Positions 1-64,000 of a stretch of DNA of 64,000 bases are shown in pieces. The position numbers and the translations under genes are program-made. The stretch comes from a virus. Lineage: Duplodnaviria > Heunggongvirae > Uroviricota > Caudoviricetes. The stretch spans positions 53,469 through 117,468 of the IMG/VR virus record IMGVR_UViG_3300031853_000005; one strand, written 5' to 3'. Position 1 is the first letter of the stretch. Every line of letters begins with the position of its first letter. Under the pieces are notes generated by a model that was not told the origin of the DNA, made no database searches, and worked only from the letters and a program-made list of their open reading frames with translations.

Positions 1-76
1 AGATCATCGACGCTCATATCCCAGACGTGGAAATGTGGACAGTCTTTTGTCCAGCAATCCTTTGGAAATCTATCCA

Positions 77-340
77 TTACTCAGCCTCCTGTTTCAACCA
101 AGCAAGGATGTTTTCCCAACGAGTCATCTCTTTCTCGTCGTAATCAGTATAGCCAAAAGCATCGCACACCGACTTGAATATAAACATCTGATTTCTAAAT
201 ATCCACTCAGCCAACTCTTCATCCGTCATATTCCGAATGTGGTCAGCGTTTGTCTCCGGTCTGAAGTCTTCGCACTCTGTTATCCTGGAATCGTATCCTG
301 TGCAACTTTTATCCGCACATTTTGAACAAAGCTCCATCAC
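77..340 (-). CDS. hypothetical protein (87 aa)
   Basis: ORF in minus-strand block, tandem with neighbouring minus ORFs; no recognisable motif. Confidence 0.4.
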   Translation of the reverse strand: MMELCSKCADKSCTGYDSRITECEDFRPETNADHIRNMTDEELAEWIFRNQMFIFKSVCDAFGYTDYDEKEMTRWENILAWLKQEAE

Positions 341-585
341 TCTGCCACCGTCTTTTCGCCTTTAATCGTTGCGACCAGGGAAACTGTCCTTCCGTCTTTC
401 ATTTTCCATTCATATCCGAAAGAGTTCTGCCCATTTTTCATGTTCGACAAGTACCAGTCGAGAACAGCTCTCTCCGCTTCGTCGGTCACGCAGGACTTGT
501 TCTGCCACTCATAACCGTTCTTCTTGAGCGTACCGGCGTAAATACCGGCAAGTCCACATGAAACATGATATTCAGCCATCTGCAT
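337..585 (-). CDS. hypothetical protein (~82 aa; start trimmed to internal Met)
   Basis: ORF 337..660; N-terminal 25 aa are low-complexity and overlap the upstream gene, internal MQMAEYH start preferred. Confidence 0.4.
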   Translation of the reverse strand: MQMAEYHVSCGLAGIYAGTLKKNGYEWQNKSCVTDEAERAVLDWYLSNMKNGQNSFGYEWKMKDGRTVSLVATIKGEKTVAE

Positions 586-892
586 TCCTCCGATCCCGTT
601 CCGCCCAGAGTTCCTGTTCCCACTTGACCCAGCCTGGTTTATCGATGGTCGTGCTGCCATAGTCGTTGTATTCTCTCTGCCGCTTACAGTCAGCGATCAT
701 AACGCCGAGAGCTTTGTCTCCGATCTTCGGAAGGAGCGGTCTGACTACATCTCTGATCAGAGAGGGCATATAGGTCTCGCGCCCCATACAGTATCGCAGA
801 GCGCAAGTGCAGAGACAGCCGAAGTCCTGCTCATCCATTTCCACTTTGAGCGTTCCCTTTTTCTGTCTCATATAAACAGCACCCCCATTCAC
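572..892 (-). CDS. hypothetical Cys-rich protein (106 aa)
   Basis: ORF, same orientation as block. Confidence 0.45.
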   Translation of the reverse strand: MNGGAVYMRQKKGTLKVEMDEQDFGCLCTCALRYCMGRETYMPSLIRDVVRPLLPKIGDKALGVMIADCKRQREYNDYGSTTIDKPGWVKWEQELWAERDRRNADG

Positions 893-1162
893 TCATAAAG
901 ATGTAACTTGGAGCGTCTTTCTCGCAGCCAAGCATATATTCAAACTGACTCACCTGATCTTCTTTATAATGTTTACAGGTTTTACAAGGTGTTACAATCA
1001 CCATTCAATCACGCTCCATACTTGCTTTAGTCAAAGTCTTCATCGCCATGCTCATTCTCGCACTCTTCCTTGTCCTGATAACCGAGCTTGCATCCTTCGA
1101 TGTAATACTGCTTGCCGCCGCCGATAAATTCTTCGCAATCCCAGATTGCATATCTACATTCA

Positions 1163-1411
1163 TTACAGTTCATTTACAAGTCTCCACTTGCAGCCATCGC
1201 AGGCACCGATGTGGCGATCCACATATTTTCCGCACTTCAGGCAGAGTTCATTACGACACTCATTAAAGAGCTTGCGAGAAACAACGTCTGCCGCAGGAAT
1301 CATGTTTACATACTTTCTGGCAAGGTTCAGTGCAATATTGTTTCCATTCTGATCTTCGATCCACTCGTCGATCTCGTCCAGGGCTTTCTTCTTCTCGATA
1401 AACTCAATCAT
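1163..1411 (-). CDS. zinc-ribbon protein (82 aa)
   Basis: CxxC..(n)..CxxC pairs (CLKCGK...CDGCKW). Confidence 0.5.
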   Translation of the reverse strand: MIEFIEKKKALDEIDEWIEDQNGNNIALNLARKYVNMIPAADVVSRKLFNECRNELCLKCGKYVDRHIGACDGCKWRLVNEL

Positions 1412-2100
1412 TGTGATGCCCCTCCGTTGTAGCGCGGAATGTGATTAAGGATCTCTTGGATTTTGAACTTGTTCCCGGTTTTCTCTAATTCGTCGGATTT
1501 AAATCCGTCGCAAGTAGAACCGTCGCTGAAGATCAGGTAGATGTTATCTTTATAATCAGCATTGGTGACAACGCCATAGATTCCGTCCCTGATAATTTTA
1601 ACTTCGTCGCCGACGCGGATCTCTTCCTGGTACTCTTTAATCATCCTGATGATGTCCTCCGCATCATACATCTCAAAGATATCGGTGATCAGGCGAGTAC
1701 CAAAGATTTGGTTGATCTCGTTATCGCTCAGACCAGTCTTGCCAGCAGGGAATAGGATTGCGCAGACTGCGTTGTACATGTCGGACAGACCTCTGTCATA
1801 ATCATCCTCGTAAGCCATTTTGCCATCAGCGTATCCTTTCTGGTAGCATTTGGTCTGCTCATTAACGAGAGATGTGAGAGTGTCAGAGTCGATTTTGTAC
1901 TGGTGATCTGAACCATCTTTGAATCCAGTGTCGTAAACCTTGTCGCGCTCGATCTCAGCGTCAAACTCCGGTAGCTTTGATAGACCGAAGTCATCGAAGA
2001 CGAGAGAGTTGAAACCTTTGACCGGATAGAGGGTCTTACCGTTGAGCTTAAAGCCATCGCCAAGCTCGATCACATATTTCTTACCGCTGTTATCTTCCAA
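1408..2100 (-). CDS. hypothetical protein (230 aa)
   Basis: ORF with AGGAGG RBS (rc of gcagtaacctcct at 2101-2113); 4-nt overlap with downstream gene. Confidence 0.6.
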   Translation of the reverse strand: MEDNSGKKYVIELGDGFKLNGKTLYPVKGFNSLVFDDFGLSKLPEFDAEIERDKVYDTGFKDGSDHQYKIDSDTLTSLVNEQTKCYQKGYADGKMAYEDDYDRGLSDMYNAVCAILFPAGKTGLSDNEINQIFGTRLITDIFEMYDAEDIIRMIKEYQEEIRVGDEVKIIRDGIYGVVTNADYKDNIYLIFSDGSTCDGFKSDELEKTGNKFKIQEILNHIPRYNGGASQ

Positions 2101-2394
2101 AGCAGTAACCTCCTAAAAGTTATTGTCTATTGCAGATAGAACCGAATAAAGAACAGCTCCGGGGAGCTTCCTTTCACGGTGAGCATTGTACCACCTTGAA
2201 GAACAATTGTCAATAACTAAATATGAATTATTTGTAAACGAATGCTCCGCAGCGCCTTTTCCACCTTCACCACGGAGCATAGCCATCGAAGACCAGGATG
2301 ATGATACAACAGATCGGAGTTGGAGTCAAGCGAAAAGGGGAGGGGAGCGGAGATCCATCGCCGGATACTTTTCTTCTTTCTTTTAAAACCCTAT

Positions 2395-2580
2395 GTACAT
2401 ATATAGGTAATGTACATTTATTTTCTTTCTTCTTTTGTAAATTACTATATATATACTATATATAAGTAATTACCAAAGAATAGTAAATTACTCTTTAGAG
2501 TAATAAACATTACTTTTAATCTTCTTTAATTACTATATATAGTAAATTACTCTATTAAGAATCTTAAAAGTAATGTTACG
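2395..2580. repeat. cluster of >=7 palindromic GTAAT(N)TTAC / TAATTACT sites in AT-rich DNA
   Basis: Direct reading: gtaatgtac, gtaaattact, agtaattacc, agtaaattactc, taattactatatatagtaaattactc, agtaatgttacg. Confidence 0.6.
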
Positions 2581-2689
2581 ATGACTGCTCGTCTTTTACA
2601 GAATGTTCAACCTGGAATCAGGTAAACGCCAGATGTAAAATCCGATCAGTATCGTATTCATACCTGACATAATATTTTTTTTATTTTCT

Positions 2690-2800
2690 TTTTAATTAAT
2701 CTGAAATCATAACAAATAATTATTAAAAGTTTTGAATTTAGTTTATTTTTGTAGTATTTAAAAACTATTTTAATATGTTTACTTTCGTATGTTAAAGTTT
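2690..2800. other. extremely AT-rich tract (DNA-unwinding-element-like)
   Basis: Greater than 85% A+T over ~110 bp, no ORF. Confidence 0.5.
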
Positions 2801-3274
2801 GAGTTTCGCAGAATCGTAAGTTGCCTGGGTTACGATCTCTCTTGCGTTGGCTGTTTTCGGCTGGTGGTATAAGTTTTCGCTGTTTTATGTGATTTCAGCC
2901 GATTTTTCGCCGGAGTAAAATTGACTATGGTTTTTTCATATAAGCTGCCTGATCGTGGGAAGTTTATACTTCTGAAATTTAGTACGGTCAGATTTCATCT
3001 ATTGGTGGTTTAGGATCATGATTTTTTGGGTTAACGGTAAACTGCCAGTAATAGGGAAGTGATAGATTTGCAGTTGTGAAAAGTGAAATTCGTTTTGAAA
3101 GTGGCTATTTGCGGGAAAAATATGTGGGGGAAATGAAACACATGCCCGGGATTCGCCTGGAATTCAACGGTCTACAGATGTAAACCCATGCCGTCATGAA
3201 ACGTTTCATGATCAGGCTACAATTGTAGACTGTCGCAACTGAAGAAAAGCGCATTATCTTCAGTTACCACCAGG

Positions 3275-3374
3275 TTAATTAACAGAGTGAATTAATAGGT
3301 TGTTCAACAGTGTTAATCAAATAATTGTTCAACAGCGTGAAACAATCGATTGTTTAACAGAGTTAATCAATGCA
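3275..3374. repeat. iteron array: 4 direct ~25-bp repeats TTGTT(C/T)AACAGnGTnAAnCAA
   Basis: Copies at 3275, 3300, 3325, 3350 with exact 25-bp phasing. Confidence 0.75.
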
Positions 3375-3419
3375 GCGTCCGAGGCGAATGACAAATAATT
3401 AACATTCGATCCCATCCGT

Positions 3420-3457
3420 CAAATTCTTGTCAATCCTTGCCAAATTCTTGTCAATCC
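3420..3457. repeat. tandem direct repeat 2x CAAATTCTTGTCAATCC
   Basis: Exact 17-bp copies at 3420 and 3441 separated by ttgc. Confidence 0.8.
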
Positions 3458-3701
3458 ATCCGCTTTTTCTCGCGTATAATTGTAATATATATTTCAATAT
3501 ATAGGCGAAAAATCCAGGTCAGGGGAGTATACAGAAAAATGCATAAACGCAGCCAAAACATGAATAAATATTTTTTTACATGAATTTCCGGACGCTAAAA
3601 TGCCGATCCAGTTCAATTCTATTGCACTTTGACCGCGATTTTGATCACTTTCGGCATGAATAAGTTAGCATAATCGCAAAAAGTACAACAAAAAATAGTT
3701 G

Positions 3702-3730
3702 TTGACAAATGCACTTTGACGTGCTATCAT
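3702..3730 (+). promoter_or_regulatory. sigma-70 promoter (TTGACA-17-TATCAT) preceded by A-rich UP-like element
   Basis: aaaaaatagttgTTGACAaatgcactttgacgtgcTATCATaagg; member of the promoter family repeated through the window. Confidence 0.6.
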
Positions 3731-3736
3731 AAGGCC

Positions 3737-4190
3737 ACAGTCAAGGAACGGAGGCGAAAACTTAATCACCTGAGCGGACTTCAATGATTCTTCAAAGTGG
3801 TAGGCTATGAAACAATGCTAATTTAGTGCCTCATGGGAGGGAGGCAAGAGAAGGCAAGAAAGCAAGTGCCACAAATTCAACTGTACTTTGACAACTGAAG
3901 ATAGGGAAGGTCAAGATACCATCTTGAAACAAGCTTGTGAAAATTGCTTTAAGTGGCTTCTTAATAACCTGCAAAAGCTTTGAGGTGCTCATGCACGACA
4001 GTAAAAGCAAGTAGCAACTGCAAACACTCTAAATCATAGCTCATTCGCGATAGAGTAAAGGCAATTGGTGGAGGTGAAGACAAGCTAAACCTGAAGCAAG
4101 TCAAGAGTAGCGAGGACTCTTTCAAGAATGACCGCGAGGTGAGAAGCCTGGCGAGGGGAAACGGACTAAAGACAACTTGAAGGTTGTTTC
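3737..4190 (+). ncRNA. ORF-less purine-rich transcript/leader downstream of strong promoter (candidate regulatory RNA or long 5' UTR)
   Basis: No ORF >=60 aa on either strand from 2386 to 4191; GA-rich caag/gaag repeats. Confidence 0.3.
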
Positions 4191-4255
4191 TTGTGTTCTG
4201 AAAACAGAATTCAAGAAAGAGCTTTCAAAGCTCTGAAATTTATGGAGGTGCTAAT

Positions 4256-4562
4256 TATGACTTATATCATGTTCCTGGGTCTCAATGATCAAAACGCAAA
4301 AATCCAGCTTGTTTCCACTGAAGACGCGAAAAAGACAGTTTCCGATTATTGCGCGCATGTACTGGGATTTGCCACTATATCCGAGGCAAGCGGTGTATAC
4401 ACGCATGAAAACGGCACGACAGTTCAAGAAACGACACTTCAAATCAAAGTTAGCGGATGCAGTGAAGAACAGATCCGCGAGGCTGCCAACTTTTTCAAAG
4501 CAACTTTCAATCAAGAGTCAATCGGACTTCTTTCGATCCCTTATGATATCGGTTTAATCTGA
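4256..4562 (+). CDS. hypothetical protein (102 aa)
   Basis: GGAGG RBS 8 nt upstream of ATG 4256 (ORF track 4191..4562). Confidence 0.6.
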
Positions 4563-4606
4563 TCAAAAAAACAATAGTCAATGACTAAAGACGGAGGTAC
4601 AAAACA

Positions 4607-4915
4607 ATGACAAAACGCGAATTGAAGACAGTACGCGATACTTTCAACAATGTTTCAAGAAATTTCACATGGTGCGACAACTATGCAACTGAAGAGCTGA
4701 AAACACTCTTCAAAATTCTTGACAGTTTCGGTCTTTCCTGGTCATGCACCGAGGACAAATACCACTGGATCGATGGAAAACCTACAACAAAAAGTCAAGT
4801 CTATAGAATCGAAAAAGATGAGGAAATTTTGGAAACCGTCCTGATCATTGACAGATACTATGGTGCGGATTTTTTGGATAATGGACACTGTGAACTTAAC
4901 TGCTATCTTGCCTGA
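4607..4915 (+). CDS. hypothetical protein (102 aa)
   Basis: ORF with GGAGG RBS. Confidence 0.6.
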   Translation: MTKRELKTVRDTFNNVSRNFTWCDNYATEELKTLFKILDSFGLSWSCTEDKYHWIDGKPTTKSQVYRIEKDEEILETVLIIDRYYGADFLDNGHCELNCYLA

Positions 4916-4918
4916 AAA

Positions 4919-4977
4919 GTTTCAACTAAAGCGGATTTTTTGATGGAAAGTCCGCTTTGATGGGAACTTTTCCCATA
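4919..4977 (+). terminator. conserved intergenic hairpin element copy 1 (TCAACTAAAGCGGA...TCCGCTTTGATGGGAACTTTTCCCATA)
   Basis: Inverted repeat agcggat..(loop)..atccgct followed by second small hairpin tgggaa..ttccca; 3 copies in window. Confidence 0.5.
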
Positions 4978-5004
4978 TAAAAAATACTTTGGAGGTTAGA
5001 AAAA

Positions 5005-5262
5005 ATGAAAGAACTGAAAACGCGCTATGATCATGCGAAGAGCTTTTACGGAAAAGCTCAAATCATTGTGGAAAATGGGATCATTTATCTCAAGTCCTAC
5101 AATACAAGAGTTTGTTCCATTGGAAAAGATGGAAAATTTCGGCGGCATTGGGGAGGATATTCCGCGACAACTATGCGGCATATCAATGAATTCTGTAAGC
5201 AGTACGGAATTTCCGATGGCGGAAAATCCTGGTGGTGCGGACTGGAAGTTGTCAACTGGTAA
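5005..5262 (+). CDS. hypothetical protein (85 aa)
   Basis: ORF with GGAGG RBS. Confidence 0.6.
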   Translation: MKELKTRYDHAKSFYGKAQIIVENGIIYLKSYNTRVCSIGKDGKFRRHWGGYSATTMRHINEFCKQYGISDGGKSWWCGLEVVNW

Positions 5263-5263
5263 A

Positions 5264-5326
5264 GTTTCAACTATAGCGGACAATCGGAAAATTTGATTGT
5301 CCGTTATGATGGGAACTTTCCCATAA
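5264..5326 (+). terminator. conserved intergenic hairpin element copy 2
   Basis: tcaactatagcggacaatcg..cgattgtccgttatgatgggaactttcccata. Confidence 0.5.
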
Positions 5327-5344
5327 AATTAAGGAGGTTTAAAA

Positions 5345-5527
5345 ATGAGCACAAAAAGATTCTATGATGTGGAACGTGACGAGGTTTACACCCTGGAAGA
5401 TTTGAAAGAATCTTTCATGGAAGATTTGACGGAGGAGGAAAGAGAAGAATATAACGGCAACTTTTGGCTGTACCTGAAAGAATGCACAAGTAAAAACGGA
5501 ACTTTGGAAGAATTGACGGAGGTATAA
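5345..5527 (+). CDS. hypothetical acidic protein (60 aa)
   Basis: ORF with AGGAGG RBS. Confidence 0.55.
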   Translation: MSTKRFYDVERDEVYTLEDLKESFMEDLTEEEREEYNGNFWLYLKECTSKNGTLEELTEV

Positions 5528-5531
5528 GAAA

Positions 5532-5954
5532 ATGTTCAAGAAAGAATACAGTTTGGAAAATTTCAGAATCGATTGTAACAAGCCTATTCTGTCTACAACT
5601 GGACAGTTTGTTAGTCCTGCAACATGGGAAGGAAAATTCTGGAATATCAATCTTTCAAGTATCTTGTCAAGATTGATTGTTGATACTGGAAGATTTGCGG
5701 AAAATTACGCAAGCGATTTGTTCATAAGCTGGAAGTCGTTCGAAAAAGAATTGGAAAATCCTGACTATAGCGGAGGCAAGTATCTATTCGGAATAAGACA
5801 AAGCGGTGTAGATCATGAGAGTTTTCTGATTAGTCGGTTCAATGATATGCAGTATCATGCAGAAAATTACTATCGGAAAATTTATGTGATGATTGTCACC
5901 GTCGAGCCTGATGGTTATATGACAGTTGAGTTAGGGGAGGCGAGTATCAGATAA
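5532..5954 (+). CDS. hypothetical protein (140 aa)
   Basis: ORF, 4-nt spacing after previous gene. Confidence 0.6.
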   Translation: MFKKEYSLENFRIDCNKPILSTTGQFVSPATWEGKFWNINLSSILSRLIVDTGRFAENYASDLFISWKSFEKELENPDYSGGKYLFGIRQSGVDHESFLISRFNDMQYHAENYYRKIYVMIVTVEPDGYMTVELGEASIR

Positions 5955-6086
5955 CGGAAAATTTGACAACACTTTGGAATAATCCAGCGGCTTTATTGAT
6001 GGAGGTTTACCGCTATAACAACAAAATTCCATTGCCACTGATCAAAAATGATCAAAACACTTTGGAAAATATGGAGGAAAATTTGA

Positions 6087-6275
6087 ATGAACTATCTTGT
6101 TATTGAGAAGCTGCCTGTCCGCAATGGTTACAAAATCCATGCGGAAATCTTTACGGAAAAATCCTGGTGCTATGATTCTGTAAAATACTATGACTATTCT
6201 TTGAGAGAAGCGGAAAAAAGATATCGCCATCAGTTCGGACTTGTTGGAAAACATCTTATCAAGACAACTTTTTGA
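6087..6275 (+). CDS. hypothetical protein (62 aa)
   Basis: ORF with GGAGG RBS. Confidence 0.5.
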   Translation: MNYLVIEKLPVRNGYKIHAEIFTEKSWCYDSVKYYDYSLREAEKRYRHQFGLVGKHLIKTTF

Positions 6276-6288
6276 GGAGGAAAAGATC

Positions 6289-6627
6289 ATGGAAAAAATC
6301 ACAAGAAAGTCTTTCACTGAAGCAATTTGCGGAAACAATACGGCATTCTTTGGAGCACCGAGGCACGAGGCTGCCTGGGTTTGTGACCGTCTGGAAAATG
6401 CCATCAAGAATACAGATTTCTACATGGTAGAACAGAGGACTGCTACACCGAAAAGCAATGCAATTCAGTTCTGTAACGGTTCAATGCTGTACTTCAATCA
6501 GAAGTGCGAAAAAACTTGTTACCATGCGGAAGTTATGGGAAAACATGTGTACATGTTTGAGGAAAAATACATTGATCGGATAAACGAAACGGAAAATTTC
6601 ATCACTTGTGTTTATTGTGTTGTATGA
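6289..6627 (+). CDS. hypothetical Cys-rich protein (112 aa)
   Basis: GAGGAGG RBS then ATG 6289 (ORF track 6241..6627). Confidence 0.55.
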   Translation: MEKITRKSFTEAICGNNTAFFGAPRHEAAWVCDRLENAIKNTDFYMVEQRTATPKSNAIQFCNGSMLYFNQKCEKTCYHAEVMGKHVYMFEEKYIDRINETENFITCVYCVV

Positions 6628-6754
6628 AGATGGAAGAAATGATTAGAAAAGAATTTGGAAAAGATGCGGAAGAAATAATTGCTTATATCAATTGCGGATA
6701 TTCTGTTGATGCTGCAATTCAAACTGTTATTGAAAAATAAGGAGGAAAAATTAA

Positions 6755-6990
6755 TGAGAAAATTTAAGTATGCAACTGTATCGAGGACTATGGATCTTGG
6801 ATATCATGCCACGATATCCGATGCGGAAAACCTGGTGGATCATAACACGGCGGTGTTCGCTGATTTAGTCGGAAATATTAACTTGCTGCCTGACGATATT
6901 TACGATATCTCTGTACTGAGCTATAGCGGATTTGAAACATGGGAAGAGCTGGAAAAATTCTGCAAAGAAAGAGACTATACAATCGTATAA
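6755..6990 (+). CDS. hypothetical protein (78 aa)
   Basis: AAGGAGG RBS + ATG 6755 (ORF track 6679..6990). Confidence 0.55.
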
Positions 6991-6992
6991 CA

Positions 6993-7037
6993 TCAACTAA
7001 AGCGGATAATTTGAAAAGATTATCCGTTTTGATGGGT
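6993..7037 (+). terminator. conserved intergenic hairpin element copy 3
   Basis: tcaactaaagcggataat..attatccgttttgatggg. Confidence 0.5.
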
Positions 7038-7077
7038 GCTATGCATCACAACTGGAAAATTTAAGGAGGAAAATTTA

Positions 7078-7638
7078 ATGCGAGACCTGATGACCTATGC
7101 AAACTTCTGTATGGAAATGTTGGATGATATCGATGTTCCGTATCGCAAAGTAGAACAGTTCACGATCAACACAAGAGCGAGAAGATGGGGACTGTGTTCC
7201 CTGCGAGATGGAAAATATTATATCCAAATCAATGTAACGCTCCTGGATGAACGCAATGGAGAAGATGGATTAATCAACACAATTCTTCATGAGCTTCTTC
7301 ACACTTGCCCTGACTGCATGAATCACGGTGCGCAATGGAAATTTTGGGCTGAGAAAGTCCGGAAGGCATATGGATATAATATCAAGAGAACAAGCGACAA
7401 CGACGAGAAAGAGGTAACAACTGGAAATCTTAACTACCATCAGAGAGAATACAAGTATCATGTGTATTGTGAGAAGTGCGGAAAACTTGTCACAAGAAGA
7501 AAGAGAAGAAGCGATCTGCTGGATAATTTGGGAAGATATGTTCATAGTGGCTGCGGTGGAAAACTTTACTACACCGATACTGAATATCCTGATTCTAAAT
7601 TTGTTGTGTATTCCATCAAAACTGCCGCGAATAACTGA
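7078..7638 (+). CDS. SprT-like zinc metallopeptidase with C-terminal zinc ribbon
   Basis: HELLH (HExxH) motif in ILHELLHTCPDCMNHGAQW; CEKCG..CGG ribbon. Confidence 0.55.
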   Translation: MRDLMTYANFCMEMLDDIDVPYRKVEQFTINTRARRWGLCSLRDGKYYIQINVTLLDERNGEDGLINTILHELLHTCPDCMNHGAQWKFWAEKVRKAYGYNIKRTSDNDEKEVTTGNLNYHQREYKYHVYCEKCGKLVTRRKRRSDLLDNLGRYVHSGCGGKLYYTDTEYPDSKFVVYSIKTAANN

Positions 7639-7648
7639 GGTGGAGAAT

Positions 7649-7861
7649 ATGACAAACGATCAAATTATCCAGGAAGAAACAAAGAGACTGCGACAGCTTG
7701 GAAAAATTGGAAAGAATGAAGAGATCAATACATATGACTTTTGGAAAAACTTAGGAATGACACCGAGGCAAGAGGCACCTATCACAAGACTAAAGATGAA
7801 GAACAGTAAAGGATATTACTGCTGGAAAAGTTTTTGGAGTACATCACAAATTAGTTGTTGA
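7649..7861 (+). CDS. hypothetical protein (70 aa)
   Basis: GGTGGAG RBS + ATG 7649. Confidence 0.5.
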   Translation: MTNDQIIQEETKRLRQLGKIGKNEEINTYDFWKNLGMTPRQEAPITRLKMKNSKGYYCWKSFWSTSQISC

Positions 7862-7886
7862 CAATTGTACATAAAGATGATAATAT
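7858..7886 (+). promoter_or_regulatory. sigma-70 promoter TTGACA-17-TAATAT
   Basis: agttgTTGACAattgtacataaagatgaTAATATaag. Confidence 0.5.
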
Positions 7887-8021
7887 AAGATCGATGGGAG
7901 GCAATGACAATGGAAAAAATCAAATGGTTCTTATCTGAGTTGGCAAAGGGAATGATCCTGGGCTTTTCTATTACACTGTAATTGGAAAATTTTACACAAC
8001 TGTGAAAGGAGAATGGAAAAT

Positions 8022-8258
8022 ATGCGAAAGTTTACGAAGAAGTTCATTAGAGATTATATCACAGACTGCGGCGCGGAAGACCTGACAAATGAGAACTACA
8101 TCACGGTGAGGGAACTTTTCAAGAAAGAAGATGTTCATGAAATCGGTTATCACTGTGGAACTTATGGTCAGGATGCCGGACTTTTTCAGAGTCGCAAGAC
8201 TGGAAAATTCTATGTGATCCTGAAGCGCAATACCACACTGCTGGCAAACGTAATCTGA
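8022..8258 (+). CDS. hypothetical protein (78 aa)
   Basis: AGGAG RBS + ATG 8022. Confidence 0.55.
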   Translation: MRKFTKKFIRDYITDCGAEDLTNENYITVRELFKKEDVHEIGYHCGTYGQDAGLFQSRKTGKFYVILKRNTTLLANVI

Positions 8259-8342
8259 TTGTCTGCTGAAAGATTGGATGGAGTTGGAGAATTCCATCCA
8301 TGATTTGAACAAACAATTCAAAATAATAAAGGAGAAAATAAC

Positions 8343-8630
8343 ATGGAAAAATTAGTTCTGAGAAGAGAGTTCGATCCGTATCGATGTGCCTGGAATTTCC
8401 TGGCGGTGTTCCCTGGTGATCCTGCAAATGGTGGAAGACTTGCTGCCACTGCGTTCTATTTTGACAACTATGGTAGAGCAATGTTTGAACCGTATGGAGA
8501 AATTGATAGACAGTATTACTACTGCAAGACAAAGCGAGTGCGGAAAAACTCATTCGAAGCTGTGAAGTGCAAAGCTGTTCTGGAAGCTTACTACAATACA
8601 GAATTCAAACTTATGGAAAAGATCATGTGA
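8343..8630 (+). CDS. hypothetical protein (95 aa)
   Basis: ORF with AGGAG RBS. Confidence 0.55.
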   Translation: MEKLVLRREFDPYRCAWNFLAVFPGDPANGGRLAATAFYFDNYGRAMFEPYGEIDRQYYYCKTKRVRKNSFEAVKCKAVLEAYYNTEFKLMEKIM

Positions 8631-8637
8631 GGAGGAT

Positions 8638-8874
8638 TTGATCATGACAAAGAGACAGAAAGAGATTATTGCGGATAACCTGAGAGCGTTCACCGTCAAC
8701 TTTGGAGACGTTCGTATTGAGAAATACGGAAGAGGATACTATGTGTATTATCCGGCAACTGCGGAGAATTACATCCAGTATTGCTACGATATCAACTATC
8801 TGAATGGATGGCTGTATGGTGTCGTGCAAGGGCATATGCGCGGAGAGTTTAAACATAGCTCTCTTGATGATTAA
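8638..8874 (+). CDS. hypothetical protein (78 aa)
   Basis: GAGGAGG RBS. Confidence 0.55.
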   Translation: MIMTKRQKEIIADNLRAFTVNFGDVRIEKYGRGYYVYYPATAENYIQYCYDINYLNGWLYGVVQGHMRGEFKHSSLDD

Positions 8875-9042
8875 GGAGGTGGAAACTATGAGACCTGGCA
8901 AGCTGGAAAATCTGGTGTCGAGTGGTTTCTGTTTCCTGAGAGAGTGCGGAGAAAATGCTGCGATCTTTGAAAACAAATTCACTGGACTGTGGTTGGAATT
9001 TCACTTTGATAATAATACTTATAGGATTATGGAGGTATAAAA

Positions 9043-9228
9043 ATGGATGAGCTTGAAATAATGGCAACAAAACTTATCGAGCTGTCTGGAATTGAAACAG
9101 ATGAATACACAAGAGATGATGTTGCGGCGGCACTTGGAGATATCCGTTATTGGGCTGGAAAGTTTGAAAATGAGGAACCATATGGATGGCATGAACTGTG
9201 GAGAGTTCTGAAAGGAGTTACGAAATGA
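9043..9228 (+). CDS. hypothetical protein (61 aa)
   Basis: GGAGG RBS. Confidence 0.5.
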   Translation: MDELEIMATKLIELSGIETDEYTRDDVAAALGDIRYWAGKFENEEPYGWHELWRVLKGVTK

Positions 9229-9458
9229 AAGTATATATTGTTTCTGCTGATCTGTGGAGCTGTGCTGACCTGGTGGCGAAGGATGATTCACTTGGAGTTC
9301 TGAGCCATTATGATGCGCTGGAAAATCGCGCTGTGTTTAGTAGCAAAGAAAAAGCTGAAGCTTTCGCGAACGAACTTAGAGAAAGCAATAAGTGGGATGT
9401 GGAGAATCTTGGCTGCGATCATATGGAATATGTTGTGAATGAATGGGAGGTTATTTAA
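9225..9458 (+). CDS. hypothetical protein (77 aa)
   Basis: AGGAG RBS + ATG 9225, 4-nt overlap with upstream gene. Confidence 0.55.
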   Translation: MKVYIVSADLWSCADLVAKDDSLGVLSHYDALENRAVFSSKEKAEAFANELRESNKWDVENLGCDHMEYVVNEWEVI

Positions 9459-9641
9459 ATGAAACTTTACTACCATCAGACCAGCGGTGGAGCTGAGTAT
9501 TACAGTACAACTTTTGTTACCTGTCCTAATGGAGAAAAAGAAGGAACATTTGATGGCGTGATTATGCGCGTCGATGGTGGAGAAATTGAAATCTTCACCG
9601 AGCAGTTGAAGAGACAGAACATCAAACTTGTAATTAATTAA
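9459..9641 (+). CDS. hypothetical protein (60 aa)
   Basis: GGAGG RBS. Confidence 0.5.
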   Translation: MKLYYHQTSGGAEYYSTTFVTCPNGEKEGTFDGVIMRVDGGEIEIFTEQLKRQNIKLVIN

Positions 9642-9654
9642 GGAGGAAAAATTA

Positions 9655-10011
9655 ATGAAGATTCTTTATAACATCAAGATGTTTGCCCTGGTTATCGCGA
9701 TTGTCGCAACTATGTTTAACACTACTGCCGATGCGGAAAATCTGGAAGACTTCACGCCACCCTGGGTGATCGATCATGTATATGCAAAAGTTGCAATTGT
9801 GGATAAGATCGATGAAGAGAATGATCTGGTTTACTTCCGGATTAATTATGGAGAAGATGGTCATTGGTATGTGATGGAAGGCATCGAGGATCTTTTTGTT
9901 GGAGATATCTGCGGACTGCTGATGAACGACAACGGTACACCGGAAATTTTCGATGACATCATTCTGAGCGCAACCTATAGCGGCTGGACTACTGAAGACT
10001 TTAACATCTGA
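9655..10011 (+). CDS. secreted hypothetical protein (118 aa; N-terminal signal peptide)
   Basis: AGGAGG RBS; hydrophobic h-region FALVIAIVATMF then ADAEN. Confidence 0.55.
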   Translation: MKILYNIKMFALVIAIVATMFNTTADAENLEDFTPPWVIDHVYAKVAIVDKIDEENDLVYFRINYGEDGHWYVMEGIEDLFVGDICGLLMNDNGTPEIFDDIILSATYSGWTTEDFNI

Positions 10012-10019
10012 TAGGAGAT

Positions 10020-10262
10020 TTGATAATGGAAAAATTGGTTTACTCTGGAGATCTTGAGCTTGTCGTAAGCGCTGCCAATCAGGCTGGATATATGGAAAGC
10101 AACGGAAGCATCTACGTAGATGATGATACGGAACTGACGGAGTTCATCCTGGAGATTCTCTACGAGTACGGAGAGCTTCCTGAAGAGAACACACAGTCGT
10201 TTGTAGACTACGCCTGTGATCGTCTGCTGGAAGAATACGGAACGGATGTTGCAACACACTGA
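10020..10262 (+). CDS. hypothetical acidic protein (80 aa)
   Basis: ORF with AGGAG RBS. Confidence 0.5.
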   Translation: MIMEKLVYSGDLELVVSAANQAGYMESNGSIYVDDDTELTEFILEILYEYGELPEENTQSFVDYACDRLLEEYGTDVATH

Positions 10263-10286
10263 GGTGGCTTGGAAAAGGAGAGACAT

Positions 10287-10532
10287 ATGGAAATCAAATA
10301 CTTTGAAATCATTTTTTCTGATGATGATCATGAACCGGAATGTTTGGCTGATGAAGCAATGTGTATTAAAGGATATCGACAGCCATCAATTGAAGAAGCA
10401 AATAGGTTTTGCAGATATGATGTGGAAAACATCTTTCATATGCCTGTAACTGGCGTATACGAAATCGACGAAGAACGCGCAAGAGCTTGGTATGATTTCA
10501 GTAATGAATCTGAATGGCCGATATTTAATTAA
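10287..10532 (+). CDS. hypothetical protein (81 aa)
   Basis: AAGGAGAG RBS + ATG 10287. Confidence 0.5.
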   Translation: MEIKYFEIIFSDDDHEPECLADEAMCIKGYRQPSIEEANRFCRYDVENIFHMPVTGVYEIDEERARAWYDFSNESEWPIFN

Positions 10533-10570
10533 ATTGATAAAAGGTGGAAAATTTATAATAAAACCATCCT

Positions 10571-10756
10571 TTGATTGGAGAAAATGAAATGGATTATAAA
10601 GAAATGTTTATCAAAGAAGAACCTGGGCTGTATGGAAAACCTGAATACAGAGTGCATCGAATCAAAGCAAACGGAGAAGATGATCCTACGCCTTGGACAT
10701 ATGCATATAGAGAAACAGCAATTAGTTATATAGTTGCTCATTCCATCAAAGAATAA
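10571..10756 (+). CDS. hypothetical protein (61 aa)
   Basis: ORF. Confidence 0.45.
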   Translation: MIGENEMDYKEMFIKEEPGLYGKPEYRVHRIKANGEDDPTPWTYAYRETAISYIVAHSIKE

Positions 10757-10791
10757 TTAGACGTTTAATTTATAAAAATGGAGGGTTAAAA

Positions 10792-11004
10792 ATGAAGAAC
10801 AGAAAGAACAATCATATTCCGAGGACTGCAAAACATCTGACCGTAAAGTGGCTGGTCGGAAACAGCGCATGTGCTGCCGGACAGATCGTCGAATTGGAAA
10901 AAGTTGAAAGCGGCTGGCATGAAGAAATCAACGGGCAAGGTTATTTCGTTTTCGCATCGATGGTACGCAATGGAAACTTGTGTGAAATTCTAAAGGTTGC
11001 ATAG
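10792..11004 (+). CDS. hypothetical protein (70 aa)
   Basis: GGAGGG RBS. Confidence 0.5.
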   Translation: MKNRKNNHIPRTAKHLTVKWLVGNSACAAGQIVELEKVESGWHEEINGQGYFVFASMVRNGNLCEILKVA

Positions 11005-11049
11005 GATAGCGGAATGGAGAATCAATAAAACTTTAATGGAGGGTTAAAA

Positions 11050-11256
11050 ATGAAAATTCTGTGGCCTTGGAAAATGGCAGCTCGTTTCGATGATGATTTT
11101 GAAATCGAAGTTTGTGGGAATAGCGACGAAGAGTGCATTGAAAAAATCGCAAATCTTCAGGGGCAGCATGGCGAATGTGTGTGGTATAGCGGAGTTTGCG
11201 ACGAAGACTATGTAAACGGCGAATATGTCGGAGCAGAAAATTTCATCTACGAATAA
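11050..11256 (+). CDS. hypothetical Cys-rich protein (68 aa)
   Basis: GGAGGG RBS. Confidence 0.5.
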   Translation: MKILWPWKMAARFDDDFEIEVCGNSDEECIEKIANLQGQHGECVWYSGVCDEDYVNGEYVGAENFIYE

Positions 11257-11282
11257 AAGAATTTTTGATAGGAGAAAATGAT

Positions 11283-11450
11283 ATGACATTGACGGAGATC
11301 AGAAAGAACGCGAGGAAAGCGGCGAAACGTGACGGATATGATCAGGTGATTATCTGCGCAAACGATGACGGAAGCTATTCTTTCAGCCGGAAATATCCTG
11401 GTTGCTGCCCTGATTGGTATGGAAAAATCATTGAAGTAGTCATTGCATAA
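11283..11450 (+). CDS. hypothetical protein (55 aa)
   Basis: AGGAGAAAATGATATG; ORF track 11196..11450 trimmed to RBS-supported ATG. Confidence 0.45.
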   Translation: MTLTEIRKNARKAAKRDGYDQVIICANDDGSYSFSRKYPGCCPDWYGKIIEVVIA

Positions 11451-11473
11451 TGGGTTAGGAGGATGTGGAAAAT

Positions 11474-11686
11474 ATGAAGAGAGCTGCGCAGGAAACAAGA
11501 GTGCTGTCTATCACAACTTTAGGTGGAGAACTTGTGATTGAGAAGTTCTGCCCAAAAGGATTTTTTATGGTGCGAATCAGCGGCAGGAACTATGTTGTCA
11601 AGTCTACTGTCGAAGAGCTGGAAGAGCTTATCAAACAGGACAAGATTATTGATTACACATCTTTAGATGCATGGAAAATTAAGTGA
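11474..11686 (+). CDS. hypothetical protein (70 aa)
   Basis: AGGAGGATG..ATG 11474. Confidence 0.5.
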   Translation: MKRAAQETRVLSITTLGGELVIEKFCPKGFFMVRISGRNYVVKSTVEELEELIKQDKIIDYTSLDAWKIK

Positions 11687-11695
11687 TAGGAGGGT

Positions 11696-12010
11696 ATGGA
11701 AAATATGGAACTTCCGATTGAAGTAAATGGTTGGTATCTTCTTGACTATGATTCCGCAATGTATCACAGAGAGACACCTGAAGGACATGAGTTTATAGAC
11801 ATGACCTGGCTTGACACAACAGAAGATGATCCTGAGTACGGCACCGGCAGAGAGTATTGTGTATGTACAAATCTGGAAGAAACGAAAGACTTTGAAGAAG
11901 CGGAGAATGATTTCTTTGATCTTCACCATGTCGATGCGTTCTGTATTTCAGATGTTGTAACAAAGGAAGAGGCGCAACAGATCATTCTGGATTATATAGC
12001 CAATCATTAA
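11696..12010 (+). CDS. hypothetical acidic protein (104 aa)
   Basis: AGGAGGG RBS. Confidence 0.55.
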   Translation: MENMELPIEVNGWYLLDYDSAMYHRETPEGHEFIDMTWLDTTEDDPEYGTGREYCVCTNLEETKDFEEAENDFFDLHHVDAFCISDVVTKEEAQQIILDYIANH

Positions 12011-12021
12011 AGGAGGTAGCA

Positions 12022-12237
12022 ATGGAAAATCCGAGACAGATTCAGCGCGAGGAAATCAAGATCGGTCGGAGAGTTGTAATCATCAGCATGATTGAGTATA
12101 AGCCTGGATGGTATGAAACCATCGCAATGAACCGCAATGGCAAGGAGTTTGCTTTGCTTAGATCGGATAGTCTGGAAAAATCGAAAGCATTCTTCGATGA
12201 GCAGGCGAGGAAATACAAGGCAGAAATCAGTCTTTAA
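12022..12237 (+). CDS. hypothetical protein (71 aa)
   Basis: AGGAGG RBS. Confidence 0.5.
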   Translation: MENPRQIQREEIKIGRRVVIISMIEYKPGWYETIAMNRNGKEFALLRSDSLEKSKAFFDEQARKYKAEISL

Positions 12238-12256
12238 AAACAAATAAAAAAAGTTC

Positions 12257-12285
12257 TTGACTTTAGCACTTGAATGTGCTAATAT
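12257..12285 (+). promoter_or_regulatory. sigma-70 promoter TTGACT-17-TAATAT with embedded palindromic operator TAGCACttgaatGTGCTA
   Basis: aagttcTTGACTttagcacttgaatgtgcTAATATacatc; 6-bp inverted arms span the spacer. Confidence 0.55.
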
Positions 12286-12329
12286 ACATCATGGATGGAG
12301 CAGACAACAAAATTAAGGAGGTAAACACA

Positions 12330-13001
12330 ATGCTGAAATCCACTATTATCAAAGAAAAGATCACTGAGAATCACCAGAGATCGTCAGAACTGGAAAAACT
12401 GATCAATAATCGTGCGACACCTTCTTCCATCCAGGAGATGAAAGAAGAAGCATGGCAGAGCTACAAACAGGAAGTTGGTAGATGGAGTGATGAACTGAAC
12501 TTCAGAAGAATCCTTGGTAAGATTCTGAAGGACAATTACAGAATAGCAATCTTCACCGAAGTGATGCCGGTTCTACATGAAGTGCTGCTCAAGTACAATG
12601 GAAAATCCATTGGCCCAAAGACACAAGACAAGATCAGCCATGAGCTGGAAGAGAAGACTGGGTTCAAGTGCTCTCTGTATAATGACACATACGATTCCAA
12701 GATCGTGATTTACTCTTATGAATGTGGTCTTTATTATAAAGACATGGAGATTTGGAAATACGGAATGTTCGACGGCAACAAGCTTGTTGTGTTTCCGATT
12801 GAAGAATACAAGCTGTCTTATTGCTCTGAGTATGTGGATGATCCTGAAGCAAGAGCAAACGAGATTAAGGCTGGTATGGAAAATCTGGTTCATCTGTATG
12901 ATAACTTCAGAGAAGCTTGTGACAAGTTCAATGATCTTCTGCCGAGCGGAATTGAAAATGCTTCTGCGTATAACTTCAAGCCTTATATTTCTTATCAATA
13001 A
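12330..13001 (+). CDS. hypothetical protein (223 aa)
   Basis: AAGGAGG RBS + ATG 12330 (ORF track 12270..13001). Confidence 0.6.
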   Translation: MLKSTIIKEKITENHQRSSELEKLINNRATPSSIQEMKEEAWQSYKQEVGRWSDELNFRRILGKILKDNYRIAIFTEVMPVLHEVLLKYNGKSIGPKTQDKISHELEEKTGFKCSLYNDTYDSKIVIYSYECGLYYKDMEIWKYGMFDGNKLVVFPIEEYKLSYCSEYVDDPEARANEIKAGMENLVHLYDNFREACDKFNDLLPSGIENASAYNFKPYISYQ

Positions 13002-13102
13002 ACAACAGAAAATAATTATTGACAGAAACACAGACCACACCGGAAGTCCGGTGTAATGTGGCCGATGCCTGTTGGCAGCCAGGATAATAAGGAGGATTAC
13101 AT

Positions 13103-13327
13103 ATGGATTTCGACGGTTGGATTGCCGGATGCAAAGTAAGAGTTTTCGATTGGATTGATGGAAAGCATATCTATATGAATGCCGAGTATTACAAGCCTGG
13201 TTCTTCTCTGAGCCAGAAGCCAGCGATTGAGAAATCGGTTTTGTTCGATAAGGCAGATGTGGAAAAATTGCGGAACAATCTGCATAGCATTGTTAATGGG
13301 ATTATGTTTGGAGGTCTTGTTGCATAA
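13103..13327 (+). CDS. hypothetical protein (74 aa)
   Basis: AAGGAGG RBS. Confidence 0.5.
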   Translation: MDFDGWIAGCKVRVFDWIDGKHIYMNAEYYKPGSSLSQKPAIEKSVLFDKADVEKLRNNLHSIVNGIMFGGLVA

Positions 13328-13584
13328 TGAGAAAAACATACAATGCGGACAAAACAAGATATATCACAGAGTCTATCGGCAGACATTGGGAACACAGAAT
13401 AGAAATCTGGGATAAGCGCGGCGGATTCTGGGGACTTGCCTACTGGAACACAGACAAAGAGGAAGCCTGGAAACATTGGGAGCAGATCAAAGATGAACCG
13501 ATCAAGAAATATGACATGGGATGGATAGATTTTAGTGATGAAGGAGGAACTGATCAATGCTGTATCCAGGCTGTAAGTGCATGA
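13327..13584 (+). CDS. hypothetical protein (85 aa)
   Basis: ORF, start overlaps previous stop (ATAATG). Confidence 0.5.
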   Translation: MRKTYNADKTRYITESIGRHWEHRIEIWDKRGGFWGLAYWNTDKEEAWKHWEQIKDEPIKKYDMGWIDFSDEGGTDQCCIQAVSA

Positions 13585-13826
13585 CGGTAGACGATGCAGA
13601 GGAAATGGAAAATCTCAACTATAAAAATGGCTGGGGTTTTACATATGTTGAACTTGGAAATCTTTTTGTCGAGCATTATAAGGCGAGAAACAAAAATGAT
13701 ATCCGCACGATGGAGAAGATCGAGTATCGCCTGACTGATGCGAATTTCCACAGCGAAGCAAGCAAATTACATGATGGTTCATACATGGATCTTATGTGTG
13801 AAGTAATGGAAAATCTGGATGATTAA
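13557..13826 (+). CDS. hypothetical protein (89 aa)
   Basis: ORF with GGAGG RBS. Confidence 0.5.
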   Translation: MLYPGCKCMTVDDAEEMENLNYKNGWGFTYVELGNLFVEHYKARNKNDIRTMEKIEYRLTDANFHSEASKLHDGSYMDLMCEVMENLDD

Positions 13827-13841
13827 AAGGAGGAAAGAATC

Positions 13842-14636
13842 TTGGCAAAGAATGATAAAAGACTTGTAAGAGATCCACACCAGAAGAAAATCGTCGAGCT
13901 GTTCAGCCGCTTTGATGGTAGCAAGAATCGCAGAAAGATCTTCGAAGATTTCATTACCATGTCTGCAATTGCTGTGTCGAATGTTGTGGACAAAACGCAT
14001 TTTGATGAACGAGAGCAGCGTTATCTGGATATTGCGAAGCAGTACAGCAAAGAAGAGCTGGAAACTTTTGCTGAGATGAACGCGCATATTGTCATGGGCA
14101 TGGATGACAATCCGAATCAGGACTTTCTTGGCGAAATGTATATGAACCTGAACTTTGGCAGTGAGACAACCGGACAGTTCTTTACTCCGTATAGCGTTTG
14201 CCGCGTGATGGCAGAAGTTACGACAAACTTTGAGCGCCTTGAACATGATCTGGAAGAAAAGGGATTTGTTTCTGTAACAGATCCAGCTTGCGGAGCCGGC
14301 GCGACACTGATTGCATTTGCCAATACATGTAAGGAATATGACATCAACTACCAGGAAAAAGTGTTGTTTGTTGCGCAGGATATTGATGAGGTCGTTGGAT
14401 TGATGTGCTATCTTGCACTGTCTTATATGGGTTGCCCTGGCTATGTTGTGATTGGAAATTCTCTTACGAATCCAACCGTGAGCTTTGACAAGCGTTCTCT
14501 TCTTCCGAAGGATGATGGGAACATTTGGAGAACGCCGATGTTTCAGACACACTGGATGTGGCAGGGAAGACAGCAGGCTGCAATGATGGATCTGCTTCTC
14601 TCCGGATTCTTTGACAAGAAGGAGAATGTCGCTTGA
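13842..14636 (+). CDS. HsdM-like N6-adenine DNA methyltransferase N-terminal fragment (motifs X and I present, catalytic NPPF/Y motif IV absent)
   Basis: GQFFTPYSVCRVMAEV (motif X, cf. G-x-Y-x-TP), DPACGAGATLIAF (motif I, cf. DPACGSGGFL), AQDIDEVVGLMCYLALSYMG...IGNSLTNP (cf. GQEIN..MNLLLHGI..GDTL); ORF ends at 264 aa before any NPP[FYW]. Confidence 0.6.
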   Translation: MAKNDKRLVRDPHQKKIVELFSRFDGSKNRRKIFEDFITMSAIAVSNVVDKTHFDEREQRYLDIAKQYSKEELETFAEMNAHIVMGMDDNPNQDFLGEMYMNLNFGSETTGQFFTPYSVCRVMAEVTTNFERLEHDLEEKGFVSVTDPACGAGATLIAFANTCKEYDINYQEKVLFVAQDIDEVVGLMCYLALSYMGCPGYVVIGNSLTNPTVSFDKRSLLPKDDGNIWRTPMFQTHWMWQGRQQAAMMDLLLSGFFDKKENVA

Positions 14637-14893
14637 AGCAAAAGAAAATCCGTGGAAATCCAGTTTACTGGGAATCTGATAACGGATTTGTTGCCGTAAC
14701 CTACAATGTATTTGGAATGGGTAGCCAGTTTAAAGTCTATCGGAAAGCTTATTACCACCAGGATGAATTGGAAAATTTCATGACTTACTGGGACTATGTT
14801 ATTTCATTTACATTTGTAGGTGAGGCGATTGAATACGCAAAACGCATGGTGGATGCCCCAGTATATAGAAACAAATTTGATTATAACAATTAA
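14633..14893 (+). CDS. hypothetical protein (86 aa)
   Basis: ORF, 4-nt overlap. Confidence 0.5.
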   Translation: MKQKKIRGNPVYWESDNGFVAVTYNVFGMGSQFKVYRKAYYHQDELENFMTYWDYVISFTFVGEAIEYAKRMVDAPVYRNKFDYNN

Positions 14894-14914
14894 TACATAA
14901 AGGAGAGAAATAAT

Positions 14915-15145
14915 ATGGCAGCTATGGAAAATTTGAGAGTGATTTGTGAAGACGCATCCAATGGAAAGTTTCCTGAAGGCTTTACACTGATGCAGGTATG
15001 GCATCTGATTGATATCTATAACGATCTTGAGCGTGGGAAGAAGCATGAATTCATCGAGTATGAAATTGCCAGACTCCTGGACTCCGTAGGAATCAAGACG
15101 GAGCACAAGGGAATCGGCTGGGAAGCAATTCCGGTGGCTGCATAA
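14915..15145 (+). CDS. hypothetical protein (76 aa)
   Basis: AGGAGAG RBS. Confidence 0.5.
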   Translation: MAAMENLRVICEDASNGKFPEGFTLMQVWHLIDIYNDLERGKKHEFIEYEIARLLDSVGIKTEHKGIGWEAIPVAA

Positions 15146-15774
15146 TGGTTTGGGTTGATGAATTAGGCAGCACTGAGAATAAGCTTGTTGTTTCTGGATT
15201 AATGATCAGAGTTCCTGATAGCATTGAGTTTGATCCTTATTATGATAGGGAAGAATCGAAGGAATATGTCCCTGTTTATGAGGATTATTTGGGACTATGT
15301 GCGAAAGAGATCGGTATGATAATGTCAGAAATTTTGAACAAGTTTAAATTGAATACTGTCGTGCTGTCACATGACTGCCAGATAAAATTAACTTTTGATC
15401 AGTATGAATTGCATGATCGAGATGAAGTTCTGAAGGAAATTCTGAATATGATCGAGGCATTTCCGGCACGATGGACATGGGCAAAGGTTCATTGGATTAC
15501 GATTCCAGTTTCAGGTGCGGCTGATCGAATGGCTGCAAACATCTGCGAAGCACTGAAGGATGAATATGTTCATATCGGAAAACGAGTTGGAAAGCTGACG
15601 CGAAATTCTGATGGAGCATATATCTTCAAGAAAAAGTTTTCAAAACATAATGGATTCTGCTTGACTGCCGAACAAATCTGTGAGGAATATTTGTTGAACC
15701 ATGCGTTCTTCAGACATGGAAAAGGAGAATCCAAGGTTACAACAAACCTGAGTGCAGCCGCATCGTGGAGATAA
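15145..15774 (+). CDS. hypothetical protein (209 aa)
   Basis: ORF, ATAATG overlap with previous stop. Confidence 0.55.
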   Translation: MVWVDELGSTENKLVVSGLMIRVPDSIEFDPYYDREESKEYVPVYEDYLGLCAKEIGMIMSEILNKFKLNTVVLSHDCQIKLTFDQYELHDRDEVLKEILNMIEAFPARWTWAKVHWITIPVSGAADRMAANICEALKDEYVHIGKRVGKLTRNSDGAYIFKKKFSKHNGFCLTAEQICEEYLLNHAFFRHGKGESKVTTNLSAAASWR

Positions 15775-16001
15775 GAATGAGAGATTACATAATTGGATTT
15801 TTAATATGCTGGTCTGTCTTTGGTGCCGTAATTCTGATTGCGGATACGTTTGATATGTGCATCAAAATTAATAACGTTGCCGTATTGATCGCCATGAGCC
15901 TCCCAGTGTTCATTCCAGTGGCGTTAATAGCGGTATCGTATGGATGGATCTGGCATCTTGTATATGTGATAAAGAAGAAATGGAGGATGGTTCATAGATG
16001 A
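15765..16001 (+). CDS. small membrane protein (78 aa, 2 predicted TM)
   Basis: Two hydrophobic stretches IIGFLICWSVFGAVILIA and VLIAMSLPVFIPVALIAV. Confidence 0.5.
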   Translation: MEIRMRDYIIGFLICWSVFGAVILIADTFDMCIKINNVAVLIAMSLPVFIPVALIAVSYGWIWHLVYVIKKKWRMVHR

Positions 16002-16342
16002 AAGTCAATCGTTATAAGATCAAGGATGGCGTAACGTTCGATGATATTCTGAAGCTTCCGAGAATCCAGGATGGCGGCAATTATGTTGAGCCGTCTGCGA
16101 AGAAGATGCTCTGGAAGGAATTATATAAGAACATCGATGTAAACATTGCATTTCCAGAAGACCTCTCTACATGGGATGATTTCAATTTCATCCTGGTGAT
16201 CGATGACGATTTTGGACAGCCATATACTCCGTTCTACAGTCACCTCAACAATCCTGACAGAGTGCCGTTCTCTTTTGTTGGTACAGTAATTAACAATTAC
16301 AATCAGTTTATGAGCGAGCTTGGTATCTTTGAGGAGGTATGA
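15998..16342 (+). CDS. hypothetical protein (114 aa)
   Basis: ORF, 4-nt overlap. Confidence 0.5.
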   Translation: MKVNRYKIKDGVTFDDILKLPRIQDGGNYVEPSAKKMLWKELYKNIDVNIAFPEDLSTWDDFNFILVIDDDFGQPYTPFYSHLNNPDRVPFSFVGTVINNYNQFMSELGIFEEV

Positions 16343-16343
16343 G

Positions 16344-17138
16344 ATGTCTGTTTGCGATCCAATTAATCCGAGAATGATTGCGAGAGCTTGGAATCTGAAT
16401 CCGAAATCATTTCCGATTGGTAGTGTTGTGTACTTCCTGAGAAACAAGAAACATAGTTCCGAGAAAGAAATTTATTACGGAACAGTGATTGAACATTATG
16501 CATCGGAGATTGCAATTCAGCTTTATGAGATGATTGATGTACGTGAGATCGATGGAATTCCAGTAAAGGAATTTGATACACCGACAGAATGGCGTAAACT
16601 TCCGAAGGGCTGGACATGGGATACAACTCTATTTGAAGTTGAATGGAAGATGACAAAATTCCAGCGTAATTATGAGATGGATTTAAGAAAGCCGGATGAC
16701 ATTCTGAAGGCTATCAATGATGGTATTTTGGTAAAAGTTTCTGAGAATGATCATGCAATGTTTCGTTCCGAAGTGGATAGCAAGCTTGGCTGGCGAATCG
16801 TCAGAGAATATTCCGAAGACTGGATGACGGACTATACATGCGAACCGTTCTATCAGTGCTATGCTACATGGGAAGAAGCCCAGGCAGAACTTGACGCAAT
16901 TCTGGAAGAAAACCAGAGGCAGGCTTCTTTGACAGACTATGAATGGAGCGTTGAGCAGATGGATGAAAAGCTAAACCGCTGGGCATACATCTACAGCATC
17001 GCGCCTGAAGCAAAGAAACAGGTAAGAGATCGGCTCCTCGCCCTGGATAACTTTGAAGATGTGTGTCTGCGCATTTCTGGCGGTGGTTTGGAATGGAAAT
17101 ACGATAGGAATAAGAGGTGGATTCGCATTGAGGTGTAA
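16344..17138 (+). CDS. hypothetical protein (264 aa)
   Basis: GAGGAGG RBS + ATG 16344. Confidence 0.55.
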   Translation: MSVCDPINPRMIARAWNLNPKSFPIGSVVYFLRNKKHSSEKEIYYGTVIEHYASEIAIQLYEMIDVREIDGIPVKEFDTPTEWRKLPKGWTWDTTLFEVEWKMTKFQRNYEMDLRKPDDILKAINDGILVKVSENDHAMFRSEVDSKLGWRIVREYSEDWMTDYTCEPFYQCYATWEEAQAELDAILEENQRQASLTDYEWSVEQMDEKLNRWAYIYSIAPEAKKQVRDRLLALDNFEDVCLRISGGGLEWKYDRNKRWIRIEV

Positions 17139-17142
17139 GTAT

Positions 17143-17313
17143 ATGAACAAAGAACAGAAAGAGAAATGGAATCTGTCGCAGTATCCAAACTTCTCTGTAA
17201 CTGGCAGTATAACAGGTATGAAAAAGCTGTACTATGGAGAAGATGCACTTCTCGTTCGTAGTGGTAGATGGATCTATAAAGTGCCGCAGGATGTATACGA
17301 CGCAGCATCATGA
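17143..17313 (+). CDS. hypothetical protein (56 aa)
   Basis: ATG 17143 in frame with ORF 17053..17313. Confidence 0.4.
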   Translation: MNKEQKEKWNLSQYPNFSVTGSITGMKKLYYGEDALLVRSGRWIYKVPQDVYDAAS

Positions 17314-18020
17314 GAATCATTGACAAGAACACAGATTTCTATGATTACTGGCAGAATGTTTATCGAGATGATTCAATTACATTCGACAGAACGGATTCAT
17401 TTCTTGTCACAAAAGAGATTTTATGTGAACATCTCTGGGTTGAGAGCGTGAGACATGGATTCATAGCGGAACGAAATAAAAATCGTTTTCTCCTGCTTCA
17501 GATATGCAATACATTCTGGTTGTTCCTGGTAGAGATCACGAAAGAATCAAATTACGATAAGCCTATAGATTATGATTTAGAGTTTTTGACAACTTGGAAA
17601 AACTATAATAAAGATCGTAAGTTGATCAGCCTGGATGTAATCGATCTGGATTTCTCTGTCGATATGCAGTTGTATCAGAAACGAAATTATCATACTTATG
17701 ATAAAGATAGAATCAGAAGTCGAATGGATTCGATTATCCAGGCGATTGATACGAATAACTTTCGCGCCAGGAGCAGTATTGATTACTATGCTTTTTGCAA
17801 AGGCGATTATCAGAACAAAGTTGAAAAGCATATTCCGCTTCTGAAGGCATGTGGTATCGGTAATTGCATTGATTCGCTTGAAGTATTCCTCGCGTTTGAA
17901 GAATATTTCTCCCATGAAAAGACAAGTACAGAAAGAACCGCATCGATAGGACTGACGAATGATGAAAAGATATCAAATCATGGATTTGATCTAAAAGAAT
18001 CATTCCGAGGAAAGACATAG
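17310..18020 (+). CDS. hypothetical protein (236 aa)
   Basis: ORF, 4-nt overlap. Confidence 0.55.
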   Translation: MRIIDKNTDFYDYWQNVYRDDSITFDRTDSFLVTKEILCEHLWVESVRHGFIAERNKNRFLLLQICNTFWLFLVEITKESNYDKPIDYDLEFLTTWKNYNKDRKLISLDVIDLDFSVDMQLYQKRNYHTYDKDRIRSRMDSIIQAIDTNNFRARSSIDYYAFCKGDYQNKVEKHIPLLKACGIGNCIDSLEVFLAFEEYFSHEKTSTERTASIGLTNDEKISNHGFDLKESFRGKT

Positions 18021-18035
18021 TGAAGGAGATAATAT

Positions 18036-18413
18036 ATGCGCAGAGTTACGTATTATATTAATGACATAGAGTGGTTCAGAAATGATCTGACACATCACAA
18101 TCCAGAGCTTACAATCGCCCAGATCGAGGACATTCTTGGCAACATGAGTCCGGCATTCATAGCTGAGTACAGTCTGATTGGAGATACGCAGCCTGATCGT
18201 TATGAGCTTTCTGTTGCGAATAACAATGGTGGTTTTGATAAATGCAGCATTAATGCTCCTCGTCTGAATGGATATCATCACATGATTCTGAATGACTGCT
18301 GGCGGCATTACATGGGCAGAGAGCATACCGGCACAGACATTCTTGTAGGGTATCCGAAAGAAGATGTATTCGGTTGCATTGAAATCATTGAAACGGAGGA
18401 AAAAGAATCTTGA
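18036..18413 (+). CDS. hypothetical protein (125 aa)
   Basis: AAGGAG RBS. Confidence 0.55.
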   Translation: MRRVTYYINDIEWFRNDLTHHNPELTIAQIEDILGNMSPAFIAEYSLIGDTQPDRYELSVANNNGGFDKCSINAPRLNGYHHMILNDCWRHYMGREHTGTDILVGYPKEDVFGCIEIIETEEKES

Positions 18414-18997
18414 CTGAACTGACAAAGAAACAACTTGCCGCAATTCAGCGTGTGATTAACAGATGTGAGCGCAGATATGCTGTCGCAAATGATCCGTATT
18501 CAGGAGAGATTTTCACGGATGATGGCATTTGTGTAACAGATGGCTATATCGCTATTTATTATCCTGAGTCTCAGAATCTTAAAAAGAATGAAAAGATCGA
18601 TAAGATAGCGATGCAGAAGATGATGAGTTACAAAGAAAAGTTCTTCGGATATCAGGGTTATATCGTTAATGAACCGTTTGATATGAAGCTATATGATCAT
18701 CCGCAGACCTGGCTGAAAACGCAGATGGAGGAAGTTCCGGTTGTTGTGTGCCAGAATGGAGACGGAATTGATCTGACAGCGAGATATGGCAAGTGGCCGC
18801 TTGACTGTTATAAAGCGAGATTCATCAGGAAAGATATCATTGATGCCTGCGAAGCGGTAGGGAAGAACGCCGCCTGTTATCTGGTGAAAAGCGAGAATGG
18901 AATTGTTTCCATGCTGGTTGCTCAGTGCATAAATGGTAAATTGCAGAAAGACGAAGTTTGTGCATGTATCATGCCGGTTAGAGTAAGAGAATGGTAA
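18410..18997 (+). CDS. hypothetical protein (195 aa)
   Basis: ORF, 4-nt overlap. Confidence 0.55.
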   Translation: MTELTKKQLAAIQRVINRCERRYAVANDPYSGEIFTDDGICVTDGYIAIYYPESQNLKKNEKIDKIAMQKMMSYKEKFFGYQGYIVNEPFDMKLYDHPQTWLKTQMEEVPVVVCQNGDGIDLTARYGKWPLDCYKARFIRKDIIDACEAVGKNAACYLVKSENGIVSMLVAQCINGKLQKDEVCACIMPVRVREW

Positions 18998-19191
18998 GAG
19001 ATATTACATATTGCACGAACGATGATTGCCCATTTGAAGACTGCTGGCGAAATCCAGAGAACCTTAAGAATGAAACAGCGAAGTATGTCAGTCTCGCAAA
19101 CTTCGGTGGCGTATGTCGAAGATATCTCTGTCATCTGATCGGTGAAATTCATGATGAAAATGTCGAAGATTATTATTTGGGAGATGAATAA
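18991..19191 (+). CDS. hypothetical Cys-rich protein (66 aa)
   Basis: ORF. Confidence 0.45.
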   Translation: MVRDITYCTNDDCPFEDCWRNPENLKNETAKYVSLANFGGVCRRYLCHLIGEIHDENVEDYYLGDE

Positions 19192-19458
19192 ATGGAACAT
19201 CTGTTCAGCGGTTATAATCGAGGATATCAGAAAGCATTAATCGATCTGAAGAACCTGTTTGAGAACGGCGAAAGTCAGTATACGAAGACAAAGAAGCAGT
19301 ATAAGACAATGGTCATGTCTGTTCTGAAGCTCCTGTCAGAAGATTCATATATCAGAGATCAGTTCCAGCAAATGGGCGGTCTGAATGGGATCGTCAACCA
19401 GTATGTGTCCGTGAAGCAGAAACCTGACGGCACAGTTTTTGCTCAGTACGAGCGTTGA
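19192..19458 (+). CDS. hypothetical protein (88 aa)
   Basis: ORF. Confidence 0.5.
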   Translation: MEHLFSGYNRGYQKALIDLKNLFENGESQYTKTKKQYKTMVMSVLKLLSEDSYIRDQFQQMGGLNGIVNQYVSVKQKPDGTVFAQYER

Positions 19459-19520
19459 TTAACTTGTTTATGACACAGAATGTGTTATAATAAATCTATC
19501 TTACTTGGAGGGGTTAACCT

Positions 19521-19742
19521 ATGAAGAAGTATTCTGTTGAGAGATGTGTTGAAAACGATATTGAAGTCCTTGGAATCTATGAAACCAAGGAAGAGATGCT
19601 GGCTGCGAAGGCTCAGTTTGAAGCGCAGTATAACGGACAGCCTGGTGTAATCAATGGTGTCTATGCCGACATGGACGAGAATGGAAACGTGATTCCTGCG
19701 ACGGTAAACGGACAGCCTCAGTATTTCCGCAAGCTGTTCTGA
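19521..19742 (+). CDS. hypothetical protein (73 aa)
   Basis: GGAGGGG RBS. Confidence 0.5.
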   Translation: MKKYSVERCVENDIEVLGIYETKEEMLAAKAQFEAQYNGQPGVINGVYADMDENGNVIPATVNGQPQYFRKLF

Positions 19743-19751
19743 TCTTATAAA

Positions 19752-19790
19752 GAAAGACTGGGCGTACCTCCCGCGCCCAGTCGAAAAAAA
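19752..19790 (+). terminator. rho-independent terminator ending the early operon
   Basis: gactgggcgtacctcccgcgcccagtcgaaaaaaa: 9-bp GC stem + A/T run. Confidence 0.7.
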
Positions 19791-19817
19791 TATTTTAAGT
19801 AAAATAGAAAATAACTA

Positions 19818-19846
19818 TTGACAAATGAAGAGAAATAGTGTATCAT
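19818..19846 (+). promoter_or_regulatory. sigma-70 promoter TTGACA-17-TATCAT (conserved AATAACTATTGACAA family)
   Basis: aaaataactaTTGACAaatgaagagaaatagtgTATCATagc. Confidence 0.6.
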
Positions 19847-19878
19847 AGCACCATCAGATGAAAGGGGAGGTCAAAGAT

Positions 19879-20838
19879 ATGACATACGAAACGAATGGTA
19901 ATGTGGTTCGTCTGTTCCATGAGAACCAGGTTGAGCATATTGGTGCGGAAGTGATCGAGCTTCCGACTGAGAAGCGTGAGCCTCGCGGCAAGAAGCGTGG
20001 TCAGAAGTCTGAAGTGTTTGCCTATGATCCTGCGGACATGGCAAAAGTCATTGCGTTCTTCGCAGAGAAGAACATGTGGATTCATTATCTTCTGTTCACC
20101 ATCCAGGTGAATTCCGCTCGTCGTGTCGGAGACCTCATCGGTTACGTCAATAAGGACACCGGCAAGAAGGTTGATGGTCTGCGATGGGAAGACTTCATCG
20201 ATCCGAAAACTGCCAGGGTGCGTAGCGAGATCAAGTCTTTTGCCGAGCAGAAGACCGGCAAGCTGGCAAGTCCGATGATCAATTCCGCGATGATCGCCGC
20301 AATCAATCTCTACTGTGAGAAAACGCACTGCCATCCGTCAGACAATGAATACAAGAATCCTGTGTTCATGCAGCTCTGCGGTACGCATCGTGGCAAGGTT
20401 CTGTCCTACAGCGGTGCGATGTATGCCCTGAAGATGGCGGCGAAGGAATGCGGTATCGAGTATAACGTCGGTACGCATAGCGCACGTAAGACCTTTGGTG
20501 CTACCACGAAGATGCTTCATCCTGGCGATGCCAATGTTATGGAGGCTCTTCAGAGCATCTACAATCACAGCAGTACCAGCATCACGAACAGATACATTGG
20601 TCTTGAGAAGAAGCAGACCGATGGTTACGCAAACGACATGGGAGAATTCTTCCAGGAGTATGTCGTTGAGGGGAAAGAAATCCCCCTTGAGCTGGGCAGT
20701 CCTGTCCTATCTGTTGACACCGAGAAGCTGTTCGACCTGATCGGTGCTGCGTTCCAGGCTGGCAAGAACAGCGACGGCACGAACGATGCTGCGCTGATGA
20801 TGAACCTGATGAAGCAGGTTGAAAAGATCAGAAGGTGA
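19879..20838 (+). CDS. tyrosine recombinase (phage integrase family), second copy in window
   Basis: Arg box NSARRVGDL, HSARKTF (HxxR), HSS...TNRYIG catalytic Tyr; GGGAGG RBS + ATG 19879. Confidence 0.65.
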   Translation: MTYETNGNVVRLFHENQVEHIGAEVIELPTEKREPRGKKRGQKSEVFAYDPADMAKVIAFFAEKNMWIHYLLFTIQVNSARRVGDLIGYVNKDTGKKVDGLRWEDFIDPKTARVRSEIKSFAEQKTGKLASPMINSAMIAAINLYCEKTHCHPSDNEYKNPVFMQLCGTHRGKVLSYSGAMYALKMAAKECGIEYNVGTHSARKTFGATTKMLHPGDANVMEALQSIYNHSSTSITNRYIGLEKKQTDGYANDMGEFFQEYVVEGKEIPLELGSPVLSVDTEKLFDLIGAAFQAGKNSDGTNDAALMMNLMKQVEKIRR

Positions 20839-20848
20839 GGTTACATAT

Positions 20849-21007
20849 ATGAATGTTGTTACAATTATTCTCGCGGTTTTTCTGGTAGTTGTCATTGCCC
20901 ATGACTTTTACCAGAGCAGGCTTCTGGACAAGCTGGCTGACAAATATCATGTCAGCAATCTCGCTTTGAAAAAAGTGACCAAAGAACTTCTTAGGGATAA
21001 TTACTAA
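20849..21007 (+). CDS. small single-TM protein (52 aa)
   Basis: ATG 20849 in-frame with ORF 20819..21007; VVTIILAVFLVVVIAHDFY hydrophobic segment. Confidence 0.4.
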   Translation: MNVVTIILAVFLVVVIAHDFYQSRLLDKLADKYHVSNLALKKVTKELLRDNY

Positions 21008-21033
21008 AATCTAAACACAATAGAAATAAATTA

Positions 21034-21062
21034 TTGACAAATAATTACATTCGTGTTACAAT
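21034..21062 (+). promoter_or_regulatory. sigma-70 promoter TTGACA-17-TACAAT
   Basis: aaataaattaTTGACAaataattacattcgtgtTACAATgtcc. Confidence 0.6.
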
Positions 21063-21095
21063 GTCCTTGACACTTAAGGAAAGGACGATGGCACG

Positions 21096-21494
21096 ATGTC
21101 AGAACACAGAACGCCGTCCATCCCTCGCTGTGGCGAGATTTGGACTTGTCATCTTGGCGATAATGGCCCAGGCGTACAGAGTGGTTACAGACCTGTTTTG
21201 ATTCTGTCGAATGATCAGAATAATCTGTTCTCATCTGTGGTAAACGTCGCGCCATTGACCAGCAAGATGCATAAGCGTAGCCTCCCGGTACACGTAGAGC
21301 TTTGGGATTATGAAGCCTATGGGCTGAAGTCACCGAGTACGATTCTGATTGAGCAAACGACAACAATACAAATGAGCTGCCTGGATTTCCGAGTAGGGAA
21401 GATCCATGATAAAGAAATCATGGAACAGATATGGCTGGCAATTGAAGTTCAGTTTGCAATCAGAAAAGACCCGGCATATCCGAAAGCATCATGA
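21096..21494 (+). CDS. MazF/PemK-family endoribonuclease toxin-like protein
   Basis: GEIW..HLG...G.E..GYRPVLILSND..N.....V.VAPLTS......P..V.L...E..GL...S.IL.EQ..TI family pattern; own promoter, GGAAAGGA RBS. Confidence 0.6.
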   Translation: MSEHRTPSIPRCGEIWTCHLGDNGPGVQSGYRPVLILSNDQNNLFSSVVNVAPLTSKMHKRSLPVHVELWDYEAYGLKSPSTILIEQTTTIQMSCLDFRVGKIHDKEIMEQIWLAIEVQFAIRKDPAYPKAS

Positions 21495-21509
21495 TAAACT
21501 TTTTTGTTG

Positions 21510-21538
21510 TTGACAAACAATATAAATGAGTTTATATT
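21510..21538 (+). promoter_or_regulatory. sigma-70 promoter TTGACA-17-TATATT
   Basis: ttttttgttgTTGACAaacaatataaatgagttTATATTtag. Confidence 0.5.
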
Positions 21539-21562
21539 TAGTGTACATAGTGGGGTGAGACA

Positions 21563-22612
21563 ATGACCAATACCAGAGAAATTATAGAAGAATATTGCGA
21601 ACAGAAATTTGCCAATGATGCCACGCGGAAACCGAAGATCATGGCATCAATGTCGAGAGATGATCTGTTCGAAATGGAAGAGCGTCTTGGTAAAAGCTTT
21701 TTCGAATTTACATCGGATGAGATGGAAGATTATTTTATCAACCTGTCAACCGAGAAAACGTATAAAGGCAGAAACAAACCGATCTCTGCGACATATATGA
21801 ATCAGTTGATCTCGTATTATCGCGATATGATTCAGTGGCATATGAAGCAGACTGGGATCTATCATGAGAATGTTCTGTTTGATAAGCGTTTTAAGTTTTC
21901 TCTCAGCGCAAGCAGGAAAGATGAGACTCCAATTGTAACCAAAGAAACCCTGGAACGTGTCTGCCTTTCTCTTGATGAAATGTTTGATTCGGTTGAAGCC
22001 GATTTATATAAGCTGCTGTATTGGTTGTGTTATTCAGGATGTTTCGACTACAATGATCTTCTGACATTCAAAGATAAAGACATCGATATGGATGCCAGGA
22101 CGATCAAGATTGGCAATAGAAAAATTCATCTGAAAGATGAGTGCTTCGAACTTCTAAAACATCATCATGATGAAAACATGTATCAGAATTATCGCTTTAC
22201 CAGCATCATGGTTCCGTATCATGGCAGCTTTATCTGGATTCCGTTCTGGGTAAGCGCGGAAGATAAAGACAAAAGCGATATTGAACTGTTTGAGAAGTAC
22301 CAGGAATTGAATAACGAGAGATCAATGAACCGTGTCGCGAATCTTCTGAGTCGAAAGATGGCGCAGTTCAGAAAAGAGAAAAATATCATGATCTCTTTTG
22401 ATGTTCTTTACTATCGCGGAATCTATGACTATATGCTTCAGAAGATTGGATATGATAAGACTGTGGAACTGATCAGATCAAAAGGTAACAGAGGCAACAC
22501 AGAGGATTTGGCTGAGTTAACCAAGATTCTGAAAGAATATGGCGCGAGATGTGAAATCAAGAATGACATTTATCGCACGAAATACAGCATTGATTCTAAC
22601 TTTATCAGGTGA
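21563..22612 (+). CDS. hypothetical protein (349 aa) with weak integrase-N-terminal-like segments
   Basis: ORF; no RHRY tetrad recognisable. Confidence 0.55.
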   Translation: MTNTREIIEEYCEQKFANDATRKPKIMASMSRDDLFEMEERLGKSFFEFTSDEMEDYFINLSTEKTYKGRNKPISATYMNQLISYYRDMIQWHMKQTGIYHENVLFDKRFKFSLSASRKDETPIVTKETLERVCLSLDEMFDSVEADLYKLLYWLCYSGCFDYNDLLTFKDKDIDMDARTIKIGNRKIHLKDECFELLKHHHDENMYQNYRFTSIMVPYHGSFIWIPFWVSAEDKDKSDIELFEKYQELNNERSMNRVANLLSRKMAQFRKEKNIMISFDVLYYRGIYDYMLQKIGYDKTVELIRSKGNRGNTEDLAELTKILKEYGARCEIKNDIYRTKYSIDSNFIR

Positions 22613-22650
22613 ATAGCGGCTCTCCAAGGAGAGCTTCTATTCCAGACTCA
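22613..22650 (+). terminator. stem-loop terminator-like element
   Basis: gaatagcggctctccaaggagagcttctattc: nested inverted repeats. Confidence 0.5.
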
Positions 22651-22685
22651 AAGTGCAATGGAAATAGACTGAAGGAGGAGTCGAT

Positions 22686-23372
22686 TTGCGGATTGAGTAT
22701 ACAATTAAAGATCAAAATAACCGATATATCCACAGAGATATTATAGGGAAATTTGGTTTCACAACATCAGAGACATTGGCTGAACACTATGAGACCAGGC
22801 AGACAGCGAAGAATATTTTAGAAAACTGCCTTCCGAAAGCGATGAGAAAAGGCTTTGATGTTTATGAAATTATGGTAGAGGAATCCGTAAAAGACTCAGA
22901 GAATCAGGAAGAAAATCAGGATACAGAGAAGACAGAAAATCCTGGGACTCAAATAAACACAATCAGACCGAAGGTAGAAGAAGCATTCAGGATCGCAAAC
23001 GAACCGATTGTGAAGAACAGAATGTCTGATCTCGCAGCTTCGTTCGACGGCCTGAAAGAAATCATTGGCAACATCACAGAACGTAAGACGGAACTATATG
23101 AAAGTCTGAGCGCGATTGATTCAGAGATTTCTGACATCAATCATTACATAGAGTTTGTCGATGGATTGAATGCGTACCAGGGATATCTCGCATATCGTAT
23201 GCTGAGACAGAAGCTTCGGCAGCGCAGACAGATCAAGGATGAAATTCTTATTTCAAAAACAATAGAGAACTGTAATATCAGTGTATCCGAGTTGTCCAGG
23301 ATCTCTAATTGTATCGCCGGACTTGAGAATCGAAAGTATGAACCAAGAGTTCTCGATGAATTATTCGCATAA
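22686..23372 (+). CDS. hypothetical coiled-coil protein (228 aa), TTG start
   Basis: GAAGGAGG RBS + TTG 22686. Confidence 0.5.
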   Translation: MRIEYTIKDQNNRYIHRDIIGKFGFTTSETLAEHYETRQTAKNILENCLPKAMRKGFDVYEIMVEESVKDSENQEENQDTEKTENPGTQINTIRPKVEEAFRIANEPIVKNRMSDLAASFDGLKEIIGNITERKTELYESLSAIDSEISDINHYIEFVDGLNAYQGYLAYRMLRQKLRQRRQIKDEILISKTIENCNISVSELSRISNCIAGLENRKYEPRVLDELFA

Positions 23373-23400
23373 AAAATTTAAGATAAACAGAAAATAACTA

Positions 23401-23429
23401 TTGACAATGAAAAAGATGTGTGGTATAAT
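23401..23429 (+). promoter_or_regulatory. sigma-70 promoter TTGACA-17-TATAAT with TGn extended -10
   Basis: cagaaaataactaTTGACAatgaaaaagatgtgtggTATAATctc. Confidence 0.65.
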
Positions 23430-23661
23430 CTCTACCAGAGTTGAGCGAGAGACAAACTCTTTTGTTTAAACTCTAAGCTACAATAGACAACAACTAAAAC
23501 CTGCGGCGAGACAATTTACCTCCTTTCCTCCTTTCCAACCATTCTCCACAGTCTTGCCCAAAACGCAGCGAACTATCGCTGTGATCCCAAAGTTGCCCAT
23601 AGGTTGGTGGTTCAAGGTCTTTGGGATCTATATAAAAAGGAGAGCAGATGTGAACAATAAT

Positions 23662-23817
23662 ATGACGGATGAAGTCAGGGAATACCTGGAAGAAAAAGAA
23701 TGGGGGTATCCATACGGTAGATATTACCAAACGCCAAGAGTCAACCAGGTTGATATTGACGGATACTTCAATGATGATGAAGACGATGATGATTCTGATG
23801 ACTGTCTGAATTGTTGA
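23662..23817 (+). CDS. small highly acidic protein (51 aa; DEDDDDSDD tail, CxxC end)
   Basis: AAAGGAG RBS; ATG 23662 within ORF 23554..23817. Confidence 0.4.
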   Translation: MTDEVREYLEEKEWGYPYGRYYQTPRVNQVDIDGYFNDDEDDDDSDDCLNC

Positions 23818-23827
23818 TTAGATACAA

Positions 23828-23904
23828 GCTGGTGTAGCTCAATTTGGCAGAGCGCGGCACTTGTAACGCCGATGTTGTGAGTTCGATTCTCACCACCAGC
23901 TCCA
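23828..23904 (+). tRNA. tRNA-Thr (anticodon TGT), CCA encoded
   Basis: Manual fold: acceptor GCTGGTG/CACCAGC, D arm GCTC..GAGC, anticodon loop CTTGTAA, T arm GTGAG-TTCGATT-CTCAC. Confidence 0.7.
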
Positions 23905-24290
23905 CCGGATCACATGAGGTCGTGACTTGTGTGATGCGCAGCGCCACCTTGTTCGTGCGGGGACAAGTGAGAGGGCCGCATCCCTCAAAAGGTCAGGAAC
24001 GTATCCTTAAGCATCCTGGACACCGCGCCCATTGAGGCGGGAAGAGCTGGGTAATTTCGCACCTACCCCAGACGCCAGAAAGTGACGGCAGAGCTGAATG
24101 GCAACGCAAGGTGCAACAATTCTTCGCCCGTAGAGTAGATTAACGTAGACCTGTATCGGGTGTCTGCCGGTGTGGAAACCGGTTAGTAAGCGAGTGGCGA
24201 CTGCCTACGTTCGGATGTTGCGGCTACCGAGTCCGTTAAGAGGAATCCAACCTTCGGTGGCCTTAAGCCTAAAAGAAAGAGTCGTGATCT
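23905..24290 (+). ncRNA. GC-rich (~55% GC vs ~40% background) ORF-poor structured region between tRNAs: candidate large structured ncRNA
   Basis: Numerous local hairpins (gccggtgtggaaaccggt, ggccttaagcc), no credible ORF; class undetermined. Confidence 0.3.
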
Positions 24291-24291
24291 G

Positions 24292-24489
24292 ATGGAATTT
24301 AAATTTGGCAAATGGAAGAAACTTGAAGGGCATTATATGACTCCTGGTGGAACTCCGTTGTATGTTTGCGCTCAGTGTGGTGGCTCTCAGCATCTTCATG
24401 GTGTTGAATTTTCACGGCGAAAGATGGTCTGTGATGACTGCGGCTGCGTGAATTCATATCCGTGGGAGAAGACATACGACGAAGAATAA
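24292..24489 (+). CDS. zinc-ribbon protein (65 aa)
   Basis: CAQCG..(n)..CDDCGC. Confidence 0.45.
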   Translation: MEFKFGKWKKLEGHYMTPGGTPLYVCAQCGGSQHLHGVEFSRRKMVCDDCGCVNSYPWEKTYDEE

Positions 24490-24505
24490 AACGAAAATTT
24501 AAAAT

Positions 24506-24581
24506 GGGCTGTTAGCTCAATCGGTTAGAGCCTGTGACTTATAATCGCAAGACCAGCGTTCGAATCGCTGACAGCCTACCA
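24506..24581 (+). tRNA. tRNA-Ile-like (anticodon TAT)
   Basis: Manual fold: acceptor GGGCTGT/ACAGCCT (G-U at 1:72), anticodon loop CTTATAA, T arm CAGCG-TTCGAAT-CGCTG, CCA encoded. Confidence 0.6.
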
Positions 24582-24584
24582 TAT

Positions 24585-24661
24585 GCTTCCGTGTCGCAAT
24601 CGGTAGACGGTGCTGGCTCAAACCCAGTTGTTTCACAGTTCGAATCTGTGCGGAAGCACCA
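24585..24661 (+). tRNA. class-I (short variable arm) tRNA with anticodon CAA (Leu codon UUG), A73 discriminator
   Basis: acceptor GCTTCCG/CGGAAGC, anticodon stem GCTGG/CCAGT loop CTCAAAC, 5-nt variable loop, T arm CACAG-TTCGAAT-CTGTG, CCA. Confidence 0.6.
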
Positions 24662-24782
24662 ATAGCACGTAAAGGCTGATAAAGAACGAGATACAGATAT
24701 GAAGAATATCCGAGGTCGAAAAACTACTGGCTGGATGATATCGTTCCAGCGCGTCCGAGATCGTTTAGTGGACGCATTCATA

Positions 24783-24859
24783 TATCCCAGTGGTGCAACT
24801 GGTAGACACAACAGATTTAAGCTCTGCGGTCTGAGAGTTCGAATCTCTCCTGGGATACC
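24783..24859 (+). tRNA. class-I tRNA with anticodon TAA (Leu codon UUA), G37, A73
   Basis: acceptor ATCCCAG/CTGGGAT, anticodon stem CAGA/TCTG loop TTTAAGC, 5-nt variable loop, T arm GAGAG-TTCGAAT-CTCTC, CCA. Confidence 0.6.
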
Positions 24860-25176
24860 AACCGTTCTTAGGGAAGCGCACATAGTACCGAAAGAACCGT
24901 GAGGATGGCAAAGCATGTGACTCACTGTCTCACGTAAATAAAGATGAGAATAATGCTAACTCTGGCACATTTTCCCACTTTACACGCTTATCTGAATTGA
25001 GAGATTAGGGGCAAAAAGTGGCGCTGGGTAGGAGGTTGAGTGCGCACCGTCCTACCCATGCGAGAAAGTAAAAATCATGGGGCGTTAGTGTAAAGAACAC
25101 ACGCAGAAAGCAAGGGCTGCGAAATGTGGGCGCGATACCTACACGCTCCACCAAATAAAATATAGGATTAATTACA
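24860..25176 (+). ncRNA. ORF-free structured spacer (8-bp GGGTAGGA/TCCTACCC hairpin and others) downstream of tRNA cluster
   Basis: No ORF; local GC-rich hairpins. Confidence 0.2.
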
Positions 25177-26199
25177 ATGCTGATAGGATTGATTGACGTA
25201 GACGGTCATCACTTCCCGAACCTGTGCCTGATGAAACTGTCGGCGTATCACAAACAGCTTGGAGATGATGTCGAGTGGTATTCAGAAGACAGAGAGATGT
25301 ACGACATTGTGTATATGTCAAAGGTCTTCAATGAAGAATACTCACCAGACATTCCGGAACCAGGCAACACAAGAAAAGTGATCAAAGGCGGGACTGGGTA
25401 TGCCATAAAACTGGAAGGCGATAGGGAAGTATATCACAAGGAGTTAGACCCCCCCCTACAACCTGAGATTGAACACATCTATCCTGATTACAGCTTATAT
25501 CCTGAGTATACTGGATACGGATTGCCGCTGAAGAAACAAACAGCATACGGATTCTTGACACGAGGATGTCCAAGAGGCTGCGGATTCTGTCACGTAGCCC
25601 CAAAGGAGGGAAGATGCAGTCAAAAAGTTGCTGATCTCTCGGAATTCTGGAACGGGCAAGGTAATATTTGTCTCTCTGATCCGAACATTCTGGCTTGCAA
25701 AGATGCTCCTGACTTGCTTCGGCAGTTGGTTGAATCCGGTGCAAAAGTTGAACTGAATCAGGGGATTGATGCCAGACTTATTACTCCTGAGAAAGCTGAT
25801 CTCCTGGCTCACATGAATCTCAAGATGCCGCACTTCGCGATGGACTCCATGCAAGCGATGGAACCGGTCAAGCGAGGACTGAAGCTGTATGTCGAAGCGT
25901 GTAAGAGAGTCAAAGGTAAATGGAACTGGCGAAATGCCAAGGTGTTCTGCCTGACAAACTTCGATACCACACACGAAGAAGACATGATGAGAATCAAGGC
26001 AATTCAGGAATGCGAGTGCTGGCCTTATGTGATGATCTACAACAAGATGACCGCGCCGCAAGTGACCAGAAGATTGCAGAGATGGACAAATGCTCCTGCC
26101 GCATACGCCAGAACGCAGGACTTTGACGAGTATCAGAGATTTACATATAAGAAACCGCCGAAAGAAATCGGGAATCAGAGACGGTTTAATGTGGCGTAA
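25177..26199 (+). CDS. radical SAM enzyme with N-terminal B12-binding-like region
   Basis: CPRGCGFC (CxxxCxxC) cluster motif; N-terminal DVDGHHFPNL. Confidence 0.6.
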   Translation: MLIGLIDVDGHHFPNLCLMKLSAYHKQLGDDVEWYSEDREMYDIVYMSKVFNEEYSPDIPEPGNTRKVIKGGTGYAIKLEGDREVYHKELDPPLQPEIEHIYPDYSLYPEYTGYGLPLKKQTAYGFLTRGCPRGCGFCHVAPKEGRCSQKVADLSEFWNGQGNICLSDPNILACKDAPDLLRQLVESGAKVELNQGIDARLITPEKADLLAHMNLKMPHFAMDSMQAMEPVKRGLKLYVEACKRVKGKWNWRNAKVFCLTNFDTTHEEDMMRIKAIQECECWPYVMIYNKMTAPQVTRRLQRWTNAPAAYARTQDFDEYQRFTYKKPPKEIGNQRRFNVA

Positions 26200-26219
26200 T
26201 AAAATTATAGGAGACAACA

Positions 26220-27005
26220 ATGGATAAGACATCAATAGGGGATCGGATGAAGGGATATGAAAACATCTCCCGAATCTATCTTCCGCGCCGGATTCCTGTG
26301 ATCATCCGCCTGGATGGTAAAGCATTCCACTCGTTCACAAGATGTTTTTGTAAACCGTTTGATAACGTTCTGATGAAAGCTATGCAGAACACAATGAAAA
26401 GACTGTGCGAAGGAATCCAAGGCTGTGTGTTTGGATATACGCAATCAGATGAAATCACTTTGATCTTGACGGATTACGCAACGATCAATACGGACGCCTG
26501 GTTTGGATATAATGTTCAAAAGATGGCGAGTGTTGCGGCATCTATGGCAACAGTATATTTTAATAACTCATGGCTTTTAGAGTGCAACCGTTTGCCTGAG
26601 AGTAACGACCGCGAATTTTATTTTGAGCAGCAAGGCAAAGCAATGTTTGACGCACGTTGCTTCTCCATCCCGAAGGATGAAGTCTGCAACTGCCTGATCT
26701 GGCGGCAACAGGACGCAACCAGAAATAGTGTTCAGGCTGTCGGTCAAGCACACTTCAGTCAGAAAGAACTGAATGGTAAATCCTGCAATGAGATCCAGGA
26801 TATGCTCTTCACCGAGAAGAACATCAACTGGGGAGATTTGCCTACAGACTGCAAGCGTGGTGCTGCCTGTTATAAATCCGATGAAGAAGCAAACTTCTTC
26901 TTTAGAAATGGAGAACAGACAATATACAAACGCGCTGGATGGGTGATTGACACAGAAATTCCGATCTTCACCAGCGACAGAAATTATATCGAACGCTGGC
27001 TGTAA
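26220..27005 (+). CDS. Thg1-like protein (tRNA-His guanylyltransferase / 3'-5' polymerase family)
   Basis: RLDGKAFHSF and GYTQSDEITL match Thg1 RLDGRNFHRF / GQSDEYSF; LIWRQQDATRNS cf. LSWRQADCHINN. Confidence 0.7.
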   Translation: MDKTSIGDRMKGYENISRIYLPRRIPVIIRLDGKAFHSFTRCFCKPFDNVLMKAMQNTMKRLCEGIQGCVFGYTQSDEITLILTDYATINTDAWFGYNVQKMASVAASMATVYFNNSWLLECNRLPESNDREFYFEQQGKAMFDARCFSIPKDEVCNCLIWRQQDATRNSVQAVGQAHFSQKELNGKSCNEIQDMLFTEKNINWGDLPTDCKRGAACYKSDEEANFFFRNGEQTIYKRAGWVIDTEIPIFTSDRNYIERWL

Positions 27006-27011
27006 CTTCAG

Positions 27012-27371
27012 ATGGATGAATCTTTCAGAGTAATCATCGCCGGTTCTCGCGGATTCTCAGACTACGATCTGCTGTGTGAGAAATGCGATAAACTCTTTTC
27101 CATGCGAAAGCCTACTGCGATTGTCTGCGGGGAAGCCAAAGGTGCTGATCTGCTTGGCAAACGATATGCAAAAGAACATGGGATTCCTGTGTGGTCGTTT
27201 CCTGCAAAGTGGGATCAATACGGCAAAGCTGCCGGTATGATGCGGAACAAGCAGATGCTTGCCTTTGCTGATGCTCTGGTTGCATTCTGGGACGGAGAAT
27301 CGCGTGGTACTGAGAACATGTTGGATATCGCCGCAAATAAAGGAATCCCAGTCAGAGTAATTTGTTATTAA
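27012..27371 (+). CDS. DUF2493/SLOG-family Rossmann-like protein
   Basis: VIIAGSRGFSDYDLL...IVCGEAKGADLLGKRYA...FWDGESRGT pattern. Confidence 0.55.
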   Translation: MDESFRVIIAGSRGFSDYDLLCEKCDKLFSMRKPTAIVCGEAKGADLLGKRYAKEHGIPVWSFPAKWDQYGKAAGMMRNKQMLAFADALVAFWDGESRGTENMLDIAANKGIPVRVICY

Positions 27372-27611
27372 TCAAAACCAGTTGGAGCGCCTGTTTCACG
27401 GTGGCAGAATAGTAAATAGGTGATGCCCTAACGACTCCACGAACCGCTGGTCTGGACGCGGACACGAAAGCGTAGGTACACGGTTGGCTGCCGATGACCT
27501 GCTGGATACGCCTTCCGCAGCAAGAGCCTGTCAGTGTTGATGGTCTGATAGGCAATAATGAGTGGGAGTAGCATACAATCAAACACTACTCCCACAGCGC
27601 TTAAAATATAT
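27372..27611 (+). other. noncoding GC-rich spacer with 10-bp perfect hairpin (GTGGGAGTAG...CTACTCCCAC) preceding tRNA-Ser
   Basis: Direct reading. Confidence 0.3.
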
Positions 27612-27698
27612 GTACACGATCCGGCTGGATGAGGAAGCAGTCCTGAAAACTGTCGGGGTTGATATCCCTTGGGGGTTCGAGTCCCTCCGTGTACGCCA
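27612..27698 (+). tRNA. tRNA-Ser (anticodon TGA), class II with variable arm, CCA encoded
   Basis: acceptor GTACACG/CGTGTAC, anticodon stem GCAGT/ACTGT loop CCTGAAA, variable stem GGGG..CCC, T arm GGGGG-TTCGAGT-CCCTC. Confidence 0.6.
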
Positions 27699-27705
27699 TA
27701 GAAAA

Positions 27706-28371
27706 CTAAGCTACAAAATTTGGATCTGCAAAAATATCAATGCATTTTTGCTTGTTGCGATTTGCGTTTTTAACAACTGAATGTGGATGAAAGATTTTGA
27801 AATGATCTTCCAGGCGAATATCATAACTCATCCGCTGCATTTCAGTCCAGCGATATTCTGATGCGATCTGCGAAAGACCGAACCAGTCACGGATATCTGC
27901 CGGTCTCTTAACTCTCATCCTGATCATTGCTGGAATCGGTGCAAGAAGAGAGGCGGCGAAGTAGTCAGCTTCTTCTTCCATATCCTTGTAATGTGATGGT
28001 GTTAATATCGCTTCGCCTGATTCAAGCAGTTCGATGAAATGTCCTGATGCGATATGCCCCAGCTCATGGGCTGTTGTCCAGCGGATTCTCTGCTTGCTGG
28101 CGTTGTATTTATCGGATGAATTAATCGCAATCAGATATCTGCCGGTTGATGGTTCATAGTTTGTGCATCCGTCCAGGCTGTTGCAGGCTTGAACAACTTC
28201 CTGATAAGTTACGCTGTTGATCTCAGCAAGTTTTTCGTATGTGATATGTCTGCACCTGGCGATCTTTCTTTCGATGGCGATTGGCTCAATAGGGAATGAA
28301 GCAAAGCGAAGAAAACCATCGTAAAGATCAAACACAATATCATCGATTCTTTGTTTGACTTGTTCTCTCAT
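27706..28371 (-). CDS. ImmA/IrrE-family zinc metalloprotease (anti-repressor protease)
   Basis: HELGHIASGH HExxH motif; coupled to upstream XRE gene by 4-nt overlap. Confidence 0.7.
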   Translation of the reverse strand: MREQVKQRIDDIVFDLYDGFLRFASFPIEPIAIERKIARCRHITYEKLAEINSVTYQEVVQACNSLDGCTNYEPSTGRYLIAINSSDKYNASKQRIRWTTAHELGHIASGHFIELLESGEAILTPSHYKDMEEEADYFAASLLAPIPAMIRMRVKRPADIRDWFGLSQIASEYRWTEMQRMSYDIRLEDHFKIFHPHSVVKNANRNKQKCIDIFADPNFVA

Positions 28372-28724
28372 TTCTCTTTGAATGCGTATTCGAAACCAGC
28401 GCGAAGAATGTTGTTCGCTTTTGTGCGGTCTTCTGGTTTGAGATTTTGAATGGCACGTTGCAGACTGATAAGATCAGAGTCAACCAATGATTCTGGATTC
28501 TCCTTCAGATCGGTTCTTCCGCAGAGATAGTCAACCGACACATGAAAGTATTGTGCAACTGCATTGATGCGATCTGTACCAGGCGTACTTTTCGGCCAGC
28601 GATAGGACGATCCGGCAGAGAAGCCAAGATCACGCTCCATCCTGGCAAGCGATATTCCTCGCTCTGCGCAAAGATCTTTGACACGGCTGAGAAGAACAGC
28701 GTTGTTCATGGATTCTTTTGCCAT
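28368..28724 (-). CDS. XRE-family helix-turn-helix transcriptional repressor
   Basis: LSRVKDLCAERGISLARMERDLGFSAGSSYRWP HTH pattern. Confidence 0.7.
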   Translation of the reverse strand: MAKESMNNAVLLSRVKDLCAERGISLARMERDLGFSAGSSYRWPKSTPGTDRINAVAQYFHVSVDYLCGRTDLKENPESLVDSDLISLQRAIQNLKPEDRTKANNILRAGFEYAFKEK

Positions 28725-28880
28725 AAAGCATACCTCCTGTTTAAAATTATGAAAAATATTTCATAACTGGTATTGACATATGAAAAATTTTGTAGTATAC
28801 TGCGCAATGTTCCAAGGTTGAAGCGATGCGAATCATAGTCAACCATTTTCATTGACATTGTATATGAAAATTTTCCTGAT
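28725..28880. promoter_or_regulatory. divergent switch region: promoters plus three reiterated operator-like sites TATGAAAA(A)TTTT
   Basis: ttatgaaaaatatttcataa (palindrome), atatgaaaaattttgtag, tatatgaaaattttcctg; two TTGACAT boxes. Confidence 0.55.
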
Positions 28881-29919
28881 GTCAACAGAAAAACAAGAAA
28901 ATTTGCATGAAGTGAGGGTGATTTTGTTGAATTTGGAGAAGTTTAATAGCATCAATGAGCTGAGAAGTTCGATTGAAGTAAGAAAGAAGTTCGTTGAAGA
29001 GTTTGAGATTCCGATTGATGTTTTCGAAGATCCTTATTTCAGCCAGAGATTGATCACTCTTAATCAGCTATACAATTGTCGCAAACTGTGGGATATGTTC
29101 ATTCAAGAAGTTTCAAGCTTTGAGTCATTTGATGATTACATCAGGTTCTATGAGTTTGAAGCTGCCGCCTGGAGGAATTATTTCAAGGATGCTGAATCAT
29201 ATATCACAAATGATCTGATTCAAAACAGCATAAAAAACGATATGATCTATCTTCCAGATGATGAGAACGTTCTTACTTGGCAAGATCATGGAAAGATGTT
29301 TATCAAATTCAGTTTCAAAGATAACGGATATGCAATGATGCATAAGATGCTACCAGAAAAGTTTACCTGCGAAACCTGGGCTGATATGTTGGATGATGGT
29401 CATCATCCTGAACATCTGAAGTACAGCAAAGAGTTCATGAAGAGAGCGTTTTTCGGATTCAGATTTCGCGGAATCCAGTTGCGATACATAATCTTCGGAA
29501 TGATCAGAGAAGGGATGAACAGGCTGACCGCTTCAAGATTCAGATACCAGACGATAGATGAACTTGTGTTTCAGATTACTGGTATTGTTGAACGCAGCGA
29601 CATCAATAGAATTCTGGATGACATTCCGAATCAGTTCGGTGAAACAGTCGATGTGGATATCATACAGGTTCAGGCTATCGGACACAAAGCGGAATATGGA
29701 TTCTTGGCTGAATCGATGCTGTCAGGAAATGTTAAGGTTATCGGATGTGATAACAAGTTCATCAATCAGGTCATGCTTTATATGAAGCGAGATTTGTTCT
29801 CTGCGGATGATCTGATCTTCAATTCGGATGGACACCTGGCGAAATTCTTAAACCCAATTGAGAATCCTTTTACATATATAAATCGCCCAGCAAAATTTAA
29901 TATTCCAGGGCTTTATTAA
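28864..29919 (+). CDS. hypothetical protein (~350 aa), start uncertain
   Basis: ORF 28852..29919; first codon of track lies inside -35 box so a later start is assumed. Confidence 0.5.
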   Translation: MKIFLMSTEKQENLHEVRVILLNLEKFNSINELRSSIEVRKKFVEEFEIPIDVFEDPYFSQRLITLNQLYNCRKLWDMFIQEVSSFESFDDYIRFYEFEAAAWRNYFKDAESYITNDLIQNSIKNDMIYLPDDENVLTWQDHGKMFIKFSFKDNGYAMMHKMLPEKFTCETWADMLDDGHHPEHLKYSKEFMKRAFFGFRFRGIQLRYIIFGMIREGMNRLTASRFRYQTIDELVFQITGIVERSDINRILDDIPNQFGETVDVDIIQVQAIGHKAEYGFLAESMLSGNVKVIGCDNKFINQVMLYMKRDLFSADDLIFNSDGHLAKFLNPIENPFTYINRPAKFNIPGLY

Positions 29920-29973
29920 GCCCTGTTTATATAAATCAATATACAATGGTCAATGACCAAAAGGAGAAGAGGA

Positions 29974-30099
29974 AATGGCAAACAGAGCGAAAGGCTGGAA
30001 TCTGAAGAACACATATGTTCAGAAGATGGAGAACAAGCAGAAGAAGCGTGACCGCAAGGAACGTATCAAAGAGTATGAAAAGATGAAGAAACGCGCATG
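29974..30099 (+). CDS. small basic protein (41 aa)
   Basis: GGAGAAGAGG RBS + ATG; K/R-rich. Confidence 0.3.
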
Positions 30100-30140
30100 A
30101 GATTGATACATATGGCAACAATAGAAGGTGGTGATGATAG

Positions 30141-32059
30141 GTGAAACATTATGGTGATATCACTAAACTGAAAGGCAGTGAACTTCCAGTTGTAGATTGT
30201 ATTACTGGTGGTTCACCTTGTTAGTCAGGATCTTTCTGTAGCTGGGAATCGCGCTGGTCTTGCTGGTGAACGATCTGGCTTGTTCATGGAACAGATTCGA
30301 ATTGTTAGGGAGATGAGAGAACATGATAGAGAACAAGGAAGAACTGGATCTGATGTCAGACCGCGATTCATGGTCTGGGAGAACGTCAAAGGCTGCTTCA
30401 ACAGCAACAAAGGAAAAGACTTCCAGGCAGTCCTCACGGAAATCTTCCGTATCGCAGTCCCGGATGCCCCTGATGTGCCTATGCCTGATTCGGGAAAATG
30501 GCCCTACTCCGGACTCCTACTCGATGAGGTGGGGGGGGGTATCAGTTGCCTGGAGGCTACACGACGCTCAATACTGGGGTGTACCCCAGCGTCGTGAGAG
30601 AGTCGCGATTGTCGCAGATTTTGGAGGATTGTCCGCAGGAGAAATACTATTTGAGTCCGAAAGCCTGCAAGGGAATCCTAACGAGAGCGGAGAGGCGCGG
30701 CAAGGAACTTCCACCGGAGCTGAAAGCAGCACTGATTGCGCAGTCAGCGTAAACGAAGACCGTGTTATTTCAAGTACAGTGGGGGGGTATATGCAAGCTT
30801 CCGAGAACCAGGTTGCAACTCTGATGGCAAGGGATTTCAAAGATCCCCAGATCATCATGAGAGCCTGATTGAAGATGCGGATAAGAATGGGTCGCAAGAG
30901 AAAACATTCTGTCTGGAAGGTAATGGTCAGAGACCATCACACCGAGGCGATGGATACATAGAATCAGACATCATGTACACGTTGAATAGTATTGAGCAAC
31001 ACGCGGTTTATGCTTTTGATTCTCTTTCCAGTAACAGCATGAAGTCCAAGAATCCACATAGCGGATGCAGAAAAGTTGAAGTGTCGAAAACACTTGATTG
31101 TTTTGATCCGAATCCATCAAAGAACCAGGGCGGTATTGCGGTTGTTGAAAGATGCGCCGGGTTCAAAGCTGGACAAAGCATGGCTGGAAGTCTTGGATAC
31201 GAAGATGAAATAAGTCCTACGCTTTCTGCAATGCCAAGTGGATTAGAGCCAACGGTGGTCATTTATGGAAATGAATAGGTTAATCTACGATGCCAGGGGG
31301 AATGGTGGGGGTATGATTAGCCCTACGATTACTGGTGATCATCAGGATAGGATCACAGATTATACTGCAATCATTGTAGAGTGTTATGCCAAACCTGGAT
31401 TTGATCGTTATGTGAAACAGGATATTTCAGATACGATCAGAGCATCCGGTGGAGATGTAGGGGGGGGCAGCGAAATGCTGATCGTTACACATGAGAGTGT
31501 ATGACGGTTGTCGGAGACACAATTACGAGTGTCTGGGTGAAGTATGTTGCACCGTACAGGCGTTCTGGGGTACAGGTGGGGGCAACATGCCGATAGTTCT
31601 GGAAGAAAAATCCATAATAAAAGCATCGTTTGATGATGATATTAACGATAAGAATTTGTGTGTGAATGGAAAGAAGGTGGTCGAATGAATGGTGTTTTGT
31701 CTGTAAGAAGACTTACACCTCTTTGACTTGAGTGCGAAAGACTTCAGGGAATGCCTGACGGTTGGACGGACATTGGTGATTGGGTAGACGAAAAAGGCAA
31801 GAAGCACAAAGCAGCGGACAGCCCACGTTATAAAGCCCTCGGAAACGGAATCGCATTGCCTTTTTGGGAATGGCTTCTCGGAAGAATTTCTGCTCAGTAT
31901 GACAGACCGGCTACACTTGGCAGCTTGTTTGATGGTATCGCAAGTTTTCCCCTGGCATGGTCAAAGTTCAACGGCAAAGAGAATTGTCTGTGGAGTTCTG
32001 AAATCGAACAGTTTCCGATTGCTGTAGCAAAGAAACATTTTCCAGATACGGAGGAATAA
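30141..32059 (+). pseudogene. C5-cytosine DNA methyltransferase, circularly permuted (IV-VI-VIII-TRD-IX-X then I) and disrupted by frameshifts and in-frame stops
   Basis: Across three frames: GDITKL..ITGGSPC (motif IV), QDLSVAGNRAGLAGERSGLF, MVWENVKG (VI), GVPQRRERVAIVADFGG (VIII), EKYYLSPK, ATLMARDFKDPQII, ISPTLSA, RRLTPL*LECERLQGMPDGWT, RYKALGNGIALPF (X), then LFDGIASFPLAW..ENCLWSSEIEQFPIAVAKKHFPD (motif I region) immediately before the stop. Confidence 0.75.
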
Positions 32060-32061
32060 CA

Positions 32062-32283
32062 ATGTTATGCAGTCGTTGCGGAGAAGAAATGCATCACTTT
32101 ATCGGAGCAGATGGAAAACGGTTAACTGAATTTCTGCGTTGTCCGAAGTGCTGGCTTGAAACAAAGCGGATGCGCTTTCATTTTGAGCCAGAAAGTACAA
32201 TAGAAAATAACCATAAAAAGGATGTGAAGAAAGTTGCTGGTAAACGGCGAAAGAGCACTGGCGTATGTCGTAAGCATCGATGA
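32062..32283 (+). CDS. zinc-ribbon protein (73 aa)
   Basis: CSRCG..(n)..CPKC. Confidence 0.45.
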   Translation: MLCSRCGEEMHHFIGADGKRLTEFLRCPKCWLETKRMRFHFEPESTIENNHKKDVKKVAGKRRKSTGVCRKHR

Positions 32284-33415
32284 GATCCAGCCGCTTGAAG
32301 GCTATGATCGCGTTGAATATGCGAGAACCAATGGCTGGTGGTGTATCATCGGCAAGGCTGATGGTATGAAGGTTGGGGATAAAGCAGTCTACTTTGAAGT
32401 GGACAGCAAAGTTCCTTCAACAGATAAGAGATTTGAGTTCCTTGAAAAGCGAAACTACAAGATCAAGACTCAGAAGATGTGCAAGGTATACAGCCAGGGA
32501 CTTCTGATGCCGCTGTCTGTATTTCCTGAACTTGGTGATGCGAAAGTGGGAACTGACGTAACCAAGAAGCTCAACATTACATACGCAGATCCAGAAGACA
32601 ATCAGCGCAAGGGCGGCGGTGATCCGAACGCTAAGTATAAATCAATGGCTGCGAGACATCAGAAGCTTTTCAAGTCAAAGCCTATTCGTTGGATGATGCG
32701 TCGCAAATGGGGCAAGAAACTGATGTTCTTGTTTTTCGGCAGAAAGAAAGATAAGCCGAAAGGATTTCCGTCTTTCGTTACGAAGACTGACGAAGAGCGT
32801 GTAGAGAACCAGCCGTGGAGAGTCGGAGACGGCAAGACCTATCTGGCAACCGAGAAGCTTGACGGTACGTCATGCACTTATGCTCTGAGGAGAATTCCTA
32901 AGAAGGCATTTCATAAAGCTGACTATGAGTTCTATGTTTGTTCCCGTAATGTCCGGCAGAAGGACGAAGACCAGAAGTGCTATCATGATCACAATATCTA
33001 CTGGGATCTCGCGTTCAAGTATGATATTGAAAAGCATCTGCGAGAGTTCCTGATCTGGCATCAGTCGTATGACTGGGTATGCATTCAGGGCGAGGGAGTC
33101 GGTTCTGTTCAGGGTAATCCTCTAAAGCTGAAAGAAGATGATCTGTACGTCTTCAACTTCATCGATTCGGTCAACGGGAGGTATCCTTCCGATCTTGGAA
33201 AGAAGACGATTGAAGAGTGGGGAATGAAGTGGGTTCCGATCCTCGGCGAAGTCACGCTGCCGGATACGATGGAAGCTCTGAAGGAAACCGCTGATGGCAA
33301 GTCTGTAGTGAATCCTGCGGTTGACAGAGAGGGTATCGTCTACAGATCCCTTGATGGTAAAGACTCATTCAAGAATGTTTCAAGAAAGTATCTTCTGAAA
33401 CATCAGAACGCTTAA
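32234..33415 (+). CDS. ATP-dependent RNA ligase (nucleotidyltransferase motifs I, IV, V)
   Basis: KLDGTS (motif I lysine), DREGIVYRS (EGxV), FKNVSRKYLLK; TTG start in track. Confidence 0.65.
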   Translation: MLVNGERALAYVVSIDEIQPLEGYDRVEYARTNGWWCIIGKADGMKVGDKAVYFEVDSKVPSTDKRFEFLEKRNYKIKTQKMCKVYSQGLLMPLSVFPELGDAKVGTDVTKKLNITYADPEDNQRKGGGDPNAKYKSMAARHQKLFKSKPIRWMMRRKWGKKLMFLFFGRKKDKPKGFPSFVTKTDEERVENQPWRVGDGKTYLATEKLDGTSCTYALRRIPKKAFHKADYEFYVCSRNVRQKDEDQKCYHDHNIYWDLAFKYDIEKHLREFLIWHQSYDWVCIQGEGVGSVQGNPLKLKEDDLYVFNFIDSVNGRYPSDLGKKTIEEWGMKWVPILGEVTLPDTMEALKETADGKSVVNPAVDREGIVYRSLDGKDSFKNVSRKYLLKHQNA

Positions 33416-33433
33416 GTTTTGTTTACATAATAT

Positions 33434-34441
33434 ATGAAACCTAAATTTTACATGCTGGTCGGTCTTCCTGGAAGTGGTAAGTCTCAGATTGCGGAAGAAT
33501 ATCGGCAACATTATGTTTGCGTACACTCTTCTGATGCGATCCGTAAGGAGCTTTACGGTGACGAGACTGATCAGAAACATAACGCAGAAGTCTTTGCTGA
33601 ACTTCACAAGAGAATCAAGAGATGTCTTAGCGACGGCTTTGATACCATGTACGATGCCTGCAATATCAGCAAGAAGCGCAGAGCGGCGTTTCTGAAAGAG
33701 CTGAAGAACATTGACTGCGAGAAGATCTGCCTCTGTGTGATGACTCCGTATGAGATCTGCTTGGAACGCAACAAGGCAAGAGATAGATCCATTCCGGAAC
33801 ACGCAATCAAGAAAATGTATCTCAATTGGTGTCCGCCTGATGTTGCTGAAGGATTCGATAGCGTGAAACTTCTGTTCCCGTTTGAGATTGAGAAGTCGTT
33901 TGAGAAATATGATCTCGATAATCTCTTCCGCAAAGGAACGGAGTTCATGAAGTTTGACCAGAAGAACAGGCATCATTCTCTGACGGTTGGCGAACACTGC
34001 TGGGCTGCTGCAAATTTTGTGTCCGATCTGATAAATAAGTATCATGACGTGTCGATAATAAAATTTAGAGAAGATGTTTTGGATAATCTGTGTCTTGTCG
34101 AGGATGCCGCTTGGCTTCATGATATAGGCAAACCGTTCACTGCTTCTTACTACAATGGGCGCGGTGAAAAGACGGACGAATTACACTATTATCAGCATCA
34201 TTGTGTTGGCGCGTATGACAGTATCTTCTATCTTAGAAACAATACTCCTGCGCGTGATCTGGATGATGAGTATGAAAAGTCGAGATGGCTTGCAATTTCC
34301 AACCTGATTTACTGGCACATGCATCCATTTACTGCCTGGAAGCAATCTTATAAAGCGATGAACCGTGACAGAAAGCTGATGTCGGAACGGACATTCAGGA
34401 ACGTTCTGCTTCTTTATGAAGCTGATAGGTCTTCGCACTGA
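33434..34441 (+). CDS. polynucleotide kinase (P-loop) fused to HD phosphohydrolase domain (Pnkp-like RNA/DNA end-healing enzyme)
   Basis: LVGLPGSGKS Walker A; C-terminal H..HD signature HSLTVGEHCW...LHDIGKP. Confidence 0.7.
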   Translation: MKPKFYMLVGLPGSGKSQIAEEYRQHYVCVHSSDAIRKELYGDETDQKHNAEVFAELHKRIKRCLSDGFDTMYDACNISKKRRAAFLKELKNIDCEKICLCVMTPYEICLERNKARDRSIPEHAIKKMYLNWCPPDVAEGFDSVKLLFPFEIEKSFEKYDLDNLFRKGTEFMKFDQKNRHHSLTVGEHCWAAANFVSDLINKYHDVSIIKFREDVLDNLCLVEDAAWLHDIGKPFTASYYNGRGEKTDELHYYQHHCVGAYDSIFYLRNNTPARDLDDEYEKSRWLAISNLIYWHMHPFTAWKQSYKAMNRDRKLMSERTFRNVLLLYEADRSSH

Positions 34442-34455
34442 GAGGAAGATAATAA

Positions 34456-34563
34456 TATGAATATTGTTTTCTGGTTTTTGGTTCTGCTGGTTCTCGCTGG
34501 CGTATGGTTTGCGGCAGTTCCGTTATTTAAGTATATCGGCATCTTCTTCAAGACAATTGTTGA
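34456..34563 (+). CDS. 35-aa hydrophobic single-TM peptide upstream of SPFH gene
   Basis: MNIVFWFLVLLVLAGVWFAAVPLFKYIGIFFKTIV, TGA stop at 34561. Confidence 0.3.
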
Positions 34564-34623
34564 TGATGCGCGAGATGAAATAAAAGAACCTGATGAAGAT
34601 CAGGATAGAGTTGAAGGAGAATA

Positions 34624-35532
34624 ATGATGGCAAGATTTGGTGCTGTTATCCTAGCGTTGATCCTTATTATTGCGATGTTTTGCGCGGTGATTTGCCTTGA
34701 GAAGATTCCCGCTGGTTATGTCGGTGTTGTTTACAACATGAACGGCGGTGTCGATGGAGAGATTCTGACTCAGGGCTGGCATGTTGTATCGCCTACAAAG
34801 AAGGTAACAACTTATAGTATTGGAATTGAACAGAGCTACCTGAGTTCTGAGAACAAAGGAGACTCCAAAGAAGATGAAAGCTTTTCGATTCCTACCAGCG
34901 ACGGCAAGACCGTCCGTGTAAACCTTGAGTTTAGTTACAGATTTGATGAAGCGCGAGTAGCGGACACGTTCATTCGCTTCAAAGGCAAGTCCGGCGAGTC
35001 AATTAAGGACACATTCATTAAGCCTAAGATTGTTGCCTGGACGCAGGAAGTCAGTGCAAATTATCCGGTTACAGACATCTTTGGTGACAAGCGCACACAG
35101 ATTAATGCAGAGCTTGACGATTATCTGAAGTCTAAGTTTGATAAGTATGGAATCATCATTGATACGGTGAACTTTACTGATATCAGCGTTGACGATGAAA
35201 CCGCAGCCGCGATCCAGAAAAAAGTTACTGCCCAGCAGGAGCTTGAGCTTGCCCAGGTAGAAGCGCAGACAGCAAAGGTTCAGGCTGAGAAGGATAAACA
35301 GGTTGCTCAGATTGCCGCAGAAACAAAGATTATCGATGCGAATGCCCAGGCTGATGCAATCCGTATTGCTGCCGAAGCTGAAGCGGATGCAAACAAGGCG
35401 ATTTCGGAATCTCTAACAAAGGAACTGATTGATTACACCTATGCTCAGACATGGAATGGTGAGCTTCCAAAGATTACCGGTGGTTCAAACGCGATTGTCG
35501 ATGCGAGAGATCTGATTGATCAGACAGAATAA
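34624..35532 (+). CDS. SPFH/band-7 (stomatin/prohibitin/HflC-like) membrane protein with C-terminal coiled coil
   Basis: N-terminal TM, GYVGVVYNMNGG..ILTQGWHVVSP core, AQQELELAQVEAQTAKVQAEKDKQ coiled coil. Confidence 0.65.
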   Translation: MMARFGAVILALILIIAMFCAVICLEKIPAGYVGVVYNMNGGVDGEILTQGWHVVSPTKKVTTYSIGIEQSYLSSENKGDSKEDESFSIPTSDGKTVRVNLEFSYRFDEARVADTFIRFKGKSGESIKDTFIKPKIVAWTQEVSANYPVTDIFGDKRTQINAELDDYLKSKFDKYGIIIDTVNFTDISVDDETAAAIQKKVTAQQELELAQVEAQTAKVQAEKDKQVAQIAAETKIIDANAQADAIRIAAEAEADANKAISESLTKELIDYTYAQTWNGELPKITGGSNAIVDARDLIDQTE

Positions 35533-35547
35533 TCATAGGAATACTAA

Positions 35548-35724
35548 ATGTGGTATGAATTAGAGAAACATAAGCCGAAAGTCGGAGAAGCTGTGATTAT
35601 CTGGCAGGAAGGATGGCTGCGTGGTACTGGTGCATATTACAGAAGTGACGGCACGTTTGGCGTGAAGGATGTGAAATATAATCCTTCACACTGGACGCAC
35701 TTTCCAAAACCACCAAATACATAG
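35548..35724 (+). CDS. DUF551-like small protein (58 aa)
   Basis: Not in ORF track (<60 aa); C-terminal SHWTHFPKPP resembles DUF551 THWMPLPEPP ending. Confidence 0.4.
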   Translation: MWYELEKHKPKVGEAVIIWQEGWLRGTGAYYRSDGTFGVKDVKYNPSHWTHFPKPPNT

Positions 35725-35734
35725 AGGAATAGCA

Positions 35735-35953
35735 ATGGAAATCATTCAACTTGTTCGTGCGATCAGTACAGATATGGAATGCCCACAGTGCAAAAGAGGG
35801 AGGATGCGTCCTCTTGGTATCATCATGGGTCAACTGCCTCCCAATTACGCACATATCTGTACTGCATGTGGGTTTAAATGTGAGTATGACAAAGCCTATC
35901 CTACGCTTGTCCAGGTAGGAGAAGGGGAAGTCCTGAAAGTAGAAGAGGGGTAA
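35735..35953 (+). CDS. zinc-ribbon protein (72 aa)
   Basis: CPQC..(n)..CTACG. Confidence 0.45.
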   Translation: MEIIQLVRAISTDMECPQCKRGRMRPLGIIMGQLPPNYAHICTACGFKCEYDKAYPTLVQVGEGEVLKVEEG

Positions 35954-35956
35954 CGA

Positions 35957-36847
35957 ATGTTTGAGAAAGTAAATCGCCATCATCCAGATAAGATCGCAGA
36001 CCGTATCGCTGGTGCGATAGTTGATGTCGCATATAGAGAAAGCATCGATCCGAAGGTTGCATGTGAAGTCCTGATTGGTCACGGCAAATGCACGATTATC
36101 AATGAAACCAGCGAGTTCATCGATCCGAAAGAAGTTGAAAAGATCGTTCATCGTATTGCCGGCGAGGATGTCGATGTCAACTATATCGAAGTTCCGCAGG
36201 ACAAACATCTTTCCGATAACCAGGTAAACGGATTCCGTTGTGGTGATAATGGGATCTTCAAAGGTGTTGATCCGAGCAAGGAAGAGATTGCGCTTTCCAA
36301 TTTTGCCAGGTACATGGATTACTTCTTTGACAGTGATGGCAAGTATATCATTGCTGATAACACCATCACGGTTTGCCAGAGTGATCCTTCCGGCATTGGA
36401 CTTGAAAGACTGGAAGCCGCTGGATATGACATCAAGGATATTCCAACATCCGAGCTGATTCATAGAGTCGCAACGAATGTCTGGAATATGCAAGATCCGT
36501 TCTCGCTCAAGAAGAAGCCGATCAGATTCATCATCAATCCTCTTGGAGACTGGACTGGCGGTATCTCTGTCGATTCCGGTGCAACAAATCGCAAGCTTGG
36601 TTCTGACATGGGCAGAGGCGTAACTGGCGGTGGACTGCATGGTAAGGATTTGTCGAAAGCGGATGTGAGCCTAAACATCTATGCGTTCTACAAGGCGATT
36701 GAAACCGGAGAGCCTGCTGAACTGTGGTGCTCGATTGGTGATGATATCGTAGATGGCAAGACCTATTCCGAAATCGTTAAGGGTGCAAAGAAGATCATCT
36801 ATTCTGTTGGCGGATTTGAAAAATTCGCAGAGTATGGTCTGTTCTAA
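35957..36847 (+). CDS. metK: compact S-adenosylmethionine synthetase (MetK)-like protein
   Basis: HHPDKIADRIAGAIVDV..DPKVACE (cf. MetK EGHPDKIADQISDAVLDA..DPKARVACE), GDNGIFKG (cf. GDQGLMFG), FIINPLG, GGGLHGKDLSKADVS (cf. MetK signature GGGAFSGKDPSKVDRS); 296 aa vs ~385. Confidence 0.6.
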   Translation: MFEKVNRHHPDKIADRIAGAIVDVAYRESIDPKVACEVLIGHGKCTIINETSEFIDPKEVEKIVHRIAGEDVDVNYIEVPQDKHLSDNQVNGFRCGDNGIFKGVDPSKEEIALSNFARYMDYFFDSDGKYIIADNTITVCQSDPSGIGLERLEAAGYDIKDIPTSELIHRVATNVWNMQDPFSLKKKPIRFIINPLGDWTGGISVDSGATNRKLGSDMGRGVTGGGLHGKDLSKADVSLNIYAFYKAIETGEPAELWCSIGDDIVDGKTYSEIVKGAKKIIYSVGGFEKFAEYGLF

Positions 36848-36900
36848 AACTCCACCGAAAGGTGTTTATATATAACAAATATAATTATAGGAGTGATATC

Positions 36901-37539
36901 TTGGCAGAAAAAGTTAAGAGTATTTTCGAAACGCTGTATGCAATCGACGCTACCGACAAGGTAAAAAAGAAACAGGGACTCTCTTATATCTCATGGGCTT
37001 CTGCTCTGGCAGAGGTCAAGAAGGTCTATCCTGAAATGACCTTCCGTGTGATTCCTCAGATCATGGATGAGTTTGGCAATGAGCGTTTCTGGCATGAAGA
37101 TGGCAAGACTGGCTGGGTTGAAGTTGAAGTTACAATCCAGGATTTTCCGGTAAGAATGACTCTTCCGATTATGAATCTCCGCAATCAGTCAATCCCTGCC
37201 GGAGAGATCACATCTTTTGATGCGAATAAAGCGATGATGCGTTGTCTTGTGAAAGCTCTCGCGGCACATGGTTTCTCAATGCACATCTTTGAAGGCGAAG
37301 ATCTTCCTGAAGATGTCTCCAAGGCAAACGAAACTCGCGATAAAGTGGCGGAACTTGCCAAGAAGAAAGCTTCTCTGTCTGATAAGGCGAAAGAGAAGGT
37401 CGCAGAATTCTGCAAGGCTGCCGAAAAGAAAGCGTTCCCCGAACTTCCTGATGATGAAATCACAGGTAATTATAACAATATTGAAGATCCTGAGATCCTT
37501 GAATCTCTGGTGCGACAGCTTATGTCTGTCAGAAAGTGA
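36901..37539 (+). CDS. putative Rad52/Sak-family single-strand annealing protein
   Basis: TTG start after AGGAGTG RBS; position immediately upstream of SSB; weak similarity pattern GLSYISWA..ERFWHEDGKTGWVEVEVTI. Confidence 0.4.
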   Translation: MAEKVKSIFETLYAIDATDKVKKKQGLSYISWASALAEVKKVYPEMTFRVIPQIMDEFGNERFWHEDGKTGWVEVEVTIQDFPVRMTLPIMNLRNQSIPAGEITSFDANKAMMRCLVKALAAHGFSMHIFEGEDLPEDVSKANETRDKVAELAKKKASLSDKAKEKVAEFCKAAEKKAFPELPDDEITGNYNNIEDPEILESLVRQLMSVRK

Positions 37540-37548
37540 GTGTGAACT

Positions 37549-38007
37549 ATGGGATTTGGTTTTGGTCAGCTTGTTAAGGTCTGGTCGGTTGATACGGAGG
37601 CAAGCGAAAAGTATGCCGTTTGCAGCGTGAGCGCGTCGCAGAAGAACCGTGATGGCGATGGATACCAGGTGAACTTCAGCAATAAGTTCGTGCGCTTCAT
37701 TGGCCCCGCGAACACCAAGATTCGTGAACTTGAGATTCCTGAAAAGGGTCTTGACATCTTTATGGGCTACGATGACACCACACAGTACAAGGGCAAGGAC
37801 GGCACGTATAAGAGTGCCAATGTTATCAAGACGTTCTCCACGATGCATTGGGAGAATAAGAAGCCGGTTCCCGATGACGATGACTGGAAGACCGAACCTT
37901 ATGGGCAGTCCCAGCCTGCTCCCGCAAAGAGCACGAAGACCACGGCGAAGAAGGAAACGAAGGCAAAGTCTTCCGCACATACGGATGATTCCGAACTTCC
38001 GTTCTAA
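37549..38007 (+). CDS. ssb: single-stranded DNA-binding protein
   Basis: OB-fold-like N-terminus, G/P/T/K-rich linker and acidic C-terminal tail DDSELPF. Confidence 0.65.
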   Translation: MGFGFGQLVKVWSVDTEASEKYAVCSVSASQKNRDGDGYQVNFSNKFVRFIGPANTKIRELEIPEKGLDIFMGYDDTTQYKGKDGTYKSANVIKTFSTMHWENKKPVPDDDDWKTEPYGQSQPAPAKSTKTTAKKETKAKSSAHTDDSELPF

Positions 38008-38010
38008 AAT

Positions 38011-38661
38011 TTGCCGATGAACAACGAACTGATTGAGAGATACGAATCCCTGTTGAAATCAACCAACAGGGATGGTATCGACAAACTGATTGAGTTTATC
38101 AGGAAGTCTGATTTCTATACTGCACCTGCCAGTACAAGATTCCACAACTGTCATGAAGGCGGTCTCCTGGAACACAGTCTGAATGTCTACGATTGTCTGT
38201 ACAACAAGGTCAAGAGCACCGATGTCTTTAAGAAAGCTCTGAGTGATTCATCAAAGGAATTCTGGGATACGGATGAATTCGAAAAGACAATCGTCATTGT
38301 GGCTTTGCTTCATGATCTCTGTAAGATGTTCATGTATGAAGTCGAGATGAAGAACAAAAAGATCTACAGTGATCATGGTTCGAAGAAAGACAATCAGGGA
38401 CGTTATGACTGGGAATCTGTGCCTGGTTACACGGTCAACGACAGAGTTCCTTATGGTCATGGTGAGAAGAGCGTGATGATGATTGAACAGTTTATCACGC
38501 TGACGAAGGAAGAACGCTTTGCGATTCGGTGGCACATGGGGTTCACCGAGCCGAAAGAAAACTGGAACACGCTTAACGCTGCCATTCGTATATATCCTCT
38601 CGTCCTGGCGGTTCATGAAGCGGATCTTGAAGCGACATATATGCTGGAAAAGGAAGAATAA
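38011..38661 (+). CDS. HD-domain phosphohydrolase
   Basis: FHNCHEGGLLEHS ... VALLHDLCK (H...HD). Confidence 0.55.
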   Translation: MPMNNELIERYESLLKSTNRDGIDKLIEFIRKSDFYTAPASTRFHNCHEGGLLEHSLNVYDCLYNKVKSTDVFKKALSDSSKEFWDTDEFEKTIVIVALLHDLCKMFMYEVEMKNKKIYSDHGSKKDNQGRYDWESVPGYTVNDRVPYGHGEKSVMMIEQFITLTKEERFAIRWHMGFTEPKENWNTLNAAIRIYPLVLAVHEADLEATYMLEKEE

Positions 38662-39194
38662 TGGCGAAGTCAGATATTAAAATCTGCCCTTATTGTAATT
38701 GCCCTTTCCCGAATCACGAAGTCAACATTACAACAGATCAATTTGTTAAAAACAAAAGCAACAGATACTACCACAAGCAATGCTACGAAGAAGAGCAGAA
38801 AGCAAGCAGAAAAACCGCACAGGAAAAGGCTGATATTGCACTGATCATTGATCTTTGGAATAAGAATATCAGCAACACTGTGAACTATGGCTATCTGCGC
38901 AAGATCATAAATGAATATATGATGCGTGGGATATCATCTGATTATCTTCTGTTCTGTTTGGAGTATGTAATTGCGAATCGTATGTCTTTGAATTATCCAA
39001 ATGGATTCAAGTATTATGTTGACAGAAGAGAGATTAAGGATGCTTACGAAAAGAAGCAGACGCAGAAAAAACTGGATGCCATGCAGAAAGAATTAAAGGA
39101 GAAGAAACCTGATCATCCGATTGGTTCAAGCAATGCGCCAAGCTTTGCTTTGAAGAAACAAAAGGAAGAAGGATTCGGAAGTATTTTAAAATAA
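38661..39194 (+). CDS. hypothetical protein (177 aa), possible replication initiator/helicase loader given position
   Basis: ORF directly upstream of dnaB-like gene; N-terminal CPYCNC. Confidence 0.4.
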   Translation: MAKSDIKICPYCNCPFPNHEVNITTDQFVKNKSNRYYHKQCYEEEQKASRKTAQEKADIALIIDLWNKNISNTVNYGYLRKIINEYMMRGISSDYLLFCLEYVIANRMSLNYPNGFKYYVDRREIKDAYEKKQTQKKLDAMQKELKEKKPDHPIGSSNAPSFALKKQKEEGFGSILK

Positions 39195-39206
39195 GGGAGG
39201 GATGGA

Positions 39207-40550
39207 ATGGATATCGCCGAACTCTCAGATATTCAGAGCGAAAGCGGCATCATCGGCACACTAATTGCCCACCCTGAATATATTGAACACACAGAATTTT
39301 TACAGCCGAGATACTTCTACAGCCCAGAGAACCAGTTGATCTTCTGGGCAATCAGCGACTTGACGAAAGATGGTATCCAGACAATGGATGCCTACAATCT
39401 TTCAAACAAACTGAAGTCAAATAAAGCCGTACAGAAGAATCTTGAAAAGTTTAATCTGCCGAGCGTCCAGGAATGGATTGAGCGATACCGCATTGTTCAA
39501 AGGGATTCGCTGGAAGAGTATAAGACACTCGCCGAGGATGTCACGACGCTGGCATTTAAGCGCGAGTTGGTCAAATCCCTTGACAGTTTAAGACAGTCTT
39601 GTTTCAAGCGCGATACAAACCTGACGGAGCTGAGTAACAATGTCTATGGTCAGCTCGATCAGTTGACGCAGAAGTTTGTCCAGAGTGAAGAGATCAAAAC
39701 TCTTGGCGATGAGCTGGATGATATCTGGGCAGAGATTGAAAGTCGCAGAACGACGGATGGGATTTACGGGCTGCCGTCGAAGTATCCATCTTTTCTCCCG
39801 TATTTTACATATGAACCAGGCGAGTTGGTGTTGATTCATGCCAAGTATAAACAGGGCAAATCCGCTTTCTTGATGAATGAAGCGGTTCATAAACTCAGAA
39901 ACGGTGTTCCAGTCCTTGTGGTTGACAGCGAAATGTCAACTCGCCAGTACACAGAAAGACTGCTTGCTCATATCTCCGGTGTCTCAAACAAGAAAATTAA
40001 GAACGGCACTTACAATGCGGAAGAGAAACAGCAGGTACAAGAAGCGTTTGATTGGTTGAAGCGTCAGAACTTTGTCCACATCTATGATCCTGGAATGACA
40101 ATGGATAAGCTGTATTCTATCTGCAAAATGCTGAAGAGAAAGATCGGTCTTAGCTTTGTTGTCTACGATTATCTAAAGGACAACTCAGGATCTTCCAGCG
40201 AAATTTATAATGCGCTTGGTGCAAAATGTGATTTCCTGAAGAACAAGATTGCCGGTGAACTGGATATGCCGGTTCTCAGTGCGGCTCAGTTGAATCGTGC
40301 TGGCGATATCGCAGACAGTTATAAGATCAATATGTATCTGTCGGTTGCTATCAAATGGGGATACAAAACCCAGGAGATGCAGGTCAGAGATGGTATTGAG
40401 TGTGGCAACATGTACGCCAAGATTTATATTAACCGTCTTGGTGAGCAGATGCAGGAGGATGATGACTCTGACTACATTGATTTTCTTTTCGATGGAGATA
40501 CGATGACGGTCGAAGAAGCGCAGCAACACGTCCGCGCTGACAATTTTTAG
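39207..40550 (+). CDS. dnaB: DnaB-like replicative DNA helicase
   Basis: DnaB N-terminal domain pattern (IGTLIAHPEYI..NQLIFWAI), Walker A GELVLIHAKYKQGKS, RecA-like core. Confidence 0.7.
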   Translation: MDIAELSDIQSESGIIGTLIAHPEYIEHTEFLQPRYFYSPENQLIFWAISDLTKDGIQTMDAYNLSNKLKSNKAVQKNLEKFNLPSVQEWIERYRIVQRDSLEEYKTLAEDVTTLAFKRELVKSLDSLRQSCFKRDTNLTELSNNVYGQLDQLTQKFVQSEEIKTLGDELDDIWAEIESRRTTDGIYGLPSKYPSFLPYFTYEPGELVLIHAKYKQGKSAFLMNEAVHKLRNGVPVLVVDSEMSTRQYTERLLAHISGVSNKKIKNGTYNAEEKQQVQEAFDWLKRQNFVHIYDPGMTMDKLYSICKMLKRKIGLSFVVYDYLKDNSGSSSEIYNALGAKCDFLKNKIAGELDMPVLSAAQLNRAGDIADSYKINMYLSVAIKWGYKTQEMQVRDGIECGNMYAKIYINRLGEQMQEDDDSDYIDFLFDGDTMTVEEAQQHVRADNF

Positions 40551-40568
40551 ATGGGAGGCGCGTGATCA

Positions 40569-41576
40569 ATGTCAAAATACGATGGCGAAATGCTCAAAGA
40601 GATTGATGATCGCGCCGATCTGATTGCCTATATCCAGCAAAATTATGAAGTTGAACACCGTGGCGATGACCTATATATGCATTGTCCGAAGCATCAGGAT
40701 GATACTCCGTCACTTTCTTTCAGCATAAAAGATGGGTTTTATCATTGCTTTTCCTGCGGTCGCAGCGGTCGAATGATCTGGTGGCTGTATGATTACGAGG
40801 GTCTTTCCTTCGATGAAGCAGTAGAAAAGGCTGCGAAGCTGGCTGAAGTTGATCTTCAGACCATGTGTCAGTCTGATGCGATGATCTATCTGAAAAAAGT
40901 AGGACAGTGTTTCAGCAGAAAACGACAGAAGTTTCAGCATACTGTGATCAATCCTGCTGAGTACAACAAGTACAAACGTGCTCCGATTCCTGAATGGGAA
41001 GAAGAGGGGATTGATCCAGCCGTGATGAAGCTGTTCGACATTCGCCTGGATGAGAGGCAGAACCGCATAGTCTATCCGGTCTACGACATTGATGGGAATC
41101 TCATCAATGTCAAAGGTCGGACGCGGTATGATAACTATAAAGCTTTAAAACTTCAGAAATATATCAATTATTACAAGGTAGGTAAGCTGGACTACTTCCA
41201 ATGTCTGAACCGCAACTTGACATATGTCAAGGAAAAACGTGAAATAATCGTCTTTGAATCCATAAAATCCGTGATGAAAGCATATGGATGGGGATACAAA
41301 AACTGTGTATCAGCGGAAACGCATTCGCTGTCTGATGAACAGATTGATTTGCTGATTAAGCTGAAGGTTAATGTGGTTCTTGCCTGGGATTCAGATGTTG
41401 ACAAGTTCGACTCCGATGTACAGGACAGCTTAAAGAAACTGAAGCAGTTCACAGATGTGTTTTACATCAGCGACAAAGAGCAGCTTCTTGGTGGGAAAGA
41501 AGCCAAGAATGCCCCTGTTGACTGTGGCAAGGAAATCTGGGAAACGCTTTACGAACACAAAAGGAAGGTGGTCTGA
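40569..41576 (+). CDS. dnaG: DnaG-type DNA primase (CHC2 zinc finger + TOPRIM)
   Basis: CPKHQDDTPSLSF..FHCFSCGRSG zinc finger. Confidence 0.7.
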   Translation: MSKYDGEMLKEIDDRADLIAYIQQNYEVEHRGDDLYMHCPKHQDDTPSLSFSIKDGFYHCFSCGRSGRMIWWLYDYEGLSFDEAVEKAAKLAEVDLQTMCQSDAMIYLKKVGQCFSRKRQKFQHTVINPAEYNKYKRAPIPEWEEEGIDPAVMKLFDIRLDERQNRIVYPVYDIDGNLINVKGRTRYDNYKALKLQKYINYYKVGKLDYFQCLNRNLTYVKEKREIIVFESIKSVMKAYGWGYKNCVSAETHSLSDEQIDLLIKLKVNVVLAWDSDVDKFDSDVQDSLKKLKQFTDVFYISDKEQLLGGKEAKNAPVDCGKEIWETLYEHKRKVV

Positions 41577-41606
41577 ATCAGCGAATACAAAGAAGAAATC
41601 GATAAA

Positions 41607-42380
41607 ATGCGCTGGTCGTATTCAAGACTAAGCTCTTTCCGAAATTGCCCCTATGAATTTTACCTAAACTATATCCTGAATGATCCGATGGAATACCTAT
41701 CTGAAGGTAACTTCTATGCGGAAAATGGTTCTCTTGGACATGAAACGCTGGAAAAGATTTTCAAGAAAGAACTGCCGATAGAAGATGCGGCTGAGTATTA
41801 TGTAAACCATCTTGATGATATCTGCTATAAGACCAAGCAATCGATCATGGACAAGAAGATTGAATCATGTATCGATTACTTTGCGAATGTTGACTTTGAC
41901 TGGCTGAGTGGATATGAAATTCTTGGCGTTGAAAAAGAAATGCATTTCAAAATAGCAGGATATGATTTTATAGCATTCATTGATCTACTGATCAGAGACA
42001 AAGAGTCTGGTGAAATCATGGTGATTGACCATAAATCCAGCACATATCCGCTTACCAAAACTGGCAAGGTCGCGAAGAATCATGAAGATACTTTCGCTGG
42101 GTACAAGAGACAGGCATATATCTACGCTTACGCTGTGCATGAAGAGTATGGCAAGTATCCTTCTGTGATCGCCTGGAACTACTTTGCGGATGGTGGTCGA
42201 TGGGTTGAGATTGAATTCGATCAGGCTGAATACGAAGAAGTGATGCGGTGGGCGCACGAAACAATTCTTGACATCCAGAAAGAAGAAGACTTCCCTGGCA
42301 ATCCGCAGTTCTTCTATTGCACAAATCTCTGTAATTTTAGGCATTCATGCGAGTATGCGAAAATGGGTGAGTGGTCATGA
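41607..42380 (+). CDS. PD-(D/E)xK nuclease, Cas4/RecB-like with C-terminal Fe-S cysteines
   Basis: N-terminal RNCPYEFY Cys, IDLLIRD...VIDHKSS (D...DxK), CTNLCNFRHSC cluster. Confidence 0.6.
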   Translation: MRWSYSRLSSFRNCPYEFYLNYILNDPMEYLSEGNFYAENGSLGHETLEKIFKKELPIEDAAEYYVNHLDDICYKTKQSIMDKKIESCIDYFANVDFDWLSGYEILGVEKEMHFKIAGYDFIAFIDLLIRDKESGEIMVIDHKSSTYPLTKTGKVAKNHEDTFAGYKRQAYIYAYAVHEEYGKYPSVIAWNYFADGGRWVEIEFDQAEYEEVMRWAHETILDIQKEEDFPGNPQFFYCTNLCNFRHSCEYAKMGEWS

Positions 42381-45300
42381 GATATAACAACTACCATAAA
42401 CATGACCACTACGGCAATCCTTGGATCTCAGACGTTGTTGTAAAGCCTGAAGATTACATCAAACGTGCGCAGGAGCTTGGTCATACAACGGTCTTCACCA
42501 CAAATCACGGTGTTACCGGAAGCATCTTCGACTGGCTGACTCAGACAAAAGACACGGATTTAAAACTGGTGTATGGCATGGAAGCCTACTTTGTCCGCAG
42601 TTATGATGCGGATGAGGATGGTAAGCGAGACAGAAGCAACAAACATCTGATCATTATTGCGATGAACAATGATGGTGTGATGCAGCTCAATGATATCATG
42701 AGTACAGCGCATGGAGATGGTTTTTATTATCGAGCGAGAGTTGATGCCGACAGATTATTCAGTTTGAATCCGAGAGATTTTGTAATCACAAGCGCATGTG
42801 TGGCTGGAATCTGGGATGATCCAGAACTTCTCCTTGCCTGTAAACGACACTTTGGAGATAATTTCTTCCTTGAGCTTCAGCCTCATAACATTGACCTTCA
42901 GAAGACGGTTAACCAGCAGATGCTTGAGTTTAGCAGATCAGCCGGTATTCCGATTATCCACGCAAACGACAGCCACTATATCTATCCAGGCGATAAGAAT
43001 TACCGAGAGATTTATTTGCGCGGTCATGACATGTTCTACAAGGATGACAACGCAGTTGAAAGCGATATGATCCTCGACTATCCAGATGATGAAACAATCC
43101 TGGAACGATATGAGCGGCAGGGAATTCTCACAAGATCTGAAGCCGAGCTTGCGCTGCACAACACTTTGGTTTTTGACAACTGTGAAAAGATCACACTGAT
43201 CAATGATGACATCAAGCTACCGCAGATATCCAAAACACCGAACGAAGACCTGAAGAAAATCATTAATGATCGATGGCTTGAGGAACGGAAATCAATTCCA
43301 AAGGATGAATGGCCGAAGTATCTGGAAGCAATCCGAGAAGAAGTCAAGGTTGTAGAGGATACGCACATGGCGAACTACTTCCTGATCGACTACAACGTTG
43401 CGAAAAGCGCACAGGAAGAGTTTGGCGGACGTTTGACGAACACCGGGCGTGGTTCTGCTCCGAGCTTTTACATCACAAAAATGCTGGGATTGACCGATAT
43501 TGACCGAGTGGACGCGCCGATTACGCTGTTCCCATCAAGGTTTATGTCGGTTGAAAGAATCCTTGGAAGCCGGTCACTGCCTGATATAGACTTAAATACG
43601 GCAGACCGTGTTCCGTTTATCAAGGCTACCAAGAAACTGCTTGGCGAAGAGAACTGCGAGTGGATGCTTTCCTGGAAACCGCTTCAGTCTGCGTCTGCGT
43701 TCAGGTTATACTGCAAAGGATCTGGTATGAACATCTCTGAATACGACGATGTTGCAAAAGACATCGACGCATACAGAGAAGATCCGAAATGGAAAGACAT
43801 TATCAAAGAAAGCGAACGTTTTGTTGGGGTTATCGACAGCGTTTCTGAATCCCCATGTTCCATGCTTCTCTATGATAAGTCGGTTCGAAAAGAGATCGGT
43901 CTTGTCAGAACAAGCAAAGGTGTTCTGTGCTGCATGCTGGATGGCTACAACTGCGACAAATATAAGTACCTCAAGAACGATTATCTTACGGTCACAATCT
44001 GGGCAATTATCAAAGATGTCTGTGAGCTTGCAAACATTCCGATTCCAACGATCAGAGAGCTTGACAATCTCCTGGATGACAAGACATATAAAATCTATGA
44101 GGACGGTATAACCTGCACAATCAACCAGGCTGATTCGGAATTTGGAACAGGAATCGCAATGCGATATAAGCCGCATAGTGTTTCTGATATGTCCGCATTT
44201 GTTGCAATCCTGCGTCCTGGGTGTGCTTCGTTGCTTCAGGATTTTGCAGATCGTAAGCCATATACAACAGGTGTTCCGGAGCTTGATGATCTTCTGACGG
44301 AAGGAAGTCACAGAATGATCTATCAAGAGCTGATCATGAAGTATCTGATCTGGCTGGGAATCCCTGAAACTGGTTCTTATGACATCATCAAAAAGATTGC
44401 AAAAAAGAAGTTTAAAGAACCGGAACTGAAGGAGCTGAAAGACAAGCTTCTCGCTGGTTGGGTAAATCGAGTCGGCAAAGAAGAGGGGTTTAAAGAAACT
44501 TGGGATGTCGTGGAAGACGCTGCGAGATATTCTTTCAACGCAAGCCACAGCTTATCCTATGCTTACGATAGTCTGTACGGTGCCTATCTGAAGTCGCATT
44601 ATCCGCTTGAATACTACACAGTTGCGCTGAACTACTACTCAGGCGATGAAACCAGAACGATGAAACTCACGCAGGAGCTTTCATATTTTGGTATCAAGTT
44701 GAAGCCGATCAAGTTTCGTTTGTCCCAGGCTGGCTATTCCTTGTCAAGAGAAGACAACAGCATCTACAAGGGCATCGGGTCAATCAAACATATGTCGGCG
44801 CAGGCGGCGCAGGATCTCTACGAGCTGAAAGATAAGAAGTACAATTCATTCATTGAACTTCTTGCGGATATCAAGAATTGTTCCGTTGACAGTAGACAGC
44901 TTAAGATTCTGATTAACCTGAATTTCTTTGAGGAATTCGGCGAACCGAATTATCTGTTGAATGCGTCAGAAATATTCTACAATTTTCCTGACAAACAGAT
45001 CAGCAAAGAACGCCTTGAAGTATTTCATGTAAACGATGATGATGTGCGTCCGCTTTGCCTGAAGGAAACCGCAAAGATGTTTTCTCAGTACAACAAAATA
45101 GATCTTGTCACAGAGATTGTAAAACATGCGCCATATCATAAACGCACGTTGAAAGAGGATCTTGATGCGCAGAATGAATATCTTGGCTATTTCACGGTTT
45201 CCGGTGAGCAGTATCGTGGAATCGGATATGTGAAAGAAGTTGACACAAAGTATTCTCCGAAGCTGAAGGTATACGGTCTGAAACGCGGAGAGATGTTCGA

Positions 45301-45472
45301 CTGCAAGATAGATAAGAAAACATTTAATAAAAATAAGCTGAATAAAGGTGATCTGATCCGCATTACCGGACAGATTACGAAACCGAAATCCAGGCTGATC
45401 GATGGGAAATGGGAACCGATTCCAGACACATCAGACCTTTGGATTACAAAATATCAAGTTGTAAACATATAA
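42371..45472 (+). CDS. DNA polymerase III alpha-subunit-type replicative polymerase (PHP + PolIIIalpha core), 1033 aa
   Basis: N-terminal PHP motif YHKHDHYG, uninterrupted 1033-aa ORF. Confidence 0.75.
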   Translation: MVMRYNNYHKHDHYGNPWISDVVVKPEDYIKRAQELGHTTVFTTNHGVTGSIFDWLTQTKDTDLKLVYGMEAYFVRSYDADEDGKRDRSNKHLIIIAMNNDGVMQLNDIMSTAHGDGFYYRARVDADRLFSLNPRDFVITSACVAGIWDDPELLLACKRHFGDNFFLELQPHNIDLQKTVNQQMLEFSRSAGIPIIHANDSHYIYPGDKNYREIYLRGHDMFYKDDNAVESDMILDYPDDETILERYERQGILTRSEAELALHNTLVFDNCEKITLINDDIKLPQISKTPNEDLKKIINDRWLEERKSIPKDEWPKYLEAIREEVKVVEDTHMANYFLIDYNVAKSAQEEFGGRLTNTGRGSAPSFYITKMLGLTDIDRVDAPITLFPSRFMSVERILGSRSLPDIDLNTADRVPFIKATKKLLGEENCEWMLSWKPLQSASAFRLYCKGSGMNISEYDDVAKDIDAYREDPKWKDIIKESERFVGVIDSVSESPCSMLLYDKSVRKEIGLVRTSKGVLCCMLDGYNCDKYKYLKNDYLTVTIWAIIKDVCELANIPIPTIRELDNLLDDKTYKIYEDGITCTINQADSEFGTGIAMRYKPHSVSDMSAFVAILRPGCASLLQDFADRKPYTTGVPELDDLLTEGSHRMIYQELIMKYLIWLGIPETGSYDIIKKIAKKKFKEPELKELKDKLLAGWVNRVGKEEGFKETWDVVEDAARYSFNASHSLSYAYDSLYGAYLKSHYPLEYYTVALNYYSGDETRTMKLTQELSYFGIKLKPIKFRLSQAGYSLSREDNSIYKGIGSIKHMSAQAAQDLYELKDKKYNSFIELLADIKNCSVDSRQLKILINLNFFEEFGEPNYLLNASEIFYNFPDKQISKERLEVFHVNDDDVRPLCLKETAKMFSQYNKIDLVTEIVKHAPYHKRTLKEDLDAQNEYLGYFTVSGEQYRGIGYVKEVDTKYSPKLKVYGLKRGEMFDCKIDKKTFNKNKLNKGDLIRITGQITKPKSRLIDGKWEPIPDTSDLWITKYQVVNI

Positions 45473-45480
45473 GGAGAAAG

Positions 45481-45819
45481 ATGAAAGAGTTTAACATTAC
45501 CTTTGATCAGTTTGAAAAGCATATCAACCATGCGATTTCAATCATGCATCTTCAGGACAGTCTGTATGGTGTCATAAGCGATTATAACGCAAACCATCGC
45601 GACGAATTTGATTTCGGATATTGGCCGACGCTGCTTGATGATGTTGTGGATCTTCTTGAACTGCTGACAGATGATACAGAGAATCACTGGATTTCATACT
45701 GGTTCTTCGATCTTGACTGCGGCAGGACATATAAAGATGGCTGCATTGAGGATGCCGATGGAAACATCATCAAACTAAAATCAATCAATGACCTTTGGGA
45801 TGTTTTGAAAAACAATTAA
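45481..45819 (+). CDS. hypothetical protein (112 aa)
   Basis: AAGGAG RBS + ATG 45481. Confidence 0.5.
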   Translation: MKEFNITFDQFEKHINHAISIMHLQDSLYGVISDYNANHRDEFDFGYWPTLLDDVVDLLELLTDDTENHWISYWFFDLDCGRTYKDGCIEDADGNIIKLKSINDLWDVLKNN

Positions 45820-45850
45820 AATTATTTTTAAAGACAACAGATAAAAACTA

Positions 45851-45879
45851 TTGACAAAAGAAAATAATGTGGTATAATG
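45851..45879 (+). promoter_or_regulatory. sigma-70 promoter TTGACA-17-TATAAT (TGn extended), conserved family
   Basis: cagataaaaactaTTGACAaaagaaaataatgtggTATAATgacc. Confidence 0.65.
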
Positions 45880-45995
45880 ACCACAGTGTTTTGAAAGGGG
45901 TTGGTTCATTTGATTGCGGCTGACAAAATCGTATTGGTCTTGTTTATTCCGCTTCTGATATTTGCGATAATGAACAACAACTGGGACAAACCGGC

Positions 45996-46241
45996 ATGAT
46001 TCAGATGGAAGACTATTGTGTAGGCTGTACGCCGGATTTGCCGTGTATCGGTGAAGCCTGCCCATATAAGCATCCAATTGGTGTGCGATATTGTGACCAG
46101 TGCGGCGAAGTTGCTGATTACATAATTGAAGATGAAGATTACTGCGAAGATTGCGCGAAACAGTATCTTAATTCTCAGTTCAATGATCTGACGGTTTCTG
46201 AAATGGCAGAGCTGCTGGACATTGATTGTTCTTCAGTCTGA
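45996..46241 (+). CDS. zinc-ribbon protein (81 aa)
   Basis: CVGC..C..CDQCG..CEDC. Confidence 0.45.
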   Translation: MIQMEDYCVGCTPDLPCIGEACPYKHPIGVRYCDQCGEVADYIIEDEDYCEDCAKQYLNSQFNDLTVSEMAELLDIDCSSV

Positions 46242-46278
46242 GGAACAATAGACAATAACCGAAAGGAAGAGAAAGCCT

Positions 46279-46509
46279 ATGGATGAGAAGATTATTTTGT
46301 ATTCGACTGGATGTTCGAAGTGTGGAATCCTTAAGAAGAAGCTTGACACAATCAAAGCACCGTACATTGAGAACCATGATGCTGATGAAATGCAACGCCT
46401 CGGCATGACGGAAGCACCTGGACTTATGGTGAATGGTCAACTGATGAATTTTGCGCAGGCTGTTCATTGGGTTAACGCACACGCGAATGATTTCAGTCAG
46501 AAGGAGTAA
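46279..46509 (+). CDS. glutaredoxin-like (NrdH-like) redoxin
   Basis: ILYSTGCSKCG CxxC active site at N-terminus of ~76-aa thioredoxin-fold-sized protein, directly upstream of nrdD. Confidence 0.55.
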   Translation: MDEKIILYSTGCSKCGILKKKLDTIKAPYIENHDADEMQRLGMTEAPGLMVNGQLMNFAQAVHWVNAHANDFSQKE

Positions 46510-46511
46510 GA

Positions 46512-48437
46512 ATGGATATACAGCTTAAGTTATCCAAGGATTTTGAGCGTTGCCTGGAAGAGCTGAAAGAGAAGTACGGCGAGGACTTCGAATATATTAA
46601 TGGTCTGCATCCGTCGCAGCTTGACTTCTCTGAATTCATTGACAATTTTGTGGACAAAGATACCGTCGCGGATGCAAGCATTGATCCGAATGCCAACGCC
46701 AATCATAAGGACATTCGTTCCTTTATGACGGAGAAGGGCAAAGCGGAAGACAAACTCTTCGGTCTAAACAAGATCTTCATGGAGATCAAGAAGATGTGGG
46801 GTCTGAGAACGGCGAAGAAGTGGCTGGAAGCAGAGTTTTCCAGAGCGTTCTATTTGAATGACAGCACGACGGCGAGTTACTTCCCGTACTGCTGGGCAAA
46901 CGACTTCACCAGGCTTGCAACAGAAGGTCTGTTCTTCCTGTCGAACTACAACAATGAAGCTCCGAAGCATCTGACCACGTACTTCGATGATGTCATTGAG
47001 TTCGTTTCGTTCCTGTCGAACCGTCAGTCCGGTGCGGTTGGTATGCCGAACGTCCTGATCTGGGCATGGTGGTTCTGGAAGAAGGATGTTGAAAACGGTT
47101 ATTACATGAAAGATCCTGATTATTATTTGAGGCAGAATTTCCAGAAGTTCCTGTTCCGACTCAATCAGCCTTTCCTGAGAATTGACCAGTCAGCCTTCAC
47201 AAATTGTAGCATCTTTGACCGCCCTTATCTTGAGAGTTTGTTTGGCGGTGTAGAGTTCCCGGATGGCACGATGGCGATTGACCACATTGAAGATCTGATC
47301 GAATGCCAGAAGGTGTTCATGGATGTTGTGAGCGAAACGAGAGAGATCAACATGTTCACGTATCCTGTGCTTACATACTCTCTGCTCTATCAGAATGGTA
47401 AATTCCAGGATGAGGACTTCGCTCGGTGGTGTTCAAATCACAATATCAAGTGGTCTGATTCAAACTTCTTTGTAAGCGACAATGTTGGCGTTCTTTCCAA
47501 CTGCTGCCGTCTTCTCAGTGACACATCAAAACTTGATGCCTTCATCAACTCCATCGGTGGTACTGCTCTCAGTGTTGGTTCATGCCGTGTAAGCACGATT
47601 AACCTTGTTCGTATCGCTTATGAGAGTGGCTTTGACAAGAAAAAGTATCTGAAGATCCTGAAAGATCGCGTTGAACTTGACTGCAAGGCACTTGCTTCCA
47701 TGCGCCACATTCTGAAGCGCAACATTGAGAAGGGACTTCTTCCGAACTATCAGGACGGAGCGGTGGAACTGGACAAGCAGTTCTGCACCATCGGCGGCAT
47801 CGGTATGTATGAGGTCATGGATCTCTTCGGACTCATCAACACTGATGAACTGGGCTGCAAGAGCTACAGCGATGAAGGTGTTGAGTTTGCCACAGAAATT
47901 CTTGACACGATGAACAAGGTGAAGGACAGCTTCGAATGTAACTTTAGCTTTAACATCGAGATGATTCCTGCTGAGAACTGTGCCGGTGTTATCTGTCAGG
48001 CTGATAACCTTCTGTTTGAGCAGAACAAGTATTTCATTTATTCGAATCAGTGGATTCCTCTGATGGAGAAATGCACGATTCAGGAAAAGTGCAGGCTTGG
48101 CAGTTTGTTTGATCAGAAGTGCGGCGGCGGTTGTATCGCCCACATCAACATCGAGAACCGTTTTGCAAACGAAGAGGAAGCCTGGGAGATGCTGAACTAT
48201 GTGGCTGCGCATGGCGTGATCTACTTTGCGTTTACAACAAAGATCTCAGTCTGCGAAGACAAACATGCGTTCATCGGTGAAGCATACTGCCCGATCTGTG
48301 GAAAGCCAATTGCTGATACATATGCCCGTGTCGTTGGATTCTACACACCGACATCGAGTTACCAGAAGATTCGCAAACGCGAGTTTGATAAACGTCGCTG
48401 GATGAATGTTCTGTCGAAAGACGGAGTGATGCAGTAA
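46512..48437 (+). CDS. nrdD: anaerobic ribonucleoside-triphosphate reductase (class III RNR)
   Basis: C-terminal CPICG..ARVVGFYTP..KIRKREFDKRRW matches NrdD Zn-ribbon + glycyl-radical RxxGY region. Confidence 0.7.
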   Translation: MDIQLKLSKDFERCLEELKEKYGEDFEYINGLHPSQLDFSEFIDNFVDKDTVADASIDPNANANHKDIRSFMTEKGKAEDKLFGLNKIFMEIKKMWGLRTAKKWLEAEFSRAFYLNDSTTASYFPYCWANDFTRLATEGLFFLSNYNNEAPKHLTTYFDDVIEFVSFLSNRQSGAVGMPNVLIWAWWFWKKDVENGYYMKDPDYYLRQNFQKFLFRLNQPFLRIDQSAFTNCSIFDRPYLESLFGGVEFPDGTMAIDHIEDLIECQKVFMDVVSETREINMFTYPVLTYSLLYQNGKFQDEDFARWCSNHNIKWSDSNFFVSDNVGVLSNCCRLLSDTSKLDAFINSIGGTALSVGSCRVSTINLVRIAYESGFDKKKYLKILKDRVELDCKALASMRHILKRNIEKGLLPNYQDGAVELDKQFCTIGGIGMYEVMDLFGLINTDELGCKSYSDEGVEFATEILDTMNKVKDSFECNFSFNIEMIPAENCAGVICQADNLLFEQNKYFIYSNQWIPLMEKCTIQEKCRLGSLFDQKCGGGCIAHINIENRFANEEEAWEMLNYVAAHGVIYFAFTTKISVCEDKHAFIGEAYCPICGKPIADTYARVVGFYTPTSSYQKIRKREFDKRRWMNVLSKDGVMQ

Positions 48438-48916
48438 TGCTGATTAAGGGCGTAACGGATGAGGACTTTGTTAACTACAGAGTCCCATCCATGTTCATCG
48501 CTACAAACGAGTGTACATTCAAATGCGATCATGATGCTGGCGAGGCTGTATGCCAGAACAGCAGTCTTCCAAAAATGAAAACCTATAATGTCAAGATTGA
48601 TGATCTTGTCAAGAGATATCTGAGCAACGATATCACGCATGCTGTGGTGTTTGGTGGTCTTGAGCCTTTTGATCAGTACATAGACATCTATGATTTTATA
48701 TCTGTCATGCGCTATCAGTATGAATGCTTAGATCCCGTTGTGATTTACACTGGATATAACAAAAATGAGATCGATGGCAAGATTTCTTTCCTAGCATCAA
48801 TGCCGAATATCATTGTGAAATTCGGGCGATTTATTCCTGGACATGAGAAACATTTCGATGAAGTGCTCGGCGTGAATCTGGCAAGCGATAATCAGTATGC
48901 TGAACAAATATCTTAA
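48437..48916 (+). CDS. NrdG-like anaerobic RNR activating protein with non-canonical Cys spacing
   Basis: FVNYRVPSMFIATNECTFKCDHDAGEAVC cf. T4 NrdG VANGPGVRTVIFFSGCNLRCPGC; AVVFGGLEPF cf. SGGEP. Confidence 0.45.
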   Translation: MLIKGVTDEDFVNYRVPSMFIATNECTFKCDHDAGEAVCQNSSLPKMKTYNVKIDDLVKRYLSNDITHAVVFGGLEPFDQYIDIYDFISVMRYQYECLDPVVIYTGYNKNEIDGKISFLASMPNIIVKFGRFIPGHEKHFDEVLGVNLASDNQYAEQIS

Positions 48917-49068
48917 AGGAGAGATACAATGTATTCGCAAGAAAAACTGGATCTGATTGACAAGATGATTGAATATTTCAGGAGCGAAGACGCTTACGGA
49001 AGTGATACCGATACGCTTGTTGACTGTATCAAGACCGTGATCAATTTCGGCAAGGAGGAATCTGCCAC

Positions 49069-49497
49069 ATGAAGATCAAAATCAAGTATTTTGATCCTGA
49101 TCTGATTCGTCTTGAAAAGATCGAGAAGGGAAACTGGATTGATCTTCGCGCTGCCGAAACAGTCGAAATGAAGAAGGGCGAGTTCAAGCTGATTCCTCTT
49201 GGTATTGCAATGCATCTGCCGCTTGGTTATGAAGCGCACGTTGTTCCCAGGAGCAGCACATTTAAGAACTTCAAAATCCTTCAGACGAATAGTTTTGGCG
49301 TGATTGATGAGTCCTACTGCGGCGATAATGACCAGTGGTTCTTCCCGGCACTTGCTGTTGAAGACACCGTGATTCACAAGAATGATCGAATTTGCCAGTT
49401 TCGCATTATGGATCATCAGCCTATGATTGATTTTGAAGAGGTAGAAACACTCGGAATGCCTGATCGCGGAGGTCATGGCTCCACCGGAATTGCCTAA
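49069..49497 (+). CDS. dut: dUTP diphosphatase
   Basis: [22 protein letters not shown] motifs. Confidence 0.75.
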
Positions 49498-49511
49498 TAA
49501 GGAGACAAGAT

Positions 49512-49829
49512 ATGTTTCACAGCAACGGAGAACTGTATCTGCTGTACAAAGTTGTAAGCAATAAAAACAATCCGCTTCACAATAAGATTGTAAACACAAC
49601 TTGCGATCTTGAATTTTTAGAAGTTGGAAAGCCAGGTGTGTTTTCTGCTGAGTTGGATGATGGAGAGTTCCACAGAGTTCTTACTTCAACGGTTGAAAGA
49701 ATCGAACTTCCTGATGGATATGACACAGTAATTGTACATACGAGGAACAGTGTATACACATTTTATCGTATCATACCGGAGATTGTTGCGGCAGCTAAAA
49801 TGGGGGATTCACAAAATGTGGGAGAATAA
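49512..49829 (+). CDS. hypothetical protein (105 aa)
   Basis: AAGGAG RBS. Confidence 0.5.
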   Translation: MFHSNGELYLLYKVVSNKNNPLHNKIVNTTCDLEFLEVGKPGVFSAELDDGEFHRVLTSTVERIELPDGYDTVIVHTRNSVYTFYRIIPEIVAAAKMGDSQNVGE

Positions 49830-50019
49830 AGATGTTGTTCTTGTAATCCTTATCATTATCCTTGTGATGCTTGCAAGTTTCTTCATCAATGCCGGAATCC
49901 TCTGGCTGATCTGCTGGGCGTTTCACTTGACATGGTGGAGCTGGCGCATTTGCTTTGGTGTATGGTTGTTGGAAGCGCTTTTATCAAGTGTTTTTAAGTC
50001 AAATTACAACAACAAATAA
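49816..50019 (+). CDS. small membrane protein (67 aa, 2 TM)
   Basis: ATG 49816 within ORF 49732..50019; VVLVILIIILVMLASFFINAGILWLICWAF. Confidence 0.4.
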   Translation: MWENKDVVLVILIIILVMLASFFINAGILWLICWAFHLTWWSWRICFGVWLLEALLSSVFKSNYNNK

Positions 50020-50046
50020 AACTACGATTTCATTAGGAAAAATGGC

Positions 50047-50232
50047 GTGATTTATACATTTTTATGCCCTAAATGTGGGCAAAAACAAGATATTTCAATG
50101 AAAATTGAAACCTATAAATCGACTGGTCATCTCTGTTCGTGCGGAGCGGAGATGATCAGAGATCCGAAAGACTTCTGCCGAAGCTATGATGTGAAATGTG
50201 ATGGCTTCTATGCAGAACATCAGTCGCATTAA
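50047..50232 (+). CDS. zinc-ribbon protein (61 aa)
   Basis: CPKCG..CSCG. Confidence 0.4.
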   Translation: MIYTFLCPKCGQKQDISMKIETYKSTGHLCSCGAEMIRDPKDFCRSYDVKCDGFYAEHQSH

Positions 50233-51502
50233 GGAAGGTGAGGTTCTTTTGATTTACGATATTCATGATAAGCCGCCGATTGGTAAACTCTTGCTCTTCA
50301 GTTTGCAATTGCTTCTGTCCGTGTTTGTCGCAACGGTGTTGATTGCGAATATCTGCGGTGTAGCAGTCAGCGGTGCTCTGGCTGGGGCAGGACTTTCTAC
50401 CATGATTTATCTCTTTGTAACAGGGTATAAATCACCGATGTACATTTCAAACTCCGGTGCGTTCGTTGCGCCGGTTATGATTGCTTTGGCTGCTGGCGGC
50501 TATCCTGCTGTTGCGGTAGGCGGTCTTACTACATGCCTTGTGTACTGCATCTTCGGTCTTGTGTTCACAAAGATTCCAGTTGAAAACATCTACAAGATCT
50601 TTCCGAAGGCGCTGATCGGCGCGGTCACAATGGTAATCGGCATCACGCTGATGGGATTCATCGGGACGTATGTACAGATTGGAGGAGAAACAAATACATG
50701 GGGAATCATGATTGCATTGTTTACCGCGATTGTTATAGCGGTTACAAGCCATTATGCGAAGGGGATTGCGAAGATCCTTCCTTTCCTGATTGGCTCGATT
50801 GCAGGATATGTACTTGCGCTTATCTTGTCTATCGCTGGGATCATCCAGATCGTAGACTTAACCGTGTTCCAGAACATGAAGCTGTTCGCGCTTCCTGATG
50901 TTGCATGCCTGCATTGGAATTCGGTCAATTGGTCTCAGATCCTTCCTGTTATTCCGGTATATATCGCTTTTACAATAAGCGCCATGATGGAATGCCTCTC
51001 TGATCATGCTGCTCTCGGCGGTATTATCGGCAAGGATCTGTATAAGAATCCTGGACTCGCAAGGATTTTTGCCGGTGAAGGTCTTGCGAATCTGGCAAGC
51101 TCAATCTTCGGCGGACTCGGCGCTTGCTCTTATGGTGAGGGAGTTGCATGTGTAGGATTCTCAAGGGTGTCATCGACAATTGTAACCGGTACGGCTGCGT
51201 TTATGATGATACTTCTGGCATATATTCAGCCTGTACAGGCGTTTATCCAGAGCATTCCGAGCTGTGTATTCGGCGGCGCGGCAATTATACTTTACGGCTA
51301 TATTGCTTGCAGTGGAGTGAAGATGCTTCAGGGCGTTGATCTGAATGAGCAGAAGAATCTGATCATGGTTTCCAGTGTTCTGTCTCTCGGTATCAGCGGT
51401 CTCGCAATCGGCGGAGCAACCTTCGCACTTTCTGGAACTGCACTGGCTCTTGTCTTTGGCATCGTCTTAAATCTTATTCTGAAGGAGAAAGTGAATGAGT
51501 AA
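50198..51502 (+). CDS. polytopic membrane permease (>=10 TM), possibly NCS2-type nucleobase transporter
   Basis: Continuous hydrophobic helices, G/A-rich; family assignment tentative. Confidence 0.45.
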   Translation: MMASMQNISRIKEGEVLLIYDIHDKPPIGKLLLFSLQLLLSVFVATVLIANICGVAVSGALAGAGLSTMIYLFVTGYKSPMYISNSGAFVAPVMIALAAGGYPAVAVGGLTTCLVYCIFGLVFTKIPVENIYKIFPKALIGAVTMVIGITLMGFIGTYVQIGGETNTWGIMIALFTAIVIAVTSHYAKGIAKILPFLIGSIAGYVLALILSIAGIIQIVDLTVFQNMKLFALPDVACLHWNSVNWSQILPVIPVYIAFTISAMMECLSDHAALGGIIGKDLYKNPGLARIFAGEGLANLASSIFGGLGACSYGEGVACVGFSRVSSTIVTGTAAFMMILLAYIQPVQAFIQSIPSCVFGGAAIILYGYIACSGVKMLQGVDLNEQKNLIMVSSVLSLGISGLAIGGATFALSGTALALVFGIVLNLILKEKVNE

Positions 51503-52109
51503 TAAGTCCTTTACCGCGTATCTCGCTGGGCCAATTTTTACATACGGAGACCTCCTCCGCAACACGGAGTGGGCATACAAGCTTCGCGCAGTATTTCAGA
51601 ACATCGATCTCTACAGCCCCGTTGAAAACACCGACATCAATGGTGTTGAAGGGAAGAAGAAATTCGCGGACTCCAAGATGATTGCCTCGGCTGACAATGC
51701 GCGGCTTGACCGTACCGACGTTCTGATCGCCTGCATCGACGGCGATGTGCTTCCTTCAGGAACATGCGCTGAGATTGGCAAGTTCCATGAGAAGATCGCC
51801 AGGGGAGATAACAAGTTTATCTGCGGAATCTGCACTGACAACCGCCAGTGTGCGCTGACTCACAGCGAAGCAAAGGATATCGGCGGTGCATCTGAGCTTG
51901 GCGAACAGCAGTACAGTTACCAGAATCTCTATGTCACTGGGCTGATCAAGGAATACGGCGTACTTGTTTCCAATATTGAAGAAGCAATGGCGGCGATTTC
52001 TGAATGGCTCGATGAGCGCAATCACAAGCCGTCTGGATATCATGAAAACGCAGAATTTTGGCGCGAGTCTGAAGGTATCTGCGAATTCGGAGCGGCAACG
52101 AATGAGTAA
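51495..52109 (+). CDS. nucleoside 2-deoxyribosyltransferase
   Basis: N-terminal AYLAGPIFTYGD matches Ndt YLAGPFF motif. Confidence 0.6.
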   Translation: MSNKSFTAYLAGPIFTYGDLLRNTEWAYKLRAVFQNIDLYSPVENTDINGVEGKKKFADSKMIASADNARLDRTDVLIACIDGDVLPSGTCAEIGKFHEKIARGDNKFICGICTDNRQCALTHSEAKDIGGASELGEQQYSYQNLYVTGLIKEYGVLVSNIEEAMAAISEWLDERNHKPSGYHENAEFWRESEGICEFGAATNE

Positions 52110-52686
52110 AAAATTCACCATCCTGGTGGATATGGATGACACGATTGAATATCTTCTTCGTGAATGGCTCAACTGGCTGAATACAAGATACGCCAGAGAT
52201 GTTCACGAGGATGATATCCATGACTGGGACATCATGCTGGCTTATCCTGGACTTTCTGCGCAGCAGGTTTATGAACCGCTACTGTTTCATGAGCTGTGGA
52301 AGAGAGTCAAGCCGATGCCAGACGCGGTTGAATATCTGAAAAAGCTGTATGATGACGGTCATGAGATCTATATTGTGACCAGCTCAAATTTCCGTACCAT
52401 CGAAACAAAGTTAACCGAAGTTCTTTTCAAGAATTTTCCTTTTATTGACTACGATCATGTGATTGTTGCCAGAAAGAAACAGATGATTCGCGGAGACATC
52501 ATGATTGATGATGGCCCACACAACCTGATCGGCGGTGATTACATCAAGATCCTGATGACCGCTGCGCATAACAGAGACTTTGACGCAGAAACAAATGATA
52601 TGGTTCGCGTTTACAACTGGTCTGAAATCTATCAGATCATCAAGCGACTGAGTGACGAAAGCGAGGAAAAGAATGGAACAGATTGA
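52102..52686 (+). CDS. HAD-family 5'(3')-deoxyribonucleotidase
   Basis: ILVDMDDT (DxDxT) motif at N-terminus; ATG 52102 within ORF 51964..52686. Confidence 0.6.
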   Translation: MSKKFTILVDMDDTIEYLLREWLNWLNTRYARDVHEDDIHDWDIMLAYPGLSAQQVYEPLLFHELWKRVKPMPDAVEYLKKLYDDGHEIYIVTSSNFRTIETKLTEVLFKNFPFIDYDHVIVARKKQMIRGDIMIDDGPHNLIGGDYIKILMTAAHNRDFDAETNDMVRVYNWSEIYQIIKRLSDESEEKNGTD

Positions 52687-52900
52687 GAAAAGAAAGATCA
52701 GCCACATTGAAGTACACCGCATGATCTGTGATAAATGCGGTTCTGAAATGACACCAAGCTACGATTCCAACGGCAATGTTGTCGTTCTCACAACAAATCC
52801 TCCGCAGTATGCGTATGTTTGCCAGAACTGTGGCAACCATGAGAACAGTGAAAAGCTGTTTCCGTATACCGAATTCATGTTTGGAGATGTGATTGAATGA
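52652..52900 (+). CDS. zinc-ribbon protein (82 aa)
   Basis: CDKCG..CQNCG. Confidence 0.45.
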   Translation: MTKARKRMEQIEKRKISHIEVHRMICDKCGSEMTPSYDSNGNVVVLTTNPPQYAYVCQNCGNHENSEKLFPYTEFMFGDVIE

Positions 52901-53157
52901 CAAACGAAATCTTTATCGACAAAGCGAAGAAAGCAATTATTCGCTACTACAGAGATATTTCTTTTGCAAATCTGACGATGAATGATGTGTTCGTTGTCTG
53001 GATGTGCAAGACGCTTCAGAATTACAAAGCGATCATGTCAACAAAGATCCCTGATCGCAGGATCTTTGAAGTTACATACAACGGTGATTCCCACGAATGT
53101 TACCTCGATGCATACGAAAAGGAAGAAAATCGTATTGCATGGAGAGATGACGAATGA
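52897..53157 (+). CDS. hypothetical protein (86 aa)
   Basis: ORF, 4-nt overlap. Confidence 0.5.
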   Translation: MTNEIFIDKAKKAIIRYYRDISFANLTMNDVFVVWMCKTLQNYKAIMSTKIPDRRIFEVTYNGDSHECYLDAYEKEENRIAWRDDE

Positions 53158-53489
53158 AAGGGAAGTGCGCTGTCTGCGGTAAGGAAGGAGAAGTCTTCGT
53201 AGCTTGTTCAGCATGCGGAGCAATCTCCTTCGCGTACTGCGAGGATTGTTTGAATACAGGAGCAGAACCTTATGGTGCTCTTGTTGAATATATCTCATGT
53301 GCTGGCGATTCTCCGGAAGACATCAATGACACATATCTCAAAATCATTCGCGACACACTGTCCAGGCTGAATATTACAGAAGAACAGTTCTGGAAAGATG
53401 TCAAACAGTCAATCATTGATGAGAATGAATATTGGAAGGAACTTGCCGCACAAAATGATTCTAAAACAACGGAAGGTTTGCCGTTTTAA
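53154..53489 (+). CDS. zinc-finger protein (111 aa)
   Basis: CAVCG..CSACG..C..C. Confidence 0.5.
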   Translation: MKGKCAVCGKEGEVFVACSACGAISFAYCEDCLNTGAEPYGALVEYISCAGDSPEDINDTYLKIIRDTLSRLNITEEQFWKDVKQSIIDENEYWKELAAQNDSKTTEGLPF

Positions 53490-53491
53490 CC

Positions 53492-54082
53492 ATGCGTATT
53501 AAAAGCTTATTTGCCGCAATGATTCTTTGTGTTTCTATCGTAAGTCCGAATTATACGGTTACAAAATACAAGGATACAAACTCTGAAGAATTCTTGTGGG
53601 AAATATTACACAAAGAAGCACCGAATGATTATGTAGCCGCAGGTATCATGGGCTTCTTCTGGCGTGAATCTTTCTACCGATCCGATGCTGTGACACACTG
53701 GCAGATCGATATGAAAGATATCGGAGAAGATCCATGTGATGAGTTCACAAAAATGCTGGACAGCGCAGACAAGAAAGAATTTGTCAGTGCAATCCAGGCA
53801 GAAGGCGGTTATGGTCTCGGTCAGTGGTACGCAGAAACATATCTTAAATCACTATATGATTTCTGCAAAGGATACGGAACCAGCTTCGCTGATGCGGTGA
53901 TGCAATGCAAGTTTACAGTGCATATGTGCGTCAATGATCCAAAGGTTTGGGAGACACTGAAGGACGCAAAGAACGCTTATGAAGCTGGTAGGATAATCGG
54001 TTATCTGCACGATGGTTCATCCGTTGGCGCAGAAACAATTGGAGCGAAAGCTAATATGATCTATAGAGATCATTGTAAATAA
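53492..54082 (+). CDS. secreted hypothetical protein (196 aa) with signal peptide
   Basis: MRIKSLFAAMILCVSIVSP signal-like N-terminus. Confidence 0.5.
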   Translation: MRIKSLFAAMILCVSIVSPNYTVTKYKDTNSEEFLWEILHKEAPNDYVAAGIMGFFWRESFYRSDAVTHWQIDMKDIGEDPCDEFTKMLDSADKKEFVSAIQAEGGYGLGQWYAETYLKSLYDFCKGYGTSFADAVMQCKFTVHMCVNDPKVWETLKDAKNAYEAGRIIGYLHDGSSVGAETIGAKANMIYRDHCK

Positions 54083-54093
54083 AGGAGCTGCAT

Positions 54094-54633
54094 TTGAAAG
54101 TAATCTGTATTTCAGGTCATGCGCAGCATGGCAAAGATACCTTTGCGAAAATGTTGGAAGAAGAACTTGAGCTGAGAAACCAGAAGGTTCTTGTTACGCA
54201 TTACGCAGATCTTGTGAAGTATATCTGTAAACAGTTCTTTGGCTGGGATGGGCAGAAAGATGAAGCTGGTCGGCATCTCCTTCAGTATGTTGGAACCGAC
54301 ATTGTAAGAAAACAGAACGAAAACTATTGGGTGGATTTCATCACCGATATGCTGAAGTTCTTCGATGGTCACTGGGATTGCGTTTTAATTCCTGACACAA
54401 GATTTCCGAATGAGATTGATCGCCTGAAGGATGCCGGATTTGATGTTGAGTCCGTTCGTATTATCAGAATCAATTTTGAAAATACGCTGACTCCCGAACA
54501 GCGCAATCATCCATCCGAGACATCCCTGGATGACTACTTTTTCAAACACTATATCATCAATAAAAGTTTGGAGTCTATGCAAAAGGATGCTGTCAAACTC
54601 GCAGATAAACTGACCGGATGTACATCAAGGTAA
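54094..54633 (+). CDS. P-loop kinase, dNMP-kinase-like
   Basis: VICISGHAQHGKDTFA cf. phage dNMP kinase ..SGxxxSGKDT. Confidence 0.5.
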   Translation: MKVICISGHAQHGKDTFAKMLEEELELRNQKVLVTHYADLVKYICKQFFGWDGQKDEAGRHLLQYVGTDIVRKQNENYWVDFITDMLKFFDGHWDCVLIPDTRFPNEIDRLKDAGFDVESVRIIRINFENTLTPEQRNHPSETSLDDYFFKHYIINKSLESMQKDAVKLADKLTGCTSR

Positions 54634-54639
54634 CACAAT

Positions 54640-54960
54640 ATGCTTGAATGGAATGTAATTTACGGCAATTTCAATAGTGGTAAAATAGAAACATATAATA
54701 TTTTCAATCATTATCGTTTCCATGAGGACTGCGTTAAGAATGCCAAAAAGAATAGAGACAACAAAGAAGCGTTCGCTGAAAGACTGAAACTTGATCTGAA
54801 ATACTACTACTGGTCTAAATGCGAATGGGAAGTAATTGTTTCTCATTGGCCGCCTGCCGAACGGTTTCATGATGAGAAAATTGATGTGTACGACCAGGTG
54901 ATGAATAACTGGCAAATCTTCCTGGATTATGTTTGGGAACATAGAAAGGAACTGAAGTGA
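54640..54960 (+). CDS. hypothetical protein (106 aa)
   Basis: ORF. Confidence 0.45.
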   Translation: MLEWNVIYGNFNSGKIETYNIFNHYRFHEDCVKNAKKNRDNKEAFAERLKLDLKYYYWSKCEWEVIVSHWPPAERFHDEKIDVYDQVMNNWQIFLDYVWEHRKELK

Positions 54961-55340
54961 TGTCGTTTCTTGTTAACAACAATAGCGTCGAAGAACTGAC
55001 CGATGCAATTCGACAGAAGTTCTATGATCTTGAAAACCAAAATGAATCTCTTAAAAACGAGATTGCTGTTTTTAATAAAGACGATAAAATCCAGGAACTC
55101 ACAAAAGAGCTTAAACACACTTTAAGAAATTCTCTTATGAACATGAGCGATAAGGAATATGAAGCCGATAGACAATTCCGTACACGCCACTGGGCGATGC
55201 ACAACGGCGGCAAGTCGAAGAAGTGCGACGGCAACACTTACTGGTATGAACTGAGTGGAACAGGTATCGGAACATGTATCAAAATCAAATGTCCGATCTG
55301 CGGAGAAGAGAAAGATATTACGGATATAGACAGTTGGTGA
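54957..55340 (+). CDS. hypothetical coiled-coil/zinc-ribbon protein (127 aa)
   Basis: ORF; CPICG near C-terminus. Confidence 0.45.
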   Translation: MMSFLVNNNSVEELTDAIRQKFYDLENQNESLKNEIAVFNKDDKIQELTKELKHTLRNSLMNMSDKEYEADRQFRTRHWAMHNGGKSKKCDGNTYWYELSGTGIGTCIKIKCPICGEEKDITDIDSW

Positions 55341-55344
55341 TTCA

Positions 55345-55830
55345 ATGACCGGAAAAGAATTAAAAACACGATATCCGTTTTTAATTCCGCGCAACAGATT
55401 TACGGATAAAATCTGCGACGGAATCGGAATGACGCAGGAAGAATATGAAAACTGGTCAGAGCTTGATGATATGCCTGACGGCTGGCGTAAAGCATTCGGA
55501 GAACAGATGTGCGAAGAGATCTACCAGGCTCTTCTGAAAAACGGCGGTGAAGAAGCCGTCAACAAATATCGCATCATCCAGATCAAAGAGAAGTGGGGCT
55601 ATCTTCACTGGTATGATTCTAACGGCAACGCTGAAATCAATAAAGTCATTAGGAAGTATGAAGATATTTCTGAGAAGACATGCATCACATGCGGGAAACC
55701 GGCAACAAAAATCAGTCTCGGCTGGATCAGCCCATACTGCGACAACTGCGCAGACGAGCCATCAAAGTATTGTGGCATAAAATTTATTCCGATTGATGAA
55801 AATCCATTAGATGAAGAGGTGCTACCATGA
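55345..55830 (+). CDS. hypothetical protein with C-terminal zinc ribbon (161 aa)
   Basis: CITCG..CDNC. Confidence 0.45.
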   Translation: MTGKELKTRYPFLIPRNRFTDKICDGIGMTQEEYENWSELDDMPDGWRKAFGEQMCEEIYQALLKNGGEEAVNKYRIIQIKEKWGYLHWYDSNGNAEINKVIRKYEDISEKTCITCGKPATKISLGWISPYCDNCADEPSKYCGIKFIPIDENPLDEEVLP

Positions 55831-56453
55831 AAAGAAAACTTGCCATTATCTTTCTTATTTCGCTTGCTGTATGTATGTTATACCCAAGCTTATGGTTCAG
55901 TGTTTTTGAACCTCGTGAACACAACCAGACTGAATCTCTTGGATCTGTCATCATCACACCCGATCAGACCATTATTGTGAACGAACCAGTCCAGCAGAAT
56001 ACTCCGATGATTCAGTCCAACGAACCAAGCATTATCATTCCAGGATTCCAGTCTGATCTGCCGCAAGGCATCAGTCAGAATTCACTGATCGCCGATATAT
56101 TTTCCAGAGTAAATGCCGAGAGAAAAGACAATGGTCTGAATGAGCTTACATATAACGCAGAACTTCAGGAATCTGCCAATGTCAGATCGGCAGAAGCATC
56201 AGAATTGTTTTCTCATACAAGACCAAACGGCAAGTCATGTCATTCAGTTGTTGAAAACTTTGATTATATCGTTACCGGCGAAAATCTGATCCTGGCAGAT
56301 AAGCAGATTGCAACCGCAAGCAGAATGGTTGAAGAATGGATGAACTCTGAGGGTCATAGACATAATATCCTGCTGAAAGATTTTACCAGTACGGCAATCG
56401 GTGTGACCGAAAAGAATGGGCAAGTTTTTGTCGCACAGATTTTTCTTGGGTGA
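55827..56453 (+). CDS. secreted CAP-domain (SCP/PR-1/YkwD-like) protein
   Basis: Signal peptide; NAERKDNGLNELTYNAEL and GHRHNILLKDFTSTAIGV CAP motifs. Confidence 0.55.
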   Translation: MKRKLAIIFLISLAVCMLYPSLWFSVFEPREHNQTESLGSVIITPDQTIIVNEPVQQNTPMIQSNEPSIIIPGFQSDLPQGISQNSLIADIFSRVNAERKDNGLNELTYNAELQESANVRSAEASELFSHTRPNGKSCHSVVENFDYIVTGENLILADKQIATASRMVEEWMNSEGHRHNILLKDFTSTAIGVTEKNGQVFVAQIFLG

Positions 56454-56456
56454 GCT

Positions 56457-56714
56457 ATGGAAATAAAAGCGAGTTGTACGAACTGCTGGCGAGAAAGTTG
56501 TGGTCATGCAGGAGAACACAATCCTGCATGTGACCGCTGGATTAAGCCAGACAGAAAACCGTTCGAAGACTACGTGTATAACATGACAGGAAATCTCGGC
56601 GAGAAAGATGAACCATTCTGTCCATTTTCTGCCGGCGGATACTGTGATGTTAAAGGATTCGATGCATGTTATCACTGCGATTTTGCATGGAAATCATTTG
56701 AGGATGTGAATTGA
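56457..56714 (+). CDS. Cys-rich hypothetical protein (85 aa)
   Basis: ORF. Confidence 0.45.
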   Translation: MEIKASCTNCWRESCGHAGEHNPACDRWIKPDRKPFEDYVYNMTGNLGEKDEPFCPFSAGGYCDVKGFDACYHCDFAWKSFEDVN

Positions 56715-56737
56715 TAAACTGATGGAGGAATGGTTCG

Positions 56738-57043
56738 ATGTATAACAGCAGCCCATACGAACATATGACGGTTGAAATCCGTATCAAAGACAACGATAGG
56801 ACTGTCGCCCGGTGTTCCGTAACGGATCGCTGTATCCACGATCTTGACGTTCACAAGGACTACCGCAGACGCGGATACGCCAAAAGGATGATCGATGTCC
56901 TTGAACGCAACTACGATGCCGACCGGCTGTGGGTGAAAGCTGATAATGTAGAAGCTGTTGCTCTCTATAACAATCTTGGATTCCAAATTGTTGAAATCGA
57001 TGACGGTTATTACAAGATGAAATTGGAGCAATCAGATGAATGA
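56738..57043 (+). CDS. GNAT-family N-acetyltransferase
   Basis: VHKDYRRRGYAKRMI acetyl-CoA binding motif A. Confidence 0.6.
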   Translation: MYNSSPYEHMTVEIRIKDNDRTVARCSVTDRCIHDLDVHKDYRRRGYAKRMIDVLERNYDADRLWVKADNVEAVALYNNLGFQIVEIDDGYYKMKLEQSDE

Positions 57044-57173
57044 TATTAATAAGATGTGGCCGATCTGCCACGATTGCCCATATTGGGAAGTATGTGATCC
57101 TCCTTATAACTGCGTAGCTACAGAGCAGAAAATAAAAGCCTTGTTTGATGATGAAAATAAAGGAAACTAATTT

Positions 57174-58031
57174 ATGAATATACAGTCATTATCTATTGTT
57201 GTTCCTGCTGAGAAGTGTTGGAATCAGTGTCCGTTCTGCGTTTCCAGGATGCACTGTGAAGACTACGGCGAAATGATTCTTGATAATAGAGAACCAATTC
57301 CACAAGAATACCTTAACCGTATGCAGTTTGTCCGAGATGAAGGCTGCAACTCTATGGTGATCACAGGCGACACCGAACCTCAACAGAATCTCAAGTTCAT
57401 CTATAAACTGCTGAGAGCAAACAACGAAAATCTTCGGACTCCGTTTTACAATATCAGTTTGCAGACAACTGGAAGCGGACTCGATCAAATGGATATATGT
57501 AAACTCGCCGGATATGGTTTAACAACTCTCGCTCTGTCGATCAGCTCATTTGATGCAGACAGAAATGCAGAGATTATTGGCATGCCTGAGAAAGCAAAGA
57601 GGAATTTCTATAATGTCCAGCGATGGGCAAAGATGTGTAATCTGGTAACTCGCGCATCTGTGAATCTCACAAGCGAGTTTAACGACATGGAAGCTGAAGA
57701 TTATTTCAACTGGGCGAAAACTCATGGTTTTGATCAGATTACATTCAGGAAGATCTATTCTGATGGAGACAACGATCAGGCAAAATGGATTAAAACACAT
57801 TCATTCAATCCAGAAAATTATGATAATATTTTAGTTTATATATCACGCTATGGAACGCCTATTGCAAGACTTCCATTTGGGTTCATCAAGTATTCTGTAC
57901 ACGGCATCTCTACGGTAGTAGACGGAAACTGCATGGCAAAAAATAATATCGATGAAATGAAGTACGCGATCCTGAGACCGAACGGACATCTGTATAGTCG
58001 CTGGGATGATCCTGGCAGCTTGATTTTCTGA
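57174..58031 (+). CDS. radical SAM domain protein
   Basis: CWNQCPFC CxxxCxxC motif at N-terminus. Confidence 0.55.
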   Translation: MNIQSLSIVVPAEKCWNQCPFCVSRMHCEDYGEMILDNREPIPQEYLNRMQFVRDEGCNSMVITGDTEPQQNLKFIYKLLRANNENLRTPFYNISLQTTGSGLDQMDICKLAGYGLTTLALSISSFDADRNAEIIGMPEKAKRNFYNVQRWAKMCNLVTRASVNLTSEFNDMEAEDYFNWAKTHGFDQITFRKIYSDGDNDQAKWIKTHSFNPENYDNILVYISRYGTPIARLPFGFIKYSVHGISTVVDGNCMAKNNIDEMKYAILRPNGHLYSRWDDPGSLIF

Positions 58032-58273
58032 TGAGAAGAGAGGCTGTTTACTGCGAAAGATGTGGCGCGTACATTCCAGAAACGACAGGTGAGTGTGTAG
58101 CTTGCAAACATAATACCGAGCAATCATCTGATACCAAGATCGCATTTGTCACTTTTGAGTCTGACCTATATGATCCTAATTTTACACCGATTAATGGTTA
58201 CAGACTCTATTATGCAATGGATACACGACTCTATTATTGGTACGGTGATGACGGTATTTTTAGAGAACTTTAG
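58031..58273 (+). CDS. zinc-ribbon protein (80 aa)
   Basis: CERCG..CVAC. Confidence 0.45.
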   Translation: MRREAVYCERCGAYIPETTGECVACKHNTEQSSDTKIAFVTFESDLYDPNFTPINGYRLYYAMDTRLYYWYGDDGIFREL

Positions 58274-58441
58274 AAGGTTGGCTAAATGAATTCTAAAACA
58301 ACATGGCAGATTAATAACATAATCCATGTAATCGGTGCAATATGTGCGGCTATCGGATTTACAAACAATATGCCAGGATTGATTGCTATCGGTCTCTACT
58401 GGCTTACATTGAATCTTCGAGATTAAAGATGTGGTGATATT

Positions 58442-58693
58442 ATGGGCGATAAAATTGATGATAAAAATGTAGTGATCACTGAAATATGGCCTCTTAGCAC
58501 AAATGTGCATCCGAATGGAGGCATTGGCATTTCGTGGGCGGCTAAAGGAATTGGTTTCGGCGAGTATGTTTTGTTCTGGGGCGATGACAATAAGCTCCAC
58601 GCGGACACTGAATATATGGACTGCGGCGAATGTAAATCATTCACAAGAGAAGTCCTGGGTGCTCTTGCTAATGAGGTGATAATTGATTCATGA
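58442..58693 (+). CDS. hypothetical protein (83 aa)
   Basis: ORF. Confidence 0.45.
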   Translation: MGDKIDDKNVVITEIWPLSTNVHPNGGIGISWAAKGIGFGEYVLFWGDDNKLHADTEYMDCGECKSFTREVLGALANEVIIDS

Positions 58694-59262
58694 TTATTAA
58701 ACAGATTGACTTCGTGCTTGAGAATTGCGAAGTTGTTTCAATCCCTGGTTATTACATAGGGTTCATTGACATTAATGACATTAAAACAAGTATCTCAAGA
58801 GTTGCGTGTAACTGCGTCATGGAGATGAAAGTTTGCAATGACTTCGCAGTTGAGATTCATCGCGATGCAAACAAGAAATATGCACCGTTTGATATCGATG
58901 ATCCAGAGCGTATAACCAGCACATTTGACCGTCTCACAAAATGGCGAGATATTACATCAATCGAGCTGACTTTGACGAATAATGATTATTACGAAGAAGA
59001 CTTTGACGAGTATAATGAAATCCGTAAGATCTTTTTGCACTGGACTGGCGATAATGAATTTGAAAATGCTGGTCAGCTTTGCTACATAAATAAATCCGGT
59101 GATCTCTATATTACGGTAAACGACGGAACGAAGTCTATGTATGATGTATTCGGAAAAGAAATTGATGATCCTGAATGCGTTGATTTACATTTTGAACTCA
59201 TGGATGTCGGGGACGATAACCACCAGATTTTTCTTGAACTAATGAAGAGAAATAGCGATTAA
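58690..59262 (+). CDS. hypothetical protein (190 aa)
   Basis: ORF, 4-nt overlap. Confidence 0.5.
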   Translation: MIIKQIDFVLENCEVVSIPGYYIGFIDINDIKTSISRVACNCVMEMKVCNDFAVEIHRDANKKYAPFDIDDPERITSTFDRLTKWRDITSIELTLTNNDYYEEDFDEYNEIRKIFLHWTGDNEFENAGQLCYINKSGDLYITVNDGTKSMYDVFGKEIDDPECVDLHFELMDVGDDNHQIFLELMKRNSD

Positions 59263-59279
59263 GGAAGGATAATTTAATA

Positions 59280-59474
59280 GTGGCAGATCTTAATGATCAA
59301 CTGTTGACATACAAAGATTTGCAAGCTATACTTCATATCGGTAAGAATAAAGCATATGAGTTATTGAAATCAAGTTGCTTTCCAACAATCAAAATTAATA
59401 ATCGTATGTATGTAAATCGCCGAGCTTTGTCAAAATGGCTCGATGATTATACACACAAAACATTCTTAACCTGA
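59280..59474 (+). CDS. xis: excisionase/AlpA-like HTH DNA-binding protein
   Basis: LTYKDLQAILHIGKNKAYELLKS..FPTIKINNRMYVNRRALSKWL winged-helix pattern; position directly upstream of att/int. Confidence 0.55.
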   Translation: MADLNDQLLTYKDLQAILHIGKNKAYELLKSSCFPTIKINNRMYVNRRALSKWLDDYTHKTFLT

Positions 59475-59585
59475 TATGGGTTAGTGTGTAGATAGCGTGT
59501 AGTTACAAATCTGATACTCCAAAGCATTAGTAAATACTACATGATTGGGAGAATGAGCATATGTCTCCAAAACCGTAGGCCGAGG

Positions 59586-59613
59586 GTTCGAAGCCTTCTT
59601 CCCCTGCCACTAT
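59586..59613 (+). other. tRNA 3'-end fragment (T arm + acceptor + CCA) = probable attP core
   Basis: GAGGG-TTCGAAG-CCTTC T arm, TTCCCCT acceptor 3' half, discriminator G, CCA; no matching 5' half upstream. Confidence 0.5.
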
Positions 59614-59619
59614 TTAACA

Positions 59620-59655
59620 AGAAACTCGCCTGAAATGGCGGGTTTTTTGTATATT
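59620..59655 (+). terminator. rho-independent terminator
   Basis: aactcgcctgaaatggcgggttttttgt. Confidence 0.65.
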
Positions 59656-59781
59656 CTGAACAAAATTTCGTCGTTCATAATTTGTCTATTGCCTTATTTA
59701 TGAATATATTGTAAACTCATTTCACTAAGCTTCCCCCACATTAGTGTGTAAAATTGAGTGTACTACATGAAAGGAGGCAAT

Positions 59782-60963
59782 ATGTCAAAAGAAAATAGGC
59801 GAGAGAAAGGAACTGGGGGAATCACCCAGCGAAAAGACGGTCTCTATCAAGGTTGTTTTGATGCAGGAGTAAAACCAGACGGCAAGCGCGATGTTAAATA
59901 CGTATATGCTAAAACCGAGCCAGAATGCAAACGCAAACTGAATGCGCTGATTAAAGAAATCCATAAAACAGAATACGTTTATGTACAGAAAGAATCCGTA
60001 GAATCATTTTTGACAACGTGGCTCACTGCCGTAAAAGTTTTAGATCTTAAACCAAAAAGCTATGATCGCCTGGAACAGACAATTAACAATCAGGTGATCC
60101 CATACATCGGCGATAAGCAGATTCATGACCTTAAAAGCGATGAAATACAAGAGATGATATCAAAACTCGTTGCCGAAGGTAAATCATACTCTTCTATCAA
60201 AAAAGCTTATGAGGCTTTGAATGCAGCATTCAAGTGGGGATTGATTTGCGATCCGCCGAAAATCAAAAAGAATCCAGCGGCAAACATTAAACTCCCAAAT
60301 AAAAAATTATTTACCCAGAAGCAAATCCCATTCTACACAGAAAAAGAAGCTAAGATCCTGATCGCCCAGGCAACATCAAGGAACGGCAAAGGCAACCGCA
60401 AATATCCTCTCGGAGCGTTTGTTCCACTTCTCATTAATACCGGACTCCGAATGAGTGAATTACTTGCACTTAAATGGGAAGACGATATCGACCTGGAAAA
60501 TAAAACTCTTACCGTACACAATAATGTGGTATTTGTTAGAGATCGCGAGAAAGAAAAAGGATATAAATTGTTAGAGCAGGACAGCGTAAAGACGGATGCC
60601 GGACAAGACAGAGTAATTCCGCTAAACGATGCTGCCGTTGATGCACTTAAAAATTTGCAAGAAATCTCAGGCACTAGGACTTGGGTCATGACCACTAGGA
60701 ACAATACCCAAGTCAAGCCTCGCCAGCTTGATCAGATGTTCCGCAGAATTGCAGTCGCGTCAGATCTTCCTGAAGAAAAAATCTATGGCGTTCATGCGCT
60801 GAGACACACATTCGCAACTCTGCTTCTTAAAAACAAAATTGATATTAAGACAGTCAGTAAGCTTCTCGGTCACTCCGATGTATCAATCACGTATAACACT
60901 TATATCCATGTGATTAAAGAGCAGGAGGCTGAAGCCGTAGGAAGCCTGCCAGAGCTGACGTAA
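59782..60963 (+). CDS. int: tyrosine integrase
   Basis: LRMSELLALKWED (Arg box), HALRHTFATLLL (HxxRH), LLGHSDVSITYNTYIH (catalytic Tyr); AAGGAGG RBS + ATG 59782. Confidence 0.85.
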   Translation: MSKENRREKGTGGITQRKDGLYQGCFDAGVKPDGKRDVKYVYAKTEPECKRKLNALIKEIHKTEYVYVQKESVESFLTTWLTAVKVLDLKPKSYDRLEQTINNQVIPYIGDKQIHDLKSDEIQEMISKLVAEGKSYSSIKKAYEALNAAFKWGLICDPPKIKKNPAANIKLPNKKLFTQKQIPFYTEKEAKILIAQATSRNGKGNRKYPLGAFVPLLINTGLRMSELLALKWEDDIDLENKTLTVHNNVVFVRDREKEKGYKLLEQDSVKTDAGQDRVIPLNDAAVDALKNLQEISGTRTWVMTTRNNTQVKPRQLDQMFRRIAVASDLPEEKIYGVHALRHTFATLLLKNKIDIKTVSKLLGHSDVSITYNTYIHVIKEQEAEAVGSLPELT

Positions 60964-61299
60964 CGTTTATTATAACAAACAAAAACTCAATTTTGTTTAT
61001 TAACTTAAACATTTTTACGATACAAATTTAAGTTGCAATAATTATATGCTATTTACAACGAACCTCGTAGGACACACATAAATGCGTTCTGCGGGGTTTT
61101 CTTTTTATATGTGCTTATTCTCATCCAGGAAGCAGAAATCAAACACGGCTCAATTCTGAAGCCACAGCGCAAAAAAAATAAGAGACAATTCCACCGTAGT
61201 GAAAAGTCTCTTATCTTTGGTTATACCCTATCTGATATAATGTGTACGATATTACATGTTAGTATACCTTATAGGGTATAAGAAGTAAAATATTACTGT

Positions 61300-61761
61300 T
61301 TACAGAAAATCATTCTGATCCATGCAGCCTTCGTATGCGGCTTTGATTCTCTCTTTCGCTGTGATCGTTTTGTTGTTTTTGAAGTTTGGATGTGCATCAC
61401 AGTATTTCTCATAATTGTCAATATCGGATAGCACCTGGTCAAAACTTTCCTGCGAGTGCCGGATATTCCTACGCAGTTCATCAGAGAACGACAAAATTCT
61501 TATCCTGCAATTAACTGCTTCTCTCTCTTCTTCAATGGCTTCGGCTGCTTCCTGCCTTGACTGAATTTCATCAACCTTATTTTCAAGATCGCCAATCTTT
61601 TCAAACAGTTCTCTATTCGTCCGTCTTCCGATCCAGTTTAAAAATGCGGAAACAGGGTTCAGCTTGATAGGCGTAAACTCAATAAAAACAGACAGTATGG
61701 CGATGATCCCAAGACCACCGCCGATAAGCTGCCCAACGGTTGCATTCATGAGAGATTCCAT
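61300..61761 (-). CDS. membrane-anchored coiled-coil protein (153 aa), lysis-cassette associated
   Basis: N-terminal TM LIGGGLGIIAILSVFIEF; downstream of holin. Confidence 0.45.
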   Translation of the reverse strand: MESLMNATVGQLIGGGLGIIAILSVFIEFTPIKLNPVSAFLNWIGRRTNRELFEKIGDLENKVDEIQSRQEAAEAIEEEREAVNCRIRILSFSDELRRNIRHSQESFDQVLSDIDNYEKYCDAHPNFKNNKTITAKERIKAAYEGCMDQNDFL

Positions 61762-61783
61762 GATGCAATCCTCCTTTCAAATG

Positions 61784-62086
61784 TTATCCAGCAGCTTTCT
61801 GGATTTCAAGGACAGCAGCTTCAATCGCTACATCGACCTGCTGATCATCGAGTTTAATGTTGTGTTCTTTCAGGAACTCTTCGACATACTTCTTTTTTGC
61901 TTCGCCCCAGCCTTGCTGGTTATAAATCTGCTCTGCGCTCTTGACAGCCAGACGCACCCAGAACATGGCGTTTTCCCACTTCTGCTCAGTGGTCTTGGAA
62001 CGCAGCAACGGAATAAGCCAGGAAGACAGAATAACTCCAACCAGTCCGATCAGAGCAACGATAACCTGAGTCATATCAATAACCAT
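61784..62086 (-). CDS. holin (LL-H family-like)
   Basis: N-terminal TM VIVALIGLVGVILSSWLIPLL, C-terminal ..QVDVAIEAAVLE resembling LL-H holin tail; adjacent to endolysin. Confidence 0.6.
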   Translation of the reverse strand: MVIDMTQVIVALIGLVGVILSSWLIPLLRSKTTEQKWENAMFWVRLAVKSAEQIYNQQGWGEAKKKYVEEFLKEHNIKLDDQQVDVAIEAAVLEIQKAAG

Positions 62087-63255
62087 TATTCTTCTCCTTC
62101 ATCAATTTCAAGCTCTTTCAGAGCGTCTTCATCTACCCATCCAGATCCGATCACACTGAATCTCTGAAGCGGTCTGATCCTGTACGGATGTGCCGCAGAA
62201 TGATTCGTGCCGATAATCAGTACATCCTGCTGTTTGACTTTAATACCGATTCTGCCGTTTGCGGTCAGATACCAGCCATTGCCGATAAAATGTACGATAT
62301 CGCCGATGTGGAATCTGTATCCATCATCAGGAATTTCATCCTCAATGTTTCCACCGATCACGATAGAAGGATACTGATGAACAACCGGCTTAATCACAAC
62401 AGGAGTTTCTTCGTCGATGTTTCCGCCGAGAACAATCGTGGGTTTAGGATCTGGCTGAATTGCATCAATGTTAGTCACTTTACCACTCTCTTCTTTCTTC
62501 TTTTTCAAAGCCTCGTCAATAGCGGCGTAGGTGATTGGCCCAACTTCGCCGTCAATCGGTTCGACTTTATAATCCGTCTGAAACTTCTTTACAGCCTCCC
62601 TTGTGTCTCTGCCAAAATCACCGTCTGCTCCCCAGCGTCCGAGATCATATCCAAGCTTGATCAGATTCTCCTGAACCTTCAGGACATCTGTACCGGACAT
62701 GCCTTTTCTGAGAATACGCTTTTCAGTATTAGCAGGCTCAACAGGAGTGTTTGTCTCAGGAATATAGCTTTCGCTTACACCTTCAACGAGCTTCCAATTC
62801 GGTCTTCCAAATCCTGCAACGTCGCCGCCATAAATCTTATGCGTGACAAGACTAACCTTGTCAGAATAGTTTCCTTCAACAGCCTGGAAAGAATTTCCAT
62901 CGATAGACACGACAATGCCGGTATGGTTGATATCGCCGCCGACATAATAGAAAGACTGGTCTCCAATCTCAGGAGTCTTTACGAATGCACCAGCCGATTT
63001 GAACAGGTCTGCCGAATTCCTACAAGCAGCAGTTCCGCCATATGTAAGACGAGATCCGATATCATATCCAAAGCAATTGAGATAGCACCAGTTAGTGAAC
63101 GTGCAACACCACGGCTGATTCTGCGGAACCCATCCATACAGCTTTGCGATTTTCGGATCGTCAGCATATTTATTGTAATTGTTTGCCCCTTCGCGAGTTC
63201 CAAGCTGCGAACGAACAAACGCTACAAATTTCTCTTTCGCTTCATTTATAGTCAA
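62086..63255 (-). CDS. endolysin: CHAP peptidase domain + peptidoglycan-binding (PG_binding_1) domain
   Basis: CHAP Cys (QPWCCTFTNWCY) and His (DINHTGIV); PGRP-binding repeat GMSGTDVLKVQENLIKLGYDLGRWGADGDFGRDTREAVKKFQ. Confidence 0.75.
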   Translation of the reverse strand: MTINEAKEKFVAFVRSQLGTREGANNYNKYADDPKIAKLYGWVPQNQPWCCTFTNWCYLNCFGYDIGSRLTYGGTAACRNSADLFKSAGAFVKTPEIGDQSFYYVGGDINHTGIVVSIDGNSFQAVEGNYSDKVSLVTHKIYGGDVAGFGRPNWKLVEGVSESYIPETNTPVEPANTEKRILRKGMSGTDVLKVQENLIKLGYDLGRWGADGDFGRDTREAVKKFQTDYKVEPIDGEVGPITYAAIDEALKKKKEESGKVTNIDAIQPDPKPTIVLGGNIDEETPVVIKPVVHQYPSIVIGGNIEDEIPDDGYRFHIGDIVHFIGNGWYLTANGRIGIKVKQQDVLIIGTNHSAAHPYRIRPLQRFSVIGSGWVDEDALKELEIDEGEE

Positions 63256-63294
63256 TATATTTCACCTCTTCCCCTTATCTTTCTCTTACTCTAT

Positions 63295-63759
63295 TCACGT
63301 AGGCAGCTTCCCAGCGTACTTAAAGTATGCGAGATAATTCTCAGTACCAGATGCGTTTACACAAGATACCATCATAATATCCGCCTGCTTCGGGTACACG
63401 CTTGCTCCGTTGCAAATATAGCTTGATCTGTTGACATACACATGAGCAACAAACAGGCAATTGTACTGAAGCGTTTCTTTTTCTCTGACAATGAATGCTA
63501 CATCATCAGGATGAAATTCTCCGACATCCCAGATGCCTTTCGCATAATCGCTCTTGCTCAGTGCGTGATCTGCGATTACTTTCCCCGCGCCAAACCTGTG
63601 GATGCTTGCTGAGTTCTCTGCATCAACAATCTTCTGTGCGGTAGCCTGATTCCCTTGATAAAGCGGAATCATAATGTTATGCTCCGGAATCTGAAGCATA
63701 CCGTATGCACCTTCCGGAATAGTGCATTTTCTCGGAATTGCAAATGCTGATAAGTCCAT
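63295..63759 (-). CDS. hypothetical protein (154 aa)
   Basis: ORF upstream of endolysin in same operon. Confidence 0.45.
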   Translation of the reverse strand: MDLSAFAIPRKCTIPEGAYGMLQIPEHNIMIPLYQGNQATAQKIVDAENSASIHRFGAGKVIADHALSKSDYAKGIWDVGEFHPDDVAFIVREKETLQYNCLFVAHVYVNRSSYICNGASVYPKQADIMMVSCVNASGTENYLAYFKYAGKLPT

Positions 63760-64000
63760 GATTCTTCAACTCCGATCTTAAAGATTGAGCCTCCATGACA
63801 TCGCTATCACAGAGGCTCTTGATGTATAAAAACTGTATTATTATTACGTTAAAAACGTTTTGAATCCAGTGAATTTGACCACTGAATTACGTGGTTATGA
63901 TGCCAAAAAGTTCTGAATTTAAGACTCGCTCAAAGCGGCTTTTTCTCACTTAAGTAGGCCCTTAAGTGACAATCACCAGTGACTCTTACGCCACCAGACC

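Follow-up and report, generated by a model that had tools for sequence, protein, structure and literature searches.

A four-nucleotide insertion that places a stop codon inside the catalytic motif of a phage cytosine-5 DNA methyltransferase gene is not damage, because it recurs, under selection, in many related genes. The best reading of this insertion, tentative as it is, would be programmed +1 frameshifting at UGU-UAG, as part of a widespread and selected recoding signal, TGT-TAG-N. The gene lies in the window, that is, the whole stretch of 64,000 nt of phage DNA analysed here. A preliminary description of this DNA had recognized a methyltransferase gene and had interpreted its stop-bearing micro-insertions as a possible targeted inactivation. 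The identification is borne out by matches of the PF00145 profile to both halves of the gene (E = 1.7e-25 for the N-terminal and 2.9e-07 for the C-terminal half). The features of the gene, in window coordinates, are the following.

30125..30134, plus strand: Shine-Dalgarno-like (SD-like) AAGGTGGTGA, 6 nt upstream of the leader start codon, as read from the sequence
30141..30221, plus strand: 27-codon leader ORF in frame 0, V-KHYGDITKLKGSELPVVDCITGGSPC, with a GTG start at 30141
30222..30225, plus strand: site 1, the TAGT insertion (stop plus one base), proposed +1 recoding site UGU-UAG-U
30226..30530, plus strand: methyltransferase body part 1, frame 1, from QDLSVAG... via motifs V-VI (WENV) to LLLDEV
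30323..30752, plus strand: ORF-X, with an ATG at 30323 in frame 2, continuing in frame 0 past the poly-G tract to the TAA at 30750-30752
30531..30539, plus strand: poly-G tract of 9, where 8 G would hold the frame; it disrupts both the methyltransferase frame and ORF-X
30540..30868, plus strand: body part 2, frame 2, with motif VIII (QRRERV), an unconserved linker and the first TRD-like unit (ATLMARDFKDPQIIM)
30866..30868, plus strand: J1, the TGA at the end of body part 2
30869..31278, plus strand: piece b, frame 1, three TRD-like units, ending at TAG 31276-31278 (J2)
31265..31504, plus strand: piece c, frame 2, MEMN-RLIYDARGNGGG..., a further TRD unit, ending at TGA 31502-31504 (J3)
31491..31688, plus strand: piece d, frame 0, a TRD-like unit ...CCTVQAFWGTGGGNMPIVLEE..., ending at TGA 31686-31688 (J4)
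31685..32059, plus strand: piece e, frame 2, motif IX with an in-frame TGA, motif X (GNGIALP) and motifs I-II (LGSLFDGIASFP...FPDTEE)
31721..31729, plus strand: site 2, CTT TGA CTT in RRLTP-x-EC, with an in-frame TGA at 31724-31726 and a Leu codon on each side

Judged from its sequence, the window gene is a circularly permuted, multi-TRD cytosine-5 DNA methyltransferase of a large phage. Its conceptual translation contains GGSPC/QDLS, WENV, QRRERV, RRLTPL/ECERLQG and LGNGIALP, and the motifs follow one another in the order III-X and then I-II. Motif I, the FxGxG AdoMet-binding loop, is absent from the N-terminus and sits C-terminally, at 31915-32056, after motif X; it corresponds to LGSLFDGIASFP (about 31921-31956) and reads G-I-A-S, not GxGG, relatives having GIGGFP. 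When the 3' end of the gene is joined to the leader, the product aligns contiguously with residues 16-112 of M.HhaI, and therefore the fold is permuted, not lost. Motif X also precedes motif I in the natural circularly permuted C5 enzymes of the M.BssHII type, but the window family is opened between motifs II and III, whereas all the natural permuted enzymes known so far are opened in the variable region (PMC5944983). This topology is unreported for natural C5 enzymes and has been overlooked by annotation pipelines. A near-identity DNA search of 50,697 phage records yielded no relatives, and therefore these were sought by protein search and DNA patterns; exact-protein look-up of a neighbouring gene returned one 2.5-kb contig only. 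Among the homologues there is a single-ORF one (L003), and the closest relative, L260 (OCVV011351979.1), was used as the comparison reference.

At site 1, the window reads GGT GGT TCA CCT TGT (TAGT) CAG GAT CTT TCT, and the corresponding insert-free sequence of L260 is AGT CCT TGC CAG GAT. The leader contains motif III and the first half of motif IV, its last codon (TGT) being that of the catalytic Cys, and the TAG stands between this Cys and the Gln, which confirms the stop and +1 shift described in motif IV by the preliminary description. At site 2, the sequence is AGA AGA CTT ACA CCT CTT TGA CTT GAG TGC (R R L T P L stop L E C), and L260 has CTG ACC CCA ACG GAG TGC. Because L260 reads straight across both sites, the orthologue comparison that had been suggested defines the inserts as exactly 4 nt (site 1) and 6 nt (site 2), the latter being the in-frame, TGA-carrying insertion previously noticed near the C-terminus.

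The insertion at site 1 is far from unique. The pattern TGT-TAG-N-CAR-GAY is present in at least 157 IMG/VR contigs, and TGY-TAG-Y matched 76 IMG/VR contigs; when the 4-nt slot was left free, the same database returned TAGA in 81 cases, TAGC in 70 and TAGT in five, together with one TTGC lineage and one unrelated match. The TAGN allele is also borne by seven of 76 metagenome relatives that had been fetched with an insert-free query and by eight bacterial genomes, including the cultured isolate Oscillibacter sp. 1-3 (prophage in NZ_KE159710), and it has been found in prophages of ordinary Clostridia genomes and, in a different codon context, in non-permuted genes. That more than 150 independent contigs share this insertion, placed at one and the same codon boundary, is far beyond chance, in accordance with the earlier view that the insertions are precise, non-random and unlike ordinary decay. 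A cloning or sequencing artefact, which had also been considered, is excluded by the many independent metagenome assemblies, and the isolate, that carry site 1. At most TAGN loci, site 1 is the sole break; a second frame break is commoner in TAGN genes (47 of 105) than in insert-free ones (30 of 144). Genes with and without TAGN are interleaved on the tree, and in at least six close pairs, independent of one another, the main difference is a patch that covers the site and the sequence upstream of it; therefore, the allele spreads by recombination. No earlier description of the TGT-TAG-N signal was found in the literature searched, and searches for frameshifting in a phage cytosine methyltransferase found no report.

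The sequence around site 1 is constrained in several ways. Across 76 distinct 64-nt contexts, the T, the A and the G show no variants at all, while flanking synonymous sites have 18-49; the zero-frame stop at the frame junction is therefore conserved as an invariant TAG in 76 of 76. The fourth base is A in 37, C in 36, T in five and G in none. Searches for TAA or TGA versions of site 1 gave five IMG/VR matches, all of them in unrelated sequence. Upstream, TAGN alleles favour GGT GGT TCA CCT TGT, with 86-99 of 101 at each of the five codons, whereas insert-free relatives use GGA or GGC, AGC, TCG or AGT, and CCG or CCA, have TGT about as frequently as TGC and, in the case of those closest to the window, have the TGC codon. 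In most alleles the SD-like GGTGGT lies 6 nt before the TGT, and it is missing from L340-343, L075 and L026. In addition, 75 of 79 TAGN alleles have an SD-like motif ahead of the leader start, and in 75 of 79 the leader start codon is GTG. Dual coding was rejected as the source of the upstream codon bias, the +1-frame residues varying non-conservatively. As to a conserved RNA structure, RNAalifold applied to 21 diverse sites gave a trivial 4-bp helix only, with no covariation.

Selection acts on both reading frames. In two clades composed exclusively of TAGN genes (31 and 51 distinct sequences), diversity is maximal at position 3 of frame 0 along the leader and, from the Gln codon on, at position 3 of the +1 frame. 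The pairwise dN/dS of the methyltransferase body has a median of 0.27 (87 pairs). The same trend is seen between the window and L260: in frame 1, body part 1 has 10 synonymous to seven non-synonymous changes, as against 3:14 in the other frames, the TRD1 portion of body part 2 shows 7:1, and piece b shows 13:1 in frame 1 and 1:13 in each other frame. The leader ORF and the +1 body ORF are thus both under purifying selection, as parts of one protein family, and both ORFs of TAGN genes are probably translated. These data leave the inactivation hypothesis, whether as a targeted knock-out or as the footprint of an excised mobile element, unsupported: it does not explain why T-A-G is invariant, why there is no TAA or TGA version, why fourth base and upstream codons are biased, or why the two-frame position-3 pattern is seen within the all-TAGN clades. 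The preliminary description had named a recoded genetic code among the findings that would refute it. The same codons are indeed kept in orthologues that appear to be translated, in a manner that would fit frameshift recoding, but the code itself is unchanged: the genes for DNA polymerase (1033 aa), NrdD, DnaB and RNA ligase, examined for internal TAG or TGA, are intact under code 11. Reassignment of stops (codes 4 or 15) was ruled out, as 43 long plus-strand ORFs end in TAA (25), TGA (15) and TAG (3), there is no suppressor tRNA in the window, and site 1 is, moreover, out of frame.

According to the reading that we favour, ribosomes would start at the strong leader ribosome-binding site and reach site 1 with UGU in the P site and UAG in the A site. 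A fraction of them would shift +1 rather than terminate, read AGN (Ser or Arg) and continue with CAR GAY, and the predicted product would be GGSPC-(S/R)-QDLS... followed by the remainder of the enzyme. Since most ribosomes would terminate at UAG, methyltransferase output would probably be low, or dependent on the efficiency of UAG termination. The closest known system is prfB, the release factor 2 gene (CUU UGA C), in which an in-frame stop at the shift site likewise competes with +1 frameshifting, the base following the stop gives a weak termination context, and a short upstream ORF and a long +1 ORF make one protein. However, prfB slips on CUU-U, whereas the UGU (Cys) shift codon of site 1 allows no +1 re-pairing; the stop of site 1 is always UAG, which is read by RF1, and not UGA; and the methyltransferase product has no obvious link to termination. 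The spacing of the upstream element also differs. In prfB the SD that stimulates the +1 shift lies at 3 nt, while GGTGGT lies at 6 nt from the shift codon and is missing in some alleles, which may count against the frameshift. With the anticodon GCA, moving tRNA-Cys from UGU to GUU would leave at best one wobble pair; therefore, the mechanism would have to be of the Ty3 type, with out-of-frame entry at the A site. In this so-called 'hungry codon' +1 frameshifting (GCG AGU U), the zero-frame A site is slow and an aminoacyl-tRNA enters out of frame, as proposed here. AGU occurs in both cases, as the slow zero-frame codon in Ty3 and, as AGY or AGA, as the incoming +1 codon at site 1; on the other hand, Ty3 is eukaryotic and its slow codon is a sense codon, not a stop. 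A review of the field documents nothing comparable for bacterial or phage methyltransferases (PMC5009743). Other points also weigh against a +1 frameshift: it would add a Ser or Arg beside the catalytic Cys, within a normally uninterrupted motif; TAGN genes have a second break more often than insert-free ones; no conserved RNA structure emerged around the site; and the window copy would need about seven events for a full-length product.

A different explanation, which we regard as unlikely, is stop-start coupling, in which termination at TAG would be followed by restart at a +1-frame GTG located 14 nt upstream. The enzyme would then be split into a peptide of 27 residues, with the catalytic Cys at its end, and a body M-VHLV-S/R-QDLS..., assembled non-covalently. 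In fact, in 51 of 64 contexts GGTGGT gives rise to a +1-frame GTG at -6 codons, which is compatible with restart and tells against the frameshift, and the GGT codon that creates this GTG is found in 87 of 101 TAGN genes and in two of 121 insert-free ones. The later junctions of the window (ATGA at 31685, ATG at 31265 and 31491) might operate alike and give a methyltransferase in pieces: pieces c, d and e begin with an ATG overlapping or near the prior stop, two of them after a GGTGG-type SD, and the DARGNG unit opens a new frame, with an ATG nearby, in the window, L260, L290 and L291. Natural two-chain enzymes such as M.AquI and M.EcoHK31I provide a precedent (PMC3404938, PMC2836561), but the natural and engineered splits known fall in the variable region and not within motif IV. 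Furthermore, in six of the 64 contexts, those of the non-permuted genes L340 and L341 among them, the +1 frame contains neither ATG nor GTG nor TTG from the nearest stop up to the Gln codon, and these sequences, read by eye, also lack CTG, ATT, ATC and ATA. Similarly, piece b has no usable frame 1 start codon between 30736 and 30869, as read from the sequence. The +1-frame residues ahead of the Gln codon are unconserved, and a restart requires neither TAG over TAA or TGA, nor TGT over TGC, nor the fourth-base bias. The recombinational spread of TAGN would also suit a non-functional or selfish allele, in which TAGN and the upstream codons would act as an OFF cassette, or would confer resistance to a homing nuclease, and would be propagated by gene conversion; recipient genes would seem intact only because conversion is recent or reversible. 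The interleaved tree, the close pairs differing by a patch, the excess of additional breaks in TAGN genes, the many other breaks of the window copy and the HNH endonuclease ORFs found within related genes are in line with this explanation, which nevertheless appears decidedly unlikely: it gives no reason for the invariance of T, A and G across 76 contexts amid varying neighbours, the position-3 patterns and a dN/dS of about 0.27 hold within all-TAGN clades, and synonymous changes alone could confer nuclease resistance with the frame unbroken. When the ORFs lying up to 1.7 kb upstream were clustered for 104 TAGN loci and 119 insert-free ones, no nuclease family proved specific to TAGN. The HNH ORFs of some relatives lie inside the gene, but away from site 1.

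Decoding of UAGN as a four-base codon, by a tRNA with an enlarged anticodon loop, or bypassing of the 4 nt by peptidyl-tRNA-Cys, would restore PCQD exactly or add one residue. An invariant TAG with a free fourth base would agree with such an event, and at site 2 the Leu take-off and landing codons match, as hops demand. We consider it highly improbable, since at site 1 UGU is a poor match for the landing triplet, which is AGC, AGU or, most frequently, AGA, and the allele is present in prophages of ordinary Clostridia genomes; a search of the window, and of the sequence up to about 7 kb from 60 related loci, yielded no tRNA of the suppressor type or with an odd anticodon. Finally, the gene has seven interruptions within 1.9 kb, including one at a homopolymer, and might on these grounds be taken for an ordinary decaying pseudogene or for the result of a sequencing or assembly error in the window. 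Nevertheless, the other large genes of the window are intact, J1-J3 are common to the independent assembly L260, site 1 is identical in more than 150 contigs, and the out-of-frame pieces evolve with the 13:1 and 7:1 synonymous to non-synonymous ratios given above, on which the decaying pseudogene was rejected. Decay or error is barely credible and largely refuted, and only the poly-G length (9 instead of 8) could still be an error.

Site 2 would be another allele of the kind seen at site 1, though a much rarer one. The pattern CTY TGA CTT GAR TGY recurs in two other genes only, L175 and L178, with different surrounding synonymous codons, so that the evidence for site 2 comprises three sequences in all; the window and L175 have CTT TGA CTT and L178 has CTC TGA CTT. 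Both sites coexist in L178, as they do in the window. Ribosomes might pass site 2 either through readthrough of UGA or by hopping +6 from Leu to Leu, whereby the consensus RRLTPLEC would be restored exactly; the products would be RRLTPLWLECER and RRLTPLECER, respectively. CTT TGA C is exactly the shift heptamer of prfB, but the frame downstream of site 2 is 0 and not +1, and a prfB-type shift would be unproductive there. Another comparison is that with bypassing in T4 gene 60 and with short hops over stop codons, which site 2 resembles in having a stop after the take-off codon and, on either side of it, identical Leu codons (CUY...CUU); however, the gap of site 2 is only 6 nt and no take-off stem-loop is seen. 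The matched codons around a stop that hops require are present at site 2 and absent from site 1 (TGT...AGN).

Within the methyltransferase gene there is an overlapping +1-frame ORF, ORF-X, which has an SD and an ATG to itself and is conserved in the family. The conserved domain at its C-terminus, LSQILEDCPQEKYYLSPKACKGILTRAERRGKELPPELKAAL, begins near 30609, and the edges of this domain explain two further frame changes reported around 30620-30640 and 30745-30752 by the preliminary description: the conserved frame does change there, but the main frame (30323-30868, frame 2) stays open. In some members of the family the frame of ORF-X extends into the TRDs and on into motifs IX-X-I, so that two ORFs overlap. 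Comparison of ORF-X with Pfam, NCBIfam and PDB sequences gave no match, and the only hit was a weak one to PHROG 16143. Two natural two-chain C5 methyltransferases are M.AquI and M.EcoHK31I (PMC3404938, PMC2836561), and the beta chain of the latter is encoded in another frame within the alpha gene. At the level of sequence, ORF-X resembles this arrangement, but its conserved part corresponds to the segment normally found after motif VIII (LSQILE...KYYLS...) and not to motif IX. This conserved ORF is another layer overlooked by annotation pipelines.

Besides sites 1 and 2, the window gene has five further breaks, namely the extra G in the hypermutable poly-G tract at 30531-30539 and the stops TGA 30866, TAG 31276, TGA 31502 and TGA 31686; neither these nor the circular permutation had been mentioned before. 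J1-J3 are shared by the window and the independently assembled L260, while at piece d L260 has a different, shorter sequence. Piece e has an ATG that overlaps the preceding stop (ATGA), with AAGGTGG ahead of it, and ends with a TAA at 32057-32059. A matched-codon hop, considered for the other junctions, fits J1 only (GCC...GCG, 14 nt), J2 and J3 being unfit. These junctions would involve either further recoding or stop-start coupling, or else this copy makes little full-length enzyme. The poly-G tracts behave as phase-variable homopolymers, as their lengths differ between close relatives and toggle the frame: the tract at 30531-30539 has 9 G in the window and 8 in L260, L290 and L291, that of piece c (31460-31467) has 8 G and 7 in L260, and L001-like loci differ in their IRGGC tract, with 7 or 8-9 G. 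In that in-gene poly-G tracts differ by one G between close relatives and switch the frame, these genes resemble the phase-variable methyltransferases (phasevarions) with homopolymer tracts; those, however, are type III mod genes, whereas the genes described here are phage or prophage C5 enzymes in which the tracts form a layer separate from the TAG signal. Annotation pipelines have overlooked these switches too.

A broader proposal, which seems quite unlikely, is that the internal stops of these methyltransferase genes are frame-change signals and not terminators, with about six stop-associated events in the window gene: UGU-UAG-U (+1), GCC-UGA-U (-1 or +2), GAA-UAG-G (+1), GUA-UGA-C (+1), GAA-UGA-A (-1 or +2) and CUU-UGA-CUU (in frame). 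The driving force might be four-base decoding of UAGN or a phage factor under which termination is weakened. Obligatory frameshifting at stops occurs in Euplotes and bypass elements occur in yeast mitochondria, and the window gene would, if the proposal is true, represent their counterpart in bacterial viruses. Programmed +1 frameshifting at UGU-UAG, if true, would enlarge the very short list of such programmed events known from bacteria and phages by a family that is both new and abundant, with a shift codon unable to re-pair and a strict dependence on UAG. Many methyltransferases of gut and rumen phages that are annotated as hypothetical, split or pseudogenes would be expressed, and the output of these enzymes, and hence the protection of the phage from host restriction, could be gated by the efficiency of termination.

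The cytosine-5 DNA methyltransferase gene of the window (30141-32059, + strand, with a PF00145 match) is split across several reading frames. Two minimal stop-bearing insertions had been placed inside its most conserved motifs in the preliminary description, and comparison with orthologues bears both out. At site 1, in motif IV, TAGT (30222-30225) lies between the TGT of the catalytic Cys and CAG GAT; at site 2, in motif IX, CTT TGA CTT (31721-31729) lies within RRLTP-x-EC. The closest relative found, L260 (OCVV011351979.1, on a contig of 116 kb and about 97% identical across the TRD region), lacks both stop insertions and reads AGT CCT TGC CAG GAT and CTG ACC CCA ACG GAG TGC, so the insertions measure 4 and 6 nt. 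The observation is far from chance; none of the explanations first proposed (targeted inactivation, an excision footprint or a cloning artefact) is supported. The most likely account, still a tentative one, is that site 1 would be a conserved stop-dependent recoding signal of phage cytosine methyltransferases, acting by +1 frameshifting at UGU-UAG-N.

The site 1 insertion (TAGN, TAG plus any base) is recurrent. For example, L001 (MT835520), a homologue at only 45% protein identity, reads GGT GGT TCA CCT TGT TAGC CAG GAT. An IMG/VR pattern scan found TGY-TAG-Y in 76 contigs, and a scan with a free 4-nt slot returned TAGA (81), TAGC (70), TAGT (5), plus a TTGC lineage and a single unrelated match; exchanging TAG for TAA or TGA gave only five pattern matches, all in unrelated sequence. 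TAGN is carried by 7 of 76 relatives retrieved from a metagenome sample with an insert-free query. It also sits in prophage-like genes of bacteria (Oscillospiraceae, Butyrivibrio, Dysosmobacter and other Clostridia): eight genomes, among them that of the cultured isolate Oscillibacter sp. 1-3. The T, A and G have zero variants over 76 distinct 64-nt contexts, and nearby synonymous positions vary in 18-49 of them; the fourth base is A (37), C (36) or T (5), never G (0). The five preceding codons are GGT GGT TCA CCT TGT in 86-99 of 101 TAGN alleles, where insert-free relatives have GGA/GGC, AGC/TCG/AGT and CCG/CCA instead, with TGT about as frequent as TGC. Canonical-order genes carry TAGN too, with about 75 codons upstream and the context TTC GGT AGC CCC TGT TAG C. 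The sole non-TAG form of the 4-nt insertion, TGT TTGC CAA in loci L113 and L120 (IMGVR_UViG_3300006139_000151 and 3300006141_000015), replaces TAG with a Leu codon and keeps the frameshift, and is possibly a dead copy and natural control.

In most TAGN loci, site 1 is the sole disruption, a single alignment passing there from one frame (residues 1-27) to the next (residues 28 to about 590). The leader (in the window, 27 codons of frame 0 from GTG 30141 to the catalytic Cys) starts with GTG in 75/79 TAGN genes, and an SD-like motif precedes the start in 75/79. In two clades (31 and 51 distinct sequences) composed entirely of TAGN-bearing members, nucleotide diversity falls mainly on codon position 3 of frame 0 along the leader and on position 3 of frame +1 from the Gln codon onward; no variation appears in the T, A and G columns, and the fourth base varies. 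Median pairwise dN/dS of the downstream ORF of TAGN genes is 0.27. These patterns show that translation enters the +1 frame no more than a few codons from the TAG.

A +1 frameshift, whose predicted product would read ...GGSPC-(S/R)-QDLS..., is favoured because the TAG specificity, the preference for TGT over TGC and the avoidance of G as fourth base fit a 'shifty stop'. At UGU, tRNA-Cys(GCA) pairs only weakly in the P site, by a G·U wobble; RF1 alone reads UAG; and a stop followed by A or C is a weak termination context in E. coli. Restart, that is, termination at TAG coupled to initiation at an upstream +1-frame start, is one of two main rivals; it needs none of these three preferences and is unlikely. 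A +1-frame GTG six codons upstream makes it possible in most alleles (51/64 contexts), but 6/64, canonical-order genes included, have no ATG, GTG or TTG in that frame, nor a near-cognate start when inspected by eye, and the +1-frame residues 5' of the Gln codon change non-conservatively. The frameshift carries its own caveats: tRNA-Cys cannot re-pair at +1 on UGU, the product would gain a residue adjoining the catalytic Cys, and an SD-like GGTGGT lies upstream of site 1 at unusual spacing. As further caveats, neither conserved RNA structure at site 1 nor a dedicated tRNA near these loci was found.

Neighbour-joining of the catalytic domain interleaves TAGN with insert-free genes, and at least six independent close pairs are near-identical 3' of site 1 and differ in a patch comprising the insertion and 25 to >50 nt upstream; between the window and L260 this patch spans about 45 nt (TGTATT...TCA...TGT TAGT...GTAGCT vs GTAGTA...AGT...TGC...GTGGCC). 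On both counts, recombination carries TAGN from gene to gene along with its upstream context, which would be expected of a context that belongs to the signal. The other main rival, a selfish or OFF cassette spreading between methyltransferase genes, would behave likewise; however, the invariance of TAG and the selection within all-TAGN clades speak against it, no nuclease gene consistently linked to TAGN was found, and such a cassette is considered quite improbable.

At site 2, a scan for R-R-L-T-P-x-TGA-x-E-C gave 13 matches, two of them genuine besides the window: L175 (CTT TGA CTT GAG TGC) and L178 (CTC TGA CTT GAA TGT), the latter with TAGA at site 1 too. Of 274 motif IX instances across all loci, these three alone carry an interruption. 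Relative to L260 the change is again a local patch (CTT ACA CCT CTT TGA CTT vs CTG ACC CCA ACG), which parallels site 1. Recoding here is a lead from three sequences: a +6 hop between the flanking Leu codons would restore the exact consensus RRLTPLEC; alternatively, the UGA may be read through. Shifting +1 in the manner of prfB at CTT TGA C would leave the frame and stop after about 20 codons.

Five other breaks had been overlooked: a poly-G tract (30531-30539) and four shifts of frame falling on stops, at TGA 30866, TAG 31276, TGA 31502 and TGA 31686. Those at 30866, 31276 and 31502 are common to the window and L260. Changes relative to L260 are overwhelmingly synonymous in the local frames, so the out-of-frame pieces are translated and this is no decaying pseudogene.

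Features of the window gene (+ strand), with synonymous:non-synonymous changes relative to L260
30869-31275, frame 1: piece b, after TGA 30866; 13:1 in its own frame, 1:13 in each other frame
TRD1, frame 2: 7:1 in its own frame, 1:7 and 0:8 in the others
Body part 1 (downstream of site 1), frame 1: 10:7 in its own frame, 3:14 in each other frame
30323-30752: conserved overlapping ORF-X with an SD (AAGGAG) and ATG of its own, frame 2 to the poly-G 30531-30539, then frame 0; also in L002, L003, L164 and L165

Each of the later pieces c, d and e opens with an ATG overlapping or abutting the previous stop, and in two of them a GGTGG-type SD lies before it. A DARGNG unit opens a new frame exactly at the stop in the window and L260 (T/AGG) and in L291 (T/AAA), and at an ATGA overlap in L290, which favours stop-start coupling between pieces; the units upstream of it differ between window/L260 and L291. 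Piece b lacks a start codon in its own frame and would need a -1 or +2 event near GCC-TGA. Throughout this clade, TRD-like units lie in differing frames that change at stops (window 30866, 31276, 31502, 31686; L290 4706, 4876; L291 902, 1041, 1129, 1440), the next ATG often overlapping the stop (ATGA). HNH endonuclease ORFs also occur within the TRD region of related genes, in another frame (L175, reverse strand, about 3470-4100 of the reversed locus; L178, about 6280-6640 and 7000-7560), and at least in L175 the methyltransferase frame remains open for about 200 codons across the insertion.

The poly-G at 30531-30539 has 9 residues in the window vs 8 in L260, L290 and L291, the extra G looking like homopolymer slippage, and that at 31460-31467 has 8 vs 7 in L260. 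Poly-G breaks are found also in L001-like genes, with 7 vs 8-9 between close relatives (L001 about 3160-3200), and in the cultured Faecalibacterium phage Lelie; L344 has a further coding-region tract (about 1800). These length differences look like phase variation of a phage methyltransferase, and the window copy may be OFF irrespective of events at the stops; poly-G length is the only feature of the gene that could be an error.

Two additional frame changes had been reported inside the gene. The conserved peptide LSQILEDCPQEKYYLSPKACKGILTRAERRGKELPPELKAAL does switch to frame 0 (30609-30749), but the main frame 2 is open over 30323-30868, and the island is the C-terminal domain of ORF-X (LSQILE..P.KYYLS.KAC.GIL.RA.RRGK.LP..L..AL), whose frame is the selected one there even where nothing interrupts the main ORF. 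In 75 L003-like sequences the substitution phase passes from the main frame to +1 at codons about 158-197 and back; TAGN clades show the same switch, which is family-wide and includes genes with an uninterrupted long ORF. Among 186 distinct loci, a median of 97 open codons precedes the island in the +1 frame, which has about 1 stop per 100 codons vs 4.8 in the +2 frame; starts are ATG (158), GTG (19) or TTG (9), and 173 are preceded by an SD-like AAGGAG that encodes K-E of IKEMRE. Phages of Clostridia, Streptococcus and Enterobacter carry ORF-X; Streptococcus phage Javan422 and Enterobacter phage CobraSix have its island within their annotated methyltransferase genes. M.EcoHK31I, whose in-gene beta chain ORF-X resembles, offers a precedent: that chain is encoded within the alpha gene in another frame (PMC2836561). 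In L001-like genes the ORF-X frame runs on through the TRDs to the gene end, resembling two-chain enzymes such as M.AquI. A second frame break 175-215 codons past the motif IV Gln occurs in 30/144 insert-free vs 47/105 TAGN genes, after which the gene usually proceeds in the ORF-X frame.

By its motif order, the window methyltransferase is circularly permuted. Motif III (KHYGDITKL) and IV are followed by VI, VIII, about seven TRD-like units, IX and X, and finally by motifs I-II at the 3' end (LGSLFDGIASFP...FPDTEE); once its two ends are joined, 3' to 5', the product aligns contiguously with M.HhaI residues 16-112. The same order, III-X then I-II, opened between motifs II and III, is found in a 591-aa homologue without interruption (L003, MT836051, 2414-4189), and Ruminococcus phage NatCom_38182 (L002) has a homologue in canonical order. 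In a 2018 survey (PMC5944983), every natural permuted C5 methyltransferase then known opens in the variable region; this topology may therefore have gone unreported for natural C5 enzymes. On one side of the gene is a very basic ORF of 41 residues (MANRAKGWNLKNTYVQKMENKQKKRDRKERIKEYEKMKKRA, 29975-30100), and on the other a Cys-rich, zinc-ribbon-like ORF of 73 residues (32062-32283). Four tRNA genes cluster at 23828-24860 (Thr-TGT, Ile-TAT, Leu-CAA, Leu-TAA); in 130-kb phages with TAGC, an array of 6-8 tRNAs, some unusually long (Gln, 88-90 nt), lies immediately 5' of the methyltransferase gene. Outside this gene, the window resembles a large phage that uses the standard genetic code: its ORFs terminate with TAA, TGA or TAG, and its 1033-aa DNA polymerase, NrdD, DnaB and RNA ligase are intact.

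Finally, no published account of a TGT-TAG-N-type site was found in the literature searched, which included part of a 2016 recoding review. The proposed recoding belongs to a known kind of mechanism, unreported in this methyltransferase family, and the UGU-UAG-N frameshift is directly testable.
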